Part shown: positions 1 through 64,000 of the stretch, one piece after another | Layout: each line of letters opens with the position of its first letter | Position numbering within the stretch: the first letter of the stretch is position 1 | Assembly (NCBI GenBank): GCA_938034975.1 | Contig: CALHNI010000007.1 | Location: 5,036 to 69,035, forward strand | Direction of reading: 5' to 3' | Length of the DNA stretch: 64,000 bases | Source of the DNA: Candidatus Goldiibacteriota bacterium | GTDB taxonomy: Bacteria; Oederibacteriota; PGYV01; DYJU01 | The notes under the pieces: model-generated | What the model saw: the letters and a program-made list of their open reading frames with translations, nothing else | Told to the model about the DNA's origin: nothing | The model's database searches: none | Position numbers and translations under genes: made by a program

Positions 1-360
1 TTTTATATTACTTATGTTAAAAATTCAGGTATCTCTTTTGGTATGTTGGGTAATATAGAAAGCGAATTAAAAAGATGGTTGCTTGTAGTTATTATAGGGA
101 GTGCAATAGTTTTAATAGCATATTATTGGTTTACTCATAAAAGTGAAAATTTATTTTATAATATGGGTTGTGGTATGATTTTAGGTGGTGCATTAGGAAA
201 TTTTTTTGACAGGTTATTCATAGGAAAAGTTATTGATTTCATAGATATTGGTTATAAAAATTTCAGATGGCCTGTTTTTAATATAGCAGATACATTTATA
301 TCAACAGGTATTGGTGTTTTATTGTTTTATTTATTTTTTATAAGAAAGGAGAAAATTTAA
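1..360 (+). CDS. lspA: Lipoprotein signal peptidase (signal peptidase II), 5' end cut by window edge
   Basis: Frame 1 is open from base 1 (FYITYVKNSGISFGMLG...). GNFFDR and FNIADTFIS motifs are typical of LspA. Immediately followed by lgt. Confidence 0.85.
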   Translation, partial: FYITYVKNSGISFGMLGNIESELKRWLLVVIIGSAIVLIAYYWFTHKSENLFYNMGCGMILGGALGNFFDRLFIGKVIDFIDIGYKNFRWPVFNIADTFISTGIGVLLFYLFFIRKEKI

Positions 361-362
361 AA

Positions 363-1112
363 ATGCACCCTGTTTTACTTAATTTAGGACCATTAGAAAT
401 AAGAACATATGGAGTTTTAGTTGCAATTGGTTTTTTTACTGCAATTTATTTTGCTGCATTTCTGGCTGAAAAACAAGGCATTAAAAAATATATTATATAT
501 GATTTGGGATTTGTAATAATTCTATCAAGCATAATAGGTGCGCGTTTGCTTTATGTGGTTGTTTGGCATAAATATTATTTTAAAAATTTTCCTGAAATAT
601 TTATGATCTGGAAAGGCGGGATGGTATTTTATGGAGGGTTATTGGGAGCATTAGTTGGCAGTATTTTATATGTTAAAATAAAGAAATTATCTTTTTTGAA
701 ATTGGGTGATTTATGTATGCCATTTGTTGCCCTTGCCCACTCCATAGGCAGACTAGGTTGTTTTTATAATGGATGCTGTTTCGGGAAAGTGGATGAAAAA
801 TGCGGGATTGTTTTTCCTGTGTTAGAAGATGGAAAACCACATTTGCCAACGCAAATTTATGAGTCAATTTTAAATTTTATAAATTTTGTTATTTTGATTT
901 TTTTATTCAGGTATTTTAAAAAAAAGCAGGGATTTATTTTTTATCTATACTTTATCAATTACGCCATTATAAGAATTATAATTGAATTTTTTCGTGGAGA
1001 TGAAGAACGCGGAAAAATTTTATTTTTATCAACTTCCACTTTTATTAGTATTGTATTGTTAATTGCAGGAATAACCGGGATGATATATATTTTCAAAAAG
1101 AAAAATACCTGA
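363..1112 (+). CDS. lgt: Prolipoprotein diacylglyceryl transferase
   Basis: Polytopic membrane protein with GGMVFYGGLLGA and HSIGRLGCFYNGCCFG motifs characteristic of Lgt. Confidence 0.9.
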   Translation: MHPVLLNLGPLEIRTYGVLVAIGFFTAIYFAAFLAEKQGIKKYIIYDLGFVIILSSIIGARLLYVVVWHKYYFKNFPEIFMIWKGGMVFYGGLLGALVGSILYVKIKKLSFLKLGDLCMPFVALAHSIGRLGCFYNGCCFGKVDEKCGIVFPVLEDGKPHLPTQIYESILNFINFVILIFLFRYFKKKQGFIFYLYFINYAIIRIIIEFFRGDEERGKILFLSTSTFISIVLLIAGITGMIYIFKKKNT

Positions 1113-1120
1113 TTTTTGGT

Positions 1121-2092
1121 ATGGAAAAGAAAATTTTAAAAGTTGATATTCCTGAACAAAAAAGAATAGATATTTTTATGAGAGAAAATACCAATCTTAC
1201 GCGTTCTTGTATTCACAGGTTGATAAAATACGGTAAAGTTTTTTTAAACGGAAAAAAAGTATTTGTTCGCCATACAAAAGTAAAAAACGGAGATATGATT
1301 GAATATTATGAAGAAATGCAATCAGGAATAGAAATTAAAAAAGCAGATATACCAATAAATGTTATTTATGAAGATGAAAATATTTTGGTTATAAATAAAC
1401 AACCAGGGCTTGTTGTTCATCCGGCTCCTTCGCATATTGATGATACTCTTGTAAATGCTTTAATCGGTAAATATATAAAAAAAGAGGATTTTCTTGATAA
1501 AGGAACACGCCTTGGTATTATTCACAGATTGGATAAAGATACATCAGGGGTTATGATAATTGCCAAAAACATGCTTGCCAGGGAAAAATTTATAAATATT
1601 TTTAAAAACAAAGAAATAACAAAAATATATCATTGTTTGGTTCATGGTATAATTCATGAGCAAGGTTTTGTAAATACAAATATTGGCAGGGATTTTAAAA
1701 ATAGAAAAAAATTCACCGCACGTATTTTGGGTGGTAAAGATGCACAGACGATTTATAATCCTTTGGAGATATTTGATAATGTCACACTTTTAAATGTTAG
1801 GATATTAACAGGCAGAACTCATCAGATAAGAGTTCATATGAATTTTATAGGTAATGAGGTTTTAGGTGATTTTATTTATGGAAATAAAAATAAAGATATA
1901 GAACTCGTAAAAAGTTTAGGCTTTAATAATACAAATTGGAGACAATTACTGCCGAGGCAGATGTTACATGCATATGCAATTGAATTTATACACCCTTTTA
2001 ATAATAAAAAAATGATTTTTAATGCAGAACCACCGCAGGATTTTGCTTATATTATTGATTTGCTTAAAAAACAAAGAGAAAAGTTTAAATAA
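1121..2092 (+). CDS. rluD: RluA/RluD-family 23S rRNA pseudouridine synthase
   Basis: N-terminal S4-like region and catalytic HRLDKDTSGVM motif. TGRTHQIRVH motif near the C-terminus. Confidence 0.9.
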   Translation: MEKKILKVDIPEQKRIDIFMRENTNLTRSCIHRLIKYGKVFLNGKKVFVRHTKVKNGDMIEYYEEMQSGIEIKKADIPINVIYEDENILVINKQPGLVVHPAPSHIDDTLVNALIGKYIKKEDFLDKGTRLGIIHRLDKDTSGVMIIAKNMLAREKFINIFKNKEITKIYHCLVHGIIHEQGFVNTNIGRDFKNRKKFTARILGGKDAQTIYNPLEIFDNVTLLNVRILTGRTHQIRVHMNFIGNEVLGDFIYGNKNKDIELVKSLGFNNTNWRQLLPRQMLHAYAIEFIHPFNNKKMIFNAEPPQDFAYIIDLLKKQREKFK

Positions 2093-2194
2093 ACACAGAA
2101 ATTTCATTTGTTTGATAAATTAAAAATTTTGATGCCAAAATTTATACACTGGCTTTTTAAGATGAATAATATAGCAAAATAAAATTAAAAACTG

Positions 2195-2222
2195 TTGAAT
2201 TTTATTGGTTTTAATATATAAT
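2195..2222 (+). promoter_or_regulatory. Sigma70-like promoter of pfp
   Basis: TTGAAT - 16 nt - TATAAT, about 35 nt upstream of the GGAGG RBS of pfp. Confidence 0.5.
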
Positions 2223-2256
2223 ATGCAAAAAAAACTATATTATGGAGGTTTATTTT

Positions 2257-3924
2257 ATGGTAGAACTCTCAGAACTTCAGCAGGAAAGATTAAAACATAA
2301 ACCGCAATTACCTGCAATTTTGAAAAATAAATTTTCTTTAATTAAACCTAAAACAGGTAAAAAAACAGGCAGCAAAAGTGATGAAAAAAAATTACAGGAG
2401 ATTTTTAAAAATACTTTTGGAAAACCAATCATAACTTTTATAAAAGGAAAGAATAACAATATAAACAAAAATCCGATAAATGTTGGGGTTGTTTTATCAG
2501 GTGGCCAGGCAGCAGGTGGACACAATGTAATATGCGGAATTTTTGACGCTTTAAAAAAGGCAAATAAAAAAAGTAAGTTAATCGGTTTTTTAGGCGGACC
2601 ATCAGGTATAATTGAAAATAAATTAAAAGAATTAACCAAAGATATTATTGATAAATACAGAAATACAGGTGGTTTTGATATGATTGGTTCAGGTAGAACA
2701 AAAATTGAAACAGAAGAACAATTTGAAAAAACAAAAATAAATGTTATTAAAAACAAAATAGATGCGCTGGTTATAATCGGGGGCGATGATTCAAATACAA
2801 ATGCAGCTCTTTTGGCAGAATATTTTGCAAAAGAAAAAATGAACACACAGGTCATTGGTATACCTAAAACAATAGATGGGGATTTAAAAAATGAAGAAAT
2901 AGAAACTTCATTTGGTTTTGATACTGCTGTAAAAATTTATTCTGAACTTACAGGAAATATATGCAGGGACGTTTTGTCTGCAAAAAAATACTGGCATTTT
3001 ATACGACTCATGGGAAGAAGCGCATCCCATATCACATTGGAAGTTGCTTTACAAACCAATCCTAATATTGCTTTAATCGGAGAAGAAGTGTTACAGAATA
3101 ACTGGACATTATCAAAAATTGTTGATTATATTTGTGATGCAATAATAAAAAGAGCAGAACTTGGAAAAAATTATGGAGTTATTTTAGTTCCAGAAGGATT
3201 AATTGAATTTATTCCAGAGTTTAAAGAACTTATTAAAAATTTAAATGAAATAATGGCAAAAAACGAAGATGAACTTAATAAAATTGAAAATACAAAAGAT
3301 AAAAAAGAATTTATTTATTCAAAGTTAAATGAATCACTTGTTAATTTAATGAAATCATTGCCTGATGAAATTTCAAGCCAGTTAATTTTAGACAGGGATC
3401 CGCATGGTAATGTTGTAGTGTCTCAAATAGAAACTGAAAAATTATTAATAGAAATGGTTCAAAAAAAATTAAAAGAAATGAAAAAACAGGGTATATATAA
3501 AGGTAAATTTGCTGCAATTTCACATTTTTTCGGGTATGAAGGCAGATGTGGTTTTCCAAGTAATTTTGATGCCAATTATACTTATGCGCTGGGATATAAT
3601 GCGGTTTTGCTTATATTAAACGGGTTTACATCATACATGTCAGCAATAAAAAATTTAACAGAACAGCCAAAAAAGTGGAATGCAGGTGGTATCCCGCTAA
3701 CTATGATGATGAATATTGAGAGAAGAAAAGGAGAAGATAAACCGGTTATAAAAAAAGCACTGGTTGACCTTAATGCTAAGCCATTTAAGGTGTTTTCTGC
3801 GCTTAGGGATGAATTAAAAATAGAAGATAAATATATATCACCTGGACCTATTCAGTATTTTGGTCCTGCAAAAATAGTTGATAGAATAACAAAAACTTTA
3901 AAATATGAGAGAAGCAAGAGATGA
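2257..3924 (+). CDS. pfp: Pyrophosphate-dependent 6-phosphofructokinase (long PFP type)
   Basis: GVVLSGGQAAGGHNV, IIGGDDSNTNAA and IPKTIDGDL motifs of the PFK family; length about 555 aa fits long PPi-PFKs. The ATG at 2257 has GGAGG 8 nt upstream; the track ORF starts at 2242. Confidence 0.85.
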   Translation: MVELSELQQERLKHKPQLPAILKNKFSLIKPKTGKKTGSKSDEKKLQEIFKNTFGKPIITFIKGKNNNINKNPINVGVVLSGGQAAGGHNVICGIFDALKKANKKSKLIGFLGGPSGIIENKLKELTKDIIDKYRNTGGFDMIGSGRTKIETEEQFEKTKINVIKNKIDALVIIGGDDSNTNAALLAEYFAKEKMNTQVIGIPKTIDGDLKNEEIETSFGFDTAVKIYSELTGNICRDVLSAKKYWHFIRLMGRSASHITLEVALQTNPNIALIGEEVLQNNWTLSKIVDYICDAIIKRAELGKNYGVILVPEGLIEFIPEFKELIKNLNEIMAKNEDELNKIENTKDKKEFIYSKLNESLVNLMKSLPDEISSQLILDRDPHGNVVVSQIETEKLLIEMVQKKLKEMKKQGIYKGKFAAISHFFGYEGRCGFPSNFDANYTYALGYNAVLLILNGFTSYMSAIKNLTEQPKKWNAGGIPLTMMMNIERRKGEDKPVIKKALVDLNAKPFKVFSALRDELKIEDKYISPGPIQYFGPAKIVDRITKTLKYERSKR

Positions 3925-3953
3925 TAATAATTTATTAAAGGGGGAATAATAAA

Positions 3954-4220
3954 ATGAAAATTGAAATAAGAAAACCTGATAATAAAGAACTGGAAAAATT
4001 AAATGTGAAATCCTGGCCAATCTGGGAAAAGGAACCTTCTAAATTTGACTGGTATTATGATGAAAAGGAAACATGCTATATAATTGAAGGCAAAGTAAAA
4101 GTTTCAACAGAAAAAGAAACAGTAGAATTTGGTGCAGGTGATTTAGTTATTTTTCCTGCTGGTTTATCCTGTGTGTGGGAAATTTCTCAAAAAATTCGTA
4201 AGTATTATAAATTTGGTTGA
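3954..4220 (+). CDS. Small cupin (DUF861/cupin_3-like) protein
   Basis: 88 aa. WPIWEKEPSKFDW...ETCYIIEGKVKV...GDLVIFPAG pattern typical of cupin_3 single-domain proteins. GGGG RBS upstream. Confidence 0.7.
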   Translation: MKIEIRKPDNKELEKLNVKSWPIWEKEPSKFDWYYDEKETCYIIEGKVKVSTEKETVEFGAGDLVIFPAGLSCVWEISQKIRKYYKFG

Positions 4221-4245
4221 TTTTTTATAATGAAAGGAGAAATAA

Positions 4246-5115
4246 ATGAAAAATGGATTTGGTGATTTATTAAAAGAAGCAAGAGAAAAAAAAGGTTTTA
4301 AATATTCCGATATACATAAAATTTTAAAAATAGACGAAAAATATATAAAAGCATTAGAAGAAGAAGATTTCAATGCATTTGAAAGGCCTGTTTATATGAA
4401 ATTATTTTTAAATACATATGCGAGATTTTTAAAACTGGATTTAGAAAAAATAAATGAATTGTTTTCAGCATCTCCACAGATACAGGAAATTTTAAAAGAT
4501 GAAAAATTAAATTCAAAGATTGAAGCAAAAAAAGAAATTATGAAAGAAACAGAAGCAAAAGAATTAAAACAACCGTTACCTTTTATTATTAATTTAAATA
4601 ATAAAACAACTTATTTTGTAATAGCCGGGGTAGTTGTTTTTTTAATAGCAGCATTTGTTTTATTATTAAAAATGTTAAATGAACAAAAGAATAAGGCAAA
4701 GATTGAAGAAGGAAAAAACATTTATGTTGTCCAGACTCCTCAAACTTTAAAAATAACAGCAAAAGCAAAATCAGATGTGTGGATGAAAGCAAGATATGAT
4801 GGAAAAGAAGAAGATTTTTTATTGAAAAACGGTCAGGAAAAAAAGTTTTCAGACATTACAAAAATTGTATTTTTGGTTGGAAATGCAGGTGGTGTTGAAT
4901 TTGTCGTGAACGGGGAAAGTATGGGAACAATAGGAGAAGAAGGAGAAGTTATAAATGGACTTGTATTTGAAGTTGGGAAAAACTGGTACATAGACAGGAA
5001 TCAGGGATTTAAAAGAGAAAGCAAACCTTTGATTCAGGAAAAGATACCAACCCCTTCTTCTGAAATAAAAGAAAATCCTGTAATGGATAAAACAACAAAC
5101 GCCGATACAGAATAA
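4246..5115 (+). CDS. rodZ: RodZ-like cytoskeleton protein (HTH + TM + DUF4115)
   Basis: N-terminal XRE-type HTH (LGDLLKEAREKKGFKYSDIHKILKI), a central TM helix, and a C-terminal VFLVGNAGGVEFVVNGESMG segment as in DUF4115. Confidence 0.75.
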   Translation: MKNGFGDLLKEAREKKGFKYSDIHKILKIDEKYIKALEEEDFNAFERPVYMKLFLNTYARFLKLDLEKINELFSASPQIQEILKDEKLNSKIEAKKEIMKETEAKELKQPLPFIINLNNKTTYFVIAGVVVFLIAAFVLLLKMLNEQKNKAKIEEGKNIYVVQTPQTLKITAKAKSDVWMKARYDGKEEDFLLKNGQEKKFSDITKIVFLVGNAGGVEFVVNGESMGTIGEEGEVINGLVFEVGKNWYIDRNQGFKRESKPLIQEKIPTPSSEIKENPVMDKTTNADTE

Positions 5116-5137
5116 TTAATTTATAAGGATTTATTTT

Positions 5138-6418
5138 TTGCAAAAAAATAATTTAAACATCGGTGTTATTAATCTTGGCTGTCCTAAAAATACTGTTGAT
5201 ATGGAATGTATGCTTTCTTCATTAAAAAATTTTACAATAACAAAAGAACCCAATAAGGCAGATGTTATTATAATAAATACATGTGGTTTTTTGAAAAAAG
5301 CACGTTTAGAATCAGAAAAAGCAATAAAGGACATGTTGAAGTATAAAAAGGAAAATAAAAAATTAAAAATTATTATTGCGGGATGTTATGTTGAAAAAGA
5401 AAAAGAAAAACTCATAAAAAAATATAAAAATTACATTCATTCTTTTATAGGGGTTAATGACTTAAATAAAATTTTAAGGTCAATAAAATATGGCGGGGAA
5501 TATTTAGATTCAAAGCCGTATATCTATAATTCAAATGAACGAAAAATTCTTTTAAATGAAATATCAACTTATGTGAAAATTGCAGATGGTTGTAACAGAA
5601 AATGTTCATTTTGCGTAATTCCACAGATTAAAGGTTCTTATAGAAGCAGAACTATTGATGATATAATTAAAGAGATAAAAAATTTAATTGCAGCAGGCGT
5701 AAAAGAGATAAATTTAATAAGTCAGGATAGTTCTTATTATGGAGTTGATATTTACGGGAAGAAAAAATTGATAGATTTAATAAAAAAAATATTAAAGGAA
5801 ATAAAAGAATATTTTTGGTTAAGAATTATGTATCTTTATCCTGATTTTTCTATAGTAAAAGATTTAGTTAAAATAATGAAAATTGATAAAAGGTTGTGCA
5901 GATATTTTGATATGCCTTTTCAACATATAAATAATAAAATTTTACATAATATGAAAAGAGGTCATAATAAAGAATATTTGTTAAAAATAATTAAATACAT
6001 AAAAAAAGAAATAAAAGATGCAGTAATAAGGAGTAGTTTTATTGTCGGATTTCCGGGAGAAGGGGAAAAAGAATATAATGAATTACTTTGTTTTATTAAA
6101 CAGGGATTGATTGATAAACCGGGATTTTTTTTGTATTCTGATGAACCAGGTACAGATGCATTTAATTTGGAAAACAAAAATGATTTAAAGGAAATAAAAA
6201 AGCGATATAAAAAATTAACGGTTGTCGCAAAGAATATTTGTTATTATAATAATAAGAAATTAAAAAATAAAATAGTGAATTGTTTAATTGTAGGAAACAA
6301 AAATAAAAATTTTTTTCTGGGTAGAACCCAGTATAATGCTCCGGATATAGATGATTATATTGTATTAAATAATAATAATATTGCAAAAGGAAATTTTTAT
6401 AAAATAAAAATAAAATAA
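5138..6418 (+). CDS. rimO: Ribosomal protein S12 methylthiotransferase RimO (radical SAM MTTase)
   Basis: NLGCPKNTVDME N-terminal motif, CNRKCSFC radical SAM motif and a C-terminal TRAM-like region. TTG start. Confidence 0.85.
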   Translation: MQKNNLNIGVINLGCPKNTVDMECMLSSLKNFTITKEPNKADVIIINTCGFLKKARLESEKAIKDMLKYKKENKKLKIIIAGCYVEKEKEKLIKKYKNYIHSFIGVNDLNKILRSIKYGGEYLDSKPYIYNSNERKILLNEISTYVKIADGCNRKCSFCVIPQIKGSYRSRTIDDIIKEIKNLIAAGVKEINLISQDSSYYGVDIYGKKKLIDLIKKILKEIKEYFWLRIMYLYPDFSIVKDLVKIMKIDKRLCRYFDMPFQHINNKILHNMKRGHNKEYLLKIIKYIKKEIKDAVIRSSFIVGFPGEGEKEYNELLCFIKQGLIDKPGFFLYSDEPGTDAFNLENKNDLKEIKKRYKKLTVVAKNICYYNNKKLKNKIVNCLIVGNKNKNFFLGRTQYNAPDIDDYIVLNNNNIAKGNFYKIKIK

Positions 6419-6439
6419 AATTTAAAGAAAGGAACAGGT

Positions 6440-7063
6440 TTGAAATTTGAAAATTTGAAAAAAATTCCTAATAGACTGACAATGTTCAGAATTCTTGTGA
6501 TTATTATTTTTATACCAACGGTTTTAATGGATAAAATGATTTCAAGTTATATTGCACTTTTCCTTTTTATAATAGCAGCAATCAGCGATTATCTTGACGG
6601 ATATTTGGCAAGAAAATATAATATAATAAGTAATTTTGGTAAAGTGATGGATCCGCTTGCTGATAAAATTATGGTGATTTCTGCTCTTTTATGTTTTGTG
6701 CAATTGAACGTTGTTCCTGCCTGGATGGTAATTATAATAATTGCAAGAGAGTTTTTAATATCTGGTATCAGGATTATGGCTGCCAAAGATGGCGATATAA
6801 TTGTTGCATCTAAATGGGGAAAAGCAAAAACAATAACCGAAATAATAGCCATTATTGCAATTCTTGTATTACTTGCAATTGTAAATACGCTTGAATATTT
6901 GAGTATTTCAACAGAGAAAATTTCAATACTTGATTTCCAGATAAGAATTGTTTTATTAAAATTAATACCTTACTGGTTGATGTTTATTGTTGCTGTAACT
7001 GCCTTAATTTCAGGACTTGAATATTATTTTAAAAACAGTAAATTATTTGAAAATGAAATTTAA
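6440..7063 (+). CDS. pgsA: CDP-diacylglycerol--glycerol-3-phosphate 3-phosphatidyltransferase
   Basis: CDP-alcohol phosphatidyltransferase motif DYLDGYLARK...GKVMDPLADK. TTG start. Confidence 0.9.
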   Translation: MKFENLKKIPNRLTMFRILVIIIFIPTVLMDKMISSYIALFLFIIAAISDYLDGYLARKYNIISNFGKVMDPLADKIMVISALLCFVQLNVVPAWMVIIIIAREFLISGIRIMAAKDGDIIVASKWGKAKTITEIIAIIAILVLLAIVNTLEYLSISTEKISILDFQIRIVLLKLIPYWLMFIVAVTALISGLEYYFKNSKLFENEI

Positions 7064-7064
7064 A

Positions 7065-7520
7065 ATGAGAAATTTAATAATTGTTATTTCAACTTTTTTT
7101 TACTCCGGATATTTTCCTTTTGCTCCCGGGACTTTTGCAACTTTATGCTTTATACCTTTTTATTACTTTTTTTTCAGTAAATTAAATCCTGTCTTATATT
7201 TAATATTTACTATAATTTTATATTTTATTGGGGTATGGAGTTCAGGGTATGCTTCTGTGATTTTTAACAAAAAAGACCCAGGAAAGGTTGTAATTGATGA
7301 AGTGGTAGGGTTTTTGATAACTATGCTGTTCATACAATTTACAACAGAAAGACTTATAGCAGGTTTTTTTATAGCAAGAATTCTTGATATTATAAAACCA
7401 TATCCAGCAAGACAACTGGAAATCCTAAAGGCAGGGAATGGAATTATGGTAGATGATGCTGTTTCAGGGATTTATGGGAATATTTTATTGTGGATACTTA
7501 TTTTTTTTAAAGTACTTTAA
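7065..7520 (+). CDS. pgpA: Phosphatidylglycerophosphatase A
   Basis: APGTFATL, VIDEVVG and DIIKPYPARQLE motifs of PgpA. The ATG at 7065 lies 1 nt after the pgsA stop. In-frame alternatives are at 7053 and 7017. Confidence 0.85.
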   Translation: MRNLIIVISTFFYSGYFPFAPGTFATLCFIPFYYFFFSKLNPVLYLIFTIILYFIGVWSSGYASVIFNKKDPGKVVIDEVVGFLITMLFIQFTTERLIAGFFIARILDIIKPYPARQLEILKAGNGIMVDDAVSGIYGNILLWILIFFKVL

Positions 7521-7532
7521 AAAAAAATTTTT

Positions 7533-10500
7533 ATGCTGAATTATTTTAAAGATTATAATGTCTTAAATTTTATAATAAAATCTGTAAAATCAGAAAATAA
7601 AAATATATTTGTTAATATACCCGAAACCAGTTTTAATTCAATATTTTATCTGTATTTGGCAAACTTAATTAATAAAGATATTTTTATTATTACGCATTCT
7701 AATAAACTATTTAATATCTGTTCGGAAATAATGGAGTTTTCCAAATTTTTTAAAACAGAACATAAAATAATATTATATCCCGAAGATGACTCGTTTTTAT
7801 ATAAAGATATAAAGCCATCAAAAGAAATAAGCAGAATGAGAATAAAGGCAATAAAAGAATTATTTACAACAGAAAAAAGAATTTTTATAACAAACATAAA
7901 TGCGTTGATAGAAAAAATATCATCAGCAGATAAAATAATAAAAAATTTTTTAAAAATTAAAAAAGATATGAAAATTAAACCTGATTTGATATTGAAAATT
8001 CTTGAAGATAACAATTACGAAAGGGTAACCAAGGTTGAGGATATATTTGAATATTCTGTGCGTGGCAATATCATGGATATATTTACACCTGATAATTTTT
8101 ATCCTGTCAGGATAGAATTTTCTGATGACAAAATAGAATCAATAAGATTTTTTTCAGTTGAGACATATCAGACAGAAAAATGTGTAGATGAAATAGAAAT
8201 TTTTTTGTTTAAATTTAAAAAAGATGACTTTGCTCAAAATTCAATTCTTGACTTTTTTAATCCCAAAAAAACATTATTGGTAATGGATGAAAGCAATTTA
8301 ATAAAGGCAGAAATTTTTGAAAAAATTAATAAAATAATAAAATATTTGTCTGATATGAAATTTGAAAATAAAATTTTTTCATTAAAAAATATTTTTAAAA
8401 AAGTTTCTGTATTCCAGAAAATAAAAACCGGATTTTTCACCGGGCGGGGAATAAAAATTAATATAAGGGTAAATCCTGTTTTTAAAAGAAATACCGCTGT
8501 TTTGTTTGAATATTTAAAAAATTTTATTAATAACTCTTATAAAGTAATTATTGCTTCGGATAATGAAGGAGAGACCAATCATATAAAAGAACTTTTGAAA
8601 AAACAGGGAATAAACGGGGTTGAATTTTATAATGCTGAAATTGATGCCGGTTTTTCCATACCAGATATGAAATTTTGTTTAATTTCAAACAGGGAAATTT
8701 TTGAAAGATATAAGGGAAAATTGTCCAAAAGAATAAAAGATAAAAATTTAAAACCTGTTAAAAGCATTTTAGAATTAAAAGAAAAAGATTATGTGGTGCA
8801 CAGAGAATATGGAATAGGTATTTTCAATGGTATAAAAACAATTAAGGTTGATGATAACCTTGCGGATTTTATTTTAATACAATATGACAAACAGGATAAA
8901 TTATATTTACCTGTATATAAAATTGATTTAATTGATAAATATATCGGTTCTGACAAGATACCTGGCCTTTCCAGGCTTGGCTCACCTGTCTTTAAAAAAA
9001 CAAAGGAGCAAATTAGAAGGGAACTTAAAGAAATTGCAGAAGAATTATTGAAAGTTTATGCAAAAAGAAAAATTGAAAAAGGCATCAGGTATCCACCAAT
9101 GGATGAATTTGAAAAAGAATTTGCAGATGCCTTTTTGTATGAAGAAACAAAAGATCAGGAAAAAGCAATTAAGGATGTTTTAGCTGATATGGAAAGAGAA
9201 ACGCCTATGGATAGATTGATATGCGGGGATGCTGGTTTTGGTAAAACAGAGGTTGCAATGAGGGCTGCTTTTAAAGCTGTAAACTTTCATAAAAAAGTTT
9301 TGGTTTTAACATCTACAACCTTACTTGCGTTACAGCATTTCAGAACATTCAGTGAAAGATTTGCAGATTATCCTGTAAAAATTGAAATGTTATCAAGGTT
9401 GGTTTCAAAAAAAAAGAAAAAAGAAATATTTAACAGAATTCAAGCCGGGACCATAGATATTCTTATAGGGACACATACAATTTTAAATCCAAAAATAGAA
9501 ATTAAAAATGTTGGGCTTGTAATTATAGATGAGGAACAACATTTTGGAGTAAAAGCCAAAGAACATTTAAGAAAAAAATACAGCACGGCAGATTTTTTAA
9601 CATTAACAGCAACGCCGATACCAAGAACTCTTTATCTTTCATTGTCCGGGATAAGAGATATAAGTGTTATAAATACTCCACCGCAAAATAAAAAACCAAT
9701 TGAAACATTTATTGTGGAAGAAAAATTAAAATTGGTAAAAGAAATTATATTAAGAGAAATTTTAAGAAAAGGACAGGTTTTTTATGTGCATAATGATATA
9801 AAAACAATTTATAAACTAAAAGAGATTTTAAGTGAAAATCTAAAAGAAGTTAAATTTAATGTGGCACATGGAAAAATGAAGAAAACAGAATTAGAAAATA
9901 TCATGCTGGACTTTTTAGATAAAAAATTTGATGTTCTTATCACAACGACCATAATAGAATCCGGACTTGATTTGCCGGATGTAAATACAATAATAATCAG
10001 TAATGCGGAAAAATTTGGTTTATCCCAGTTATACCAATTACGTGGAAGAGTCGGAAGAAGGGATAAACAGGCATATGCTTATTTGTTAATAAAAGACAAA
10101 GTGATACTGTCAGATATAGCAAAAGAAAGGTTAAGAGCAATAGAAAGCTATATAGATCCAGGGGCAGGATTTAATATAGCGATGAAAGATTTGAAATTGC
10201 GCGGAGCAGGAACATTACTCGGAACAAAACAGCATGGTAATATGGAAAAACTTGGTTTTGAATTATATTGCAGGATGCTTGAAGAAGAGATAAGTAAATT
10301 AACCCAAAAAGAAGTTGAAAAAGAAGTTGATACAAAAATAACAGTGGATTATAAAGCATATATCCCTGAATCTTATATCTGGGATTCTTCGGAAAAAACC
10401 AGGATATACAGGCAACTTTTTATTTCAAAAAATGTAGATGACGTGCTATCAGTGGAAAAAGCATTAAGGGATATATGGGGTGAAATGCCCAAGGAAGTAA

Positions 10501-10760
10501 AAAATATACTTTTGGTTGCTAAGTTAAAAATACTCGGAAGAAAATTGAGTGCAGAAGAAATAAATCATAAAGATAAAAAAATAGAATTTATATGGAATGA
10601 AAAAAAAGAATTTGCTTTAAAATCAAAAATTTTTTTTGAAAAGCATAAAGATATATTTATACTTGCAAAAAACAGATTAATTATAAAATATGAAAGTGTA
10701 AAAAATATTGATAATTTGTTTAAAGAGATTGAAAAAGAATTAACTTTTTTTGGGGGTTAG
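7533..10760 (+). CDS. mfd: Transcription-repair coupling factor
   Basis: 1075 aa. CarD/RNAP-interacting region (DYVVHREYGIGIF), SF2 helicase motifs (GDAGFGKTEVAMRAA, DEEQHFG) and TRG region (LRGRVGRR). Confidence 0.95.
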   Translation: MLNYFKDYNVLNFIIKSVKSENKNIFVNIPETSFNSIFYLYLANLINKDIFIITHSNKLFNICSEIMEFSKFFKTEHKIILYPEDDSFLYKDIKPSKEISRMRIKAIKELFTTEKRIFITNINALIEKISSADKIIKNFLKIKKDMKIKPDLILKILEDNNYERVTKVEDIFEYSVRGNIMDIFTPDNFYPVRIEFSDDKIESIRFFSVETYQTEKCVDEIEIFLFKFKKDDFAQNSILDFFNPKKTLLVMDESNLIKAEIFEKINKIIKYLSDMKFENKIFSLKNIFKKVSVFQKIKTGFFTGRGIKINIRVNPVFKRNTAVLFEYLKNFINNSYKVIIASDNEGETNHIKELLKKQGINGVEFYNAEIDAGFSIPDMKFCLISNREIFERYKGKLSKRIKDKNLKPVKSILELKEKDYVVHREYGIGIFNGIKTIKVDDNLADFILIQYDKQDKLYLPVYKIDLIDKYIGSDKIPGLSRLGSPVFKKTKEQIRRELKEIAEELLKVYAKRKIEKGIRYPPMDEFEKEFADAFLYEETKDQEKAIKDVLADMERETPMDRLICGDAGFGKTEVAMRAAFKAVNFHKKVLVLTSTTLLALQHFRTFSERFADYPVKIEMLSRLVSKKKKKEIFNRIQAGTIDILIGTHTILNPKIEIKNVGLVIIDEEQHFGVKAKEHLRKKYSTADFLTLTATPIPRTLYLSLSGIRDISVINTPPQNKKPIETFIVEEKLKLVKEIILREILRKGQVFYVHNDIKTIYKLKEILSENLKEVKFNVAHGKMKKTELENIMLDFLDKKFDVLITTTIIESGLDLPDVNTIIISNAEKFGLSQLYQLRGRVGRRDKQAYAYLLIKDKVILSDIAKERLRAIESYIDPGAGFNIAMKDLKLRGAGTLLGTKQHGNMEKLGFELYCRMLEEEISKLTQKEVEKEVDTKITVDYKAYIPESYIWDSSEKTRIYRQLFISKNVDDVLSVEKALRDIWGEMPKEVKNILLVAKLKILGRKLSAEEINHKDKKIEFIWNEKKEFALKSKIFFEKHKDIFILAKNRLIIKYESVKNIDNLFKEIEKELTFFGG

Positions 10761-11161
10761 GGTAATTTCTGACTGAAAACAATTTTGTTTTCAACCCATT
10801 TATATGTGATCATGATTATTTTATTAAGGTGATTTTTTTCCAGAAGATTTTTTGTGTTCTGTTCAGTATAATCAGGAATTAAAAGGTAAAAAGAACCAAA
10901 TGCTTCAAAGAATTGTTTCCACTGTAATGTTTCAGCTTCATTTATAGAATCTTCGGTTTCTATCTCAAAGATGATAACTCCTTTTGAACGTGATTTAACA
11001 ATAACATCAGGAAATAATCCTTTTACATTTGTGTTTTTACTATCCCCTGGATTTATAAAAACTTCATCAGCATCTTTTTTATGAAGATAAACAGATTTTA
11101 AAGTTTCAATTAAAGTATCATGGAGTCTCTGATTTTGTGGGGTTCTCGGAGACATTGACAT
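10757..11161 (-). CDS. Hypothetical 134-aa protein, possible PD-(D/E)xK-like fold
   Basis: The ORF is convergent with mfd and overlaps it by 4 nt. GGAGG-type RBS upstream. The PDVIV...(13 aa)...FEIETED pattern loosely resembles restriction-endonuclease-like cores. Confidence 0.5.
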   Translation of the reverse strand: MSMSPRTPQNQRLHDTLIETLKSVYLHKKDADEVFINPGDSKNTNVKGLFPDVIVKSRSKGVIIFEIETEDSINEAETLQWKQFFEAFGSFYLLIPDYTEQNTKNLLEKNHLNKIIMITYKWVENKIVFSQKLP

Positions 11162-11190
11162 ATATAAAACCTCCCTTTAAAAAATAAAAA

Positions 11191-13749
11191 CTATTCATTA
11201 TTCCATATTATATATTCAGGAATAAATTTGCAAGTTAAATCTTCATTTCCTGGTAAAATTCTTACTGTATAATTAATTTTTCCAGAAGAAGAAGGTTCAA
11301 TGACGCCTTCATATATAAAATTGTTATCCTTATTGCCTTTGTATTCAGCTTTTACTGTTTGTGTATCAGCAAGGGTATCACCCCTGTCATATCCATAATA
11401 TATTTCAACAAGTAAATCATTATTTGACAAACCGCCGGCATATATTTCTGCTGTAATTTTTATTTTTTCTCCGAGTTTGATGCTCTCATAATGTTCTGCG
11501 GAAATATTTATTATTTTGATATTTTTCCATTTTTCTGTTATTTTTTCTTTGTATTTTGTGATTTTTTTAGCTTTATCAGCAGAATTATTTACAAGATTAA
11601 CATAATTTTTACCGGCAGGTTTATAGAATTTTTCAGTATATTCCATAACCATTCTATTTGTATTAAAAATAGGGCATAATGTCATCATAGATGTTTTCAT
11701 TTTTTTTATCCACTCATGCGGAAGATTATCTTTGCCACGCTTATAATAAAGAGGTATTATTTCATTTTCTAAAAGTTCATAGAGAGCATTAGCTTCTACC
11801 CTGTCCTGATATTCCGGATTTTCATATTCTTCTCCTTTTCCTATATCCCAGCCACAGTCATTGTTTGGTTTTTCAGCCCACCAGCCGTCTACTGTGGATA
11901 GATTAAGTCCACCATTAAATGTTACTTTCATCCCTGAAGTTCCACTGGCTTCCAAAGGTCTTCTGGGAGTGTTTAGCCAGACATCAACTCCCTGAACAAG
12001 GTAATGAGTTGTGTTTAAATTATAATTTTCTATAAACACGATATGATTTTTTAATACTTCATCTTCTGCATAATGATACAATGTTTTAATAAATTGTTTG
12101 CCTTCTTCATCTTTTGGATGTGCTTTGCCTGCAAAAATAATCTGGACAGGCATTTCTTTATTGGTAAGTATTTTTTTCAAACGTTCAATATCTTTAAATA
12201 AAAGTAAAGCACGTTTATAGGTTGCAAACCTTCTTGCAAAACCTATTGTTAAAACTTCTGGAGATAAAACTTCGTTTGCCGAATCTATTTTTTCCTTAGA
12301 TGCACCTTTTTCTTTTAATTGTTGTTTTAATTTTCTTCGAATAAAAGCAACCAAACGCTCTTTCCTTCTTTCGTGTGTTCGCCATAGTTCAGTATCGGGT
12401 ATTTCTTCTATTTTTTTCCAGACCTCGTTATCTTCCGGACAATCAACCCAGCGTGTTCCTAAATATCTGAAAAATAATTCAGCCATTTCCCTTGAAATCC
12501 AGGAATTGGCATGAATACCGTTTGTTATATGAGTGATTGGAATCTCATCAAGTAGTATATTGGGCCAAATGCCCTGCCACATTTTCCTGCTGACAAAACC
12601 ATGCAGTTTACTTACACCATTGCAAAAATTAGTCAACTTTAAAGCAAGAACAGTCATACAAAACCATTCATTATTATCATCGGGATTTATTTTCCCTAAT
12701 TTGATAAATTCGTTGAAGGGTATTTTTAAATTTGATTCAACGTATTCTTTTAAATACTTTTCTATAAGTTCTTGCGGGAATCTGTCATTTCCAGCAGGGA
12801 CAGGAGTATGAGTTGTAAAAACTGATGTGGCAAAAACTATTTCTCTGGCTTCTTTAAATGAAATATTATATTTTTTCATAAGTAACCTTACTCTTTCCAG
12901 AATCAGGAAAGCAGAATGACCTTCATTCATATGTGTAACAGTAGGATTTAATCCAAGAGCATCTAATGCCATCATTCCGCCTATACCAAGTAAAATTTCC
13001 TGTTTGATACGCATTTCCAGATCTCCACCATAAAGTTTATAAGTGATTTCTCTATCAGCAGGAGAATTTTCCGGGATGTTGGTATCAAGAAGAAAGAGAT
13101 TAATTCTTCCTACTAAAAGTTTCCAGATTTGAAATTTTACATTTGAATGAGGATATTTAATTTCAAGGATAAGTGGTTGATTATTTTTTGTTTTTACCAA
13201 ACTGGCAGGTGATATGTGGTAATTGTAGGTTATATATTTTTCCTGTTGCCAGCCGTCATTTGTAAGATATTGCTGAAAATATCCCTGTGCATATAAAAGA
13301 CCGATAGCAACAAAAGGTATGCCTAGGTCAGATGCAGATTTTAAATGATCACCTGCTAATACTCCCAAGCCGCCAGAATATATAGGAAGACATTCGGCAA
13401 TACCATACTCTGCACTAAAATATGCAACTAAAAAATTATCAGGTAAATTATTTTTGACTTTTTCATACCACGTTGGTCTTGTAAGATACTGATTAAGTTT
13501 TTTTAATATTCCATCTACTCTGAACAAAAAACCTTCATCATTTGCAAGGGTATTTAACCTTTCTTGAGGAACTTCGTATAATAGTTTAATAGGGTTATGT
13601 GAAGTTGCTGACCATATATCCGGGTCTATATCTCTGAAAAGTGCAAATGCTTCAGAATCCCAGACAAGCCATAAATTATGTGCTATATCAAGTAATGGTT
13701 TTAATTTTTCCGGCAAATTTGGTATAACAGTTAATTCGCGAAATTTCAT
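11191..13749 (-). CDS. glgP: Alpha-glucan (glycogen/maltodextrin) phosphorylase, GT35, DUF3417-type
   Basis: 852 aa. SAEYGI...LPIYSGGLGVLAGDHLKSASDLG N-terminal region and EASGTSGMK pyridoxal-phosphate lysine motif. AGGAGG RBS. Confidence 0.9.
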   Translation of the reverse strand: MKFRELTVIPNLPEKLKPLLDIAHNLWLVWDSEAFALFRDIDPDIWSATSHNPIKLLYEVPQERLNTLANDEGFLFRVDGILKKLNQYLTRPTWYEKVKNNLPDNFLVAYFSAEYGIAECLPIYSGGLGVLAGDHLKSASDLGIPFVAIGLLYAQGYFQQYLTNDGWQQEKYITYNYHISPASLVKTKNNQPLILEIKYPHSNVKFQIWKLLVGRINLFLLDTNIPENSPADREITYKLYGGDLEMRIKQEILLGIGGMMALDALGLNPTVTHMNEGHSAFLILERVRLLMKKYNISFKEAREIVFATSVFTTHTPVPAGNDRFPQELIEKYLKEYVESNLKIPFNEFIKLGKINPDDNNEWFCMTVLALKLTNFCNGVSKLHGFVSRKMWQGIWPNILLDEIPITHITNGIHANSWISREMAELFFRYLGTRWVDCPEDNEVWKKIEEIPDTELWRTHERRKERLVAFIRRKLKQQLKEKGASKEKIDSANEVLSPEVLTIGFARRFATYKRALLLFKDIERLKKILTNKEMPVQIIFAGKAHPKDEEGKQFIKTLYHYAEDEVLKNHIVFIENYNLNTTHYLVQGVDVWLNTPRRPLEASGTSGMKVTFNGGLNLSTVDGWWAEKPNNDCGWDIGKGEEYENPEYQDRVEANALYELLENEIIPLYYKRGKDNLPHEWIKKMKTSMMTLCPIFNTNRMVMEYTEKFYKPAGKNYVNLVNNSADKAKKITKYKEKITEKWKNIKIINISAEHYESIKLGEKIKITAEIYAGGLSNNDLLVEIYYGYDRGDTLADTQTVKAEYKGNKDNNFIYEGVIEPSSSGKINYTVRILPGNEDLTCKFIPEYIIWNNE

Positions 13750-13778
13750 AAAGTCCTCCTGTAAATTTTATAGGTAGT

Positions 13779-14137
13779 GTGAAAAGTTTTAACGCTTTTT
13801 ACTTAAAAATCCTTTTATTCGTATACTTTGGTTGCCTTTGTTCTCCCTTTATCAAAGGGAGATTTAGGGGGATTTATATACATCCATTCTCTTTTTCTAG
13901 CTCTCTTTTAATTTAAAATCTCCCCTAACCCCTCTTTATTAAAGAGGGGAATTTTTTATTCTTATTCTTATTTTTTTTCTCCCCCTTTGCAAAGGGGGAC
14001 TAAGTGGGATTTGTTTCATTATTTTTAAATCTCCCCTACCTCCTCTTTTTAAAAGAGGAAAAATGTATATTATTTTCAATATTTTAGTATATATTTTAAT
14101 CTCTGCCTTCTTTCTTTTTCATAGAACTTTTCACATT
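13779..14137. repeat. Left arm of a roughly 360-bp inverted repeat pair
   Basis: Reverse complement of 15116-15480. The core 13809-14137 matches with only about a dozen by-eye differences. Contains four hairpin/G-C-box units at about 13843-13875, 13916-13949, 13979-14012 and 14027-14059. Confidence 0.9.
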
Positions 14138-14239
14138 ATCATTTTGTAAATTATTTTAGCATATATTAAAGACAAAATAAAATAAAAAATTTTAAAAATT
14201 GATATAATGTTATATTTTTAGGATAAAAAATAAAATGGT

Positions 14240-14521
14240 TTATTTTATGAATATTTTTTGTATCCAACCACGTTCGCCATCAGGCAGTTCAATAAGAGCC
14301 ATTGGACCTTTAATTTCTATAATTTTTACTTTGGTGCCAGGTTTAATTTTTGTAAATGGTTTTTCACCTTTTTCAAATGGCTTTTTCCATACCTTAATAC
14401 TTTCTACATTTTTTATACCATCAAACCCAGTTGTGAAAATTTCTGTTCCTGTTTGCGGGTCAGTTTTTAAACCTGCACAGGATAATAAAACTATAAATAC
14501 AAAAAAAATTAATTTATTCAT
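14240..14521 (-). CDS. Small lipoprotein with SH3-like C-terminal region
   Basis: Signal peptide with lipobox LLSC. The KPGTKVKIIEIKGPMALIELPDGERGWI segment resembles bacterial SH3 domains. No SD; a -10-like hexamer lies close to the ATG. Confidence 0.65.
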   Translation of the reverse strand: MNKLIFFVFIVLLSCAGLKTDPQTGTEIFTTGFDGIKNVESIKVWKKPFEKGEKPFTKIKPGTKVKIIEIKGPMALIELPDGERGWIQKIFIK

Positions 14522-14574
14522 AGTTATATTTTATTTAGAACACGATAAAAGTCAAATAAATAATTAATTATCAC

Positions 14575-14630
14575 TAAAAAAGCGTTAGAAAATGCGTTTT
14601 TACTGAAAACAAAATTTTTTTATTATTTTT
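14575..14630 (-). repeat. Truncated copy of the two-hairpin intergenic repeat (hairpin-2 end only)
   Basis: TAAAAAAGCGTTAGAAAATGCGTTTTTA palindrome followed by GAAAACAAAATTTTTTTATTATT, as in the copies at 36638 and 24862 (reverse complement). Confidence 0.75.
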
Positions 14631-14634
14631 ATAG

Positions 14635-14663
14635 TTGACATAAAATTATATTTAATATATAAT
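14635..14663 (+). promoter_or_regulatory. Consensus sigma70-like promoter of the Rrf2 regulator gene
   Basis: Perfect TTGACA - 17 nt - TATAAT. Confidence 0.7.
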
Positions 14664-14680
14664 ATCACTTAAAAAGTGAT
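14664..14680 (+). promoter_or_regulatory. Perfect 7-3-7 palindrome ATCACTT-AAA-AAGTGAT, candidate operator
   Basis: Directly abuts the -10 box, at about the expected transcription start. Rrf2 regulators are commonly autoregulated through palindromic sites. Confidence 0.4.
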
Positions 14681-14705
14681 AAATTTAAAATAAAAAGGAG
14701 GGAAT

Positions 14706-15122
14706 ATGAAAATATCAACAAAAGGCAGATACGCGATAAGGGCATTAACCCATCTTGCAAAAGCATATAATAAAAAAGAACCGCTAACCATAAAAGAATT
14801 ATCAAAACTTGAAAATATTTCAAACAGATACCTTGAAAATATATTTGTTAAATTAAGAAAAGCAAGAATTGTTAACAGTTATAAAGGCGAAAAAGGAGGT
14901 TTTTTTCTGGTAAAAGAACCTGAAAAAATAACCATGTATGAAATATTAAAAGCAGTAGAAAATTTAATGGAACCAGCTGAGTGTGTGATGGACAAAAATT
15001 TTTGTTATAGATTTAAAAACTGTGGTATGCGGACAATATGGATAAAATTTAATGAGCATATAAATAAATTTTTGAAAAATGTTAATTTAAAACAAATAGC
15101 AAAAGATTACCTGAGAATGTGA
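14706..15122 (+). CDS. iscR: Rrf2-family transcriptional regulator (IscR-like, three-Cys cluster ligands)
   Basis: MKISTKGRYAIRALTHLA winged-helix N-terminus. The C-x6-C-x5-C set (CVMDKNFCYRFKNC) is a candidate Fe-S ligand set. Lies upstream of nifS-iscU. GGAGGG RBS. Confidence 0.85.
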   Translation: MKISTKGRYAIRALTHLAKAYNKKEPLTIKELSKLENISNRYLENIFVKLRKARIVNSYKGEKGGFFLVKEPEKITMYEILKAVENLMEPAECVMDKNFCYRFKNCGMRTIWIKFNEHINKFLKNVNLKQIAKDYLRM

Positions 15123-15480
15123 AAAGTTCTATGAAAAGAAAGAAGGCAGAGTTTAAAATATATACTAAAAGTATTGAAAATAATATACATTTCCCCTCTT
15201 TTAAAAAGAGGAGGTAGGAGAGATTTAAAAATAATGAAACAAATCCCCCTTAGTCCCCCTTTTGCAAAGGGGGAGAAAAAAAATAAGAATAAGAATAAAA
15301 AATTCCCCTCTTTAATAAAGAGGGGTTAGGGGAGATTTTAAATTAAAAGAGAGCTAGAAAAAGAGAATGGATGTATGTAAATCCATTAAATCTCCCTTTG
15401 CTAAAGGGAGAACAAAGGCAACCAAAGTATACGAATAAAAGGATTATTAAATTAAATAGATGGCGTTAAAACTTTTTACA
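15116..15480. repeat. Right arm of the roughly 360-bp inverted repeat pair
   Basis: Reverse complement of 13779-14137. Starts inside the last two codons and stop of the Rrf2 gene and ends about 30 nt before nifS. Confidence 0.9.
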
Positions 15481-15508
15481 ATACTGATTACCTTGAAAGG
15501 AGATAAAA

Positions 15509-16687
15509 ATGATTGAAGATGTAATTTATCTTGATAATAATGCTACGACAAAAATTGCCCCGGAAGTTGTTGAAGAGATGCTTTTGTTTTTAAAAGAAAA
15601 TTATGCAAATCCTTCAAGTATTTATTATTTGGCCCAGAACATAAAAAAGCATATAGAGACAGCCAGAGAAAAAGCAGCAAGATTATTAAATGCCGAACCA
15701 TCAGAAATTATTTTTACATCTGGCGGCACAGAGGCAGATAACATGGCAATTAAAGGAATTGCTTTTGCAAATGAAAAAAAAGGCAAACATATAATCACTT
15801 CATCAATTGAACATCATGCAGTAATAAATACCTGTAAATACCTTGAAAAACATGGATTTGAAATTACCTATATACCTGTTGATAAATATGGTATAGTTGA
15901 TGTAGATTTAATAAAAAAATCAATAAAAAATGATACAATTTTAATTTCAATAATGTATGTAAATAATGAAATTGGAACTATAGAACCAGTTGCTGAAATA
16001 GGAAAAATTGCAAGGGAAAAAGGTGTGTATTTCCATACTGATGCTGTTCAGGCAGCAGGGAAAATCAAAATTGATGTGAAAGAGCAGAACATTGATTTAC
16101 TTTCAATTTCAGGGCATAAATTCCACGGTCCAAAAGGAGCAGGTGCATTATATATAAGAAAAGGAATAAAAATTGATGCTTTATTACATGGTGGTCATCA
16201 GGAAAATAATTTAAGAGCAGGCACAGAAAATGTAGCTGGTATAATTGGATTGGGTAAAGCATGCGAGATAGCAGATGAAGATTTAAAAAATATAAAAATG
16301 AAAAGCGAGATAAAAAGGTTGAGAGATAAACTTGAAAAAGGAATTTTAGAAAAAATACCTAAAATTATTGTAAATGGTCATCCTGAAAAAAGAATAGACA
16401 ATACACTTAATATTTGTATAAAATATATAGAAGGAGAAAGTATTTTAATTAATCTGGATTTGGAAGGAATTTGTGCATCGTCCGGATCTGCATGCACGTC
16501 AGGTTCATTGGAACCATCACATGTCTTGTTAGCGCTTGGATTGCCACATGAAATAGCGCATGGTAGTTTAAGATTTAGTCTGAGTAAATATACTAAAGAA
16601 AAAGAAATAGATAAAGTTTTAGAAATATTACCAGTTATAGTTCAGAAATTAAGAAATTTATCTCCGTTTTGGAAGAAAGGAAAGTAA
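15509..16687 (+). CDS. nifS: Cysteine desulfurase (NifS/IscS class I)
   Basis: PLP lysine motif SISGHKFHGPKG and active-site loop SSGSACTSG. GGAG RBS. Confidence 0.9.
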   Translation: MIEDVIYLDNNATTKIAPEVVEEMLLFLKENYANPSSIYYLAQNIKKHIETAREKAARLLNAEPSEIIFTSGGTEADNMAIKGIAFANEKKGKHIITSSIEHHAVINTCKYLEKHGFEITYIPVDKYGIVDVDLIKKSIKNDTILISIMYVNNEIGTIEPVAEIGKIAREKGVYFHTDAVQAAGKIKIDVKEQNIDLLSISGHKFHGPKGAGALYIRKGIKIDALLHGGHQENNLRAGTENVAGIIGLGKACEIADEDLKNIKMKSEIKRLRDKLEKGILEKIPKIIVNGHPEKRIDNTLNICIKYIEGESILINLDLEGICASSGSACTSGSLEPSHVLLALGLPHEIAHGSLRFSLSKYTKEKEIDKVLEILPVIVQKLRNLSPFWKKGK

Positions 16688-17601
16688 AAGTGGCAAATAA
16701 AAACTTAATAGAAGAAATTAACGAATTAAAAAAGAAAAAAAATGCAGTAATAGTTGCTCATAATTATCAGATACCAGAAGTTCAGGATATTGCTGATTTT
16801 ACAGGAGATTCCCTGGAACTTTCAAAAAAATGCAAAGGAGTTAAAGAAAAAATAATTGTATTTTGTGGTGTGAAATTTATGGCAGAAACTGCTAAAATTT
16901 TATCTCCTGAAAAAAAAGTTTTAATACCAAAAGAAAATGCAGGATGTCAGCTTGCAGATTCTATAAAACCAGAAGAAGTTGATGAATATAGAGAAAAATA
17001 TCCAAATGCCGCTGTTGTTGGTTATGTAAATACTTCGGCGGCAACCAAGGCAAAACTTGATTATTGTGTAACTTCGGCAAATGCAGTTAATATTGTAAAA
17101 AAAATACCCAACAAGGAAATAATTTTCTTACCTGATAAAAATCTCGGGTTATGGGTTCAAAAAAATGTAAAAGATAAAGAAATTATAATTCATAATGGCA
17201 GATGTTATGTTCATCATAAATTTACAAAGGAAGATGTAATTAATGCGAGAGTTGCCCATCCGGATGCTAAAATTGTAGTTCATCCTGAATGCTTATCTGA
17301 AGTAACGGAATTAGCAGATGAAGTTGCTTCAACTTCTGGAATGATAAAATATGTCAAAGAAAGTTCAGCAAAAAAATTTATTATAGGAACAGAAGAAGGA
17401 CACATACATCGTTTAAAAAAGGAAAGACCAGATGCTGAATTTTATTCACTTGGAAATGCCCAGATATGTTTTAATATGAAATTGATAAAATTAAAAGATG
17501 TATATGATTCGCTTTTGAATGAAAAATATGAGATAATTTTGCCGGATGATATCATAACAAAAGCAATTTTACCTATAGAAAGAATGCTGAATTTATCTTA
17601 A
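16669..17601 (+). CDS. nadA: Quinolinate synthase A
   Basis: AHNYQIPEVQDIADFTGDSLELS, VFCGVKFMAETAKIL and VHPEC motifs of NadA. TTG start at 16669 overlaps nifS; an alternative GTG is at 16690. Confidence 0.9.
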   Translation: MEERKVKVANKNLIEEINELKKKKNAVIVAHNYQIPEVQDIADFTGDSLELSKKCKGVKEKIIVFCGVKFMAETAKILSPEKKVLIPKENAGCQLADSIKPEEVDEYREKYPNAAVVGYVNTSAATKAKLDYCVTSANAVNIVKKIPNKEIIFLPDKNLGLWVQKNVKDKEIIIHNGRCYVHHKFTKEDVINARVAHPDAKIVVHPECLSEVTELADEVASTSGMIKYVKESSAKKFIIGTEEGHIHRLKKERPDAEFYSLGNAQICFNMKLIKLKDVYDSLLNEKYEIILPDDIITKAILPIERMLNLS

Positions 17602-17611
17602 AGGAGGAAAA

Positions 17612-17995
17612 ATGTTACAGTATTCTGATAAAGTAATGGAACAGTTTAAAAGTATGAAAAATGCAGGCAGGATAGAAAATGCCGATGGTATTGGAAAAGT
17701 TGGCAACCCTGTTTGTGGAGATGTTATGTGGATATATATAAAAGTAGATGAAAATGAAGTTATAACTGACTGTAAATTTGAAACCTTCGGATGTGTTGCT
17801 GCAATTGCAACTTCATCGCTTGCTACTGAACTTGTAAAAGGTAAAAAAATAGATGAAGCAAAAGATATCACAAATAAAAGAATTGTTGAATTGTTAGGTG
17901 GTTTACCTAAGGAAAAATTTCATTGTTCAGTTTTAGCAGAAGAAGGAATAAAAAAGGCAATAGAAGATTATAAAAATAAAAAAGCCGGCAAATGA
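17612..17995 (+). CDS. iscU: Fe-S cluster scaffold IscU/NifU N-terminal type
   Basis: GNPVCGD, FETFGCVAAIATSS and FHCSVLAEE motifs carry the three conserved Cys. GGAGG RBS. Confidence 0.9.
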   Translation: MLQYSDKVMEQFKSMKNAGRIENADGIGKVGNPVCGDVMWIYIKVDENEVITDCKFETFGCVAAIATSSLATELVKGKKIDEAKDITNKRIVELLGGLPKEKFHCSVLAEEGIKKAIEDYKNKKAGK

Positions 17996-19038
17996 AAAAA
18001 GTTTTAGTTGGTTTAAGCGGGGGGGTTGATTCTTCGGTTGCTGCTTTTTTATTAAAAAAATCAGGATATGAAGTTATAGGAATAACACTCAAATTATGGA
18101 ATGATGCATCCCGTTGTTGTAATTATGAAGATATACAGCGGGCAAAAAATTTATGTTTTAAAATAGGAATAAAGCATTATGTCTTAAATTTAAAAAATTA
18201 TTTTAAAAAAGAAGTAATAAACTATTTTATTCAAGATTATATTAATGGTCTAACACCAAACCCGTGTGTTATTTGCAACGAAAAGATAAAATTTTTTGCA
18301 TTATTTAAAAAAATGAAGGAAATAAATTTTGATTTTATAGCAACAGGTCATTATGCAAAAATAAAAAAGGTTAAAACCAATTATTTTTTATGCAGTGCTA
18401 AAGATAAAAATAAAACCCAGGAATATTTTCTTGCCCGGCTTGACAAAGATATATTAAAATATATAATATTTCCATTATCTGATTTTACCAAAGATGAAGT
18501 AAAAAAAATAGCATATGACCAGAAATTTTTTATACCAGAAAAAGAAAGTCAGGAAATTTGCTTTTTAAAAGATAAAGAGCCACCATATAAATTCATTGAG
18601 AAATTTGTTAATTTAAAAGAATACGCAAATTGTTCTATATATAATTTGCAGGGTGTAAAATTAAAAGAAATTACACAGCCCTATTTTAAATTTACAATTG
18701 GGCAGAGAAAAGGATTAGGTATTGGTGGTGGAACACCATTTTATGTTTATAAAATAGACGCAAAAGAAAAAAAAGTTGTTGTAAGTGAAGAAAAAATGTT
18801 GTATAATAATTATTGTAAAATTGATAATACAAAATTTTTTATAAATATTCCCCAAAAATTATTCAGGGCAAAAGTAAAGATTAGATATTTACATAAAAAA
18901 GCAAGCGCTTTAATAAAGAAAATAGATAAAGATAAAATGGAAATTGTGTTTGATAAACCGCAATTTGCAATAACGCCAGGACAACTGGCAGTAATTTATA
19001 AAAATGATTATATAATTGGAAGTGGATTTATTATATAA
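17992..19038 (+). CDS. mnmA: tRNA-specific 2-thiouridylase
   Basis: PP-loop GLSGGVDSSVAA, NPCVICN motif and ATGHYA. Overlaps the iscU stop by 4 nt. Confidence 0.9.
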   Translation: MKKVLVGLSGGVDSSVAAFLLKKSGYEVIGITLKLWNDASRCCNYEDIQRAKNLCFKIGIKHYVLNLKNYFKKEVINYFIQDYINGLTPNPCVICNEKIKFFALFKKMKEINFDFIATGHYAKIKKVKTNYFLCSAKDKNKTQEYFLARLDKDILKYIIFPLSDFTKDEVKKIAYDQKFFIPEKESQEICFLKDKEPPYKFIEKFVNLKEYANCSIYNLQGVKLKEITQPYFKFTIGQRKGLGIGGGTPFYVYKIDAKEKKVVVSEEKMLYNNYCKIDNTKFFINIPQKLFRAKVKIRYLHKKASALIKKIDKDKMEIVFDKPQFAITPGQLAVIYKNDYIIGSGFII

Positions 19039-19092
19039 TTTTTGGTTCTTTATAATGCATTTTACAAAATGAATTATTAAAATAAAAATATC

Positions 19093-19121
19093 TTGACAAA
19101 GAAAAGGTTATATTATATATA
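19093..19121 (+). promoter_or_regulatory. Consensus-like sigma70 promoter upstream of the GC-rich hairpin
   Basis: TTGACA - 17 nt - TATATA. The predicted start near 19128 lies about 20 nt before the hairpin. Confidence 0.55.
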
Positions 19122-19149
19122 TGTAGCAAAATTTAAACAAAAAAAAAGT

Positions 19150-19207
19150 CCGGGGGCGGGCATCCCTAACTTAACCCTCCCCAATACCCCCTTACGTCCG
19201 CCCCCGG
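19150..19207 (+). ncRNA. Isolated GC-rich hairpin, candidate small RNA (strand uncertain)
   Basis: A 10-bp all-G/C stem (CCGGGGGCGG / CCGCCCCCGG) encloses a 38-nt loop with three C-rich boxes (CCCUAAC, CCCUCCCC, CCCCC). Flanked by an A9 run on + (a T9 run on -). It stands out against the AT-rich background. Confidence 0.45.
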
Positions 19208-19230
19208 TTAAAATAAAAACAAAATCACTT

Positions 19231-19427
19231 CATGGAAATTGCATTATTAGTGCGATTTTCACAGGAGAAAAAATACAAAATAATATATTAGTTAAAAAAA
19301 GTAAAAAATTTATAACAACAATTGAGTTTTATTTTAAAAAAACGGCTAAATAAAAATAATGCAATATAAGAATAATAAAAAAATTTTGTTTTTCCATAAA
19401 AACGCGTGTTCTAACTAGTTTTTACCG
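19231..19427 (+). repeat. Two-hairpin intergenic repeat, near-full copy (G)
   Basis: Hairpin-1 is GGAAATTGCA..TGCGATTTTC followed by AGGAGAAAAAA. Hairpin-2 is CCATAAAAACGCGTGTTCTAACTAGTTTTTACCG at 19394-19427. Confidence 0.8.
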
Positions 19428-19441
19428 TCACTTTAAAAAAT

Positions 19442-19470
19442 TTGACAAATAAAAAATTAAGTGATAAGAT
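19442..19470 (+). promoter_or_regulatory. Sigma70-like promoter of the 19507-23703 operon
   Basis: TTGACA - 17 nt - TAAGAT with an extended -10 TG, 14 nt downstream of hairpin-2. Confidence 0.55.
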
Positions 19471-19506
19471 TTTTATAATAATAAATATATTTTCAAAGGA
19501 GGAAAT

Positions 19507-19905
19507 ATGGGTTTTAAGCAATTAATTGCCATATTCCTTATATTATTACTTTTTGCAACCTATATAGTGGGTGGTGCTGAAAAAATAAGTATTTTTATTG
19601 AAAAATACTCAGAAGAAAAATATCAGGAACCATTAATAGAAAAAATAGCATATTATAATATAAATTATGTTTATTTTATGGCAAAATATAAAAGAACTCT
19701 GGAATTAATTGACAAATTTATTAATAAATATAACCGTTCCCAATATGTTGAAAGGATATTATTTTTAAAAGCAAAAACCTATGATAAAATGTTACAAACG
19801 AGAACTGCCATAGAAGAATATAAAAAATATATAGATGATTATCCTGAAGGTAAATATAAAAACGCAGCAGAAAGAAGATGCAGAGAACTATTAGATTTTT
19901 ATTAA
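19507..19905 (+). CDS. Membrane-anchored TPR-like (YbgF/BamD-type) small protein
   Basis: N-terminal TM/signal segment. The C-terminal region (KAKTYDKMLQTRTAIEEYKKYIDDYPEGKYKNAAERR) resembles YbgF/BamD TPR_6 repeats. GGAGG RBS. Confidence 0.6.
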   Translation: MGFKQLIAIFLILLLFATYIVGGAEKISIFIEKYSEEKYQEPLIEKIAYYNINYVYFMAKYKRTLELIDKFINKYNRSQYVERILFLKAKTYDKMLQTRTAIEEYKKYIDDYPEGKYKNAAERRCRELLDFY

Positions 19906-19917
19906 GAAAGGAAAAAA

Positions 19918-21078
19918 ATGGTAAAAAACAAAATAATTCTTTTGTTTTTGATTTTATTTTTTAATTTTATCTTTGGTGAGGAAACAGATCTGATAGATAC
20001 AGGACTGGCAACTGACGCCAACAAGCCAGTTTCAAATGAAATTGTGTCAACTAAAAGTGAAGTAATTCAAACACAGGAACAAATTCCAACCCAAACCCAG
20101 GTTGGTCAAAGATCAGAGGCAACACCAGCTTCAACTTATGATGAAAAAGTAGAGTTAGATACTGAATCCAAAGATACAGAAGGCATAGTTATATTATCAC
20201 CAGGTGAAGTTGAGCCGGAAATACTTGAAAAATATATAAAATATGAAAAACCGGCAAAAGAAAAAGTTGATGTTGAAGAAGAAACTAAAATATTAAAAAA
20301 AGAAACTGAAATGGGAGAAGCAGAACAGGAAATAACATTTGAATATAAGGAAGCAGAGGCTGAGGTTGTTTTAATAGAAGGAAAACCAAAAGAAAAAATT
20401 GAAAAGGCAGGATTTTTGCTTGTTGAAAAAGCAGGTTTTATAAGTCAGAATTTTGTTGAAGATGGAATAATTTTTAATGTATTTGAAAATATTTCTTTGT
20501 TGCCAGGAAAGTTTGTAAATGTAAATATTACTGTGGGGAAACCAATAAAAAAAGGTGATAGGTTAATAGTATATGATGACAGTGAAGAAGTTTTTAACCC
20601 CGTAACCGATGAATATGTCGGTAAAATGATAAATATATTAGGTGTTATTAAGATAACTAAAAAAGTAAAAGACAATACTTATAATGCAAAAATTATAAAA
20701 AGTTATGGGTTAATAAAAGATGGCAATAAAGTAAAATTAAGAAAAGAAATTTCTGATTATCATAGTAAAATTACAAGAAAAGAAACAAAAAAATTAACAG
20801 AAGTTGAAGGATTTATAATTAAAGCAAAAAATAAAAATAAAGATTCTATTTTACATAAGAAAGATATTATTTATATTGATAAAGGATTGGAAAAAGGCAT
20901 ATTTCCTGGTATAAAAATGAATATTATAAGAGATGATAAAAAAAGAAGTGAAAATGAAGGGATAAATATTATAGGACAGATAGTTGTTATAAATTCAATG
21001 AAAAATAATTCAACTGCGGTTATTATTTCGCAAAAAGACACAGTAAAAATCGGAGATATAGTAAGAACGATAAAATAA
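19918..21078 (+). CDS. Secreted protein with an acidic low-complexity N-region and two beta-rich repeats
   Basis: Signal peptide, an E/T/Q-rich stretch, then two similar segments ending in KKGDRLIVY and VKIGDIVRTIK. No confident family assignment. Confidence 0.6.
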   Translation: MVKNKIILLFLILFFNFIFGEETDLIDTGLATDANKPVSNEIVSTKSEVIQTQEQIPTQTQVGQRSEATPASTYDEKVELDTESKDTEGIVILSPGEVEPEILEKYIKYEKPAKEKVDVEEETKILKKETEMGEAEQEITFEYKEAEAEVVLIEGKPKEKIEKAGFLLVEKAGFISQNFVEDGIIFNVFENISLLPGKFVNVNITVGKPIKKGDRLIVYDDSEEVFNPVTDEYVGKMINILGVIKITKKVKDNTYNAKIIKSYGLIKDGNKVKLRKEISDYHSKITRKETKKLTEVEGFIIKAKNKNKDSILHKKDIIYIDKGLEKGIFPGIKMNIIRDDKKRSENEGINIIGQIVVINSMKNNSTAVIISQKDTVKIGDIVRTIK

Positions 21079-21083
21079 TAAAG

Positions 21084-21908
21084 ATGTTTATAATGGATGA
21101 AGAAAAAGCATTTCTTGATTTAAAAGAAAAAATATTACGCGACAGGGGTTTGGACGTAAATCAATATAAGGAAAATTATTTAAAAAGAAGAATAGCAGTA
21201 AGAATGAGAGCATTACAGCTTAATAGTTATTCAGAATATATAGAAGTTTTAACAAAAGATAAAAAAGAATATATATCATTATTTGATAAACTCACAATAA
21301 ATGTAACCCAATTTTTCAGAGATCCGGAAGTGTTCGTTGCTTTTGAAAACGAAATCTTGCCTGATATTTTAACTAAGAATGAAAAAAAGGAAATAAGAGT
21401 ATGGAGCGCGGGATGTTCTTCCGGCGAAGAACCATATTCAATTGCAATGTCAATTGAAGAAGCGAAAGAGAAAATAGGTTTAAAAGATTTAAAATATGAA
21501 ATATATGGAACAGATATAGATGATGATGCTTTGTCAAGTGCTATTAAAGGAAAGTACAATATAAAAACAATGGAAAATATTGCAACTTTAAGAAGAAATA
21601 AATATTTTGAAAAAATAAATGATACGACATATTTAATTTCTGAAAAAATAAAAAAAAACATTAAATTTATAAAAGCCAATCTTATGGAGCCATTTAAAAT
21701 TAATTTTTTTGATATTGTATTTTGCAGGAATGTTATTATATACTTTATTAAAGATTTACAAAAAAAAGTACTACAATATTTTTATGACAGTTTAAAAGAT
21801 GAAGGTATCTTGATTCTTGGAAAAACAGAGACTATGCTGTTAAGTTTCAGAGATAAATTCAAGTGTATAAATTTAAGGGAAAGAATTTTTAAGAAGGAGA
21901 AAGATTAA
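21084..21908 (+). CDS. cheR: CheR-type protein-glutamate O-methyltransferase
   Basis: TQFFRDPEVF and RVWSAGCSSGEEPYSIAM SAM-binding motifs, and FCRNVIIYF. Confidence 0.9.
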   Translation: MFIMDEEKAFLDLKEKILRDRGLDVNQYKENYLKRRIAVRMRALQLNSYSEYIEVLTKDKKEYISLFDKLTINVTQFFRDPEVFVAFENEILPDILTKNEKKEIRVWSAGCSSGEEPYSIAMSIEEAKEKIGLKDLKYEIYGTDIDDDALSSAIKGKYNIKTMENIATLRRNKYFEKINDTTYLISEKIKKNIKFIKANLMEPFKINFFDIVFCRNVIIYFIKDLQKKVLQYFYDSLKDEGILILGKTETMLLSFRDKFKCINLRERIFKKEKD

Positions 21909-21911
21909 TTT

Positions 21912-23090
21912 ATGGAGACAGTTCAGGATTATATAAATTTAGGCCTTGCTTTTATGTTAAGCAAAAGATATGAGCAGGCAATAAAAGAATTTGAAAAGGC
22001 GCTTTCAATAAACCCCGATGATGCAGAGGTGCATTTTAATCTTGCCAATGCATATATGTCAAAAGGTGATTATGAAAAGGCGATCAGTGAATATGAAAAA
22101 ACAATAAAATTAAATCCTGTTAATATAAATGCAATTACAAAACTCGGTAAACTTTATTATAATATTGGCAAATTTGAAAAAGCACGGGAAGAATATAAAA
22201 AAGCACTTGAAATAAAGCCGGATGATTTGCTTATAAGACATTATTCCGGTGACCTTTTCTTTAAGGTTGGTGATTATGAAAAAGCAAAGGATGAATATTC
22301 ATTTATTTTAGGAAAAGATCCAAATTGTTATGAGGCAAGATTTAAGCTTGCCTATATCCATGAAATGCAAAAAAAATATGAAGACGCAATAAAAGAATAT
22401 GAAAAAATTATAAATCATACACCGGAAAATGCAGGATTAAATGCAATTTTAGGAAATATTTACAGGAATCTTAAAAATTATAACAAAGCAATAGAGTGCT
22501 ATGATAGAGCGATGAAGATAAATTCAAAAGAATCAGGTGTTGCTTATAATCTTGGAGTTTTATACTTTGAACAGGGTAATTATCAAAAAGCAATAGAGTG
22601 TCTGGAAAAAGCAAAGCAGGATAAATTCAAAAATACAGACGTATATATATTATGCGGTGAAGCATATTCTAAATTAGGAAAGAAAAAAGAAGCAATTGCA
22701 GAATATAAAAAAGCAGTTGAGTTAGGCGTTGCTGATGCTGAAACGCATAAGGCATTAGGGTTTGTTTATGCTGAGGAAGGACAACTTGATGAAGCAATAG
22801 AAGAATATAAAAAAGCATTAGAGCATAAGAAAGATGATTTAAGCATAATTGAAAATTTAGGACATATATACTATAAAAAAATAAAATACAAAGAAGCAAA
22901 AGATTATTTTTTGCAGTGTGTAGAAAAAGGCAAAGCAAACGCAGATATTTACTATAAACTCGGCAATATAGCAATGAAAGAAAATAATGCAGAAAAAGCA
23001 AAAGAATACTGGAAAAAGGCACTTGAAATAAATCCGGATAATGAAATAATAAAGAAAAATTTGAAATTATTAACCGGCGAAAATTTATAA
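21912..23090 (+). CDS. Tetratricopeptide repeat protein (about 11 TPR units)
   Basis: The 34-aa A..Y.KA...P pattern repeats throughout the protein. Confidence 0.85.
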   Translation: METVQDYINLGLAFMLSKRYEQAIKEFEKALSINPDDAEVHFNLANAYMSKGDYEKAISEYEKTIKLNPVNINAITKLGKLYYNIGKFEKAREEYKKALEIKPDDLLIRHYSGDLFFKVGDYEKAKDEYSFILGKDPNCYEARFKLAYIHEMQKKYEDAIKEYEKIINHTPENAGLNAILGNIYRNLKNYNKAIECYDRAMKINSKESGVAYNLGVLYFEQGNYQKAIECLEKAKQDKFKNTDVYILCGEAYSKLGKKKEAIAEYKKAVELGVADAETHKALGFVYAEEGQLDEAIEEYKKALEHKKDDLSIIENLGHIYYKKIKYKEAKDYFLQCVEKGKANADIYYKLGNIAMKENNAEKAKEYWKKALEINPDNEIIKKNLKLLTGENL

Positions 23091-23094
23091 AATT

Positions 23095-23703
23095 ATGGAA
23101 CTTTTTAAAAAGCAGGAAAAAAGTTTGGGAGAACTTTTAATAGAATCAAAAATAATAACTAAAGAACAACTGGAAAAAGCACTCTTAGAACAAAAACAAA
23201 CCAAAACGCCGTTAGGTAAAATCATAGTAAAAATGGGATTTGCAAAAGAAGCAGATATAATAAATGCACTTCAGGGATTGCTCGTTATTATTTTTGAACT
23301 TAATAATGAATTTTTTGCTATTGAAGTTATATTTGTAAAAGAAATTCTAACAATAAAAAAAATAACACAACTTCCTGCTGTGTCTGATTATGTTCTTGGT
23401 ATAGTTAGTTTGCGTGAAGAAATAATACCGGTTATCAGTTTAAATAATAAGATTTTTGGTAAAAAAGATATAATTTCAGAAGAAAACAAAATTATTGTTG
23501 TTGATGCTAAAGGGGAAAATGCAGGCATACTTGTTGACAGGGTTATTTCAGTTAAAAATTATCAGACAACAGATTTTGCCGATATAAATAAATATACTTT
23601 TGAACATGATAAAAAATTTATATCCGGCCTTATAAAAGACGGAGAAAAAGTAATAACCCTTATTAAACCTGAAACACTTTTGGGGGTTGAAAAGAAAAAT
23701 TAA
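23095..23703 (+). CDS. cheW: CheW-like coupling protein with N-terminal T2SSE_N/MshEN-like domain
   Basis: Residues 1-60 (SLGELLIESKIITKEQLEKALLEQ...PLGKIIVKMGFAKEADIINALQ) resemble GspE-N/MshEN. Residues 62-200 form a CheW domain (FFAIEV..VKEIL...LGIVSLREEIIPVISL). Confidence 0.8.
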   Translation: MELFKKQEKSLGELLIESKIITKEQLEKALLEQKQTKTPLGKIIVKMGFAKEADIINALQGLLVIIFELNNEFFAIEVIFVKEILTIKKITQLPAVSDYVLGIVSLREEIIPVISLNNKIFGKKDIISEENKIIVVDAKGENAGILVDRVISVKNYQTTDFADINKYTFEHDKKFISGLIKDGEKVITLIKPETLLGVEKKN

Positions 23704-24200
23704 ATTATTACGATTTCGCAAATAATTTTATCAGGAGAAAAATTTATTATACCGATAGTGTTGGATGATATACCACAAGTTGCACTGCCAGGATTGAAAA
23801 ATTTTACACCAAGGTATTCTTCATATGTTGCGCAATGGGTATGTCCGAATATTATGATATCTGGTTTTTGTGTGATAAATTTTTTATACATTCTTTGTTT
23901 TAAATCAAAAGGAGCGCCATTGCCATGAGTCACGCATAAAATAAATTTATTGTTTATTTTTAATATCAATTCGTCAGGATAATTTATATCAGATGGATCC
24001 ATATTACCTTTTACAGCATAGGTTTTTGAAATTTTGCTTAGAAATTTTATCACATTTTCATTTACAATATCTCCGCAATGAATAATAAAATCAGTATCCT
24101 TAAAATTATAAAAAATTTTTTCAGACATATTTTTTTTACGGGTTGGTATATGGGTATCGGAAATAACCCCTGCTTTTTTTACATTATTCAGTTTTATCAT
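23700..24200 (-). CDS. MJ0936/YfcE-family metallophosphoesterase
   Basis: GVISDTH, HCGD, GNMD and GHTH motifs. The start at internal Met (24200) is preferred; the track ORF extends to 24236. Confidence 0.8.
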   Translation of the reverse strand: MIKLNNVKKAGVISDTHIPTRKKNMSEKIFYNFKDTDFIIHCGDIVNENVIKFLSKISKTYAVKGNMDPSDINYPDELILKINNKFILCVTHGNGAPFDLKQRMYKKFITQKPDIIIFGHTHCATYEEYLGVKFFNPGSATCGISSNTIGIINFSPDKIICEIVII

Positions 24201-24582
24201 CTTGTTTTTTTTGAAGTTCTTCAAGTAATTTTGCAAGATCCGAAGTGCTTAGTCTGTCAAGTGCTTTTGTTAAGCGGTCCATTTTTGTTGGTTGGTGAGT
24301 AGGGGGAGCGCCAACTTTGTCAAGTCCTGCAGCTTTTACATATTTTGCCTGCAATTCTCCAAGAACTCTGAATAAAAGTTTTGCTTCGCCAGGTGTTAAT
24401 TTCCCAACAGTTTTATCTTTTATTGATTTAAGCATATTGATTGTCTGGCGAGCCAAAGGTAAATTCTGTATTTTTTTTCCGCTTACAAATCTTGGTATTT
24501 CTCCTAGTGATATGAGTGCATTCTGGTTCAACATAAGTATTAAATTTATAAAATCAAGATTATCTTCTTTTTTTTCTTCCAT
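24184..24582 (-). CDS. DUF1844-family protein
   Basis: The DFINLILMLNQNALISLGEIP segment is typical of DUF1844. Confidence 0.6.
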   Translation of the reverse strand: MEEKKEDNLDFINLILMLNQNALISLGEIPRFVSGKKIQNLPLARQTINMLKSIKDKTVGKLTPGEAKLLFRVLGELQAKYVKAAGLDKVGAPPTHQPTKMDRLTKALDRLSTSDLAKLLEELQKKQDDKTE

Positions 24583-24664
24583 AAACTATATCCCATATTG
24601 ATTTTTTTATTTTATTATATTGTATTATAAAAAGTAAATCAATTGAAAAATGAAAAATTTTGAT

Positions 24665-24862
24665 CTGAAAATTGTATTATTAGAAGATTACGATATTCAG
24701 GAGAAAAAAAATAAAATATTTAAAACAACGCTTGTTTTTTATTTTAAATAAAAAAACGGGTGAATAAAAGAAATGCATTATAAAAATAAAAATTTATTAA
24801 ATAAAAATGATAAAAAAATTTTGTTTTTCCGTAAAAACGCGTTTTCTAACGCATTTTTACGG
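24665..24862 (+). repeat. Two-hairpin intergenic repeat, full copy (A)
   Basis: Hairpin-1 is CTGAAAATTGTA..TACGATATTCAG followed by GAGAAAAAAAA. Hairpin-2 is CCGTAAAAACGCGTTTTCTAACGCATTTTTACGG at 24829-24862. The reverse complement aligns almost base-for-base with 36638-36845. Confidence 0.9.
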
Positions 24863-24875
24863 AATATATTTAATA

Positions 24876-24903
24876 TTGACAATTAATGGTTTAATTTTAA
24901 AAT
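24876..24903 (+). promoter_or_regulatory. Sigma70-like promoter of sufC
   Basis: TTGACA - 16 nt - TAAAAT, 13 nt downstream of hairpin-2. Confidence 0.55.
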
Positions 24904-24935
24904 GATTTAAAAAGTAAAAAAGGTAAAAAAAAAAG

Positions 24936-25676
24936 ATGAGTATACTTGAATTAAAAAATTTAACACTTGTAAAAGATGGAAAGATATTGCTTTCAAACAT
25001 AAATATAGAAATTTGGGCAGGATATGTTCATGCTATAGTCGGACCAAATGGTGCAGGAAAATCAACTCTTGCAAATACAATAATGGGACTTCATGGTTAC
25101 AGAAATTTTGTCGGAGATATTTTATTTGAAGGTAAATCAATAAAAAACTTATCAATTGATGAAAGAGCACGGCTTGGTATTACCATGGTTTTTCAGGAAC
25201 CAGCCAGGTTTGAAGGTTTAGCAGTTGACGATTTTATACTGGCTGGTGTAAAAGAAAAAAAAGAAAATTTAATTGATGAGGCGCTTTTAAAGGTTGGTCT
25301 TGACCCTTTAAAATATCGGAAAAGGGCTGTTGACAAAACATTGTCTGGTGGTGAAAGAAAACGAATTGAGATTGCTTCAATTTATGCGATGAAACCAAAA
25401 CTTGTTTTTTTAGATGAACCGGATAGTGGGGTTGATATTGATTCTGTAAAATTCATTTTTGAGATAATAAAAGATTTTAAAAAACAGGGAACAACTGTTA
25501 TTTTAGTAACACATAGCCCTGAAGTTTTAAAACAGAGCGATCATGCTTTTTTAATATGTGCCGGGAAACTTATCTGTAAAGGAGAAGTAGACAAAATGTT
25601 TGATTATTTTACAGGGAAATGTGCTCCGTGTAATCATGTGGGCAATCCGGAAATAGAAGACGGAAAAACAATATGA
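24936..25676 (+). CDS. sufC: Fe-S cluster assembly ATPase SufC
   Basis: Walker A GPNGAGKSTL, signature LSGGERKR and Walker B FLDEPDSG. Confidence 0.9.
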   Translation: MSILELKNLTLVKDGKILLSNINIEIWAGYVHAIVGPNGAGKSTLANTIMGLHGYRNFVGDILFEGKSIKNLSIDERARLGITMVFQEPARFEGLAVDDFILAGVKEKKENLIDEALLKVGLDPLKYRKRAVDKTLSGGERKRIEIASIYAMKPKLVFLDEPDSGVDIDSVKFIFEIIKDFKKQGTTVILVTHSPEVLKQSDHAFLICAGKLICKGEVDKMFDYFTGKCAPCNHVGNPEIEDGKTI

Positions 25677-26593
25677 GCGAAAACAAAATTTTACAGGAAC
25701 TCCTTTTTTATTCAGGATTACATAAAACTTCACCTGATATTGCTCATGTAGAAATACATGGAAATAAAGTTTTAGGTGCAAATTTAGTTGAAGGTTTGAT
25801 AGTTAAATCAGAAAGTTTTTCTGAGGGAGTAAATATAAAAATAGAAGTTGTAAAAGAAATTAAAAATCCGGTAAGGTTTTGTTTCGGGTTGATACCTGAA
25901 AATGGCATACAAAAAATAAACATAGATACAGTTATAAAAGAAAACGCATCTGCTGAATTTTTTGCAACATGCACTTTCCCGAATGCAAAAAATATTCAGC
26001 ATATTATGAACGCAAATATAATAATTGAAAAAAACGCTTCTCTCAAATATTTTGAACGCCATATTCACGGTCCGGAAGGTGGAGTGCTTATTGTTCCGGT
26101 AACAGAAGTTTTTGTAAAGGAAAATGCAAGGTATTCAACTGAATTTGAATTAATAAAGGGTGCCGCGGGTGTTATAAAACTTGATTATAAAGCCAAAGTT
26201 GAAAGGCATGGGATTGTTGATATGAAAGCAAGAATTTTTGGAAGATTAAAAGATAAAATATATATAAAAGAATCAGCACACTTAAAAGGAGAAAATTCTG
26301 TTGGTGTTTTAACAAGTCACATAGCATTAAAAGATGAAGCCAACGCTATAGTTGAAAATGAAATAATAGCAGATGCTGCTTTTGCGAGGGGGCATGTTGA
26401 TTGCAAAGAAATTGTTCAGGGAAAAGCTGTTGCAAGAGCAGTGCCGATTGTGCAGGTAAATAACCCCAAAGCACATGTGACACATGAGGCTGCAATCGGT
26501 TCTGTTGATTCAAAACAACTGGAAACATTGCTTTCGCGTGGTCTTTCAGAAGATGAAGCAGTTGATTTGATAATAAATGGTCTTTTAAAATAA
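25673..26593 (+). CDS. sufB: SufB/SufD-family Fe-S assembly protein (short form)
   Basis: C-terminal HVTHEAAIGSVDSKQLETLLSRGLSEDEAVDLIINGLL is typical of UPF0051 SufBD. 4-nt overlap with sufC. Confidence 0.8.
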   Translation: MSENKILQELLFYSGLHKTSPDIAHVEIHGNKVLGANLVEGLIVKSESFSEGVNIKIEVVKEIKNPVRFCFGLIPENGIQKINIDTVIKENASAEFFATCTFPNAKNIQHIMNANIIIEKNASLKYFERHIHGPEGGVLIVPVTEVFVKENARYSTEFELIKGAAGVIKLDYKAKVERHGIVDMKARIFGRLKDKIYIKESAHLKGENSVGVLTSHIALKDEANAIVENEIIADAAFARGHVDCKEIVQGKAVARAVPIVQVNNPKAHVTHEAAIGSVDSKQLETLLSRGLSEDEAVDLIINGLLK

Positions 26594-26660
26594 TTTTCAT
26601 TTTAAAAAATTTATTAAGTATAGATTGTAATTATTGGTTTTTTCATTATTTCGTTTTAAT

Positions 26661-26689
26661 TTGACTAAAATATTTATATATGCTATATT
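26661..26689 (+). promoter_or_regulatory. Sigma70-like promoter of the TCA gene block
   Basis: TTGACT - 17 nt - TATATT, about 30 nt upstream of the AGGAGG RBS. Confidence 0.5.
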
Positions 26690-26722
26690 TTTTACAAAAT
26701 ATTTTGAAAAAAGGAGGATATT

Positions 26723-28114
26723 ATGCTTATCTTTAATAAAAAAACAAATCTGTTTGAAGAAGAGTTTTATAATTATCAGTTGCAGGATGTCAGTGAGCCA
26801 CAACTATTCAGGGATATGTTCCCTTATGATGATGTCCCGCGGGTTATTTTTAACCAGAGAGTAGTTCCGTTAAATGTGCCTGATGAAATATGGATCACTG
26901 ATACAACTTTTCGTGATGGGCAACAATCATTACCACCTTTTAAAGTAGAAGATATTGTTCATCTTTATGATTTGATGCATAAACTTGATAATGATAATGG
27001 TTTAATCCGTCAGACAGAATTTTTTCTTTATACAAAAAAGGACAGAGAAGCTGTTGAAAAATGTCTGGCACGTGGTTATAAATATCCTGAAGTTACAGGA
27101 TGGATAAGGGCAACAGAATCTGATTTTAAATTGGTAAAAGAAATGGGTTTAAAAGAAACAGGGATTTTAACATCGGTTTCTGATTATCATATATTTTTAA
27201 AATTAAAGTGGACAAGACGTCAGGCGCTTGAAAATTATTTAAAAGTTGTAAAAGCTGCTCTTGATAATGGAATTATCCCACGCTGCCATTTTGAAGATAT
27301 AACAAGGGCTGATATTTATGGATTTGTAATTCCGTTTGCTTCAGAACTTATGAAATTATCCCAGAGTTATAAAATGCCTGTAAAAATACGTGCCTGCGAT
27401 ACAATGGGTTATGGTATTGCTTTAACAGGGGCTGCTTTGCCAAGAAATGTGCATGGAATAATGTATGGGTTAAATAAGCACGCCGGTGTTCCGTGTGAAT
27501 GGCTTGAATGGCATGGTCACAATGATTTTTATCGTGGAGTTACTAATGCTGTGCATGCCTGGCTTTATGGTGGTTCTGCAGCCAATGGCGCATGGCTTGG
27601 TATTGGTGAAAGAACCGGAAATACACCTATAGAAGCATTGATAATAGAATATTTTGCTTTTCGTGGAAGAGAAGGAAAAGAAAAAGTTGATACAACCGTA
27701 ATCACAGAAATAGCAGAATATATGGAAAAAAATATGGGTATTGAAATTCCGGGTAAACAACCGTTTGTTGGAAAAAATTTTAATGTAACTAAGGCAGGCA
27801 TTCATGCTGACGGTGTTATGAAAAACGAAGAAATATATAATATCTTTAATACAAAGAAAATATTAAACAGGTCTATTGGAGTTGAAATAACAGATAAATC
27901 AGGACTTGCCGGGATTGCTTTCTGGATAAACGATTATTTTAAATTACCTGATAATGAAAAGGTAAGTAAAGATAGTGAAGGTGTTAAAAAGATAAAAGAA
28001 GAAATTGATAAAGAGTTTGAAAAAGGAAGAGTTATAAGCATTTCAAAAGAAGAGATGATAGAGTATACGAAAAAATTTCTTTATGATATTTATAAAAAAT
28101 ACAACAAGGAGTAA
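26723..28114 (+). CDS. HMGL-like aldolase of the homocitrate/isopropylmalate synthase family, probable Re-citrate synthase
   Basis: [10 protein letters not shown] and HGHNDF motifs. About 460 aa with an N-terminal extension. Immediately followed by icd, mdh and fumarase, and no Si-type gltA is in the window. Confidence 0.6.
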
Positions 28115-28116
28115 AA

Positions 28117-29322
28117 ATGTCAGAAAAGATTTTTTATAATGAAAAAGATGAACTGGTTGTTCCTGATAATCCCATTATTTGTTTTATAGAGGGTGATGGA
28201 ACAGGACCAGATATCTGGTCTGCTTCCAGAAGGGTTTTTGATGCTGCTATTGAAAAGGCTTATAATGGAACAAAAAAAATAGATTGGAAACAGATTCTTG
28301 CAGGAGAAAAGGCAAAAGAAAAAACAGGTAATTATTTACCGGAAGAAACAATAGAGGCAATAAAAGAACATATAGTTGCGATAAAGGGTCCTTTAACTAC
28401 GCCAATAGGTGGAGGGATAAGGAGTTTAAATGTGACATTGAGACAACGACTTGACCTTTTTGCCTGTGTAAGGCCTGTAAGGTATTTTCAAGGAGTTCCT
28501 TCACCAGTTAAAAACCCGGAAAAATTAAATATAGTTATTTTCAGGGAAAATACGGAAGATGTTTATGCTGGAATAGAATGGGAAGCAGGAACTTCAGATG
28601 CAAAAGAAATTATTAATTTTATAAATGATTCTTTTAATAAAACTTTGCTCATAGAAAGCGGTATAGGTATAAAACCGATGAGTGAGTTTTGCACAAGACG
28701 TTTAATGCGTATGGCAATAAATTATGCAATAAAAAATAAAAGAAAAAGTATAACAATTATGCATAAAGGAAATATAATGAAGTTTACAGAAGGTGCATTT
28801 GTAAAATGGGCAATAAAAGAAGCAGAAGAAAATTTCAGGGATGTAATAATAAAAGAGTCAGAAATTGCAGAAGGGAAAAACCCTGATGGTAAAATTATAA
28901 TAAAAGACCGACTTGCAGATTCAATGTTTCAGCAGATTTTGTTAAGGCCTGATGAATATGATATAATAGTTACCCCTAATTTAAACGGTGATTATTTATC
29001 AGATGCAGCAGCAGCCCAGGTTGGAGGGCTTGGTATGGCGCCAGGTGCAAATATAGGGAAATATGCACTTTTTGAAGCAACTCATGGGACAGCGCCTAAA
29101 TATGCAGGCTTGGATAAAGTAAATCCTTCATCTCTTATATTATCAGGTGTTATGATGTTTGAATTCTTATCCTTAAATGAAGCCGCTGATTTGATAATTA
29201 AATCTTTGGAAAAGACAATACAGGAAAAATATGTGACGTATGATCTTGCAAGGCAGATGCAGGATGCCAAAGAAGTAAAATGTTCGGAGTTTGCAGATAG
29301 AATAATTCAGAATATGGTTTAA
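28117..29322 (+). CDS. icd: NADP-dependent isocitrate dehydrogenase
   Basis: [35 protein letters not shown] and [19 protein letters not shown] motifs. Confidence 0.9.
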
Positions 29323-29375
29323 ATATCTTTTATAAATTATAAAAATCACCATAAATTAATAAAGGAGAAAAATTT

Positions 29376-30302
29376 ATGAAATTTGGAATAATAGGTGCTG
29401 GTAATGTCGGAGCAACTATTGCCCACATTTTGCTTTTTAAAAATTATGGTGATATTTATCTTCTTGATATTGCAGAAGATATTGCAAAAGGAAAAGCCAT
29501 AGATCTTAACCAGTCAAAGTTTCTTTTTAATTCAGAATATTCAGTTAAAGGCGGTAATGATTATTTAGAAATCAAAGATGCGGATTTTATTATTATAACA
29601 GCTGGACTTGCAAGAAAACCCGGGATGTCCCGTGATGATTTGCTTTTTAAAAATTTTGAAATTTTAAAAGATATATGTATTAAAATAAAAGAATTTAAAA
29701 AAGAACCGTTTATAATAGTTGTTTCAAATCCGCTTGATATAATGGCTTATACAGCATATAAAATACTTGGTTTTTCAAAATCTAAAATACTTGGAATGGC
29801 AGGTGTCCTGGATTCATACAGATTCATGCATTTTATCCAGAATACATTTGAAACTAAAACAACCAAAATTGAAGCAATGACTCTGGGGTCTCATGGTGAT
29901 ACGATGGTGCCTTTAACTTCAAAGGTGAGGGTTGATGGAGAATTATTAATCAGTAAAATTTTACCGGAAAAAATAAAGGAAATAGAAGAAAAAACGAAAA
30001 ACGGCGGAGCAGAAATTGTTAATTTGCTTAAATCTGGCAGTGCTTACTATGCGCCGGCTGCAGCAGTTGTAAGAATGATTGATGCGATTGTAAATGATGA
30101 AAATATAGTGTTGCCGTGTTCTGTGTATGCTGAAGGCGAATATGGAATAAATGATATTTTTATAGGTTTGCCAGCATTATTAAACAAAAACGGGTTTGAA
30201 AGAGTTGAAATTTTAGATATTTCACAGGATGAAAAGAATAAACTTTTAAATTCAGCAAATTCAATAAAAGAACAAATAAATAAAATAAATAATAAAATTT
30301 GA
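29376..30302 (+). CDS. mdh: Malate dehydrogenase (LDH-like family)
   Basis: GAGNVGAT Rossmann motif, GLARKPGMSRDDL substrate loop with the MDH-type Arg, and GSHGDTMVP. Confidence 0.85.
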   Translation: MKFGIIGAGNVGATIAHILLFKNYGDIYLLDIAEDIAKGKAIDLNQSKFLFNSEYSVKGGNDYLEIKDADFIIITAGLARKPGMSRDDLLFKNFEILKDICIKIKEFKKEPFIIVVSNPLDIMAYTAYKILGFSKSKILGMAGVLDSYRFMHFIQNTFETKTTKIEAMTLGSHGDTMVPLTSKVRVDGELLISKILPEKIKEIEEKTKNGGAEIVNLLKSGSAYYAPAAAVVRMIDAIVNDENIVLPCSVYAEGEYGINDIFIGLPALLNKNGFERVEILDISQDEKNKLLNSANSIKEQINKINNKI

Positions 30303-30312
30303 AAAGATAAAA

Positions 30313-31149
30313 ATGCGTGTAATTAATCAAAAAGAAATTACTGCAAAAATAAAAAAAGCAGTTATTGATGCAAATCATTTTTTACCTTATGATGTTATTT
30401 CAGCAATTAAAAAGGCGGCTAATAAAGAGAAAAATAAGTTAGCAAAGACTTGTTTATATAAAATAATTGAGAATGCCAAAAAAGCAAAAAAGGGAATTTT
30501 CCCTTTGTGTCAGGACACAGGACTTGTCGTAGTTTTTATTGAACAAGGAGATAATGTAAAAATAAACGGTGATATTTATGCAGCTATAAATGAAGGTATA
30601 AAAGAAGGATACAGTGAAGGTTTTTTAAGAAAATCAACAGCGGATCCACTAACACGGCAGAATTTAAATACCAATACACCTGCAATTATTCATTATGATA
30701 TAGCAAAAGGTTCTTTATTAAAAATTTCATTGCTTATCAAAGGTGCTGGTTCAGAAAATAAATCAGCTGTTAAAATGTTAACTCCAGCAGATGGAAAAGA
30801 AGGCATAATTGAATTTGTTATTGACACGGTAAAAAAAGCAGGCGCATCTGCCTGTCCGCCATATATAATAGGTGTTGGAATAGGCGGGAATCTTGAAATT
30901 GCACCTTATCTTGCCAAAAAGGCATTGTTGAGAAAAATAAATGATACAAATAGAGACAGAGAGTTGTCTTTGTTGGAAAAAGTTTTATTAAAAAAAATAA
31001 ATAGTTTAAAAATCGGTGCATTTGGTTTTGGTGGTGATACAACGGCGCTTGCGGTTAAAATAGAAATGCAACCATGCCATATAGCGAGTTTACCTGTTGC
31101 AGTAAATATACAATGTCATTCTGCAAGACATAAAGTTATAAATATTTAA
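30313..31149 (+). CDS. Class I Fe-S hydro-lyase alpha subunit (fumarate hydratase / tartrate dehydratase type)
   Basis: [12 protein letters not shown] motif and 278 aa N-terminal-domain homolog. Fumarase is favoured by the adjacent mdh. Confidence 0.8.
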
Positions 31150-31163
31150 AGAAAGGAGTTTTT

Positions 31164-31700
31164 ATGAAAGAAATAATAACGCCATTGACTGATGATATTA
31201 TATTTGATTTGGAAGCAGGAGATGAAGTTTTAATATCAGGACCAATTTATACGATGCGTGATATGGCTCATAAAAAAATTACAGAAATATTGGAAAAAAA
31301 TGAAACTTTGCCTTTTGATATAAAAAATCAGATTATTTATTATTGTGGACCTACACCTGCAAAAAAAGGGAAAAAAATAGGTGCTTGTGGACCAACTACT
31401 TCTTCACGAATGGATAAATATACACCTATACTTTTAAAATATGGAGTTAAGGGTTTAATAGGCAAAGGCGAAAGATCAGAAGAGGTAAAACAGGCATTGA
31501 AAAAATATAATGCAATTTACTTTTCTGCATTAGGTGGGTTAGGAGCAGAATACGCAGGTTATGTGATTTCGTCAGAGATTGTGGCATTTCCGGAACTTGG
31601 ACCAGAAGCCGTTTATAAATTGACGGTAGAAGATTTTTATGCTGTTGTAATAAACGATATAAAAGGTAATGATTTTTATTTGATAAACAAATATCATTAA
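31164..31700 (+). CDS. Class I Fe-S hydro-lyase beta subunit (fumarate hydratase C-terminal domain)
   Basis: GPIYTMRDMAHKK, GPTTSSRMD and IGKGERS motifs. Confidence 0.8.
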   Translation: MKEIITPLTDDIIFDLEAGDEVLISGPIYTMRDMAHKKITEILEKNETLPFDIKNQIIYYCGPTPAKKGKKIGACGPTTSSRMDKYTPILLKYGVKGLIGKGERSEEVKQALKKYNAIYFSALGGLGAEYAGYVISSEIVAFPELGPEAVYKLTVEDFYAVVINDIKGNDFYLINKYH

Positions 31701-31706
31701 TAAAAA

Positions 31707-31734
31707 ATATCCCGGCAAAAATTCGCCGGGATAT
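31707..31734. terminator. Hairpin between the convergent fumarase-beta and hsp20 genes
   Basis: ATATCCCGGC - 8 nt loop - GCCGGGATAT, with A/T-rich flanks on both sides. Confidence 0.6.
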
Positions 31735-31736
31735 TC

Positions 31737-32165
31737 TTATTCAATCTTTATTTCTTTTGGTTTTTTAGATTCTTTTTTCTGAATGTCAATTGATAAAACT
31801 CCATTTTCATACTTGGCTTTTATTTTTTCAATGTCAGCATCGTTTGGCAGGACAAATTTTCTTTCAAAAGCACCATAACTTCTTTCATAATAATAATATT
31901 TTTTGTCTTTGTCTTCTTCGTTTCTTTCATGCTTTCTTTCACCAGAAATACTTAGAATATTATCGGTAAGCTCAATCTTAATATCATCTTGTTTTAACCC
32001 TGGAAGATCAGCTTTTAATACGTATTTGTCTTTTTCTTCAACAATGTCAACCGCTGGTGCTAATCTGGTGCTTGATGTTAAAAAATCCCTGCCAAAAAAG
32101 TCATCAAAAATGTCCGAAAAAATGTCTCTTGAAACCGATCTGCCCTGATGTCTTATTAGTTTCAT
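31737..32165 (-). CDS. Hsp20/alpha-crystallin small heat-shock protein
   Basis: PAVDIVEEKDKYVLKADLPG...ELTDNILSISGER...GAFERKFVLP...A.YENGVL alpha-crystallin pattern. The ATG at 32165 has GGAGG 9 nt upstream. Confidence 0.9.
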   Translation of the reverse strand: MKLIRHQGRSVSRDIFSDIFDDFFGRDFLTSSTRLAPAVDIVEEKDKYVLKADLPGLKQDDIKIELTDNILSISGERKHERNEEDKDKKYYYYERSYGAFERKFVLPNDADIEKIKAKYENGVLSIDIQKKESKKPKEIKIE

Positions 32166-32258
32166 TTTAACCAACCTCCTTTCATTTGATTTTTTTATTA
32201 AAATACAAAAGCATAAATTATGCCAGAAATTTTTTTATAAAAAAATATGGAAATTATA

Positions 32259-32464
32259 CCGTAAAAAGCATTGGAAAATGCGTTTTTATAAAAAGATAAA
32301 TATTTTTATCATTTTTATTTAATAAATTTTTGTTTTACTTTGATTAGCATGTTTTTTAATTAAAAAATAAAATATACATGTAGTTTTAAATTTTTGTTAT
32401 TTAATAACATTTTTATTGTATATTTTTCTCAATAAAATCACAATTTTCTATTGCTATTTGCAGG
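32259..32464 (-). repeat. Two-hairpin intergenic repeat, diverged full copy (E)
   Basis: Hairpin-2 is CCGTAAAAAGCATTGGAAAATGCGTTTTTATA at 32259-32290. The shared internal block is ATCATTTTTATTTAATAAATTTTTG. A hairpin-1-like end lies at 32428-32464. Confidence 0.7.
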
Positions 32465-32539
32465 TTATATATTTATTTGGAAAATTAAATTGTTTAAAAA
32501 TTTGATACTGATTGTTTTATTTTGAAACGCGTTGAAAAA

Positions 32540-34513
32540 TTATTTATATATAGTGCTTTTTATAGAAATTTCAACACGCCTGTTTTTTGATCTGCCTTCT
32601 TCTGTATCATTTGTATCTACAGGAAAATCTTCACCATATCCAACTGTGGATATTCTTTTTTCATCAACAGAAAGTAAATTCACCATAAAAAATTTAACTG
32701 CATCAGCCCTTGCCTTTGATAATTCCTTATTTGTCAAATATCTTGTTCCAGAAGGTGGTATATTATCAGTATGTCCGGCAACAACTATTTCTGATTCAGG
32801 ATATTGGTCAAGAACTTTTTTCATTGTTTTTAATGTATTGTATGCTGTGATTTTAACATCTGCTTTGCCAAGGTCAAAAAGTGCATCAGATGAAAATGTA
32901 AGTTTTATTTCTTTTAAAAGAACAACCTGGGATTTGGGAGAAGATTGGGATTTATTCCCAACAGTGTCATAGGCAATTAAACTATAATAATAAATTTCTC
33001 CTGTTTTAACATATTCGCCGTTATTTCCTTTACCATCCCACATAAAAGTTTTAGGTGGTATACCATTACCACCTGTTGAATAAAAAATATTTTTGTTTGC
33101 ATCCCATATAATAAATTGCCATTTTAATATTGAATTTTTATCAATTGCGGAAAAACTGAAAGTTGCAGGTATTATAAGCGCTTCTTTTTCTCCTGGTTTT
33201 AAATATTTAGGGTTGGCATCTACGAAAATATCAGGAGGTGTATTATCTATTTCAAAGGATACTTTATTTGACTCTGATGTGCCATTTTCATATTCTACTG
33301 AAATAGATGCCTGATAAACGTCATCTTTTAATACTTGCATATTTATAGTTCCGTTAAAAGCAATTGATTTTTCAAGAGGAAGTTTTAAAAGCGGGGTTGT
33401 AAATAAAATTTTTCCTGAACTGTCAAAGATATTTAATTTTGCAGATTTAATACCTGTTTTGGATTTTAAATTGGGGAAAAAATAAGTAAAATCAATAAAT
33501 TTATCATTGTTTGGTGAAAAGACAAAAGGAGATACTTTCAAAGAAACCGGCGGTGCGCCCCAGGAATAAATAAGTGAGAATCTGTGTGTGTTGCCTAATT
33601 CTTCATATTTAATAAAAGAATAATCAAATTCAAAACCTGCGTATTTAATTCCAAGACCAAAAGTAGGATGTTCAAAAGCACCGGTTTTATAACCTGCTCT
33701 TAAAGCAATTGTGTTATATAGCCAGTATTCAAATCCTAAATTATAAATTGATTCGTAATCCTGCTGAATAATTGCCTGGGCTGCGACCAAAAAATCCCAG
33801 TTAAAAACCAGTATTTTATCAGATATTCCAATTTTAAAAGTTTTAGGTGCTTCAAAACCTGTTTTATCTATTTTAAGTTCATTACCTAAGTTACAAAAAG
33901 TTGCTCCTAATCTTAAAAAACTTTCACCAAAAGTTGCTTTATACATAAAACCAATATCAGATGTAATGTTTGATCCATTTAAATTATCTATGTTTTGGGA
34001 TGAATATCTGAGTAAAATTCCTGCTGAATAATTTTCTGTAATATCAAAAGCAAATGCGGTTCCTATGGAATAATCAAATGGATAAAAATATTTATCAATA
34101 AATGAATTAAAATCAATCCCGCTGTTTAAATAAGAGTTATCATACGAAGGAAGCTCTCTGGTTTTTGCTATCTTATCAACCTGAAACCATGAAAGTGAAA
34201 TTCCGATTTTTGCAATATCAAGAAAAGGAAAAGGAGAAACAAAAGATAAAAATTCATATTTAAGTCCCTGAAACCATTCAATATGTGTTGCCTGTATTTC
34301 AAAGCCGGGTATTAATAATATTCCGGTTGGATTATAATAAAGCCCGCTTGTTCCGTCAGAAACAGCAACAAATGCTTCGCCCATACCTGATGCTCTGGCA
34401 ATTGGCGGGATTTTGATAAAATTTATGCTTGTGGTTCCAACAAGTTCAGAACCACTAAAAATATTATGAGATAAAAAAAAGATAAAATAAACAAATAAAA
34501 TAAATCTTTTCAT
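32540..34513 (-). CDS. Outer-membrane fusion protein: PorV/UPF0164-like beta-barrel + Ig-like (FlgD_ig-type) modules + OmpA C-terminal domain
   Basis: Signal peptide. ARASGMGEAFVAVSDGTSGLYYNPTG is typical of PorV/UPF0164 barrels. FSPNNDKFID-type Ig modules follow. The C-terminal AGHTDN...RADAV...NRRVEI is OmpA_C. Confidence 0.8.
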   Translation of the reverse strand: MKRFILFVYFIFFLSHNIFSGSELVGTTSINFIKIPPIARASGMGEAFVAVSDGTSGLYYNPTGILLIPGFEIQATHIEWFQGLKYEFLSFVSPFPFLDIAKIGISLSWFQVDKIAKTRELPSYDNSYLNSGIDFNSFIDKYFYPFDYSIGTAFAFDITENYSAGILLRYSSQNIDNLNGSNITSDIGFMYKATFGESFLRLGATFCNLGNELKIDKTGFEAPKTFKIGISDKILVFNWDFLVAAQAIIQQDYESIYNLGFEYWLYNTIALRAGYKTGAFEHPTFGLGIKYAGFEFDYSFIKYEELGNTHRFSLIYSWGAPPVSLKVSPFVFSPNNDKFIDFTYFFPNLKSKTGIKSAKLNIFDSSGKILFTTPLLKLPLEKSIAFNGTINMQVLKDDVYQASISVEYENGTSESNKVSFEIDNTPPDIFVDANPKYLKPGEKEALIIPATFSFSAIDKNSILKWQFIIWDANKNIFYSTGGNGIPPKTFMWDGKGNNGEYVKTGEIYYYSLIAYDTVGNKSQSSPKSQVVLLKEIKLTFSSDALFDLGKADVKITAYNTLKTMKKVLDQYPESEIVVAGHTDNIPPSGTRYLTNKELSKARADAVKFFMVNLLSVDEKRISTVGYGEDFPVDTNDTEEGRSKNRRVEISIKSTIYK

Positions 34514-34579
34514 ATTGACCCTTTTTTACTTTTGAAAAAATTATATATAAAAGTATTTTAAAAGGCAAGAAAAAAAATA

Positions 34580-34607
34580 TTGACATTTTTTGAAAAGATG
34601 ATATTAT
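34580..34607 (+). promoter_or_regulatory. Sigma70-like promoter of csp
   Basis: TTGACA - 16 nt - TATTAT with extended -10 TG, followed by a roughly 60-nt leader. Confidence 0.5.
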
Positions 34608-34668
34608 TTAATGCATTATAGTAAAGTTTTACTTTACTAGATTTTTGTTTCAGGAGGTTTTACGTTTT

Positions 34669-34875
34669 ATGGCAACAGGAAAGGTGAAGTGGTTCAATGA
34701 AAAGAAAGGCTACGGATTCATTGAACAGGAAGGCGGAAAGGATGTTTTTGTGCATTACGCGGCTATTCAGGGCGACGGATTTAAGACCTTAAAAGAAGGC
34801 GAAGTCGTAACCTTTGACATAGTCGAAGGCCAGAAAGGTCCACAGGCTTCAAACGTAGTAAGATCAGCAAAATAA
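34669..34875 (+). CDS. cspA: Cold-shock protein (CspA family)
   Basis: [18 protein letters not shown] (RNP1) and DVFVHY (RNP2). GGAGG RBS. The track ORF starts earlier, at a TTG. Confidence 0.95.
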
Positions 34876-34900
34876 ACTGGTTTTACCAGTAGCCATAAAG

Positions 34901-34938
34901 TTCCCGACAGGGGTTCGCTCTTGTCGGGAATTTTTTTT
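34901..34938 (+). terminator. Rho-independent terminator after csp
   Basis: TTCCCGACA - 12 nt loop - TGTCGGGAA followed by T8. Confidence 0.8.
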
Positions 34939-34959
34939 GATTAGATAAGGAGGAATTAA

Positions 34960-35109
34960 ATGGAAAAAGATTCTAAAAAAGAAAAAAGAAAAAGTAAAAC
35001 TGACCGCAGACAGGGCGAAAGAAGATGGCTTGGAAATGTTTTTCCTCAAAAGATAAATCATGAAAGAAGGAAAGGTGAAAGAAGACTTGAAAACAGAAGG
35101 GAAAAATAA
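34960..35109 (+). CDS. Candidate 49-aa highly basic small protein with (D/E)RR-x-GERR repeats
   Basis: AAGGAGG lies 6 nt upstream of the ATG. Sequence MEKDSKKEKRKSKTDRRQGERRWLGNVFPQKINHERRKGERRLENRREK. Below the size cut-off of the ORF track. Overlaps the annotated pgm start out of frame. Confidence 0.45.
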   Translation: MEKDSKKEKRKSKTDRRQGERRWLGNVFPQKINHERRKGERRLENRREK

Positions 35110-36520
35110 AATAAAATTTGGGACATCCGGCTGGCGTGGAATTATAAGTGATGATTTTACATTTGATAATGTAAAATTAGTAACACAGGCAATAGCAGAT
35201 TTTATTAAATCATCTAAAAAAGAAAAAGGAAAACCTGTGATAATAGGCGGCGATGCAAGGTTTTTATCTGAAAAATTTGCTGAGGTTGCGGCAGAAGTTA
35301 TGGCAGGTAATGGCATTGAAGTTTTATTATGCAATCGTGATACCCCGACGCCTGTTATTTCTTTTGAAATAATAAGAAGAAAAGCCGCAGGTGCTATAAA
35401 TTTTACCGCTTCACATAATCCACCTGAATACAACGGTCTTAAATTTTCTCCTTCCTGGGGTGGACCAGCAACACCTGCAGAAACTGATGTGATAGAAAAA
35501 AATATACAGAAAGTAAAAGTAGTAAAAGTAATGCCCAAAAATGATGCTTTAAAAAGAGGAATGATAAAATATTTTGAACCATCAACTTATTATTTAAAAA
35601 AATTAAAAGAAATAATAGATTTTAAAATTATAAAAAAATTAAAATCAAAAATTGTAGTTAATCCGCTTTATGCAACGGGCAGGGGTTATTTAGATAAGAT
35701 ACTAAAAGATGAAGGAGTAAAAATAAAAGTAATAAATGATTACAGGGATGTCTTATTTGGTGGTTATCCGCCAGAACCTGCTGAAAAAAATATAAAAGAT
35801 ATGATTGATACTGTAAAAAAAGAAAAAGCAATAATTGGTATTGCAACTGATGGAGATGCAGACAGATACGGTATAATTGATTCGGATGGTTCATATATTC
35901 AGGCAAATCAGATTTTGCCGCTTTTACTTGATTATATTATGAAAACGAGAAAGTGGAATGGTGTTGTTGTCCGTTCAGTTGCTACATCTCATATGCTTGA
36001 TAAAGTAGCAGAACTATATGGGTTAAAACTTATTGAAACACCTGTTGGATTTAAATATATAGGCGAAATTATGACAAAAGAAGATATAATTATAGGCGGC
36101 GAAGAAAGCAATGGCTTGACAGTTCACAGGCATATACCGGAAAAAGACGGGATTCTTGCGTGTTTACTTGTTGTTGAGATGGTAGCAAGGGAAAAAAAGA
36201 GTATAAAAGAATTGCTTTTTGATTTGCAGAAAAAAACAGGGAGATTTATAACAAAAAGAGAAAATATTAAATTGACTGAAATTGGTAAAATAAAATTACA
36301 GGAAAAATTAAAAAATTTTAATGGCAAAAAGTTTGGCGTGTTTAACATAGAAAAATTAATAACAGTTGATGGTTATAAGTTTATACTGGAAAATGGCAAC
36401 TGGGTAATGATAAGATTCTCCGGCACAGAACCAATAATAAGGTTATATGCAGAGGCAAAAGACGAAACCATACTTGACCAGATTATAAAGCAAGGGAAAG
36501 AATTTATTTTAGAAAATTGA
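35060..36520 (+). CDS. Phosphoglucomutase/phosphomannomutase family protein
   Basis: KFGTSGWRG, active-site FTASHNPPEYNGLK, metal site TDGDADR and GGEESNG. Start uncertain: ATG 35060, GTG 35075 or TTG 35087. Confidence 0.9.
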   Translation: MKEGKVKEDLKTEGKNKIKFGTSGWRGIISDDFTFDNVKLVTQAIADFIKSSKKEKGKPVIIGGDARFLSEKFAEVAAEVMAGNGIEVLLCNRDTPTPVISFEIIRRKAAGAINFTASHNPPEYNGLKFSPSWGGPATPAETDVIEKNIQKVKVVKVMPKNDALKRGMIKYFEPSTYYLKKLKEIIDFKIIKKLKSKIVVNPLYATGRGYLDKILKDEGVKIKVINDYRDVLFGGYPPEPAEKNIKDMIDTVKKEKAIIGIATDGDADRYGIIDSDGSYIQANQILPLLLDYIMKTRKWNGVVVRSVATSHMLDKVAELYGLKLIETPVGFKYIGEIMTKEDIIIGGEESNGLTVHRHIPEKDGILACLLVVEMVAREKKSIKELLFDLQKKTGRFITKRENIKLTEIGKIKLQEKLKNFNGKKFGVFNIEKLITVDGYKFILENGNWVMIRFSGTEPIIRLYAEAKDETILDQIIKQGKEFILEN

Positions 36521-36637
36521 TTTTTGAAATAAGCGTAGTTTTATTATATATTAACCCGCAACAAATTACTGCATTTGTAAAAAAATTCATTGATTTTATA
36601 TGTTTTTTAACTTTTCGTATATTACTTATATATTTTA

Positions 36638-36845
36638 CAGTAAAAATGCATTAGAAAACGCGTTTTTACGAAAAAACAAAATTTTTTTATTATTCTTATT
36701 TAATAAATTTTTATTTTTATAATGCATTACTTTTATTCACCTGCTTTTTTATTTAAAATAAAGATAAATATTTTATTTTTTAAAATAATATATTATTTTG
36801 TGTTTTTTCTTATGAAAATTGCAATCTTTTATTACGATTTCCAAG
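36638..36845 (-). repeat. Two-hairpin intergenic repeat, full copy (B)
   Basis: Hairpin-2 is CAGTAAAAATGCATTAGAAAACGCGTTTTTACG at 36638-36670. Hairpin-1 is GAAAATTGCAAT..ATTACGATTTCC at 36809-36845. Near-identical to the reverse complement of copy A. Confidence 0.9.
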
Positions 36846-37075
36846 TATTAATTTTAAATTCCTTTAATAATGCTCATTGCTATAGTCATTATTGGCGAGA
36901 ATAAGTTTTGTGATGAATAATAAATAATGCTTTAAAACGAAAAATCTATTTATTGTTTTAAATCTTTCAGGTATATACCTTATGTTTTCTTATTAACATA
37001 CGGTTTAAAATTTATTCTTGACTTTTTAAAAAAATAAATATATCAATATTAAAATTAAAAAAAGGAAAATATTAA

Positions 37076-37963
37076 ATGGGTGAACATAAAAGTAAAGAGA
37101 AGAATTTATTTATAGCAATAATAATAAATATTTTTATTACAATATTAGAAATTATAGGGGGAATAATAAGCGGTTCTTTGGCCCTTTTATCGGATGCGTT
37201 TCATAATTTTTCTGATGTGGTATCATTGATTATTTCTTATTTTGCAATTTTAATAGGGCAAAAAGAAAAAAATTTTAAAAAGACATTCGGTTATAAAAGA
37301 GCAGAAATAATTGCTGCTTTTTTCAATGTAATTTTGCTTATTATTGCATGCTTTTTTATAATTACAGAAGCAGTAAAAAGATTTAAAAATCCAGAAATTA
37401 TAAACACGCATGTGCTTCTTATTATTGCTATAATTGGATTTGCAGGAAACGGAATTTCAATTTTCATTCTATTTAAAGATTCAGAAAAAAATCTTAATAT
37501 AAAATCTGCTTTTTTACATTTGCTCGGGGATACAATTTCTTCTTTAATTGTAATTGTTGTCTCACTTATTATGCTATTTAAACCATATTTTTGGTTAGAT
37601 TCAGTTTTTTCTATTCTGATAGCGTTATATATTATAAAAGAAAGTTTTTCAATATTAATTAAAACAATAAATATACTTATGCAATCAACCCCCAGGGAAA
37701 TTAATTTAACAAAAATAAAAAAAAGATTATTGTTTGAAAAAAAATTAGGTATACAGGATATACATCATTTACATGTATGGGAATTAACACCAGGCGAAAT
37801 CATTTTTGATTTGCATGTTGTTATAAAAAAGAAAGATCTTTTAAAAGCTGATTATATTATCAATCAGATAAATACTATTTTGTCAAAAGAATTTAAAATT
37901 TGTCATTCTACTATTCAGATTGAAAGCGAAAAAATAAGGCATAGTCCGCAATGCCAGATATGA
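37076..37963 (+). CDS. czcD: Cation diffusion facilitator (CzcD/ZitB-type Zn/Co/Cd efflux)
   Basis: Six TM helices, SLALLSDAFHNFSDV and HLLGDTISS motifs, and a C-terminal cytoplasmic domain. Confidence 0.85.
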   Translation: MGEHKSKEKNLFIAIIINIFITILEIIGGIISGSLALLSDAFHNFSDVVSLIISYFAILIGQKEKNFKKTFGYKRAEIIAAFFNVILLIIACFFIITEAVKRFKNPEIINTHVLLIIAIIGFAGNGISIFILFKDSEKNLNIKSAFLHLLGDTISSLIVIVVSLIMLFKPYFWLDSVFSILIALYIIKESFSILIKTINILMQSTPREINLTKIKKRLLFEKKLGIQDIHHLHVWELTPGEIIFDLHVVIKKKDLLKADYIINQINTILSKEFKICHSTIQIESEKIRHSPQCQI

Positions 37964-37965
37964 GA

Positions 37966-37999
37966 CCGTAAAAACGCAATTTTTAATGAGTTTTTACGG
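37966..37999. repeat. Solo hairpin-2 palindrome
   Basis: CCGTAAAAACGCAATTTTTAATGAGTTTTTACGG begins 3 nt after the czcD stop and ends 13 nt before a TTGACA box. Confidence 0.75.
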
Positions 38000-38012
38000 A
38001 TTATAAAAAAAC

Positions 38013-38041
38013 TTGACAAAATTTATATGATTATATATACT
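38013..38041 (+). promoter_or_regulatory. Sigma70-like promoter of the mini-ORF transcript
   Basis: TTGACA - 17 nt - TATACT. Confidence 0.6.
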
Positions 38042-38132
38042 ATATATAGAATAAATAGAAAACCCTATATACAATATAATGTGTGTTTGGTTTTGCAAAA
38101 GGGGAATTTAAAAGAAAGAAAGGAGGGACAAT

Positions 38133-38168
38133 ATGGCTAAAAAGAAAAAAGCAAAAAAGAAAAAATAA
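38133..38168 (+). CDS. Candidate 11-codon poly-lysine mini-ORF (MAKKKKAKKKK)
   Basis: AGGAGGG lies 6 nt upstream of the ATG. The unit has its own promoter (38013) and its own intrinsic terminator (38190-38235). Confidence 0.4.
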   Translation: MAKKKKAKKKK

Positions 38169-38189
38169 GTTAGATTTTTAATTTTTAAG

Positions 38190-38235
38190 AAACAACATAG
38201 TATTATTAAATAATGATACTATGTTGTTTTTTTTC
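38190..38235 (+). terminator. Rho-independent terminator
   Basis: AACAACATAGTA - 14 nt loop - TACTATGTTGTT followed by a T-run. Confidence 0.75.
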
Positions 38236-38312
38236 TTTTATTTATTTAAATTAAAATGTATAATAAACTAAAAATAGCAGTTTATATAAATAAATTTTAA
38301 AGTATGAAAATA

Positions 38313-38500
38313 CCTGAAAATTGTAAATTGTAATAGGAAATTGCGATTTTCAGGAGAAAAAATAAAAAATATTATTAAAGAGATAAAATATTTAAAAGAA
38401 CATTTGAGTTTTATTTAAAAAAATGTAAATAAAATAAAAGCAATGAATTATAAATATTTCATTTTTCTGTAAAAAATGCGTTTTCTAACGCTTTTTACGG
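38313..38500 (+). repeat. Two-hairpin intergenic repeat, full copy (C)
   Basis: Hairpin-1 is CCTGAAAATTGTAA..ATTGCGATTTTCAGG followed by AGAAAAAATAAAA. Hairpin-2 is CTGTAAAAAATGCGTTTTCTAACGCTTTTTACGG at 38467-38500, 24 nt before the ftsK ATG. Confidence 0.85.
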
Positions 38501-38524
38501 AAATATTTAAGGTATATAAATAAA

Positions 38525-40840
38525 ATGGCAAAAAAAGAAAAAAAACAGGAAAGAAATGTTTTAATAGGAATTTTTCTGCTGATAGTTGCATTATTGATAT
38601 TACTTTCTTTTATTTATATCAATAATAAAAATATGTTAGGTCCTGCCGGAGAACTGATTTCAAGGTTGCTTTATCTTTTAATTGGGGAAGGCGCATATAT
38701 TATTCCTTTTTTACTTGGCTTTTATGGTATAAATGCAATTAGAAAGGATGATAAATATAATAATGCTAAAATAATAGTTGGGTTGATTGTGCTTATTATT
38801 ACAATATGTGTTTTTATATCTCTTGTTTTTTATAATTTTCCTCAGTTTGAAAAAGGAAAAGTAAATGAATTTTACACAAAAGGATTTAAAAAATTCTGGG
38901 AAAAAATTCCAAAAGAATTACAGATAATGGATAAATATAAATTTTACCATGGTGGAAGTATTGGCAGTTTTATTACCCAGCATCTTGTTTCCTGGGTAAA
39001 TATAATTGGGGCTTATATAATAAATTTTATAATTTTTATGTTTGCAATTGTGCTTATTGGCAAAGAAAAAATTATAATAGATATATGGAAATTTATAGCG
39101 GATTTTATAGTAAATATATTAAAATTTTTGTTTAAATTATTTAAAGACATATTTTTTATATTAAAAGATTTTTTTATTAAACTTTTTGAGAATTTAAAAA
39201 AGAAAAATGAAAAAAAGATAAATATAATAAAAACAGAAGCCAAACCCAAAATAACAGTTGAAAAATTAAAGGAACAAAATATATCAGAATTAGAAAAAGA
39301 AAAATTTAAAAGAGAACCCGAAAAAAAAGAAAAAGTAAATATAATAACATCTGAATCTCCTGAAAAAAAGCGAACGCCGGTTTTAAGAACTTTAACAAAA
39401 GGCGATTTTGATTTGCCACCAACTTCCTTATTAAAAGAAAGTGAAGGGACGACACAAAAGGTAAATTATGTTGAAGATGCTGAAAAATTAAAAAAGACAT
39501 TAAATGACTTTGGTATTGAGTGTGAGGTTGTAAATGTTGTGGATGGACCTGTCATATCAAGGTTTGAAGTTGAACTTGCAACAGGAGTTAAAGTAAGCAA
39601 TGTTGAGAATTTATCAGCTGATATAGCGCTTGCAATGAAGGTAGAGCATGTAAGAATTGCGCCTGTTCCTGATAAGGCTTTGCTTGGAATTGAGGTTCCA
39701 AAAAGAGAAAGAAAAATTATATGTTTAAAAGAACTCATAGAAGATGAAGAATTTCAGAGTTCGCAAAATGTTTTAACTATTGCATTAGGAAGGGATTTAG
39801 GCGGTAAAGCAATAATTGCTGACCTTTCTAAAATGCCACACCTTTTAATTGCAGGAGCAACAGGTTCCGGAAAAAGTGTATGTGTAAACTCAATAATAAT
39901 GAGTTTGCTTTTTAAAGCAACTCCTGATGAGGTTAAATTTATTCTTGTTGACCCGAAAAGAGTAGAACTAATCCATTATAATGATCTTCCGCATCTTTTA
40001 ACCCCAGTTATTACAGACGCCAAAATAGCAGCAGTTGCATTAAAAAGGTTAATAAGTGAGATGGACAACAGATATGAAATACTTGCAGAAGAAGGCGCTC
40101 AAAATATAGAAATTTATAATAAAATGGTTAAAGAATATAATGACGAAATAAAAAATGAAAAAGATGTAAGAGAAGAAGAATTAAAAAAGCATATGCCTTA
40201 TATCGTTCTTATAATTGATGAACTTGCCGATCTTATGATTTTATCAAAAGGTAGTGTTGAAGAATCTCTTCGCAGATTAGCCCAGTTAGCAAGAGCAGTT
40301 GGAATTCATTTAATACTTGCTACACAGAGACCTTCGGTTGATGTAATAACAGGAGTTATAAAAGCAAATTTTCCAACAAGAATTGCGTTTCAGGTTATGT
40401 CGCAGGTTGATTCAAGGACAATACTTGATACAAAAGGTGCAGAAACTTTGCTTGGCAGAGGAGATATGCTTTATGCACCGTATGATTTAAATAAACCGGT
40501 AAGAGGGCAGGCAGCACTTGTAACTGCACCGGAAATATCAAAAGTTGTTCAGTTTATAAAAAAACAAAGAAAACCTGATTATTCGCCGGAATTTGATTTT
40601 AAAGAAGAAGAAGAATTTAATAATATTGATTCTGATGGTTTGGATGATGATGCTGAAATTTTTGAAAAAGCTGTAAGGATAGCAAGAGAAAAAGGAGAGA
40701 TATCAACTTCTTATTTACAGAGAAAATTACGTATAGGTTATTCAAAAGCAGCAAGATTGATAGATGAAATGGAAGAAAAAGGGATTGTAACTGCACCTGA
40801 CGGTAATAAACCAAGAAAATATATAGGAGAAGATAAATAA
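38525..40840 (+). CDS. ftsK: DNA translocase FtsK
   Basis: N-terminal TM helices, a K/E-rich linker, the motor domain (PHLLIAGATGSGKSV Walker A, IDELADL Walker B) and a C-terminal gamma winged helix (YLQRKLRIGYSKAARLIDEME). Confidence 0.95.
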   Translation: MAKKEKKQERNVLIGIFLLIVALLILLSFIYINNKNMLGPAGELISRLLYLLIGEGAYIIPFLLGFYGINAIRKDDKYNNAKIIVGLIVLIITICVFISLVFYNFPQFEKGKVNEFYTKGFKKFWEKIPKELQIMDKYKFYHGGSIGSFITQHLVSWVNIIGAYIINFIIFMFAIVLIGKEKIIIDIWKFIADFIVNILKFLFKLFKDIFFILKDFFIKLFENLKKKNEKKINIIKTEAKPKITVEKLKEQNISELEKEKFKREPEKKEKVNIITSESPEKKRTPVLRTLTKGDFDLPPTSLLKESEGTTQKVNYVEDAEKLKKTLNDFGIECEVVNVVDGPVISRFEVELATGVKVSNVENLSADIALAMKVEHVRIAPVPDKALLGIEVPKRERKIICLKELIEDEEFQSSQNVLTIALGRDLGGKAIIADLSKMPHLLIAGATGSGKSVCVNSIIMSLLFKATPDEVKFILVDPKRVELIHYNDLPHLLTPVITDAKIAAVALKRLISEMDNRYEILAEEGAQNIEIYNKMVKEYNDEIKNEKDVREEELKKHMPYIVLIIDELADLMILSKGSVEESLRRLAQLARAVGIHLILATQRPSVDVITGVIKANFPTRIAFQVMSQVDSRTILDTKGAETLLGRGDMLYAPYDLNKPVRGQAALVTAPEISKVVQFIKKQRKPDYSPEFDFKEEEEFNNIDSDGLDDDAEIFEKAVRIAREKGEISTSYLQRKLRIGYSKAARLIDEMEEKGIVTAPDGNKPRKYIGEDK

Positions 40841-41733
40841 TGAATAAAAAAATATTTCTTTGCATGTTTATTTGTTTTATTTTTGTTTTTTCATGTTTTT
40901 CAACGATAACTATTGATAATAATAATGGTTCAAAAGACGAAGAAATAATTATTAAAAATACTGATGTGAATAGATCTGATAAGGAATTAAAGATAGAAGA
41001 ACCGGAAAAAATAACAAAAGAAGTTAAAGAAGAAAAAAAATCCATAAAAAAATCTGTGATAAAAAAAGATCAGGATAATTCTTTAAAAAAACAAACGCTA
41101 AAAAAAGACAGCAATGGTTTAAAAGATTTACTTGAAAGAATAAAACAAGCACAAAAGGAAAGGATAGCAATGAAAGCAAATTTAAAAATTACTACGTCAT
41201 ATATTGATGTTAATAATAAACAGGAAGTAAAAGGCACAATGCTTATAAAAAAACCTGATAAATTTTTTGTTCACTATAAAGAACCATCAGAACAAAAACT
41301 TATATCAAATGGAGAAAATTTATGGATATATACCCCTGATTTAAAACAGGTTATAAAACAAAATATAAAGCAAGCCAATTTAAATACACATTTTTATATT
41401 GAGTTTGAAACATCCATTGATTATTTTTCAAAAAATAGTAAAAATACTTTGACTGAGACCGCGGAGCATTATATTATAAAGATGGTTCCGCTTAAAAATA
41501 AAAATATAGATTTTGATGAAATTATATCTAAAATAAATAAAAAAACACTTGTGCCTGAAAGTATGAGCATGAAATTTGCAAATACTGTAATTGAGGTGGA
41601 ATTTTCAGATATAAATATATATGGGAAAAATGAGATATTAAAATTAAATGAATTTAACGATAAAAATTTTGAATTTGTTTTACCTGAAGGTATTGAAGAA
41701 ATAGAAGCCTCATCCTTATTAAAGGCAGAATAA
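40840..41733 (+). CDS. lolA: LolA-like outer-membrane lipoprotein carrier/sorting protein with K/E-rich N-extension
   Basis: KGTMLIKKPDKFFVHYKEPSEQKLISNGENLWIYTPDLKQV matches the LolA fold signature. The ftsK-lolA adjacency is conserved in proteobacteria. Confidence 0.7.
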   Translation: MNKKIFLCMFICFIFVFSCFSTITIDNNNGSKDEEIIIKNTDVNRSDKELKIEEPEKITKEVKEEKKSIKKSVIKKDQDNSLKKQTLKKDSNGLKDLLERIKQAQKERIAMKANLKITTSYIDVNNKQEVKGTMLIKKPDKFFVHYKEPSEQKLISNGENLWIYTPDLKQVIKQNIKQANLNTHFYIEFETSIDYFSKNSKNTLTETAEHYIIKMVPLKNKNIDFDEIISKINKKTLVPESMSMKFANTVIEVEFSDINIYGKNEILKLNEFNDKNFEFVLPEGIEEIEASSLLKAE

Positions 41734-41753
41734 ATTTTTTAAGGAGTTAAAAG

Positions 41754-44700
41754 ATGGTGAAAAAGAAAAATGATGCAAAAATACTTTTTCTTCTTTTTCT
41801 TATAATTTTAGTTGCAATGTTTATGCGGCTTTATCAGCCGGATTGGTATAATGACAGGCAGTTTCATCCTGATGAAAGATGGATAATAAGCCATGCTGTG
41901 CCACAGATTAAACACTGGGGAGACAAACCCATTGGTCTTCAATATGGTTCGTTGCCTATTTATATATTGCATGTTCAAAGGAGTATTGTTTTCTGGATAA
42001 ACAGACATATACCTATAAGGGACATGAATGCTGCAACAATTGGCGGAGCAAGGGTGATTTCCGGGCTTTTAGATACAGGGACAATAATTTTTATATTTCT
42101 TATAGCAAGATTACTTTTTGGTTCTGGTATTGCATTACTTTCTTCATTTTTACTTGCTTTTACAGTGCTTCATATTCATGCGGCACATTTTTATACTGTG
42201 GATACATTTGTTACTTTTTTTATAGCGGGCTGTGTTTATTTTTCAGCTAGAATTTATAAATTTGGTGATTTAAAGGATTATGTGTTATCAGGTGTTTTTT
42301 ATGGGGCTGCCCTCGCATCAAAAACAGCTGCGTTGCCGGTTTTTCTTGTTATATTAACTGCGCATTTTCTTTACTTTTTTTCAATAAAAGGAAAAACTAA
42401 AACGGCAAAAGAAAAAAGAGTTCAGGCATTTTTAAATTTAGGTTCAGCAATAACAGTAACAGCAATTGCGTTTTTTATTTTTATGCCACATGCTATTTTA
42501 AATTTTAATCAGTTTATGCGTGACCAGAATTATCAAAAAAGTATTCTTGTCACAGGTGAAGGAGATGTTCCTTATAACAGGCAGTATTTAAAAACAACCC
42601 CGTATCTTTATTATATAAAAAATCTTGTTCTTTATACAATGGGCATTCCTTATGGATTGCTTGCTTTTTTTGCTTTTGGGTTTTATCTTATATTGCTTTT
42701 TAAAAAAATAAAAGAAGGAAAAATGCCTGATGCCGGACTTATTATAGTGTTTTCATTTATTTTTCCTTATTTCCTTATAGTTGGGGCTTCTTTTGGAAAA
42801 TTCAACAGGTATATGTTGCCTTTGACACCATTTTTAGCAATTATAACTGCCAAAATAATATATGACATTTATGGGTGGGTTAAAGAGAAAAAATATGTGA
42901 TTTTATTAAAGTATATTATAATTTTGAGTGTAATTTTTTATAGTTTTTCATTTATGAATGTTTATTTTACTTCACATCCGTGGATACAGGCATCAAGATG
43001 GATTTATGCAAATATTCCTGAGATAAAGCCCGGTTCTTCACCACCACAGAGAACAACAATATTAAATGAAATGTGGGGAGATGATTTGCCTGTTTATGCT
43101 GATGGTAAACACATAGGAATTTATAATAATATAAAATGGAACTTACAGGAACCGGACTCTCCAAGAAAAATAGATGAGTTATCTTCTTCGCTTGCACAAA
43201 CCGATTATGTGATTATGGCAGACAAAAGAGCATACGGGACTTATCAGAGAATACCGGAACGGTATCCTATAAATTATTTTTACTATAAAACAATGCTTAC
43301 CGAACCTGAAAAATTGGGATTTAAAAAAATTTATGAATGCGCTGTGTATCCTTCATTGTTTGGAATAAAAATTAAAGATGATAATGCTGATGAAAGTTTT
43401 CAGTTATATGATCATCCACATGTTTATATATTTAAAAATGAACTTTATTTAACTTCCCAGCAACTAAAGGAAATTATTATTAATGGTGAAAAAAATGTAA
43501 GGCAAAAATTTGCAGTTAAAAAAGGGTATGGCAATCCGAATTTAGGCCTTAAAAAAGATAAAGTAATTGCAATTTTACCTTCTTTTTCAATATTTTTGTG
43601 GTATTTGCTTGTGCAGATACTTTCTATTTTGGTTTTTCCTTTGCATTATTTAAGTTTAAAGAATATAAATGATAAAGGGTATGGATTTTCAAAAATAACA
43701 GGTATTTTTTTATTTGCCTATATAAACTGGATATTGGTTTCTTTTAATATTATCAAATTTACACAGGTTAATTTATTGGTTTTATTAATTATTTTATCAG
43801 CAGTGAGTTTGTTTTATTATTATAAAAACAAAAAAGAGTATTTTAATTTTTATAAACAGAACAGCAAACATATACTTTTTACAGAAATAGTATTTTTATC
43901 CTGTTATTTATTTTTCATTTTTATTAAATTTTATTGCCCGGATATACACAATATAAAAGACCATGGTTATAACGGTGGTGGAGAACCCATGGGTATGGCT
44001 TATTTATCCGCAATATATAATGACGTCAAATTTCCGCCACATGATCCCTGGTTGGCAGGTTTTACCCTGAATTATTATTACTGGGGACAGTTAATGCTTG
44101 CAACAATTTCAAAGTTATTAGGTTATGCACCGTCGCTCACATATAATTTTTCTCTTGCCTTACTTTTTGCACTTGCTTTTGTTTCAGCATGGACCCTTGT
44201 TTATAATTTGACAGGTAAATATAAATATGCTTTGTTTGGAGGTTCACTTTTGGCACTTGCCGGAAATTTTCATACTCTCAATTTTATTTATGAAAACATT
44301 ATTAATTCAGGCGGAAATATCCAGAGAATTTTAGATGGGATTTTCAGATTTCAGTTTATCTGGGACCCTACAAGAATATATCCAAGTCCAGTAATAACAG
44401 AAGTTCCATTTTTCAGTTATTTATACGGTGATTTACACGCTCATAATATAGTAATACCGGTTGCTGTTTTGGGGCTTGCTTTTCTTTATAATTTAATAAA
44501 AAGAGAAAGTAAAACCTCGGATATAACATCTTATTTAGGCGATAATAAAAAGGAAAAATTTTTGAATTTATTTTTTATCTCCATTATTCTTGGTGCCATG
44601 CTGCCAATGAATACATGGAATTTTCCAGCACAACTTATTTTAACCTGGTTTGTATTACTTACACTTGTCTATTTTGTATTGAAAAATTTGTTTAAAAAGA

Positions 44701-46145
44701 AAGTAAAAACAGCAGAAGTTATAAAAAAATCAACACCTGTTATTATCTGGTTTTTTATTACAGGTATTTTATTAACAGCAGTTGCATACATCTTATTTTT
44801 GCCTTTCCATTTTAATTTTTTATCTCCTTATAAGGCAATACCAAAACTCATTTCAAAGATGGAAAGGGTTTCTGTATTTGTTATGTTTAAATATTTTTCA
44901 ATATTTTTCTTTGTAATTTTTGTGTATGTTTTATTTGTTTTAAATAAAGGATTTGAAGTATTTTATAAAAAAAGCGGTATTTCAAAAGTTAAATGGGTTG
45001 ATATTGGTAAATTTGAAAAAAATATTTTAAAAGTAACAGATAAAATTTTTAATAACAGGGATTTAACTGTAAAATTTATTTTAACTTTCACAGTGATTTT
45101 GCTTGCTATATTGATTGCAGTATTTTGGCAACCAACCTTTGCATATCTTTTTATAATGATTATTATTTTTCTTTTTGGAATTTTAAAAAGCAAAGATAAA
45201 AATGAAATTTTTTCACTGGTCTTACTTTTAATATCTGCTGGAATAATTTGGGGAACCGAAATTTATTTTATGGGTGATGGCAGAATGAACACGGTTTTTA
45301 AATTTTATATGGTCGTATGGACCTTTATTTCAATTGCTGTCCCTTATATTTTGTTTAAAACCATAGAAGAAAATAAAAAATATTTTGTTTTTAAAACAAA
45401 TGAAATTGAAGGGAACAAAAAAATTATAATTGGGGTTGTCATCGGTTTGCTTTTCATTTTTTATTATCTGCAATATATTGACATGAAAAATGGAACAGGT
45501 TATATGCAAAGTTTATATATTATATTGATTCTTTTTGCGTCTTTGTTTGTTTTTGTATTAAAAGATAAAATCGGGAAAATAATATTCTGGAGTTGTTTTA
45601 TTTTTATATTGATACCTGCTTTGCTTTATCCTTTTTTATCCGCGTTTACAAAAATGAAACTGTGCAGCAATAATTTTAAACAGGAAATAAGAATAGATGG
45701 GATTAAATATATGGAAAAAATGGAGAAAAGACCTGGCTCAATTTATGATTTTGATAAATACGATTACGGAGCAATAAAATGGATAAATGAAAATATGGAA
45801 ACAATAGAACCTATAGTTGAAGCACCTGGAGAAAGGATGTATACAGGGCTTTCGCGGATTTCAATTTTTACAGGCATGCCTACAATTGTTGGCTGGGCAT
45901 ACCAGGTAGGACAGCAAAGTGGCAGGCATAGTGAAATTAATGAAGCGAATTTTTTTGTAAATAAAATTTATACATCTACTGATGACGAAGAAACTAAAAA
46001 CCTTTTAAAAGAAAAAAATATAAAATATGTTTATTTAGGAACAATTGAAAAAAATTTGTATCCGTTAGCACAAGAAAAGTTTGAAAGAATAGGACAACCT
46101 GTTTATCAAAATGAAGGTGCTGTTTTATATAAAATAAATTATTAA
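41754..46145 (+). CDS. Giant polytopic membrane protein: GT-C (PMT_2/ArnT-like) glycosyltransferase region + DUF2298 (Chlor_Arch_YYY) region
   Basis: 1463 aa with more than 25 predicted TM helices. The HPDERW first-loop acidic motif is typical of GT-C. The LNYYYWGQ YYY motif lies in the C-terminal half. Confidence 0.7.
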   Translation: MVKKKNDAKILFLLFLIILVAMFMRLYQPDWYNDRQFHPDERWIISHAVPQIKHWGDKPIGLQYGSLPIYILHVQRSIVFWINRHIPIRDMNAATIGGARVISGLLDTGTIIFIFLIARLLFGSGIALLSSFLLAFTVLHIHAAHFYTVDTFVTFFIAGCVYFSARIYKFGDLKDYVLSGVFYGAALASKTAALPVFLVILTAHFLYFFSIKGKTKTAKEKRVQAFLNLGSAITVTAIAFFIFMPHAILNFNQFMRDQNYQKSILVTGEGDVPYNRQYLKTTPYLYYIKNLVLYTMGIPYGLLAFFAFGFYLILLFKKIKEGKMPDAGLIIVFSFIFPYFLIVGASFGKFNRYMLPLTPFLAIITAKIIYDIYGWVKEKKYVILLKYIIILSVIFYSFSFMNVYFTSHPWIQASRWIYANIPEIKPGSSPPQRTTILNEMWGDDLPVYADGKHIGIYNNIKWNLQEPDSPRKIDELSSSLAQTDYVIMADKRAYGTYQRIPERYPINYFYYKTMLTEPEKLGFKKIYECAVYPSLFGIKIKDDNADESFQLYDHPHVYIFKNELYLTSQQLKEIIINGEKNVRQKFAVKKGYGNPNLGLKKDKVIAILPSFSIFLWYLLVQILSILVFPLHYLSLKNINDKGYGFSKITGIFLFAYINWILVSFNIIKFTQVNLLVLLIILSAVSLFYYYKNKKEYFNFYKQNSKHILFTEIVFLSCYLFFIFIKFYCPDIHNIKDHGYNGGGEPMGMAYLSAIYNDVKFPPHDPWLAGFTLNYYYWGQLMLATISKLLGYAPSLTYNFSLALLFALAFVSAWTLVYNLTGKYKYALFGGSLLALAGNFHTLNFIYENIINSGGNIQRILDGIFRFQFIWDPTRIYPSPVITEVPFFSYLYGDLHAHNIVIPVAVLGLAFLYNLIKRESKTSDITSYLGDNKKEKFLNLFFISIILGAMLPMNTWNFPAQLILTWFVLLTLVYFVLKNLFKKKVKTAEVIKKSTPVIIWFFITGILLTAVAYILFLPFHFNFLSPYKAIPKLISKMERVSVFVMFKYFSIFFFVIFVYVLFVLNKGFEVFYKKSGISKVKWVDIGKFEKNILKVTDKIFNNRDLTVKFILTFTVILLAILIAVFWQPTFAYLFIMIIIFLFGILKSKDKNEIFSLVLLLISAGIIWGTEIYFMGDGRMNTVFKFYMVVWTFISIAVPYILFKTIEENKKYFVFKTNEIEGNKKIIIGVVIGLLFIFYYLQYIDMKNGTGYMQSLYIILILFASLFVFVLKDKIGKIIFWSCFIFILIPALLYPFLSAFTKMKLCSNNFKQEIRIDGIKYMEKMEKRPGSIYDFDKYDYGAIKWINENMETIEPIVEAPGERMYTGLSRISIFTGMPTIVGWAYQVGQQSGRHSEINEANFFVNKIYTSTDDEETKNLLKEKNIKYVYLGTIEKNLYPLAQEKFERIGQPVYQNEGAVLYKINY

Positions 46146-46147
46146 AA

Positions 46148-46744
46148 ATGCTAAAAATTTTTTCTGAAATAAAAGAGCAGATTATATCTTTTGACGTTGC
46201 TATTTTAAAATTTATAAATATAAAACTTTATAATGAATATATTGCAAAAATTATAAAATTTGCTTCAAATGATATTTTTCTTTTAATTGTTGTATTTTCT
46301 GGTTTGGTTGTGTTCTTTTTAAGAAAAAAGATTAAATACGCAGATAAGATAAATTTGATGCTCGCTTTGTGGGGTTTAATTTTAGTTAACCTTACAAACA
46401 CCTTTATTTTAAAACCTATTTTTAAAAGACCAAGACCTTCTGCTGTTTTTTCTGATGTGATACTTTTAGCTGAATTAAAAAAATTAGGTTATGCTTTTCC
46501 TTCTACCCATTCTGCTATGTTTACTTTTTTTGTTTTAATTTTATGGAAGGACTATACTGACATCAGAACTTTTTTGATTTTGCTTTTATTATCAATTTGT
46601 TTTTTTTGTGTTTATACAGGTGGCCATTATCCGTCGGATGTAATAGCTGGAGTAATTTTAGGATGGATATTTTTTATTATTTTTGATAAATTCAAAAAAA
46701 TTTTATTAAATACGGAGAATAAAAAAAGTGAAAAGCAAAATTAA
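46148..46744 (+). CDS. PAP2-family lipid phosphate phosphatase
   Basis: KRPRP, PSTHS and GGHYPSDV motifs. Confidence 0.85.
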   Translation: MLKIFSEIKEQIISFDVAILKFINIKLYNEYIAKIIKFASNDIFLLIVVFSGLVVFFLRKKIKYADKINLMLALWGLILVNLTNTFILKPIFKRPRPSAVFSDVILLAELKKLGYAFPSTHSAMFTFFVLILWKDYTDIRTFLILLLLSICFFCVYTGGHYPSDVIAGVILGWIFFIIFDKFKKILLNTENKKSEKQN

Positions 46745-47822
46745 ATTTATTTTTTTTATTTTATTTTATCTTTGTTTTTTAGTTTCGGTTTTTGCCGAAG
46801 AAAAACTTATCAATGTTTTATGTTATCACAGATTTAAGCAAAGGACTGAGAAAAATAAAAAGCAGATGGATTCATATTTTGTTACACCACAGCAATTTGA
46901 AGAACAGATGCAGTATCTTAAAGAAAATGGGTATAATGTCATAAGTATGAAAAAATTTATTGATTATATGTATGGAGAAGATGATATACCGGAAAAACCG
47001 GTTTTAATAACCATAGATGATGGGTATAAAAGCATCTATGATTATGCATATCCAATTTTAAAAAAATATAAATTCCCGGCAACTGTTTTTCTTTATCAGG
47101 TTTTTTTTCCTGGTGGAAAAAGCGCATTGAATGTAAATGAAACCATGGATCTTATTAAAAATGATTTCAGTTTTGGTTGCCATTCAAATACCCACCCGGT
47201 TCTTACCAAAAAAAATAAATTAAGCGATGAAGAATATATAGAATTTTTAAAAAAAGAAATAATAGAACCTAAAAAATATCTTGAAAAAAAACTCGGTATT
47301 CCAATTGAAACTTTTGCTTATCCTTATGGCTCGTATTCAAAAGAGGTTCACTTTATAATAAAAAAAGCAGGGTATAAATTAGCTTTTTCTGTTGTGCCTT
47401 CTTATAATACAAAGGACACTGATAAATTTTCATTGAAAAGAACAATGATTTACTCATCTACAACTATTGATGAATTTAAAGAAATTTTTGAAAAAAAACA
47501 ATTAAAATTAAAAGAATTTTATCCTGAAGATGGAAGTATTATAGAAGAACAAAGACCTGTATTAAAAGCACAACTTTTGGATGATTCCTACTTAAATACA
47601 GTGACAATAAAATTTAAAATGGGTAGAGTGATTTTAAAAGATTCTATTTACAATACAGAAACAAAGATGTTATCATATTCTTATACAGAAAATAAAAGCC
47701 GGCTCTCATTTGGCACACATAATGCAAAAGTTATAGCGACCGGGAAAGATGGTAAATTTTATGAATATGCGTGGTCTTTTATTGTGGGACGACCTCTAAA
47801 AATAAATTTATCAGAAGAATAA
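46728..47822 (+). CDS. Secreted polysaccharide deacetylase (NodB/CE4) with C-terminal Ig-like domain
   Basis: Signal peptide. LITIDDGYKSIYDYAYPILKKYKFPATVFL and the CHSNTHP His motif. GTG start. Confidence 0.8.
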   Translation: MKSKIKFIFFILFYLCFLVSVFAEEKLINVLCYHRFKQRTEKNKKQMDSYFVTPQQFEEQMQYLKENGYNVISMKKFIDYMYGEDDIPEKPVLITIDDGYKSIYDYAYPILKKYKFPATVFLYQVFFPGGKSALNVNETMDLIKNDFSFGCHSNTHPVLTKKNKLSDEEYIEFLKKEIIEPKKYLEKKLGIPIETFAYPYGSYSKEVHFIIKKAGYKLAFSVVPSYNTKDTDKFSLKRTMIYSSTTIDEFKEIFEKKQLKLKEFYPEDGSIIEEQRPVLKAQLLDDSYLNTVTIKFKMGRVILKDSIYNTETKMLSYSYTENKSRLSFGTHNAKVIATGKDGKFYEYAWSFIVGRPLKINLSEE

Positions 47823-47834
47823 AAAGGAGATGAT

Positions 47835-48596
47835 ATGGATTGCATAAGAAAATCAAACGATATAAGGGAAAAATTAATACTCGCACTTGATGTTGACGAT
47901 ATTGCAATGGCATATAGCATCATAGAAAAATTGGCGCCGCATATTAAGTTTTACAAAGTCGGTTTGCAGATGATTACCAAGGATGGACCAAGGATGGTTA
48001 TGACACTTAAAAGAAAAGGATTAAAAATTTTTTATGATGCAAAATTTTTTGATATACCACAAACAGTTTTTAATGCATGTTATGAAGCAACAAGATTAGG
48101 TGTTAATATGATAAATGTTCATTCCTTAGGTGGCGCAAAGATGATTGGTTATGCGAAAGATGCCATAGAAAAGGCATCTGATAAATTGCAGATAGAAAAA
48201 CCACTTTTGCTTGCTGTTACTATTCTGACCAGCATGGATAACCGGGATTTAAAAGAAAATTTAAAATGTAATTATGATATAAAAAAAATGGTTTTATTTC
48301 TTGCTAAAAATGCAATTAAAGCAGGTGCTGATGGAATAATTTGTTCACCCAATGAATTAAAATTATTAAGAAAAGAATTAGGTGATGAAATTACAATAGT
48401 AACACCCGGGATAAGAACAGGAAAGATAAAAAAAGATGATCAGAAAAGAGTGTTAACTCCAAAAGAAGCGATAAAAGACGGAGCTGATTATATTATCGTT
48501 GGCAGGCCTGTTTTGCAGGCGGAAAACAAACTTGATGTCATAGAAAATATTTTTAATGAAATAAAGGCAGGGTTACAATGCAGGAAAAAGAAGTAA
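47835..48596 (+). CDS. pyrF: Orotidine-5'-phosphate decarboxylase
   Basis: LALDV, FYKVG, DAKFFDIPQTV and IVGRPV motifs. Confidence 0.9.
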   Translation: MDCIRKSNDIREKLILALDVDDIAMAYSIIEKLAPHIKFYKVGLQMITKDGPRMVMTLKRKGLKIFYDAKFFDIPQTVFNACYEATRLGVNMINVHSLGGAKMIGYAKDAIEKASDKLQIEKPLLLAVTILTSMDNRDLKENLKCNYDIKKMVLFLAKNAIKAGADGIICSPNELKLLRKELGDEITIVTPGIRTGKIKKDDQKRVLTPKEAIKDGADYIIVGRPVLQAENKLDVIENIFNEIKAGLQCRKKK

Positions 48597-49159
48597 TAGA
48601 AATTTTTGAAAAAGCAGGCGCTCTTTTGACAGGGCATTTTCTTTTGACATCAGGAAAACATAGCGAAAAATACCTGGAAAAATTTGCTGTTTTGCAAAGA
48701 CCTGGATATACTGAAAAATTATGTGGAGAAATTGCAAAGGTATTTAGAAATGATAAAATTGATGTTGTTATTGGAGCAGCAGTTGGTGGTATTATTCTTG
48801 CCTATGAGACAGCAAGGCAATTAAAATGTCGTGGGATTTTTATGGAAAGAGAAGAAGGAAAATTAAAATTAAGGCGGGGATTTTCAGTTAATGAAAATGA
48901 AAAGGTTTTAATAGTTGAAGATATTGTAACAACAGGCGGTTCTGTCCAGGAAATAATAAACGAATTAAAGACAAATTATAAATGTGAAATTGCAGGTATT
49001 GGTTTTTTGATAAATAGAAGCGGTAAAGAAGTTGATTTTAAAGCAGGAAAAACATTTTATCTTGCAAAAATGGAAATTGAAACTTATGAACCATCAGATT
49101 GCCCTTTGTGTAAAAGAGATATTCCACTTATAAAACGTGGAAGTAAAAATTTAAAATAA
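48578..49159 (+). CDS. pyrE: Orotate phosphoribosyltransferase
   Basis: PRPP-binding motif VLIVEDIVTTGGS. Overlaps pyrF. Confidence 0.9.
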   Translation: MQEKEVIEIFEKAGALLTGHFLLTSGKHSEKYLEKFAVLQRPGYTEKLCGEIAKVFRNDKIDVVIGAAVGGIILAYETARQLKCRGIFMEREEGKLKLRRGFSVNENEKVLIVEDIVTTGGSVQEIINELKTNYKCEIAGIGFLINRSGKEVDFKAGKTFYLAKMEIETYEPSDCPLCKRDIPLIKRGSKNLK

Positions 49160-49183
49160 AAAAATCATGAGGGATTAAATAAA

Positions 49184-51370
49184 TTGAAAAATATAGATAT
49201 TCTTTTAAACAAAGAACAAAAAGAAGCAGTTATGCATAAAGATGGTCCTTTGCTTATTTTAGCAGGTGCAGGAAGTGGAAAAACAAGAGTTATAACATAC
49301 AGGGTTGCTTATCTTATTTCAGAATACAAAATTCCACCGGAAAATATATTGGCAGTCACATTTACTAATAAAGCAGCAGATGAAATGAAATCAAGAATTA
49401 AAAATGTGGTAGGAAAAGCAGCAGATAAAATATGGATAAGTACTTTTCATTCTATGGGATGCAGAATATTAAGAGAGCATGCAGAAAAAATAGGGTATAC
49501 TAAAAATTTTACCATATATGATGAAGATGACAGGGAACGTCTCGTTAAAAATTGTATGTCCATTTGTAAAGTTTCTGAAAAACAGATAAAACCATATATA
49601 ATAATAGATAAAATTCAGGATAATAAAAATGAATTGATATCTGCAGATGAATATAAAAAAAATTATGCTGTTGGTTGGGAATCTAAAATTTTTGCTGATA
49701 TTTTTTTGCTTTATGAAGAAAAACTAAAAAGAAACAATGCAGTTGATTTTGATGACCTTATTATAAAGCCGATTGAGATTTTTGAAAAATTTCCGGAAGT
49801 TCTTTCGTTTTACAGAGAAAAATTCAGATATATTTTAATTGATGAATATCAGGATATTAATAATTCCCAGTATGTTCTTATTTCTATGATTGCGCAAAAG
49901 TATAAAAATATCTGTGTGGTTGGTGATGATGACCAGAGCATTTATAAATTTAGGGGAGCAGATATCACAAACATCCTTAGTTTTGAGGATGATTATCCAA
50001 ATGCCAAGGTGATTCGTCTTGAACAAAATTACAGGTCAACCAAAATAATTTTAAAAGCAGCTCATAGTGTCATAAAAAATAATATGAGTAGAAAAGAAAA
50101 AGAATTGTGGACTGAAAATAAAACAGGCGATAAAATAAAATTTTATAATGCAAATGATGAAAATGACGAAGCGGATTATGTTGTAGAAAATATATTCAAT
50201 TTAATAAGAAGTGAAGATATAAAATTAAAAGATATAGCAGTTTTTTACAGAATGAATGCCCAGTCAAGGGTTATAGAAGATAAATTAAGAAGAGCCGGTA
50301 TTCCATATAGGTTGGTTGGTGGTATACAATTTTATGGAAGGATGGAAATAAAAGATTTACTTGCTTATTTACGTATAATTTCCAACCCTTATGATACTTT
50401 AAGTTTTAAAAGAATAATAAATATTCCGCCAAGAGGTATAGGCGATGCAACAATTGATAGGTTAGAAAAATTCGGATTTGAAAATAATTTAATGATGTAT
50501 GATGTTTTATTTAAAATAGATGAGATCAGGGAAATCAAAGATAACCAGAGAAAATCACTTGAAAATTTAAGAGAATTTATAAAAGAATTGAATGAAATAA
50601 AAAATAAAATAAAAATGCAGGATTTGATTAAAGAGATTATTAATAGGACAGGTTATCTGAATTACTGGGAAAGTGACACAGATCCAAATTCAAAGGAAAG
50701 AGTTGAAAATATAAAAGAGTTAGTATCAGCAATTGCAGATTATGAGATGAATAATCCAGATAAAAAAATAGAAGATTTTTTAAATCAGGCGAGTTTAATT
50801 TCAGAAATTGACAGGTGGGATAAAGAAGCAAATGCAGTTACATTAATGACAATACATAGTGCCAAAGGATTAGAATTTGATGTTGTTTTTATTATTGGTA
50901 TGGATGAAAATATTTTCCCACATAAAAATTGTTTAGAAGAAGAAAATGGAATTGAAGAAGAAAGAAGATTGTGTTATGTTGGAATTACAAGGGCAAAAAG
51001 AAAACTCTTCCTTTTAAGCGCTGTAACAAGAAGACAGTATGGGACAAAAAAATTTACAAATGTGTCAAGATTCATAAAAGAAATTCCACAGGAAATTTTA
51101 GTAATGGAAGGGAAAACCCCACCGTCTTTAATAAGAAATAAAGAAGTGGAAACTATATATGAAAAAACAGATGATGCCGAAAATACAAATTATAATGATT
51201 TTGAATGTGAATATAAACCAGGACAGATAGTAAAACATATTAAAATGGGAATAGGAAAAATTGAAAAAGTAGAGCCATATGGAGATGATATAAGATTAAC
51301 AGTGATTTTCAGAAATAAAGGTAAAAGAACACTTTCAGCAAAATATGCAAAATTTGAAACTGTGGATTAG
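49184..51370 (+). CDS. pcrA: ATP-dependent DNA helicase PcrA/UvrD
   Basis: AGAGSGKTRV Walker A, DEYQD, NYRST, TIHSAKGLEF and YVGITRAK motifs. TTG start. Confidence 0.95.
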   Translation: MKNIDILLNKEQKEAVMHKDGPLLILAGAGSGKTRVITYRVAYLISEYKIPPENILAVTFTNKAADEMKSRIKNVVGKAADKIWISTFHSMGCRILREHAEKIGYTKNFTIYDEDDRERLVKNCMSICKVSEKQIKPYIIIDKIQDNKNELISADEYKKNYAVGWESKIFADIFLLYEEKLKRNNAVDFDDLIIKPIEIFEKFPEVLSFYREKFRYILIDEYQDINNSQYVLISMIAQKYKNICVVGDDDQSIYKFRGADITNILSFEDDYPNAKVIRLEQNYRSTKIILKAAHSVIKNNMSRKEKELWTENKTGDKIKFYNANDENDEADYVVENIFNLIRSEDIKLKDIAVFYRMNAQSRVIEDKLRRAGIPYRLVGGIQFYGRMEIKDLLAYLRIISNPYDTLSFKRIINIPPRGIGDATIDRLEKFGFENNLMMYDVLFKIDEIREIKDNQRKSLENLREFIKELNEIKNKIKMQDLIKEIINRTGYLNYWESDTDPNSKERVENIKELVSAIADYEMNNPDKKIEDFLNQASLISEIDRWDKEANAVTLMTIHSAKGLEFDVVFIIGMDENIFPHKNCLEEENGIEEERRLCYVGITRAKRKLFLLSAVTRRQYGTKKFTNVSRFIKEIPQEILVMEGKTPPSLIRNKEVETIYEKTDDAENTNYNDFECEYKPGQIVKHIKMGIGKIEKVEPYGDDIRLTVIFRNKGKRTLSAKYAKFETVD

Positions 51371-51378
51371 AAAGTATT

Positions 51379-51535
51379 ATATCTTTATTTTTTAAATAAT
51401 ATTATTTTTGTGTTTTTTTCTCCTGAAAATCGCAATCTTTTAATGCGACTTTCATGTTGCATTAAATATTTTATTTCTTTAGTGATATTCTTTTTATTTT
51501 TTTCTGGAAATCACAATTTCCTATTTATTTTCAGG
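51379..51535 (-). repeat. Partial two-hairpin repeat (F): internal block plus two hairpin-1 modules, no hairpin-2
   Basis: TTTTTCTCCTGAAAATCGCAATC..GCGACTTTCATG at 51422-51456 and CTGGAAATCACAAT..TTATTTTCAGG at 51504-51535. Confidence 0.7.
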
Positions 51536-51559
51536 TAAAAAATGAAAAAAAACTAAAAA

Positions 51560-51588
51560 TTGACATAACAAAATCATTATGATAAATT
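51560..51588 (+). promoter_or_regulatory. Sigma70-like promoter of the 51621-55914 operon
   Basis: TTGACA - 17 nt - TAAATT with extended -10 TG. Confidence 0.45.
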
Positions 51589-51620
51589 AAATTTATAAAA
51601 AAGCAAAGGGGTGAATTTAA

Positions 51621-52514
51621 ATGGCATTTGATGATGATTTTAAAATAAGCATGGATGATATAAAGGATATAGTATCTGAGTTATTTGGGGAAAAAATAGA
51701 AAAAATAGATGAAAGTAAAGCAAAGGAAATTTTAAAACAGGAAGAAAAAATATATTTAGATAAGGATCTTGAATCGCTCCAAATAGGTAAATTGACAGAA
51801 GAAGAAGAAAAAATTTTACAATCCTATGAAAACGAGGTAAAAGAGGATAAAAAAGAAGAAGTAAAGCAGGTGAATATTGAAGAGTTACGTCAGCAGATAG
51901 AATCAGAAGTTAGAGAAAAATTGCGTAAAGAAATGGAAGAAGAAAGAGCAAGAAAAAGAGAAGAAGTTTTAAAAAAATTAGAAGGTGTAAAAGAACCGGA
52001 AGCGGAATTAAAAAAGACAACTTTTGAACAAACTATTACAAATTATTCTGAAAAAATATCACTTTTACAGATTTTTGAGCAGTCACAGAATATATTTAAA
52101 AATTTGTTAAGTAAATTAATAAAAAGGACACCTGTGGAAACGATGTTTTTAAAAACTCTGGAAAAAGTAATGCTAAAATACCCAGATGTTTTAAGAAAAG
52201 CAGATCACAATCAGTATAATAAAATAAGGGTAGATGGTTCCATAGAAATAGGAAGGGTTGCTGCTAATATAAATGCTATAAATATGCCTGAAAAACAAAA
52301 AGAAGAAAAATTTTTTAAAGCGCTTCATGATGTTTTTGAAGAACGACTTATTGCAACTGAACTAGCAGTTGGTATAGCAACAAAAGATGAGATAATATCA
52401 AAATTACTTTTGCAGATGGACCAGGTTTTTGAAATGAAAAAATTTCCACAAAGATTAAAAGATATTTTTATAGAAAAAATTGTGCCAAGCACAACTGTAA
52501 AACAGGGAGAATAA
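51621..52514 (+). CDS. Coiled-coil protein, paralog A (E/K-rich helix + conserved roughly 170-aa C-terminal domain)
   Basis: The C-terminal domain aligns with that of the next ORF (LLQIFEQSQNIF / FLQIFNESQEII; final IVPSTTVKQGE / IVPDTTLKPGE). GGGG RBS. Confidence 0.7.
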   Translation: MAFDDDFKISMDDIKDIVSELFGEKIEKIDESKAKEILKQEEKIYLDKDLESLQIGKLTEEEEKILQSYENEVKEDKKEEVKQVNIEELRQQIESEVREKLRKEMEEERARKREEVLKKLEGVKEPEAELKKTTFEQTITNYSEKISLLQIFEQSQNIFKNLLSKLIKRTPVETMFLKTLEKVMLKYPDVLRKADHNQYNKIRVDGSIEIGRVAANINAINMPEKQKEEKFFKALHDVFEERLIATELAVGIATKDEIISKLLLQMDQVFEMKKFPQRLKDIFIEKIVPSTTVKQGE

Positions 52515-52519
52515 AAATA

Positions 52520-53698
52520 ATGGAAGAAAATAAGAATAAATTAACAGAAGAAGAAGAACAACTTCTACGCGAATTTGAAGAGCAAAGAAGAAAAGCAAAA
52601 GAAAAAATGGAAAAGGAAATTAAAGAAGAGTTAAAAAGTGAACTTGCAAATGAAGTAAAAGCGTCAATGGAAAGACAAACATCAGGTATAATAGATAAAG
52701 AAGTGCAGGAAAAGTTAGATGCAGAAACAAAATTACAGATGGAAAAAGAGTTAAGACAGAAAATAGAAGCAGAGATAAAGGAAAAAATAACAGCAGAATT
52801 AAGGGAAAAAATAGAAAAAGAAGCTTTAAAAAAGGTTGAACAGACAAAAAAGGAACTTGAGGAAAAAATAAAAAAGGAAATAATTGAAAAGGAGAAACAA
52901 AAAAGAGAAGAAATATTAAAAAAAATATTAGCATTTAAACAGTTAGAGGAAGAAGAAGAAATAAGGAATAAAATAAGAGAAGAATTAAAAAAAGAATTAG
53001 TAGTTGAGGAAGAAAAAAAGAAACAGGAATTTATGCAAAAAATAAGGGAATTAAAAGATTACGAAGAAGAAATAAGAAAAAAGCATGAAGAAGAATTAAA
53101 AGAAAAAATAAAAAAAGAAATAGAAGAAGAAAGGACAAGAAAAAAACAGGAATTACTGGAAAAATTAGAAAAAGTAAAACAGGAAAGTTTACAATTTCAG
53201 CAGGAATTAAAAAATAAAATTTTCAACACTGATGAATTAAAAAAGTTTTTACAAATATTTAATGAATCACAGGAGATAATAATGGTGTTGCTCGCCGGAA
53301 GATTGGATGAAAAAGAAGCCCAGAACATTTTTTTAAAAATAGCATTTTCAGTTTCCAAAAAACATTTTGATATTCTCGGAAAAGTTTTTGTGGATAATAA
53401 TAATAAAATTTTACCTGCTGGAAAGGTTAATGTGGAAAGAATCATATTTAATTATAATGCATTACAAGGGGCAGCAGAGGTTAAAAATAAAAAGTTAATT
53501 TCAGCATTGCGTGATATAATAGATGAACTTTTTATAGGAATAGAACTTAAAACTTCATTGGAAATTAAAAATTCAATAATATCAGATATGTTTCAGCGTC
53601 TTGAAAAACTTGTAAAAACAGGTAAATACACAAAAGAACTTTTTGATTTTTTTGTAAGACAAATTGTTCCTGATACAACTTTAAAACCAGGTGAATAA
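52520..53698 (+). CDS. Coiled-coil protein, paralog B (roughly 210-aa E/K/R-rich helix + same C-terminal domain)
   Basis: See paralog A. Starts 5 nt after the paralog A stop. Confidence 0.7.
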   Translation: MEENKNKLTEEEEQLLREFEEQRRKAKEKMEKEIKEELKSELANEVKASMERQTSGIIDKEVQEKLDAETKLQMEKELRQKIEAEIKEKITAELREKIEKEALKKVEQTKKELEEKIKKEIIEKEKQKREEILKKILAFKQLEEEEEIRNKIREELKKELVVEEEKKKQEFMQKIRELKDYEEEIRKKHEEELKEKIKKEIEEERTRKKQELLEKLEKVKQESLQFQQELKNKIFNTDELKKFLQIFNESQEIIMVLLAGRLDEKEAQNIFLKIAFSVSKKHFDILGKVFVDNNNKILPAGKVNVERIIFNYNALQGAAEVKNKKLISALRDIIDELFIGIELKTSLEIKNSIISDMFQRLEKLVKTGKYTKELFDFFVRQIVPDTTLKPGE

Positions 53699-54896
53699 CG
53701 TGAAAAATAAATTTTTTATATTAACAAGAGAAAAGTTGGAAGAAGTGGAAGAACAAATTCTTGCATCTTATGCGATGAAAAGTAAATATACAAAAGGAAG
53801 GCGTTACAAAGAAAAAGAGCATAAATACAGGTCGGTTTACCAGCGTGATCGTGATAGAATAATTCATTCAACTGCTTTCAGGAAATTAGAATACAAAACC
53901 CAGGTTTTTGTAAATCACGAAGGAGATTATTACAGAACCCGTTTAACCCATACTCAAGAAGTTGCCCAGATTGCAAGGAGTATAGCCAAAATTTTAAGGT
54001 TAAACGAAGAATTAACAGAATCAATTGCTCTTGCTCATGATATAGGACATACTCCGTTTGGCCATTCAGGCGAAACTATTTTAAACAAACTTGTTGGTAA
54101 AAAAGAAGGTGGTTTTGAACACAACATACAGGGGTTAAGGGTTTTGGAAGAATTAGAAGAAAAATACCCTGATTTCCCCGGACTTAATTTATCCTGGGAA
54201 GTAAGGGAAGGTATGGTAAAACATAAAACTTCTTATGACTCTCCAGTTTATAAAAATTATAAAGAATATGAACTTGAAAAAAAAGCAACCTTGGAAGCAC
54301 AGGTTGTTAACATTGCAGATGAAATTGCTTATAATTCACATGATGTTGATGATGGTATTACATCCGGACTTTTAAAAATAGAAGATTTAAAAAAAACGAT
54401 GATATGGCAGGAGATAGAAAAAAATTTTAAAAAAGACGATTTTGAAAATTTATCTCCTGTTATGAAAAAATATACTATAACCCGTTCTATTATAAATTTA
54501 CAGATAAATGATTTAATAAATAATACTATAAGGACAATTATTGATAAAAAAATTGATTCAGTTGAAAAAGTAAGAAATAGCAAAAAAAATATAGTTGATT
54601 TCAGTCCTGAGATGAAAAATATGCATAAAGATTTAAAAAATTTCCTTTATGTGAACATGTATAAACATTATAAAGTTATAAGAATGGAAGAAAAATCCCA
54701 GCGAATAATTACAGACCTTTTTAACATATATATAAAAAGGGGGTCTGGAGTAGAATCTATTTTGCCACCGAATATAAGAAAAAGATTAAAAAAGGATTCA
54801 ATTAAAAGGGTAATTGCCGACTATATAGCCGGAATGACCGATAGAGAAATTTTAGATGAGTATAAAAAATTTTTTGACCCATATGAAAAAGTATGA
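53691..54896 (+). CDS. dgt: dGTPase-like HD-domain triphosphohydrolase
   Basis: YQRDRDRIIHSTAFRKLEYKTQVF, RLTHTQEVAQIARS and AHDIGHTPFGHSGE motifs. GTG start at 53691 or 53700. Confidence 0.85.
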   Translation: MNNVKNKFFILTREKLEEVEEQILASYAMKSKYTKGRRYKEKEHKYRSVYQRDRDRIIHSTAFRKLEYKTQVFVNHEGDYYRTRLTHTQEVAQIARSIAKILRLNEELTESIALAHDIGHTPFGHSGETILNKLVGKKEGGFEHNIQGLRVLEELEEKYPDFPGLNLSWEVREGMVKHKTSYDSPVYKNYKEYELEKKATLEAQVVNIADEIAYNSHDVDDGITSGLLKIEDLKKTMIWQEIEKNFKKDDFENLSPVMKKYTITRSIINLQINDLINNTIRTIIDKKIDSVEKVRNSKKNIVDFSPEMKNMHKDLKNFLYVNMYKHYKVIRMEEKSQRIITDLFNIYIKRGSGVESILPPNIRKRLKKDSIKRVIADYIAGMTDREILDEYKKFFDPYEKV

Positions 54897-55914
54897 ATTA
54901 AAAGAAGAATACACTCCACGCGGTATTGTATTTATCCCCACATTCAATTGCACGGCATTTTGCAAACATTGTAATAATAATTTTGATAAGCACGATTTAA
55001 GTAAAAAGATGGATATAAATACAGCCATAAAAATTTTATATGAAGGTAAAAAATCAGGTTTAAATTCAATCCAGATAACAGGTGGAGAAATAACACAATA
55101 TCCAGAGTTTATTCTTTCTTTAATACCACATGCAAAAAAATTGGCAATCAGAGTATGCAGACCACCAACAAATGCATATATAGCAAATGACAGAAAAAAA
55201 GCATCTGAATTTTTTTTTAATTTAAAAAAAATTGATTATACTTCTGGTTTCAGGTTAAGCATTGATCCTTATCATCAGGAAAAAATTCCAATAAACTGGG
55301 TCTCAAATTTTATTGCAGAATACAGTAAATATTTTAAATTATCATCACTTACAATAGGGTCGTGTTATTATGATACAGATAAAATTTATGGATTATATAA
55401 CGAATTGATAAATTTATTAAAAAAAGAAGGTTTTAAAGATGTTAAAATAGAAAAACAAGATAAAAAAATAATAATAAACGGACAAAAGATAAAATATGGT
55501 ATCTGGAAACCAACCAGACCTTCATGGAAAGAACTTGAGGATTACGAGGTAGAGTTAAAGATGATTAAAAACACTATGCATTGTTTAGGACCAAAAGGAG
55601 TTGGTTATTTATGGATAGAGCCGGATTTAAAGGTGAGAGTATGTTCGTGCAATGGAAATACTTTTTTGAATTATTATATTATAGGCGACTTAAAAAAAGA
55701 TAAATTACAGGAAATAATTGAACGTGCCAGGGGAAATAAAATTTTTAAGATACTTGCAAATTATGGTCCTGCCGGGTTGAGGGAATTTTTAAATAAGAAT
55801 GAGATAATTTTAGATACTGAAAAGAAATATACATTTATGTGTGAATTATGTAATGAAATTGTCGGTAATGAAGAATATTTAAAAAAAATAATTGAAAATT
55901 TAAACAACATTTGA
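54883..55914 (+). CDS. Radical SAM protein with SPASM/twitch-like C-terminal Cys cluster
   Basis: CTAFCKHC (CxxxCxxC) and ITGGE. The C-terminal region has CLGPKGVGYLWIEPDLKVRVCSC...IGDL..DKLQEII...CELC. Overlaps the dgt stop; an alternative ATG is at 54856. Confidence 0.75.
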   Translation: MKKYELKEEYTPRGIVFIPTFNCTAFCKHCNNNFDKHDLSKKMDINTAIKILYEGKKSGLNSIQITGGEITQYPEFILSLIPHAKKLAIRVCRPPTNAYIANDRKKASEFFFNLKKIDYTSGFRLSIDPYHQEKIPINWVSNFIAEYSKYFKLSSLTIGSCYYDTDKIYGLYNELINLLKKEGFKDVKIEKQDKKIIINGQKIKYGIWKPTRPSWKELEDYEVELKMIKNTMHCLGPKGVGYLWIEPDLKVRVCSCNGNTFLNYYIIGDLKKDKLQEIIERARGNKIFKILANYGPAGLREFLNKNEIILDTEKKYTFMCELCNEIVGNEEYLKKIIENLNNI

Positions 55915-55958
55915 TTTTTTATAAGGTTGCAGCAGAGGAATTAAATACACATAAACAA

Positions 55959-56123
55959 CCGTAAAAATGCGTTTTCTAACGCGTTTTTACTTAAAAACTA
56001 TAATACATTGCTTTTAATTGCCTATCTTTAAATTTAAAATAAAAAAAGTTTTGTCTTAAAAATTTTATTTGTTTAACAATATTTTTTCTGAAAATTGCAA
56101 TTTCCTATTGGTAATTTCATTGG
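55959..56123 (-). repeat. Two-hairpin intergenic repeat, shorter copy (D)
   Basis: Hairpin-2 is CCGTAAAAATGCGTTTTCTAACGCGTTTTTAC at 55959-55990. Hairpin-1 is CTGAAAATTGCAAT..GGTAATTTCATTGG at 56088-56123. Confidence 0.8.
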
Positions 56124-56135
56124 GATTTTCTTTTA

Positions 56136-56164
56136 TTGACACCTTTTTAATTTGTTATTATAAT
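56136..56164 (+). promoter_or_regulatory. Consensus sigma70 promoter of fadD-nadE
   Basis: Perfect TTGACA - 17 nt - TATAAT, 12 nt downstream of the hairpin-1 end of copy D. Confidence 0.65.
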
Positions 56165-56191
56165 TTATAAAAATTGCAAAAAGGTAAAATT

Positions 56192-57712
56192 ATGAACCTT
56201 ATAGATGTTTTAAAAAAGTCAAAAGAAGAAGCAGGAAATAGAATATTTTTAATTTATGAAAAAGGGAAAAAGACATTTAATCAGTTCTATGAGGAAGTTA
56301 TAAAATTAAGTTGTGGGTTAAAAAAACTCGGGATAAAAAAAGATGATAAAATCGCTTTGCTTTTAAATAATTGTCCTGAATTTATTGTTTCTTATTTTGC
56401 AATTGTAAATTTAGGTGCTGTCTGTGTGCCTTTAAATACATTTTTAAATAAAGAAGAGATAATTTATATTTTAAATGATTGTAAAGCAAAAATTTTAATA
56501 ACTTCTTCTGATTTTAAAGATACACTTATAGAAATAAATCCCAATAGGATTCCTTCTTTAGAAAATATAATAAGCATAAATAGTTTAAATAAAATTAAAT
56601 ATCTGGATTATAAAAGTTTATTAAAAAGTGGTGATACGGATTTTATAGATATAAAAGAAGATGATGTTGCGGTAATAATTTATACTTCAGGAACAACAGG
56701 GCATCCCAAAGGAGCAATGCTCACACATAAAAATTTAATTTCAAATGTAGAAGCGTCAATAAAAGCGATTAAAATAAAAGATAATGATAAATTTATAATT
56801 TTTTTACCTATGTTTCATTCTTTCAGCTTTACGGTATGTGTTTTGATTCCACTTTATTGCAAATGCAGATTAACAATAATAAAATCTATAAAACCTTTCA
56901 GCAAAATTATTAAAGCGATTTTTTTTCAGAGGATAACAATTTTTGTTGCAATACCACAGGTTTATAACGTGTTATCAGGGAAAAAAATACCCAAAATTTT
57001 TTTATGGTTAAATCCTATAAGATTATGCATATCAGGTGCAGCGCCTTTAGCTGAAGAAGTTTTAATTAAATTTGAAAAAAAGTTCAGAATACCTTTACTG
57101 GAAGGATATGGTTTGTCAGAAGCTTCACCTGTTGTTTCAGTTAACCCGTTAGATGGTATAAGAAAGCCAAAGTCAGTTGGCTTACCATTGCCTGGCGTAT
57201 CAGTGAAAATAGTAGATGAAGAAGGTAAAGATCTTGGCATAGATAAAATAGGTGAAATAGTTGTAAAAGGACCGAATGTCATGAAGGGTTATTATAACCG
57301 TCCACAGGAAACAGATGAAATTATAAAAGATGGATGGCTTTTTACAGGTGATATAGGGAAAATAGATAAAGATAATTATATTTATATTCTTGACAGGAAA
57401 AAAGATTTAATTTTAGTAAATGGTATGAATTTATATCCGCGGGAAGTAGAAGAAGTATTATACAGGCACCCTGCGGTAGAAGATGCTGTTGTGGTTGGTA
57501 AAAAAAATGATATTCATGGAGAAATTCCGATTGGTATAATTAAATTGAAAGAAGGGATGAATGTTTTAGAAAGTGAATTAAAGAAATTTTGTAAAGAACA
57601 TCTTGCAAATTTTAAAGTTCCGCATAAATTTGAATTCTGGAGTGAATTGCCAAGAACTGGGACCGGGAAAATTTTAAAAAGAGAAATAAGAAGAATCATA
57701 AATGAACAATAA
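56192..57712 (+). CDS. fadD: Long-chain-fatty-acid--CoA ligase (AMP-forming acyl-CoA synthetase)
   Basis: AMP-binding motif IIYTSGTTGHPKGAMLTH, EGYGLSE, FTGDIG and GKILKRE. ATG at 56192; the track ORF begins at TTG 56174. Confidence 0.85.
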   Translation: MNLIDVLKKSKEEAGNRIFLIYEKGKKTFNQFYEEVIKLSCGLKKLGIKKDDKIALLLNNCPEFIVSYFAIVNLGAVCVPLNTFLNKEEIIYILNDCKAKILITSSDFKDTLIEINPNRIPSLENIISINSLNKIKYLDYKSLLKSGDTDFIDIKEDDVAVIIYTSGTTGHPKGAMLTHKNLISNVEASIKAIKIKDNDKFIIFLPMFHSFSFTVCVLIPLYCKCRLTIIKSIKPFSKIIKAIFFQRITIFVAIPQVYNVLSGKKIPKIFLWLNPIRLCISGAAPLAEEVLIKFEKKFRIPLLEGYGLSEASPVVSVNPLDGIRKPKSVGLPLPGVSVKIVDEEGKDLGIDKIGEIVVKGPNVMKGYYNRPQETDEIIKDGWLFTGDIGKIDKDNYIYILDRKKDLILVNGMNLYPREVEEVLYRHPAVEDAVVVGKKNDIHGEIPIGIIKLKEGMNVLESELKKFCKEHLANFKVPHKFEFWSELPRTGTGKILKREIRRIINEQ

Positions 57713-59399
57713 AGAAAAAAAAAATAAAATAATAAGATTTTGTTTATCCCAGATAAATACAACTGTTGGCGATATAAAGGGGAATAGTAAAAAAATTTTA
57801 GAAAAAATTAAAAAAGCAGAAATGGAAAAAACTGACATAATTATTTTCCCCGAACTTTCCGTATGTGGTTATCCGCCTGAAGATCTTATTTTAAAAAAAG
57901 GTTTTGTGGATGATAATTTAAAAGCGTTGAAAATAATTGCGAAAAATACAGGAGATATAATTGCTATAGTTGGATTTTTAAATAGAAAAAGCAATCAAAC
58001 GTATAATTCAGCAGCTGTTTTATATAAAGGAAAATGCTTAGGAGTTTATAATAAAATAAATTTGCCTAATTACGGTGTATTTGATGAAAAAAGATATTTT
58101 GCATCCGGAGAACAACCTGTAATTTTAAATATTGATGGTATAAACATAGGAATATCAATTTGTGAAGATTTGTGGGTTCCTTCAATTTTATATAACTTAA
58201 AAGGCAGGATAGATTTTTTTGTTAATTTAAGTTCATCGCCTTATCATAAAGGAAAATGGAAGGAAAGATATAAAATATTCAGTAAAAGGGCAAAAGAATT
58301 TGGGTGTGAAATAATTTATGTTAATTTATTCGGTGGTCAGGATGAACTTGTATTTGATGGGCACAGTCTTGTCATTGATAAAAAAGGTAAAATAATCATA
58401 CATGGCAGCCAATTTCGTGAAGATGATATTTATTATGATAAAATAGTAAAAAGTAAAAATAAAGTCAAGTTAAATAATAGAATTAAAATAATAAAAATTA
58501 ATTATAAATTAAAAGAAAAAAGTATAAAAATAAATACAAGGAAAAAATTTATACCAATGACAGATGAAGAAGAAGTTTATAATGCCTTGCTTACAGGCAC
58601 AAGAGATTATATAGTAAAAAACGGGTTTAAAAAAGCGATTGTGGCTGTAAGCGGCGGGATTGATTCTGCTTTGGTTTCTGTAATTGCTGTTGATTGCCTT
58701 GGTAAAGAAAATGTTGAACTGATTTTTATGCCAACAAAATTTACTTCCAGAGAATCATATAAAGATGCTGTAAAGTTAAGCAAAAATTTAGGAATAAAAT
58801 TAAAAATAATTAATATACAGCCGATTTTTGAAATTTATTTAAAAATTTTAAATCCTTTTTTTAAAGGGTTTAAACAAGATATAACAGAAGAAAATTTACA
58901 ATCACGCATAAGAGGAAATTTAGTAATGGCTTTTTCAAATAAATTCAAAAGTATTGTTTTAACAACCGGCAATAAAAGTGAAATGAGCACAGGTTATGCA
59001 ACTCTTTATGGAGATATGGCAGGTGGGTTTGCTGTTATTAAAGATATACCTAAAACATTGGTTTATAAACTCGCCAAATATAGAAATAAAAAAGCAGGGT
59101 TTGATTTAATACCTAAAAATATTTTAAAAAAAGAGCCAACAGCAGAATTAAAATATAACCAGAAAGATTCTGATACTTTGCCACCTTATCCTTTGCTTGA
59201 TAAAATCATAGAAGATTATATAGAAAATGATAAAACATACAACGAATTAAAGAATAAATATCCGAATTTAAAAAAGGTTATACGTATGATAGATGCCAGT
59301 GAGTATAAAAGACGTCAGGCACCACCGGGTGTGAAAATAACTCCCAAGGCATTTGGTAAAGACAGAAGAATGCCGATTGTTAATAAATATTTTTATTAA
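57702..59399 (+). CDS. nadE: Glutamine-dependent NAD+ synthetase
   Basis: N-terminal CN-hydrolase domain (FPELSVCGYPPEDL, ICEDLW) plus a C-terminal NAD synthetase domain (VAVSGGIDSALV PP-loop). Confidence 0.9.
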   Translation: MNNKEKKNKIIRFCLSQINTTVGDIKGNSKKILEKIKKAEMEKTDIIIFPELSVCGYPPEDLILKKGFVDDNLKALKIIAKNTGDIIAIVGFLNRKSNQTYNSAAVLYKGKCLGVYNKINLPNYGVFDEKRYFASGEQPVILNIDGINIGISICEDLWVPSILYNLKGRIDFFVNLSSSPYHKGKWKERYKIFSKRAKEFGCEIIYVNLFGGQDELVFDGHSLVIDKKGKIIIHGSQFREDDIYYDKIVKSKNKVKLNNRIKIIKINYKLKEKSIKINTRKKFIPMTDEEEVYNALLTGTRDYIVKNGFKKAIVAVSGGIDSALVSVIAVDCLGKENVELIFMPTKFTSRESYKDAVKLSKNLGIKLKIINIQPIFEIYLKILNPFFKGFKQDITEENLQSRIRGNLVMAFSNKFKSIVLTTGNKSEMSTGYATLYGDMAGGFAVIKDIPKTLVYKLAKYRNKKAGFDLIPKNILKKEPTAELKYNQKDSDTLPPYPLLDKIIEDYIENDKTYNELKNKYPNLKKVIRMIDASEYKRRQAPPGVKITPKAFGKDRRMPIVNKYFY

Positions 59400-59413
59400 A
59401 ACGGAGGGAAAAA

Positions 59414-59878
59414 ATGATTGTTGTAAGTGCTTGCATAGCAGGGGTTGCTTGCCGTTATGATGGAACATCAAAATTAAATGAAAATATACTTAAACTTGTT
59501 GCACAGAGAAAAGCAATTCCTCTTTGTCCTGAAATGTTAGGCGGGCGTAAAGTTCCACGTGAACCAGTTGAAATAATAAATGGAGATGGAGAGGATGTCC
59601 TTGACGGGAAGGCGTGTGTCAAAGATAAAAATGGTAATGATGTCACACAGGAAATACTGGAAGGAGTTAAAGAATTTCTATTAACAATAGAAAGATTAAA
59701 TGTTAAAATGGTTATACTGAAAACTAAAAGTCCAACCTGTGGATATGGTAAAATTTTTAATGGAACATTTAAAAATGAACTAAAACAAGGCAATGGAGTT
59801 TTAGCTGCTGCATTAAAAAGAAAAGGAATAAAGATTTATACAGAAGAAAATTTTATGGAGGTTTATGATAAATTTTAA
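59414..59878 (+). CDS. DUF523-family protein (2-thiouracil desulfurase TudS-like)
   Basis: VSACIAGVACRYDG N-terminus and SPTCG motif. Confidence 0.7.
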   Translation: MIVVSACIAGVACRYDGTSKLNENILKLVAQRKAIPLCPEMLGGRKVPREPVEIINGDGEDVLDGKACVKDKNGNDVTQEILEGVKEFLLTIERLNVKMVILKTKSPTCGYGKIFNGTFKNELKQGNGVLAAALKRKGIKIYTEENFMEVYDKF

Positions 59879-59902
59879 TAATTAAAGGAGGGAGTAATAA
59901 AA

Positions 59903-60373
59903 ATGGCAGATGTTTATTTTTTATTGGAATATCCTATTTACAGGGATTTTGAACCAGAAGACATTGATATTCTTTCAAAGATTTGCGAAGAGTTAAAATT
60001 TAAGAAAAATGAAATAATTTTTAAAGAAGGAACTCCAGGTGATGCCCTTTTTATTATAAAAAAAGGAATTATAAAAGTTTATAAAGAAACAAAAACAAGG
60101 AAAAAATTGATAACAATATTAAGCGCTGGGGAATTTTTTGGTGAAATGGCTTTGATAGATGGTTCTCCCCGTTCAGCAACCGTAGTTGCAGGAGAAAATG
60201 TGGAAGTTGTTAAACTTTCAACAGAAAATTTCAACAAATTAAAAAGCGATTATACAAAAACCGCATTAAAAGTTTATGGTGCGCTTTTAAAATTTATGAG
60301 TTATAGAATAAGACGAACAACCAAAAAAGCTGCTTCTTTACTTAAAGGAAGAAAAAAAAGGAGAAAAAAATGA
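59903..60373 (+). CDS. Stand-alone cyclic-nucleotide-binding domain protein with polybasic tail
   Basis: GDALFIIKKG...FFGEMALIDGSPRSATVVA cNMP-binding signature. No HTH; ends in KGRKKRRKK. GGAGGG RBS. Confidence 0.8.
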   Translation: MADVYFLLEYPIYRDFEPEDIDILSKICEELKFKKNEIIFKEGTPGDALFIIKKGIIKVYKETKTRKKLITILSAGEFFGEMALIDGSPRSATVVAGENVEVVKLSTENFNKLKSDYTKTALKVYGALLKFMSYRIRRTTKKAASLLKGRKKRRKK

Positions 60374-61740
60374 AAAAAATTTTTGTTTTTATTTTTTTAT
60401 TATTACCGCTTTGCAGTTTTTCAAGACCAAATCTATACATTGCTTATGAAAATGTTCCTAAAATTTCAATATTTGACACTGCGATAAATAAAATAACACA
60501 AGATATCAAATTAAAATTTTCTGTAAATGATATAAAACTTGATTATGAAGATAAATATCTTTATTTTATAAGTGAAGAAACCAATTCTTTATACAGAATG
60601 CAGACAAAAAATTTTGTGATTGATACGGACTTTGTTAATGTTGGAGCAGCGCCGTGTGCAATTGCTATAAGTAAAGACAATAAAAAAATTTATATTGTTA
60701 ATAAGGGATCAAAAAATATTGTAATAGTTAGGATTCCGGAAATGGAATTGACAGAAGAAATTATAAATATAAGTTATGTTCCCAAAAATATAATTGTATC
60801 AGATGATAATAAAAAAGCATTTGTAACACTTGAAGGAAGAAAAGGTATTGCTGTTGTTGACCTTGATAAAAATAAAGTTATTGGCTTTATAGATACAGGA
60901 ATTGATCCGAAAAGCATGTGTATTTATCAGGGGAGATTATTCATTACCAATGAAGGAATAGGGAGTATATCTGTTGTTGATTTAAAAAACTATAAGGTTT
61001 TAAATGAAATCGTAACTTCTGATTTACCACGGGGTATAGATGCATTTAATAACCAGATCTATATAGGAGTTGCAACAGGAATTGATATTTTTGAGACAAT
61101 AAAATTTGAAAAACCAGCTTCTTTGGGACTTGATGGCCAAAGTTATGATGTTGTCTACGCAAAAACATCAGGTGGTGATAAAATATATGTTGCCAATTAT
61201 AATGAAGAAAGTAGTAAAGGTATAGTTGCTGTCATAGATCCTTTTTTAAATGAAATAACAGATGAAATTTCAGTTGAAGGAAAACCTTTACGCCTTGAAA
61301 TAAAAAAGCCATTACCGACTGCAACTCAAACAGCAACTTCAACTCACACTTATTTACCAACGGCAACTCTGGTATTTACAAGCACACCTTATCCCACAGC
61401 TACTTTAATGCCTACGAAAGCAGCTGTAAAAAAGAAAATACAGCAAAAGCCAAAACCTGTTTCTACAAAAGGTCCAGACCTTTTAACTTCTGACCTTAAA
61501 GGGAAGGTATGGTTTATAAATGGACCTGCTTCAGGAGTTAAAGTAAAAGCAATAAGCAAGCATACAAATAAAATTTTTGTTGAAAGAACGGATAATAATG
61601 GCAATTTTATTTTTAAGGATATTCCTTTGGGCGCTTATGTTATTTCTGTGGAGGAAACATATATAAAAGAAAAAGCAGTTGCAGTTGTTTTAAACAAAGG
61701 AGAAAACAAACCCATTGTGATAAGTGTGCAAAAAAGGTGA
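60370..61740 (+). CDS. Lipoprotein with YVTN-type beta-propeller, Thr/Pro linker and CarboxypepD_reg-like domain
   Basis: Lipobox LPLC. Repeated I.V.D......I.VG..P blades. PTATQTATSTHTYLPTATLVFTSTPYPTATLMPT linker. The C-terminal NGNFIFKDIPLGAYVISV is typical of carboxypeptidase-regulatory-like folds. Confidence 0.7.
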   Translation: MKKIFVFIFLLLPLCSFSRPNLYIAYENVPKISIFDTAINKITQDIKLKFSVNDIKLDYEDKYLYFISEETNSLYRMQTKNFVIDTDFVNVGAAPCAIAISKDNKKIYIVNKGSKNIVIVRIPEMELTEEIINISYVPKNIIVSDDNKKAFVTLEGRKGIAVVDLDKNKVIGFIDTGIDPKSMCIYQGRLFITNEGIGSISVVDLKNYKVLNEIVTSDLPRGIDAFNNQIYIGVATGIDIFETIKFEKPASLGLDGQSYDVVYAKTSGGDKIYVANYNEESSKGIVAVIDPFLNEITDEISVEGKPLRLEIKKPLPTATQTATSTHTYLPTATLVFTSTPYPTATLMPTKAAVKKKIQQKPKPVSTKGPDLLTSDLKGKVWFINGPASGVKVKAISKHTNKIFVERTDNNGNFIFKDIPLGAYVISVEETYIKEKAVAVVLNKGENKPIVISVQKR

Positions 61741-61752
61741 TATTTAATTCTT

Positions 61753-62622
61753 ATGATAAAATTTTCTAAAAAAGATAAAATAATTTTACTTTCTGTTTTA
61801 TCAAATGCTGTGCTGGTAATTTTAAAACTTGCAGTTGGAATAATATCTGGTCTTGTAAGTATAATAGCTGAAGCATTGCATTCTTTAAATGACCTTTTTG
61901 CAGCGTTTATTGCATTTGTTGGGGTAAGGAAAGCGCAGGGACCGCCTGATGATAAGCATCAGTATGGGCACGGAAAAATAGAAATTTTAACAGGAGTTAT
62001 TGAAAACATTTTAATTTTTTTGATTTCTCTTTATATAATATACGAAGGAATAAATAAATTCATTCATAAAACCAAAACCGAATTTATTGAATTAGGAATT
62101 TTAATCATGATTTTTTCAGGTGTTGTCAATTTCTTTTTGTCTGGTTTTTTAATAAAAAAAGGAAGGGAATTAAGATCAATAGGCATAGAAGTTGATGGCG
62201 AACATTTGAGAGCAGATGTTATTACATCATTTGGAGTTGGGTTTGCACTTATAATTCTTAAAATAACAAATATATGGTGGATTGACCCCTTTGCTGCAAT
62301 ATTAGTAGGTATCTGGGTATTTTTTATTTTTTTAAGATTGTTAAAAAAATTAGTTGAACAGACAATTGATACCGGGATAAGCAATGATCAAATTAAAAAA
62401 ATTGAACAAATTCTTGATGAACAAAAAGAAATAAAATTTTATCATAAAATACGAACAAGGCAGAGTGGTTCTACTATCTTTATTGATATGCATATCAAAG
62501 TTGATAAAAATTTATCAGTAGAAAAGTCGCATGAGATTACAGAAAAATTAGAAAAAAAAATCAGTGAACAATTTGGCGATGTTAATGTGCTTATACATGT
62601 TGAACCATCAAAAAAAGGGTAA
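61753..62622 (+). CDS. Cation diffusion facilitator (FieF/MamB-like)
   Basis: Six TM helices, SIIAEALHSLNDL and HLRADVITS motifs, and a C-terminal dimerisation domain. Confidence 0.85.
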   Translation: MIKFSKKDKIILLSVLSNAVLVILKLAVGIISGLVSIIAEALHSLNDLFAAFIAFVGVRKAQGPPDDKHQYGHGKIEILTGVIENILIFLISLYIIYEGINKFIHKTKTEFIELGILIMIFSGVVNFFLSGFLIKKGRELRSIGIEVDGEHLRADVITSFGVGFALIILKITNIWWIDPFAAILVGIWVFFIFLRLLKKLVEQTIDTGISNDQIKKIEQILDEQKEIKFYHKIRTRQSGSTIFIDMHIKVDKNLSVEKSHEITEKLEKKISEQFGDVNVLIHVEPSKKG

Positions 62623-62633
62623 TTAAAATAAAA

Positions 62634-63746
62634 ATGAAAGTGATGTTTATCTCTCATAGTTCGGTTTTGGAGTATCACCAGCAAAAATTAAAAATTTTGT
62701 CTGAAAAATATGGCGTTGAAATTCATCTTATAACTCCGCCATACTGGTATGAAGGTGGCAATAAAACATATCAGTATAATGGAAATAATAAGATCTACTA
62801 TCACAAAGGCAAAGTTTTTATGTTGAAAAACAGGATGTTTCATTTCTATTTTAATGTAAAGGAATTATTTAAAAAAATAAAACCTGATATAGTTCATATA
62901 GAAGAGATTCCTTTTAATCTGGTTTGCTGGCAATTTTTGCGGCAGGCAAAAAAAAATAAAATAAAAACAATATTTTTTACCTGGGAAAATATAAGGCGTA
63001 AATTAAATCCTGTTTATAAATATTTTTACAGATACAGTATTAAAAACAGTGATTGTGCAATTGCGGGCAATGAAGAAGGAAAAAATATATTACAGGAATT
63101 AGGATTTAATAAAGAAATTTATGTAATCCCGCAGTATGGTATAAATCCAGAAGATTTTATAAAAAAAGACAAATTATTACCGGAAAATGGTGAAGATTAT
63201 ACAGCGGCTTATATTGGAAGAATTGTTCCGGAAAAAGGACTGGAAATCTTAATTTTTGCTATAAAAGATATAGAAAAAGTAAAATTGATAATTGCAGGGA
63301 AAGGACCCAAAGAGTATGAAGAAAAAATAAAAAATTTAATTAAACAAAATGGACTTGAAAAAAAAATTGAATTTAAAGGTTTTATATCTTCAAAAAATAT
63401 ACCTTTATTTTTAAGCAAGATAAATATTTTAATTTTACCTTCTTTAACGTTTCCTGACTGGAAGGAACAATTCGGCAGAGTAATTATAGAGGCATTTGCT
63501 TCTAAAACTGCTGTAATTGGCTCTTCTTCCGGTGAGATACCAAATGTTATTAAAGATGCCGGCTTTGTTTTTAAAGAAGGAGATAGCAAAGATCTAAAAG
63601 AAAAAATAAAAACACTCATATATAATAAAGAGGTTTATCTAAGAAATATAGAAAAAGGATATAGAAGAGTTTTAGAAAATTATACAAATGAAAAAATAGC
63701 AGAAAAAATTTATCAAATATACAAAAATTTACTATATATAAAATGA
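62634..63746 (+). CDS. GT4-family (GT-B) glycosyltransferase
   Basis: The C-terminal EQFGRVIIEAFASKTAVIGSSSGEIPNVI E-x7-E-type motif. Confidence 0.8.
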   Translation: MKVMFISHSSVLEYHQQKLKILSEKYGVEIHLITPPYWYEGGNKTYQYNGNNKIYYHKGKVFMLKNRMFHFYFNVKELFKKIKPDIVHIEEIPFNLVCWQFLRQAKKNKIKTIFFTWENIRRKLNPVYKYFYRYSIKNSDCAIAGNEEGKNILQELGFNKEIYVIPQYGINPEDFIKKDKLLPENGEDYTAAYIGRIVPEKGLEILIFAIKDIEKVKLIIAGKGPKEYEEKIKNLIKQNGLEKKIEFKGFISSKNIPLFLSKINILILPSLTFPDWKEQFGRVIIEAFASKTAVIGSSSGEIPNVIKDAGFVFKEGDSKDLKEKIKTLIYNKEVYLRNIEKGYRRVLENYTNEKIAEKIYQIYKNLLYIK

Positions 63747-64000
63747 ATTTAATAAATGGTTTTTTTAGTTTGTTTTATCCAACCCAATGCTGTTGTTGTA
63801 AGAGATATATAAAAGATTTTAGATATTTTTATATATGTGAAAAATGTTATAATTCAATAAAGAATATCAATCAAAATGTTTGTAAGATGTGTTTAAAGCC
63901 GCTTTCTTCTGAATATGTGGATATATGTATTGAGTGCCGTGAAAGAAAAAAGACATATTTTGAATATATTAAAGCCTCAGTGTATTATGAAAGTCCAATA
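63743..64000 (+). CDS. comF: ComF-family protein (amidophosphoribosyltransferase-like), 3' end cut by window edge
   Basis: N-terminal double zinc-ribbon pattern (CCCCKRY...CEKC...CKMC...CIEC). ATGA overlap with the preceding stop. Open to base 64000. Confidence 0.65.
   Translation, partial: MNLINGFFSLFYPTQCCCCKRYIKDFRYFYICEKCYNSIKNINQNVCKMCLKPLSSEYVDICIECRERKKTYFEYIKASVYYESPI

What the first reader, a model, noticed from the sequence alone, without database searches (positions are those of the whole stretch)
13779..15480. Pair of roughly 360-bp near-identical inverted repeats bracketing a 1-kb Rrf2-regulator/lipoprotein cassette
13779-14137 is the reverse complement of 15116-15480. Over the core (13809-14137 vs 15116-15443) I count only about a dozen substitutions or 1-nt indels by eye. 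The roughly 980-bp loop holds exactly two divergent genes (SH3-like lipoprotein on -, IscR-like Rrf2 regulator on +) and their shared promoter region. The inner end of the right arm includes the last codons and stop of the Rrf2 gene (AATGTGA), and the same bases occur at the inner end of the left arm. One arm therefore looks like an inverted copy of the regulator's 3' flank.

Two consequences follow:
1. glgP (- strand) and nifS (+ strand) each see the same roughly 360-bp sequence upstream in the same relative orientation, so it is a shared leader or regulatory module.
2. Recombination between the arms would flip the cassette. That would redirect the perfect-consensus Rrf2 promoter (TTGACA-17-TATAAT) from nifS-nadA-iscU-mnmA toward glgP.

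No site-specific recombinase is present in the window, so any inversion would have to be RecA-type or mediated in trans. Both outer ends carry a degenerate half of the hairpin-2 palindrome of the dispersed repeat family.
Basis: partly seen in the sequence, partly recalled or inferred. Interest (0 to 1): 0.75.

Follow-up and report, generated by a model that had tools for sequence, protein, structure and literature searches.

The report
Two small transposon copies flanking regulator
The two ~370-bp inverted repeats are real, but they are two separate insertions of one small non-coding mobile element (MITE-like), one in front of glgP and one in front of the nifS operon, so this is ordinary mobile-DNA litter and there is no evidence of a genetic flip switch.

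Summary
13773-14140 and 15113-15485 are inverted copies, 368 and 373 bp, 93.6% identical. They bracket the lipoprotein and Rrf2 genes.

- Each arm has 14-bp inverted repeats near its ends (TGTGAAAAGTTYTA).
- Each arm has its own 8-bp target-site duplication: ATTTTATA/ATTTTGTA on the left, GATTACCT/GATTACCT on the right.
- Five orthologous loci from related Goldbacteria-like genomes have the same gene order and orientation but lack both arms.
- Deleting each arm plus one duplication copy restores their "empty" sites exactly. That includes the old Rrf2 C-terminus (…YLERR*) and its stop codon 4 nt before nifS.

So these are two independent insertions of a non-autonomous, MITE-like element. One lies between the conserved glgP -10 box and its ribosome-binding site. 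The other lies in the last codons of Rrf2.

Both sit in the orientation that keeps the element's terminator-like hairpin off the transcribed strand. This plausibly explains why they are inverted relative to each other.

The intact duplication pairs show that the assembled orientation is the ancestral one. No recombinase or transposase gene is in the window, and nothing indicates inversion. This is a new member of a known kind, of low to moderate interest.

The parts
11191..13749 (-). glgP (alpha-glucan phosphorylase, 852 aa), the gene downstream of the left element
   Evidence: Pfam Phosphorylase and DUF3417. Same position and strand in relatives L002, L003 and L005.
13765..13772 (.). Left target-site duplication, outer copy (ATTTTATA)
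   Evidence: Matches 14141-14148 at 7/8. It lies directly outside the point where similarity between the two arms ends.
13773..14140 (-). Left copy of the MITE-like element (368 bp), inserted between the glgP -10 box and its ribosome-binding site
   Evidence: 93.6% identical to the right copy. It appears as one clean insertion against L001, L003 and L005. Its outer junction is independently present in contigs L006 and L012.
13778..13791 (+). Inverted repeat near the element end (TGTGAAAAGTTTTA), left copy, outer end
   Evidence: Exact match to TGTGAAAAGTTYTA. The only matches with 0-1 mismatch in the window are the four arm ends.
13929..13949 (+). Terminator-like hairpin plus T-run (CCCCTCTTTATTAAAGAGGGG AATTTTTTAT), on the strand antisense to glgP transcription
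   Evidence: scan_promoters_terminators.
14122..14135 (-). Inverted repeat near the element end (TGTGAAAAGTTCTA), left copy, inner end
   Evidence: Exact match.
14141..14148 (.). Left target-site duplication, inner copy (ATTTTGTA)
14153..14161 (-). Conserved extended -10 box of glgP (TGCTAAAAT on the - strand), now separated from the glgP ribosome-binding site by the element
   Evidence: TATG-TAAAAT is invariant in the alignment of the window with L001, L003 and L005. That it is the promoter is inferred.
14240..14521 (-). Conserved 93-aa lipoprotein gene (lipobox LLSC; weak SH3_3 similarity)
   Evidence: 60-73% identity to orthologues at the same position. SH3_3 E=0.02, below the Pfam cutoff.
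14566..14632 (.). About 67-bp fragment of a second dispersed repeat family (contains a palindrome 27/30 identical to the family consensus), inserted between the divergent lipoprotein and Rrf2 promoters
   Evidence: Family D4. Palindrome match. Absent from the shorter intergenic regions of the relatives.
14635..14681 (+). Rrf2 promoter (TTGACA-17-TATAAT) followed by the operator-like palindrome TATCACTTAAAAAGTGATA
   Evidence: 12/12 promoter match. The exact palindrome occurs only here in the window. Both are conserved in L001-L005.
14706..15122 (+). Rrf2-family regulator (138 aa). Its last two codons and stop come from the right element.
   Evidence: PF02082, E=1e-34. C-terminus is …KDYLRM*, against …YLERR* in the reconstructed empty site.
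15105..15112 (.). Right target-site duplication, inner copy (GATTACCT), inside the Rrf2 ORF
   Evidence: 8/8 match with 15486-15493.
15113..15485 (+). Right copy of the MITE-like element (373 bp), inserted in the last codons of Rrf2 just upstream of the nifS ribosome-binding site
   Evidence: One clean insertion against L001 and L003-L005. Outer junction independently present in contig L011.
15118..15131 (+). Inverted repeat near the element end, right copy, inner end (TGTGAAAAGTTCTA)
15305..15325 (-). Terminator-like hairpin plus T-run, on the strand antisense to nifS transcription
15467..15480 (-). Inverted repeat near the element end, right copy, outer end (TGTAAAAAGTTTTA, 1 mismatch)
15486..15506 (+). 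Right target-site duplication, outer copy (GATTACCT), followed by the stranded ancestral end of Rrf2 (…D Y L E R R stop) that still carries the nifS ribosome-binding site GGAG
   Evidence: Joining 14706-15112 to 15494 onward translates to …KDYLERR*. It aligns with the Rrf2/nifS junctions of the relatives.
15509..16687 (+). nifS-type cysteine desulfurase, first gene of nifS-nadA-iscU-mnmA downstream of the right element
   Evidence: Pfam Aminotran_5, NadA, NifU_N and tRNA_Me_trans.

Best explanation
The two arms are two independent transposition insertions of one small non-autonomous mobile element. It is MITE-like: about 370 bp, no gene, 14-bp inverted repeats near its ends, an 8-bp target-site duplication, and four to five internal G+C-rich hairpins. 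A transposase encoded elsewhere must have moved it.

One copy landed about 12 nt downstream of the conserved -10 box of glgP, ahead of its ribosome-binding site. The other landed 9 nt before the original stop codon of the Rrf2 gene, which was originally followed 4 nt later by the nifS start codon.

The cassette between them is native and has not moved or flipped. Both copies are now most probably transcribed passively, as a structured 5' leader of glgP and as a 386-nt spacer inside the rrf2-nifS-nadA-iscU-mnmA operon.

They are inverted relative to each other because the two target transcription units are divergent. Only one orientation of the element keeps its terminator-like hairpin off the mRNA, so only that orientation is tolerated upstream of needed genes.

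Shown: the insertions, their boundaries, the duplications, the empty sites and the ancestral orientation. Inferred: co-transcription, selection on orientation, and mobilisation in trans.
For: Element signature
- Inverted repeat TGTGAAAAGTTYTA at all four arm ends, with 0-1 mismatch; no other such match in the window.
- Direct 8-bp repeats lie exactly where similarity between the arms stops: GATTACCT/GATTACCT and ATTTTATA/ATTTTGTA.
- At fixed positions in this window an 8/8 match has frequency 3.3e-4, and 7/8 or better has 3.4e-3.

Empty sites in relatives
- Five orthologous loci (Rrf2 67-79% identical) have the same gene order and strands.
- Their glgP-lipoprotein gap is about 76-115 bp, and Rrf2 and nifS overlap or lie 1-4 nt apart.
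- Alignments show one clean gap of about 375 nt at each site.
- Removing each element plus one duplication copy restores an Rrf2 ending …YLERR*, with TAA 4 nt before the nifS ATG. It also restores a 17-nt spacer between -10 and the ribosome-binding site, as against 16-18 nt in relatives.

Non-coding, structured
- No conserved ORF: the longest are 46 and 51 aa, with no homologue.
- No Rfam family.
- The RNA folds with the terminal repeats closing a multi-hairpin structure, z = -4.

Orientation
- Terminator-like hairpins are found only on the strand antisense to glgP and nifS transcription.

Independent assemblies
- L006, L011 and L012 reproduce both outer junctions at 99.9-100% identity and break inside the arms.
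- The Logan k=31 contigs stop 31 and 35 nt earlier than a two-copy graph predicts (k from PMC12424806). This points to a further sequence sharing the element termini in that sample.
Against: - Only two copies were seen directly.
- Exact-word scans of 185,579 species genomes and of JGI metagenomes found only the same locus again, plus chance hits.
- No match in IMG/VR viral contigs or plasmids; the phage search returned only a 38-nt hairpin match judged chance.
- No parent insertion sequence or transposase was found.
- The terminal 5 nt outside the 14-bp repeats do not match each other, which is atypical for a MITE.
- The left duplication has one mismatch.
- Selection on orientation rests on n=2 and cannot be tested statistically.
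- No transcript data exist.
Confidence: 0.85

Rival explanations
1. Invertible cassette. Recombination between the two arms flips the 972-bp segment. This swaps promoters, so that the Rrf2 promoter drives glgP and the glgP and lipoprotein promoters drive the nifS operon. The result would be a phase-variation-like switch.
For: - The arms are long and similar enough for RecA-type recombination: 93.6% overall with a 116-nt identical run.
- The loop contains promoters facing both ways.
- MITE-type repeats have been linked to inversions in Neisseria (PMC3454330).
- Short-read assemblies break in the arms, so a minority orientation cannot be excluded.
Against: - No recombinase gene in the window.
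- The arms are accidental transposon insertions, absent from relatives.
- The duplication pairs are unswapped, and the orientation equals that of all relatives. The consensus is therefore the never-flipped, or evenly flipped, state.
- Flipping would uncouple the Fe-S assembly operon from its regulator, which is probably harmful.
- No read-level data show a second orientation.
Confidence: 0.05
2. One arm is an inverted duplicate of the native 3' flank of the Rrf2 gene, produced for example by template switching or inverted duplication.
For: The inner end of the right arm overlaps the Rrf2 stop codon, and the same bases end the left arm.
Against: - Relatives have no 3' flank. Rrf2 overlaps nifS or lies 1-4 nt from it.
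- The right arm is itself bounded by a perfect 8-bp duplication.
- The ancestral Rrf2 end (…YLERR*) survives on the far side of the right arm.
- The left arm has its own, different duplication.
Confidence: 0.03
3. A single 1.7-kb composite or foldback transposon with 370-bp terminal repeats, carrying the Rrf2 and lipoprotein genes as cargo, inserted between glgP and nifS.
For: Two inverted copies flank a two-gene cargo. MITE-like pairs are known to mobilise integrons (Delihas 2011, PMC3184786).
Against: - The outer flanks do not share a duplication (ATTTTATA versus GATTACCT), whereas each arm has its own.
- The same two genes sit at the same place and orientation in five relatives without arms.
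Confidence: 0.02
4. Assembly artefact. One arm, or the orientation of the loop, was created by the assembler.
For: Independent short-read assemblies break inside the arms. The inner junctions are seen only in the window's own contig.
Against: - The two copies differ at 24 alignment columns, and each has its own duplication.
- Both outer junctions are reproduced in other assemblies.
- The assembled orientation pairs each duplication correctly, keeps the Rrf2 reading frame and matches the relatives.
Confidence: 0.02
5. Co-opted shared regulatory leader. After insertion, the identical structured RNA upstream of glgP and nifS was recruited to co-regulate glycogen breakdown and Fe-S cluster assembly, for example through a common RNA-binding factor or RNase site. 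This is compatible with the MITE origin.
For: - Same orientation relative to both downstream genes, and placement inside the transcribed regions.
- Stable structure.
- Co-transcribed MITEs are known to alter mRNA stability (PMC3184786).
Against: - No Rfam match.
- The Rrf2 operator motif is absent from the arms.
- The copies have drifted 6% apart, including in hairpins, with no sign of constraint.
- Absent from all relatives.
Confidence: 0.1

Closest known systems
Bacterial MITEs that are co-transcribed with neighbouring genes (Correia/CREE elements of Neisseria, ERIC/IRU of enterobacteria, Nezha of cyanobacteria), as reviewed by Delihas 2011 (PMC3184786)
   Same: - Small and non-coding, with inverted repeats at or near the ends.
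- Flanked by target-site duplications.
- Filled and empty sites are seen in related genomes.
- Predicted long stem-loop RNA.
- Inserted in 5' and 3' gene ends and in operon spacers; can fuse to or replace the end of an ORF.
   Different: - No sequence similarity to any of them.
- 8-bp duplication, whereas Correia uses TA (from my own knowledge, not tested here).
- At about 370 bp it is at the upper end of the size range.
- The inverted repeats start 5 nt in from the tips.
- Only two copies seen, and no partner transposase identified.
- The host is an uncultured Goldbacteria-like lineage.
MITE pairs straddling a gene cassette (integron mobilization units and the Acinetobacter 439-bp MITE pair; PMC3184786)
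   Same: Two copies of a MITE-like element bracket a short gene cassette.
   Different: - There the pair and its cargo transposed as a unit with one shared duplication.
- Here each copy has its own duplication.
- Here the cargo is native at this site in relatives.
Invertible promoter switches (fim-type or 'inverton' systems) and repeat-mediated chromosomal inversions (CREE-mediated inversion in N. gonorrhoeae, PMC3454330)
   Same: Inverted repeats flank a promoter-bearing segment. Homologous recombination between inverted repeat elements can invert the DNA between them.
   Different: - No invertase gene.
- The repeats are about 370 bp of diverged transposon rather than short recombinase sites.
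- No second orientation was observed.
- The duplication pattern shows the ancestral arrangement.

Membership tests
MITE (non-autonomous element with terminal inverted repeats; definition in PMC3184786) | Small size (usually under 200 bp, up to about 400 bp) and no transposase gene | tested here: met
   368 and 373 bp. The longest internal ORFs are 46 and 51 aa, differ between the copies, and have no homologue.
MITE (non-autonomous element with terminal inverted repeats; definition in PMC3184786) | Terminal inverted repeats | tested here: met
   TGTGAAAAGTTYTA at both ends of both copies, 0-1 mismatch. Caveat: the repeats begin 5 nt inside the tips defined by the target-site duplications.
MITE (non-autonomous element with terminal inverted repeats; definition in PMC3184786) | Flanking target-site duplication | tested here: met
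   8 bp: GATTACCT (8/8) and ATTTTATA/ATTTTGTA (7/8). Chance frequencies are 3e-4 and 3e-3.
MITE (non-autonomous element with terminal inverted repeats; definition in PMC3184786) | Filled versus empty sites in homologous regions of related genomes | tested here: met
   L001-L005 lack both copies. The alignments show single clean gaps.
MITE (non-autonomous element with terminal inverted repeats; definition in PMC3184786) | Multiple dispersed copies in the genome | tested here: inconclusive
   - Two copies in 64 kb.
- Collection scans recovered only the same locus.
- The positions where the Logan k=31 contigs break imply at least one more sequence sharing the termini.
- The rest of the genome could not be searched.
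MITE (non-autonomous element with terminal inverted repeats; definition in PMC3184786) | A partner insertion sequence or transposase with matching ends | not testable with these tools
   No transposase domain in the window. No ISfinder-type library, and the full MAG is not available.
MITE (non-autonomous element with terminal inverted repeats; definition in PMC3184786) | Folds into a long stem-loop as RNA | tested here: met
   MFE -85.7 and -86.2 kcal/mol, z = -4.0 and -4.1. The terminal repeats pair with each other.
Site-specific invertible switch (inverton) | A tyrosine or serine invertase encoded nearby | tested here: not met
   No recombinase Pfam hit in any ORF of 120 aa or more in the 64-kb window.
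Site-specific invertible switch (inverton) | Short recombinase-site inverted repeats (tens of bp) bounding a promoter | tested here: not met
   The repeats are about 370-bp transposon copies with their own target-site duplications.
Site-specific invertible switch (inverton) | Both orientations present in the population | not testable with these tools
   No reads available. The available contigs stop inside the arms. The consensus orientation equals the ancestral one.
Composite transposon or MITE-flanked mobilisable unit | One target-site duplication shared by the two outer ends | tested here: not met
   The outer flanks are ATTTTATA and GATTACCT.
Composite transposon or MITE-flanked mobilisable unit | Cargo found in different genomic contexts | tested here: not met
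   Where the contigs reach far enough, the relatives show the same order: L002 and L003 carry glgP-lipoprotein-Rrf2-nifS in full, L001 and L005 carry a truncated gene at the glgP position, and L004 starts at the lipoprotein gene.

The most novel reading that the evidence does not exclude
The two inverted MITE copies have created a RecA-dependent flip-flop by accident. Inversion of the 972-bp cassette would put glgP under the Fe-S-sensing Rrf2 promoter, and would put the nifS-nadA-iscU-mnmA operon under the glgP and lipoprotein promoters. Subpopulations would then have rewired carbon-store and Fe-S-assembly regulation. A milder variant is that the shared structured leader has been recruited to co-regulate both units.
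Probability: 0.05. Interest if true: 0.6.

Novelty: new member of a known kind. Interest (0 to 1): 0.25.

Why it matters
This is a clean, fully reconstructable example of how small mobile elements remodel gene junctions in an uncultured phylum.
- One copy split a promoter from its ribosome-binding site.
- The other replaced a regulator's stop codon and broke the close abutment between the regulator gene and an Fe-S cluster assembly operon that relatives retain.
- Both apparently did so without destroying either unit.

It also gives a practical warning. Long inverted repeats around a promoter cassette can look like a switch when they are two transposon insertions whose orientation is probably set by transcriptional polarity. 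Checking target-site duplications and empty sites in relatives tells the two apart without reads.

Beyond that it is ordinary mobile-DNA biology.

Tried and rejected
- **Rfam:** searches at gathering threshold and at E up to 1 found nothing except a meaningless sub-threshold plant microRNA hit.
- **GTDB species genomes:** an exact 19-mer scan found the same locus in MAG contig CALINM010000027.1 and one chance hit in a 51% G+C gammaproteobacterial contig.
- **JGI metagenomes:** an exact 20-mer scan found three hits judged to be chance. Two are 55% G+C contigs with a 24-nt match and no partner repeat; one lies inside a coding ORF.
- **Viral contigs, plasmids and phages:** two IMG/VR scans, one of them a gapped pattern built on the inverted repeats, and BLAST against plasmids found nothing. 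BLAST against phages returned only a 38-nt hairpin match.
- **Element ORF:** I searched the 51-aa ORF translated from the element, hoping other copies had been called as genes. No candidate was found.
- **Exact-protein look-ups:** the Rrf2, lipoprotein and a window-end protein gave no other contigs, so no contig spanning an arm in either orientation was obtained.
- **Rrf2 operator motif in the arms:** absent.
- **Outward promoter inside the element:** only weak 9/12 matches.
- **Sample origin in the literature:** nothing found.
- **Rejected readings:** inverted duplication, composite transposon and mis-assembly, for the reasons given under the rival explanations.
Full report

Yes. The repeat finder reports a collinear series of inverted blocks between 13756-14141 and 15112-15502 (129 nt at 98%, 70 nt at 94%, 37 nt at 97%, 26 nt at 96%). 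MAFFT and BLAST align the two arms end to end at 92-93%.

After refining the boundaries, the copies are 13773-14140 (368 bp) and 15113-15485 (373 bp). They are identical at 351 of 375 aligned columns, with a 116-nt perfect run.

Within the 64-kb window (28.5% G+C) the sequence occurs only at these two places.

The loop contains:
- a 93-aa lipoprotein gene on the minus strand;
- an Rrf2-family regulator on the plus strand;
- a 12/12 consensus promoter at 14635-14663.

Outside the loop lie glgP (minus strand) and nifS-nadA-iscU-mnmA (plus strand). 'SH3-like' for the lipoprotein rests only on a sub-threshold SH3_3 hit (E=0.02).

**2. Anatomy of an arm**

Each arm carries the 14-mer TGTGAAAAGTTYTA in inverted orientation near both of its own ends: 13778-91 (+), 14122-35 (-), 15118-31 (+) and 15467-80 (-). 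These have 0-1 mismatch. They are the only good matches in the window.

The interior is two diverged ~111-bp half-units (76% identical). Each holds two G+C-rich hairpins of the types TCTCCCTTT…AAAGGGAGA and CCCCTCTTT…AAAGAGGGG.

As RNA, either copy folds with the terminal repeats closing a multi-hairpin structure (-86 kcal/mol, z = -4).

There is no Rfam match. The only ORFs are 46 and 51 aa, differ between the copies, and have no homologue.

**3. Related genomes show that the arms are insertions**

The Rrf2 protein's nearest relatives are 67-79% identical, and some are labelled Candidatus Goldbacteria/Goldiibacteriota.

Their contigs L001-L005 show the same layout: mfd, a 134-aa gene, glgP(-), the 94-aa lipoprotein(-), Rrf2(+), nifS, nadA, iscU, mnmA. 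The strands are the same. However, the glgP-lipoprotein gap is only about 76-115 bp, and Rrf2 overlaps nifS or lies 1-4 nt from it.

Aligning the junctions shows one clean gap of about 375 nt in every relative at each site.

**4. Target-site duplications and empty-site reconstruction**

Direct 8-bp repeats lie exactly where similarity between the arms ends:
- right copy: GATTACCT at 15105-12 and 15486-93;
- left copy: ATTTTATA at 13765-72 and ATTTTGTA at 14141-48.

At fixed positions in this window such matches have frequencies of 3.3e-4 (8/8) and 3.4e-3 (7/8 or better).

Deleting the right copy and one duplication joins Rrf2 to …GAT TAC CTT GAA AGG AGA TAA. This gives the C-terminus …KDYLERR*, a stop 4 nt before the nifS ATG, and the nifS ribosome-binding site GGAG inside the Rrf2 end. 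That is the architecture of the relatives. In the present gene the element supplies the last two codons and the stop (…YLRM*).

Deleting the left copy restores TATATGCTAAAAT, then a 17-nt spacer, then GGAGG and the ATG of glgP. TATG-TAAAAT is invariant in all relatives, and their spacers are 16-18 nt. I read this as an extended -10 promoter, which is an inference. The element entered about 12 nt downstream of it, inside the 5' untranslated region.

**5. What this excludes**

- *Inverted duplication of the Rrf2 3' flank.* There was no such flank, and both copies have their own different duplications.
- *A 1.7-kb composite or foldback transposon bringing in the cassette.* The outer flanks do not share a duplication, and the cassette is native in the relatives.
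- *Mis-assembly.* The copies differ at 24 columns. Each duplication is correctly paired in the assembled orientation. Contigs from other assemblies reproduce both outer junctions: L006 = CALINM010000027.1 at 99.94% identity, and Logan ERR9287890 contigs L011 and L012 at 100%.
- *A past inversion fixed in this assembly.* A crossover between the arms would leave each arm flanked by one left-type and one right-type duplication. That is not seen, and the orientation equals that of the relatives.

**6. Why inverted, and what the copies do now (inference)**

The scan finds terminator-like hairpins with T-runs (CCCCTCTTTATTAAAGAGGGG AATTTTTTAT) only on the plus strand of the left copy and the minus strand of the right copy. 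In both cases this is the strand antisense to the downstream gene.

In the transcribed orientation none of the hairpins is followed by a U-tract; this can be read directly from the sequence.

An insertion in the other orientation between Rrf2 and nifS, or between the glgP promoter and its ribosome-binding site, would probably be polar on needed genes. Two tolerated insertions into divergent transcription units are therefore necessarily inverted relative to each other.

With n=2 this cannot be tested statistically.

No convincing outward promoter is present in the element (only 9/12 matches). The Rrf2 operator-like palindrome TATCACTTAAAAAGTGATA occurs only at the Rrf2 promoter. Read-through from the native promoters is therefore the most likely way glgP and nifS are expressed.

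A regulatory role is unproven.

**7. Is it a dispersed family?**

Direct evidence is limited to two copies.
- Exact-word scans of the GTDB species genomes and of JGI metagenomes returned only the same locus plus chance matches.
- IMG/VR and plasmids gave nothing, and phages gave only a 38-nt hairpin match judged chance.

Indirect evidence comes from the Logan assembly, which is a k=31 graph (PMC12424806).
- With only the two copies present, the glgP-side and nifS-side contigs should reach 13837 and 15416.
- They actually stop at 13802 and 15447.
- L012 begins with exactly the terminal 30 nt of the left copy. A further branch therefore exists, either at the element-flank junction (13772/13773) or at 13803.
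- L011 stops so that the branch falls either at 15446 or at 15477. Position 15477 is the one place where the right copy's terminal repeat departs from the consensus.

The simplest reading is that at least one more sequence in that sample shares the element termini. This is suggestive, not proof.

No transposase or recombinase domain occurs in any ORF of 120 aa or more in the window.

**8. Comparison with known systems**

The element meets the working definition of a bacterial MITE given by Delihas 2011 (PMC3184786):
- small and without a transposase gene;
- inverted repeats at the ends;
- flanking direct repeats;
- filled and empty sites in related genomes;
- a stem-loop RNA;
- frequent fusion to ORF ends and co-transcription with neighbouring genes.

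Differences or open points are its length (the upper end of the range), inverted repeats that start 5 nt from the tips, an unknown copy number and an unknown partner transposase.

It does not meet the defining features of a site-specific invertible switch: there is no invertase, and the repeats are not short recombinase sites. It does not meet those of a composite transposon either: there is no shared outer duplication, and the cargo is native.

Homologous recombination between inverted repeat elements can invert DNA; a CREE-mediated inversion in N. gonorrhoeae is an example (PMC3454330). A low-frequency RecA-type flip therefore remains possible, but nothing here shows it.

**9. Verdict**

The best explanation is two independent insertions of a new MITE-like element in a Goldbacteria-like genome (confidence about 0.85). 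This is a new member of a known kind, of low to moderate interest.

Noticed in passing
window 19294-19485, 24649-24877, 32244-32448, 36626-36860, 38314-38523, 55959-56081; partial copy 14566-14632: A second, more abundant intergenic repeat family of about 200 bp. It ends in the 34-nt palindrome CCGTAAAAACGCGTTTTCTAACGCGTTTTTACGG, usually just upstream of a -35 box. The palindrome is absent from the 4-14-kb orthologous loci of relatives, so this lineage seems to have expanded intergenic repeats. The outer ends of the 370-bp arms (GTGAAAAGTTTTAACGCTTTTTAC) look like a shortened version of this palindrome, which hints at a common mobilising enzyme.
   Followed up: partly
window 14663-14681 and the equivalent sites in L001-L005: A perfect palindrome TATCACTTAAAAAGTGATA lies directly after the -10 box of the Rrf2 promoter. 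It is conserved in all five relatives and unique in the window. It is probably the autoregulatory Rrf2 operator.
   Followed up: partly
window 15509-19038; L001-L005: nadA (quinolinate synthase, an Fe-S enzyme) is embedded between nifS and iscU in a conserved rrf2-nifS-nadA-iscU-mnmA operon in the window and all relatives.
   Followed up: no
L011 start (window 15447) and L012 start (window 13802): The Logan k=31 contigs end 31 and 35 nt closer to the element tips than a two-copy de Bruijn graph predicts. This implies another sequence with the same element termini in sample ERR9287890.
   Followed up: partly
L008 1397-1420 and L009 137-160 (JGI Ga0315278 and Ga0315275): A 24-nt exact match to the inner terminus of the element (TTTTTCATAGAACTTTTCACATTA) lies in an A+T-rich patch of two 55% G+C contigs. 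No partner inverted repeat was found. I judged it chance, but it is longer than expected.
   Followed up: partly
window 19093-19353: This 86-aa ORF, also called as a gene on Logan contig L011, overlaps a copy of the second repeat family and is probably spurious.
   Followed up: no
window 13811 versus L006: One of the two differences between the window and MAG contig CALINM010000027.1 over their 3,163-bp overlap (99.94% identity) is a C/A SNP inside the left element. At least two strain variants therefore share the left insertion.
   Followed up: no
window 24936-26593: A SUF-type Fe-S assembly pair (an ABC ATPase and a SufBD-core protein) lies about 6 kb downstream of the ISC-like operon. The genome therefore carries parts of both Fe-S assembly systems close together.
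   Followed up: no

Follow-up and report, generated by a model that had tools for sequence, protein, structure and literature searches.

An intergenic repeat that recurs throughout the 64,000 nt of Candidatus Goldiibacteriota DNA analysed here (hereafter the window) probably represents a family of non-autonomous transposons of the MITE type, 165-210 bp in length and approximately 20% in G+C content. The family is new, and the kind of element to which it would belong is an ordinary and well known one. A first-pass annotation had left three options side by side: a mobile element, a family of structured RNAs, or a modular regulatory cassette. The first is favoured by empty sites in relatives, target-site duplications, insertion in both orientations, truncated copies and occurrence in other genomes. 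A structured RNA fares poorly, with no match in Rfam and no support from covariation.

With an HMM constructed from the six near-full copies noted previously, nhmmer recovered all six at E values of 1e-28 to 1e-40. The partial copies placed at 14575 and 51379-51535 and the solo hairpin at 37966-37999 were also recovered, at 14575-14635, 51384-51533 and 37966-37999, giving a total of six full copies, three partial regions and one solo hairpin in 64 kb (Table 1). A degenerate pattern for the second hairpin of the element (hairpin-2) gave 9 strand-hits at 6 sites compared with 0 in 100 shuffled sequences, which exceeds chance. On the other hand, two short segments that had been listed as degenerate half-sites, 13779-13802 and 15462-15480, proved to be non-members (nhmmer E values of 0.8 or worse). 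They are located at the extremities of a separate inverted repeat, whose arms measure approximately 360 nt.

Table 1. Members of the repeat family in the window, their nhmmer matches and the direct repeats at their borders; the last line is a copy from another genome.
Feature	Coordinates	Strand	Extent	nhmmer match (E value)	Flanking direct repeat (identical positions)
Copy A	19231-19427	+	197 nt, full length	19232-19427 (1.9e-40)	TCACTT/TCACTT, 19225-19230 and 19428-19433, abutting both ends (6/6)
Copy B	24664-24862	+	full length; reference copy of the first-pass annotation	24665-24862 (2.1e-38)	
Copy C	38313-38500	+	full length	38322-38500 (4.7e-34)	AAATA/AAATA, 38308-38312 and 38501-38505 (5/5)
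Copy D	32259-32464	-	full length	(2.7e-31)	TATAA/TATAA; on the + strand TTATA, 32254-32258 and 32465-32469 (5/5)
Copy E	36638-36845	-	full length	(1.3e-37)	TAATA/TAAAA (4/5)
Copy F	55959-56127	-	about 165 nt	55959-56119 (3.4e-28)	
Copy G	51384-51533	-	tandem pair of truncated 5' halves, hairpin-1 in each	51384-51455 (2e-9) and 51454-51533 (7e-5)	
Copy H	14575-14635	-	3' fragment comprising hairpin-2 and some 28 nt of core	(6e-10)	
Solo hairpin-2	37966-37999			(0.002)	
L061a				 	TATAA/TATAA, boundary placed before CC (5/5)

The element copies are 165-208 bp long with a G+C content of 16-22% and contain no ORF; the window as a whole is approximately 28% G+C, and its genes lie mainly on the + strand. 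Pairwise divergence among the copies ranges from 11 to 27%. One pair had been described as aligning almost base for base over about 200 nt. The actual figures for this pair, copies B and E, are 94% identity over 123 nt (24738-24860 against 36640-36762) and approximately 88% across 195 aligned nt, with two indels. Against a transposon, copy B, part of which is 94% identical to copy E, does not display the flanking duplication described below, which would be expected to be clean if similarity reflected youth.

The genes surrounding the copies are housekeeping genes (mnmA, sufCBD, hsp20, PGM, ftsK, lolA, uvrD and dGTPase), and the copies occur in either orientation relative to them. The closest named homologues of the FtsK, CheR and dGTPase proteins are from Candidatus Goldbacteria/Goldiibacteriota (59-69% identity). 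Copy A has a conserved GC-rich hairpin, a candidate sRNA, on one side and the promoter of a gene for a 132-aa lipoprotein on the other. Copy B separates the divergent DUF1844 and sufC genes, and copy C intervenes between a conserved TGTATAAT box and the ftsK ribosome-binding site. The spacer of copy D lies between the 3' end of an ompA-family gene and the 5' end of hsp20, that of copy E between the 3' end of the phosphoglucomutase gene and a cation-efflux gene missing at this position in relatives, and that of copy G between uvrD and a gene with no assigned function. Copy F, which carries an internal deletion and a degenerate outer end of hairpin-1, has its hairpin-2 45 nt past the stop codon of a radical-SAM gene and its hairpin-1 some 5 nt away from an AMP-ligase promoter (TTGACA-17-TATAAT), measured to the -35 box. 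Copy H sits amid the divergent -35 boxes of a small-ORF promoter and an Rrf2 promoter. The solo hairpin-2 follows the stop codon of the cation-efflux gene by 2 nt and precedes the -35 box of a tiny-ORF promoter by 13 nt.

The layout proposed for the element was confirmed in the copies. Hairpin-1 is followed by GAGAAAAAA, an AT-rich core with indels, and hairpin-2; in copy B the two hairpins correspond to 24665-24699 and 24829-24862. The left outer end reads CC(T/A)GAAAATYGCAAT and the right outer end AACGCRTTTTTAC(G/C)G. Read inward, CCTGAAAATTGCAAT on the left and CCGTAAAAACGCGTT on the right agree in 9 of 15 positions, each beginning with CC, so that the two ends may constitute a weak terminal inverted repeat. 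Every terminal arm is directly followed by its own inverted copy, which generates a palindrome at each end (hairpin-1 and hairpin-2). These palindromes are A+T-rich and start with CCGTAA or CCTGAA.

Hairpin-2 has the form A5-CGCGTT-loop-AACGCG-T5 and folds as DNA with energies of -9.5 to -12.2 kcal/mol and z scores near -5 (copy B, -12.2 kcal/mol, z -5.2; solo hairpin at 37966, -9.5 kcal/mol, z -5.3). Hairpin-1 is strong in some copies only; it is so in copy C (-8.2 kcal/mol as DNA) and close to background in copies B and E (-1.6 and -1.4 kcal/mol, z near 0). A hairpin-2 loop of reversed polarity had been assigned to the copy at 32259. Such a loop does exist, reading AGAA relative to the body; however, it belongs to copy F at 55959 and is absent from copy D at 32259. 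A second reversed loop occurs in a different genome (copy at L061, 3958-3995). In both loop-inverted copies the orientation of the mismatched outer stem is unchanged, and the inversion would fit a flip at the DNA level inside the palindrome.

Comparison of orthologous loci, which had been proposed as a check for presence/absence polymorphism, was possible with relatives from two sources: loci L090, L098 and L102 from GCA_973628015.1, and L093 and L100 from run SRR27730023. Gene order is conserved between these loci and the window, with FtsK proteins 78-81% and CheR proteins 83-86% identical. By nhmmer, the element is absent from approximately 150 kb of the relatives' loci, including the more distant L105. 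In the two syntenic lineages, the positions of copies A, B, C and H are unoccupied, and the flanking promoters, ribosome-binding sites and hairpin are conserved. At site A (L098 and L100), the GC-rich hairpin is 100% conserved and is followed by a short spacer and the promoter AAATTTGACAAA...GTGATAA(A/G)AT; it is this spacer that copy A fills. The spacer between DUF1844 and sufC at site B measures 142 nt in L100 against 353 nt in the window, and its ends are conserved.

At site C, a block preceding ftsK is conserved in all three lineages. In this block, which ends with TGTATAAT, a tiny ORF (MAKKKKAKKKK) is accompanied by a promoter, a terminator hairpin and a AAATTAAAATGTATAAT motif. From TGTATAAT to the ftsK ribosome-binding site there are approximately 20 nt in L093 and L090; in the window, the 188 nt of copy C lie between the two. 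Unless it has a promoter of its own, copy C therefore belongs to the ftsK leader and must be transcribed together with ftsK. At site H, 12-15 nt separate the divergent -35 boxes in relatives and 76 nt separate them in the window; the excess corresponds to the hairpin-2 fragment. The spacers of L102 matching sites F and G contain no copy, and the promoters downstream are conserved or present. L093 and L090 contain neither copy E nor the cation-efflux gene, and the solo hairpin-2 is missing upstream of the orthologous promoter in both. The lineage of the window is the outgroup of the three close genomes. For this reason, the polarity of the change, gain rather than loss, rests on the precision of the empty sites together with the duplications at the borders of the copies. 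The more distant L105 lacks synteny with the window at sites A and B.

The duplications had been missed in the first-pass annotation, which reported none. We took the boundaries of the element from the alignment, with the first base as the C of C(C/A/T)TG and the last base as the G of AC(G/C/T)G; individual duplication scores change when a boundary is shifted by one base. With these boundaries, exact duplications of 5-6 bp were found at copies A, C and D and at L061a, and a near match at copy E (Table 1). Comparison of the abutting flanks of copies B and F gave no clear duplication. In AT-rich parts of the window, the chance of an exact match is 0.007 for 5-mers and 0.002 for 6-mers, and the probability of three or more exact duplications among six copies is 1.6e-5. 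The empty site A in L098 contains a single related TTCA, compared with the two TCACTT in the window. The left flanks, repeated on the right, vary in sequence (CACTT, TTTGA, AAATA, TATAA and TAATA). The flanks of copy C also permit a longer duplication (14/18, approximately 18 nt), a length that a simple rule of 5 bp would not account for.

The duplications bear directly on one alternative, namely that the element is moved by an HUH (Y1) transposase that recognizes the two subterminal hairpins as single-stranded DNA, either as a REP/BIME/REPIN mobilized by a RAYT or as a derivative of IS200/IS605. The distinct hairpins at the two ends, already stressed in the first-pass annotation, recall those that bound IS200/IS605 elements on the left and right. 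Hairpin-2 also makes a stable DNA fold (-9.5 to -12.2 kcal/mol), a solo hairpin exists at 37966-37999, and the CCGTAA start of hairpin-2 loosely resembles the GTAG head that REPs carry. However, HUH transposition produces no target-site duplication and uses a fixed adjacent target of 4-5 nt. Here, exact duplications of 5-6 bp with differing sequences border four of the six full copies scored, and the left flanks are not constant. In addition, hairpin-1 is not maintained in several copies, and no Y1 or RAYT gene is present among the ORFs of the window. Because duplications are present, mobilization of this type is disfavoured, and we regard it as very unlikely. REP, BIME and REPIN sequences are extragenic palindromes at gene ends, composite with a spacer, that can affect termination and mRNA stability. 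REPs are G+C-rich, have a GTAG head, depend on a RAYT (HUH) and lack duplications. The element described here differs in its A+T-rich palindromes, its duplications and the absence of a Y1/RAYT domain in the window; nor does it have the fixed tetra- or pentanucleotide without duplication that marks derivatives of IS200/IS605.

A conventional mechanism would account for these features. Prokaryotic MITEs are shorter than 500 bp, have terminal inverted repeats of 4-30 bp and direct repeats that fade with age, and are AT-rich, as are the intergenic regions that they target (PMC10969869). In the case of our element, a transposase provided from elsewhere would bind the ends and integrate the element at AT-rich targets. 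A staggered cut of 5 bp (in one case 6 bp) would give rise to the direct duplications. The insertions that persist are confined to tolerated intergenic slots: immediately ahead of a -35 box, immediately past a terminator or stop codon, or within a 5' leader. With time the copies degenerate, through internal deletions, truncations and inversion of the loop in the palindrome. The element is shorter than about 500 bp with no coding capacity, is bordered by direct repeats and is present or absent at orthologous sites. It corresponds to the working definition of a prokaryotic MITE, with the qualification that its terminal inverted repeat is weak and that the window contains no partner. Neither a transposase nor a full-length parent element was found among the genes of the window, so that the original statement that no transposase is present holds for this region. 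An IS1380-like partner, considered because of the length of the duplications and the CC ends, was dropped, as no confirmation was obtained in the papers searched. A composite element in which hairpin-1 and hairpin-2 enclose the cation-efflux gene as cargo (36811-37999) has no matching duplication and is noted as an observation only.

The palindromes at the ends raise a different possibility. They might be independent mobile modules, with the 34-bp palindrome (e.g. the solo hairpin at 37966) as the minimal transposable unit. Such a unit would consist of two inverted ends and double as a bidirectional terminator, and these "mobile terminators" would be placed preferentially at approximately 13-16 nt before -35 boxes by a transposase that recognizes palindromes or cruciforms and duplicates 5 bp. 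To our knowledge, recognition of palindromic or cruciform ends combined with 5-bp duplications has been described for no IS family, and we hold this proposal to be highly improbable.

We compared the putative MITE family with known systems. Correia/NEMIS of Neisseria, RUP of pneumococcus and the QMITEs of Coxiella likewise consist of AT-rich, non-coding, multi-copy, intergenic sequences of less than 500 bp, with terminal inverted repeats, short duplications that fade with age, and lineage-specific expansion (PMC10969869). No sequence similarity to these MITEs was detected, nor would any be expected, and the element described here differs in its weak inverted repeat, its palindromic termini and its duplication of 5-6 bp. 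The duplication of Correia and RUP is TA.

SPRITE in Streptococcus pneumoniae is a small AT-rich sequence resembling a rho-independent terminator, with A4/T4 termini and a location near the ends of CDSs, and BOX is modular, with lone modules occurring (PMC3049150). Our element is similar to these in that it has a terminator-like hairpin-2 with A5/T5 arms, a solo module, and modules that are sometimes missing. SPRITE, however, comprises one 18-bp duplex for which no duplication could be established (PMC3049150), whereas our element has two hairpins, a core of approximately 130 nt, duplications and empty sites. SPRITE and BOX are also from another phylum and unrelated in sequence. The earlier comparison with BOX, Correia and REP-type repeats was apt in kind, the closest in kind being SPRITE, BOX and Correia. 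Tn3-family transposons and their miniature derivatives generate AT-rich direct repeats of 5 or 6 bp (PMC4133298). Among these, TIMEs insert into AT-rich targets with 5- or 6-bp repeats such as AAATA and AATAT (PMC4133298), which can be compared with AAATA, TATAA, TATAA and TCACTT here. TIMEs have inverted repeats of about 40 bp (38-40 bp) related to Tn3-family ends, whereas the ends of our element begin with CC(T/G) and match at only 9 of approximately 15 nt. The ends of Tn3-family elements usually begin with GGGG, and no Tn3-family transposase is present among the genes of the window.

Of the options listed at the outset, a structured-RNA family, whether sRNA genes or cis-regulatory leaders, would be transcribed from a TATAAT in the core on the reverse strand and end at hairpin-1. 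This TATAAT lies in the most conserved block of the core in copies B, E, F and C and in L061c, with variants in copies A and L059. Hairpin-2 pairs perfectly on the reverse strand when G-U pairs are used, and a UCUCC motif precedes hairpin-1. Folding of whole elements gave z scores of -4.7 and -3.5 relative to shuffled sequences, which result from the palindromes and from pairing between A-runs and T-runs. Against this reading, Rfam, with which comparison had been suggested, gave 0 matches at the gathering threshold, and up to an E value of 5 only mir-722 noise (E 4) touched a copy. RNAalifold on eight full copies produced a consensus of -2.8 kcal/mol that included the terminal hairpin only, with a positive, i.e. 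unfavourable, covariation term. The stems were also checked for compensatory substitutions, with a negative outcome: in hairpin-2, pairing was 85% in 11 copies with a single covarying pair (G-C versus A-U, 4:4), and no measure rose above shuffles. Large indels and decay are found in hairpin-1 and the core, the reverse-strand TATAAT has a poor -35 region and was not ranked by a promoter scan, and relatives with the same genes lack the element. Taking these results into account, we consider a structured RNA very unlikely. Inspection by eye for an IHF site, or for a small ORF after the GGAG behind hairpin-1, gave no consensus match and no start codon, respectively.

Beyond the window, a scan of species genomes with a loose hairpin-2 pattern gave at least 84 loci in unrelated phyla, and the whole element was present in two loci (L059 and L061) among the matches listed. 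The hairpin-2 motif alone is generic; it occurs singly in more than 80 unrelated genomes, and by a crude check approximately 43% of these singleton sites are within 150 nt downstream of an ORF end. L061 (CALJNE010000084.1) harbours three copies of the element as well as the second repeat family of the window. L059 (JACVJA010000310.1) contains one copy on a 3.2-kb contig of 26% G+C in an actinobacterial MAG bin from a hot spring, a contig that is probably mis-binned. The gene contexts of the L061 and L059 copies are unrelated to those of the window. Their similarity to the window copies is 73-89%, about as high as among the window copies themselves. The copies from elsewhere have not diverged further than those of the window, and the family looks like the product of an older expansion or of spread among related lineages rather than of a very recent burst. 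Exact matches to the window proteins in other samples came from the same strain only. A scan of JGI metagenomes with the conserved core motif gave two chance matches, neither of which was the element. No match was obtained in IMG/VR with the hairpin-2 and hairpin-1 patterns, or by blastn among plasmids and phages. A full-text literature search found no paper on an interspersed repeat family in the Goldbacteria lineage.

The positions of hairpin-2 relative to genes have to be considered separately. If the repeat were a selected regulatory or insulating cassette, hairpin-2 would function as a bidirectional intrinsic terminator or a palindromic operator at a fixed distance before promoters. Indeed, hairpin-2 of copies A, B and H and the solo hairpin end 13-16 nt upstream of strong TTGACA -35 boxes, and a scan of 19.6 kb ranked three of these promoters in its top five promoter-like sites. 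Stop codons precede hairpin-2 by 2-45 nt at 37966 and 55959 and by 15 nt in L061, a terminator scan flagged hairpin-2 of copies B and C (a 5-bp G+C core and a T-run), and the frequency of single hairpin-2 motifs near ORF ends in the unrelated genomes would agree with such a function. Nevertheless, the promoters and their spacing are already present in the relatives that lack the element, and therefore the element was added to working units. Another repeat family, in GCA_973628015.1, likewise ends 14 nt from a -35 box, which suggests tolerated slots and not design. The spacing on the other side of the element is about 5 nt (copy F) and 24 nt (copy G) from hairpin-1 to the -35 box. Copies face genes in both orientations, and hairpin-2 also occurs ahead of genes as well as inside the leader of ftsK.

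In copy C, only 24 nt separate hairpin-2 from the ftsK start codon. As ftsK is normally essential for cell division, this position speaks against strong termination. Moreover, the cassette reading covers a consequence of the element, and not its origin or spread. We thus consider a selected cassette improbable, and what stands of this third option is a possible side effect of insertions by the putative MITE. Judging from its bidirectional-terminator form, hairpin-2 may well insulate or attenuate neighbouring transcription units. It has been described that prokaryotic MITEs can bring hairpins, terminators or promoters to adjoining genes (PMC10969869). With copies situated near promoters and in the ftsK leader, and with hairpins shaped like terminators, the elements could plausibly modify transcription nearby. 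Such effects are testable, since relatives offer clean empty sites.

This is apparently the first interspersed repeat family to be described for the uncultured Goldbacteria lineage, and it leaves the current understanding of bacterial repeats unchallenged. A sister lineage fills the same spacers with a different repeat family, a sign that insertions are tolerated at only a few landing slots in such compact and AT-rich genomes. Finally, short-read contigs of the same organism begin or stop at copies of the element, as is expected of a multi-copy repeat. The copies explain these assembly breaks, and it is advisable to mask or annotate them and not to interpret them as regulatory RNA.

We found that the small secreted ORF (14240-14521, minus strand) and the Rrf2 regulator gene (14706-15122, plus strand) lie between the arms of a long inverted repeat. 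The arms are made up of short G+C-rich hairpins, for example CCCCTCTTTATTAAAGAGGGG, and their sub-blocks are 94-98% complementary. Both genes are present in relatives, from which the arms are absent, and the gap between Rrf2 and iscS is 386 nt in the window versus 4 nt in L098, a locus of the sister genome GCA_973628015.1. A unit related to the arm repeat (79-88% identity) was found at 7041-7157 of CALJNE010000084.1, from another genome with three copies of the window's probable MITE-type family. The inverted repeat is a second repeat family of the window, and the segment between its arms is possibly invertible.

The sister genome lacks the MITE-type family and has a different repeat of higher G+C content, which includes, in order, ...GGAAGCCGAAAGG...GACGAAGCAATCTGGCAGTTGAAAAACGG...GATTGCTTTGTCAGGC... 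The intergenic spacers that carry this repeat are those that carry the MITE-type family in the window: downstream of mnmA, PGM-ftsK, upstream of the gene encoding a 298-aa protein, and rSAM-AMP ligase.

Features of the window and of loci L090, L098 and L102 from GCA_973628015.1
Feature	Sequence	Positions	Strand	Description
Long inverted repeat	window	13756-14118 and 15134-15502		arms of ~360 nt
G+C-rich hairpin	window	19148-19207	+	12-bp stem, -26 kcal/mol, 34-nt C-rich loop
Cation-efflux (CDF) gene	window	37076-37963		
Tiny ORF, MAKKKKAKKKK	window	38133-38168	+	upstream of ftsK
~300-nt repeat	L090	6830-7130 and 9070-9400		
~300-nt repeat	L098	7900-8130		
~300-nt repeat	L102	7420-7720 and 12400-12550		

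In the genome-collection scan, a motif resembling hairpin-2 of the MITE-type family, AAAAAYGCRTT-N4-AAYGCNTTTT, occurred singly in over 80 genomes of many phyla among the matches listed (L004-L087), and the sites listed were often perfect palindromes, on both strands. This agrees better with bidirectional intrinsic terminators of a common type than with homology between these sites and the window's family.

The CDF gene lies between copy E of the MITE-type family, whose hairpin-1 end faces it, and the solo hairpin-2. Matching duplications were looked for at both sides of this bracketed segment, and none were found. The gene is missing from the PGM-ftsK interval of L090 and of L093, a locus of the relative from run SRR27730023; a second CDF paralogue, at 61753-62622, is the counterpart of the CDF gene of the relatives.

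The G+C-rich hairpin stands in a genome of 28% G+C, accompanied by a promoter-like TTGACA at ~19093. Its sequence is 100% identical in L098 and L100 (the latter from the SRR27730023 relative), whereas proteins there are only ~80-86% identical, and Rfam gave no match for it. We regard it as a candidate small RNA, whose C-rich motifs, including CCCUCCCC and ACCCCC in the loop, could pair with Shine-Dalgarno sequences.

The tiny ORF has a promoter to itself (38013-38041), AAGGAGG as a strong ribosome-binding site, and a terminator with a 20-bp hairpin (38187-38232). It is kept in L090 as MATKKKKAKKKK and in L093 as MACKKKAKKKKK, and its product may be a leader peptide or micro-protein.

Two Rfam matches were sub-threshold. 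One, to the cspA thermoregulator 5' UTR (34618-34937, plus strand; 49 bits where the gathering score is 78, E 1.6e-9), lies by a promoter-like TTGACA-16-TATTAT site beginning at 34580, and a strong terminator is present at 34897-34934; this region probably corresponds to a cold-shock gene whose leader is structured. The other, inside uvrD (50927-51031, plus strand; 46 bits against 65, E 2e-4), is to n00280, 'C. difficile sRNA included into helicase gene', and is most likely due to conservation of the helicase coding sequence.
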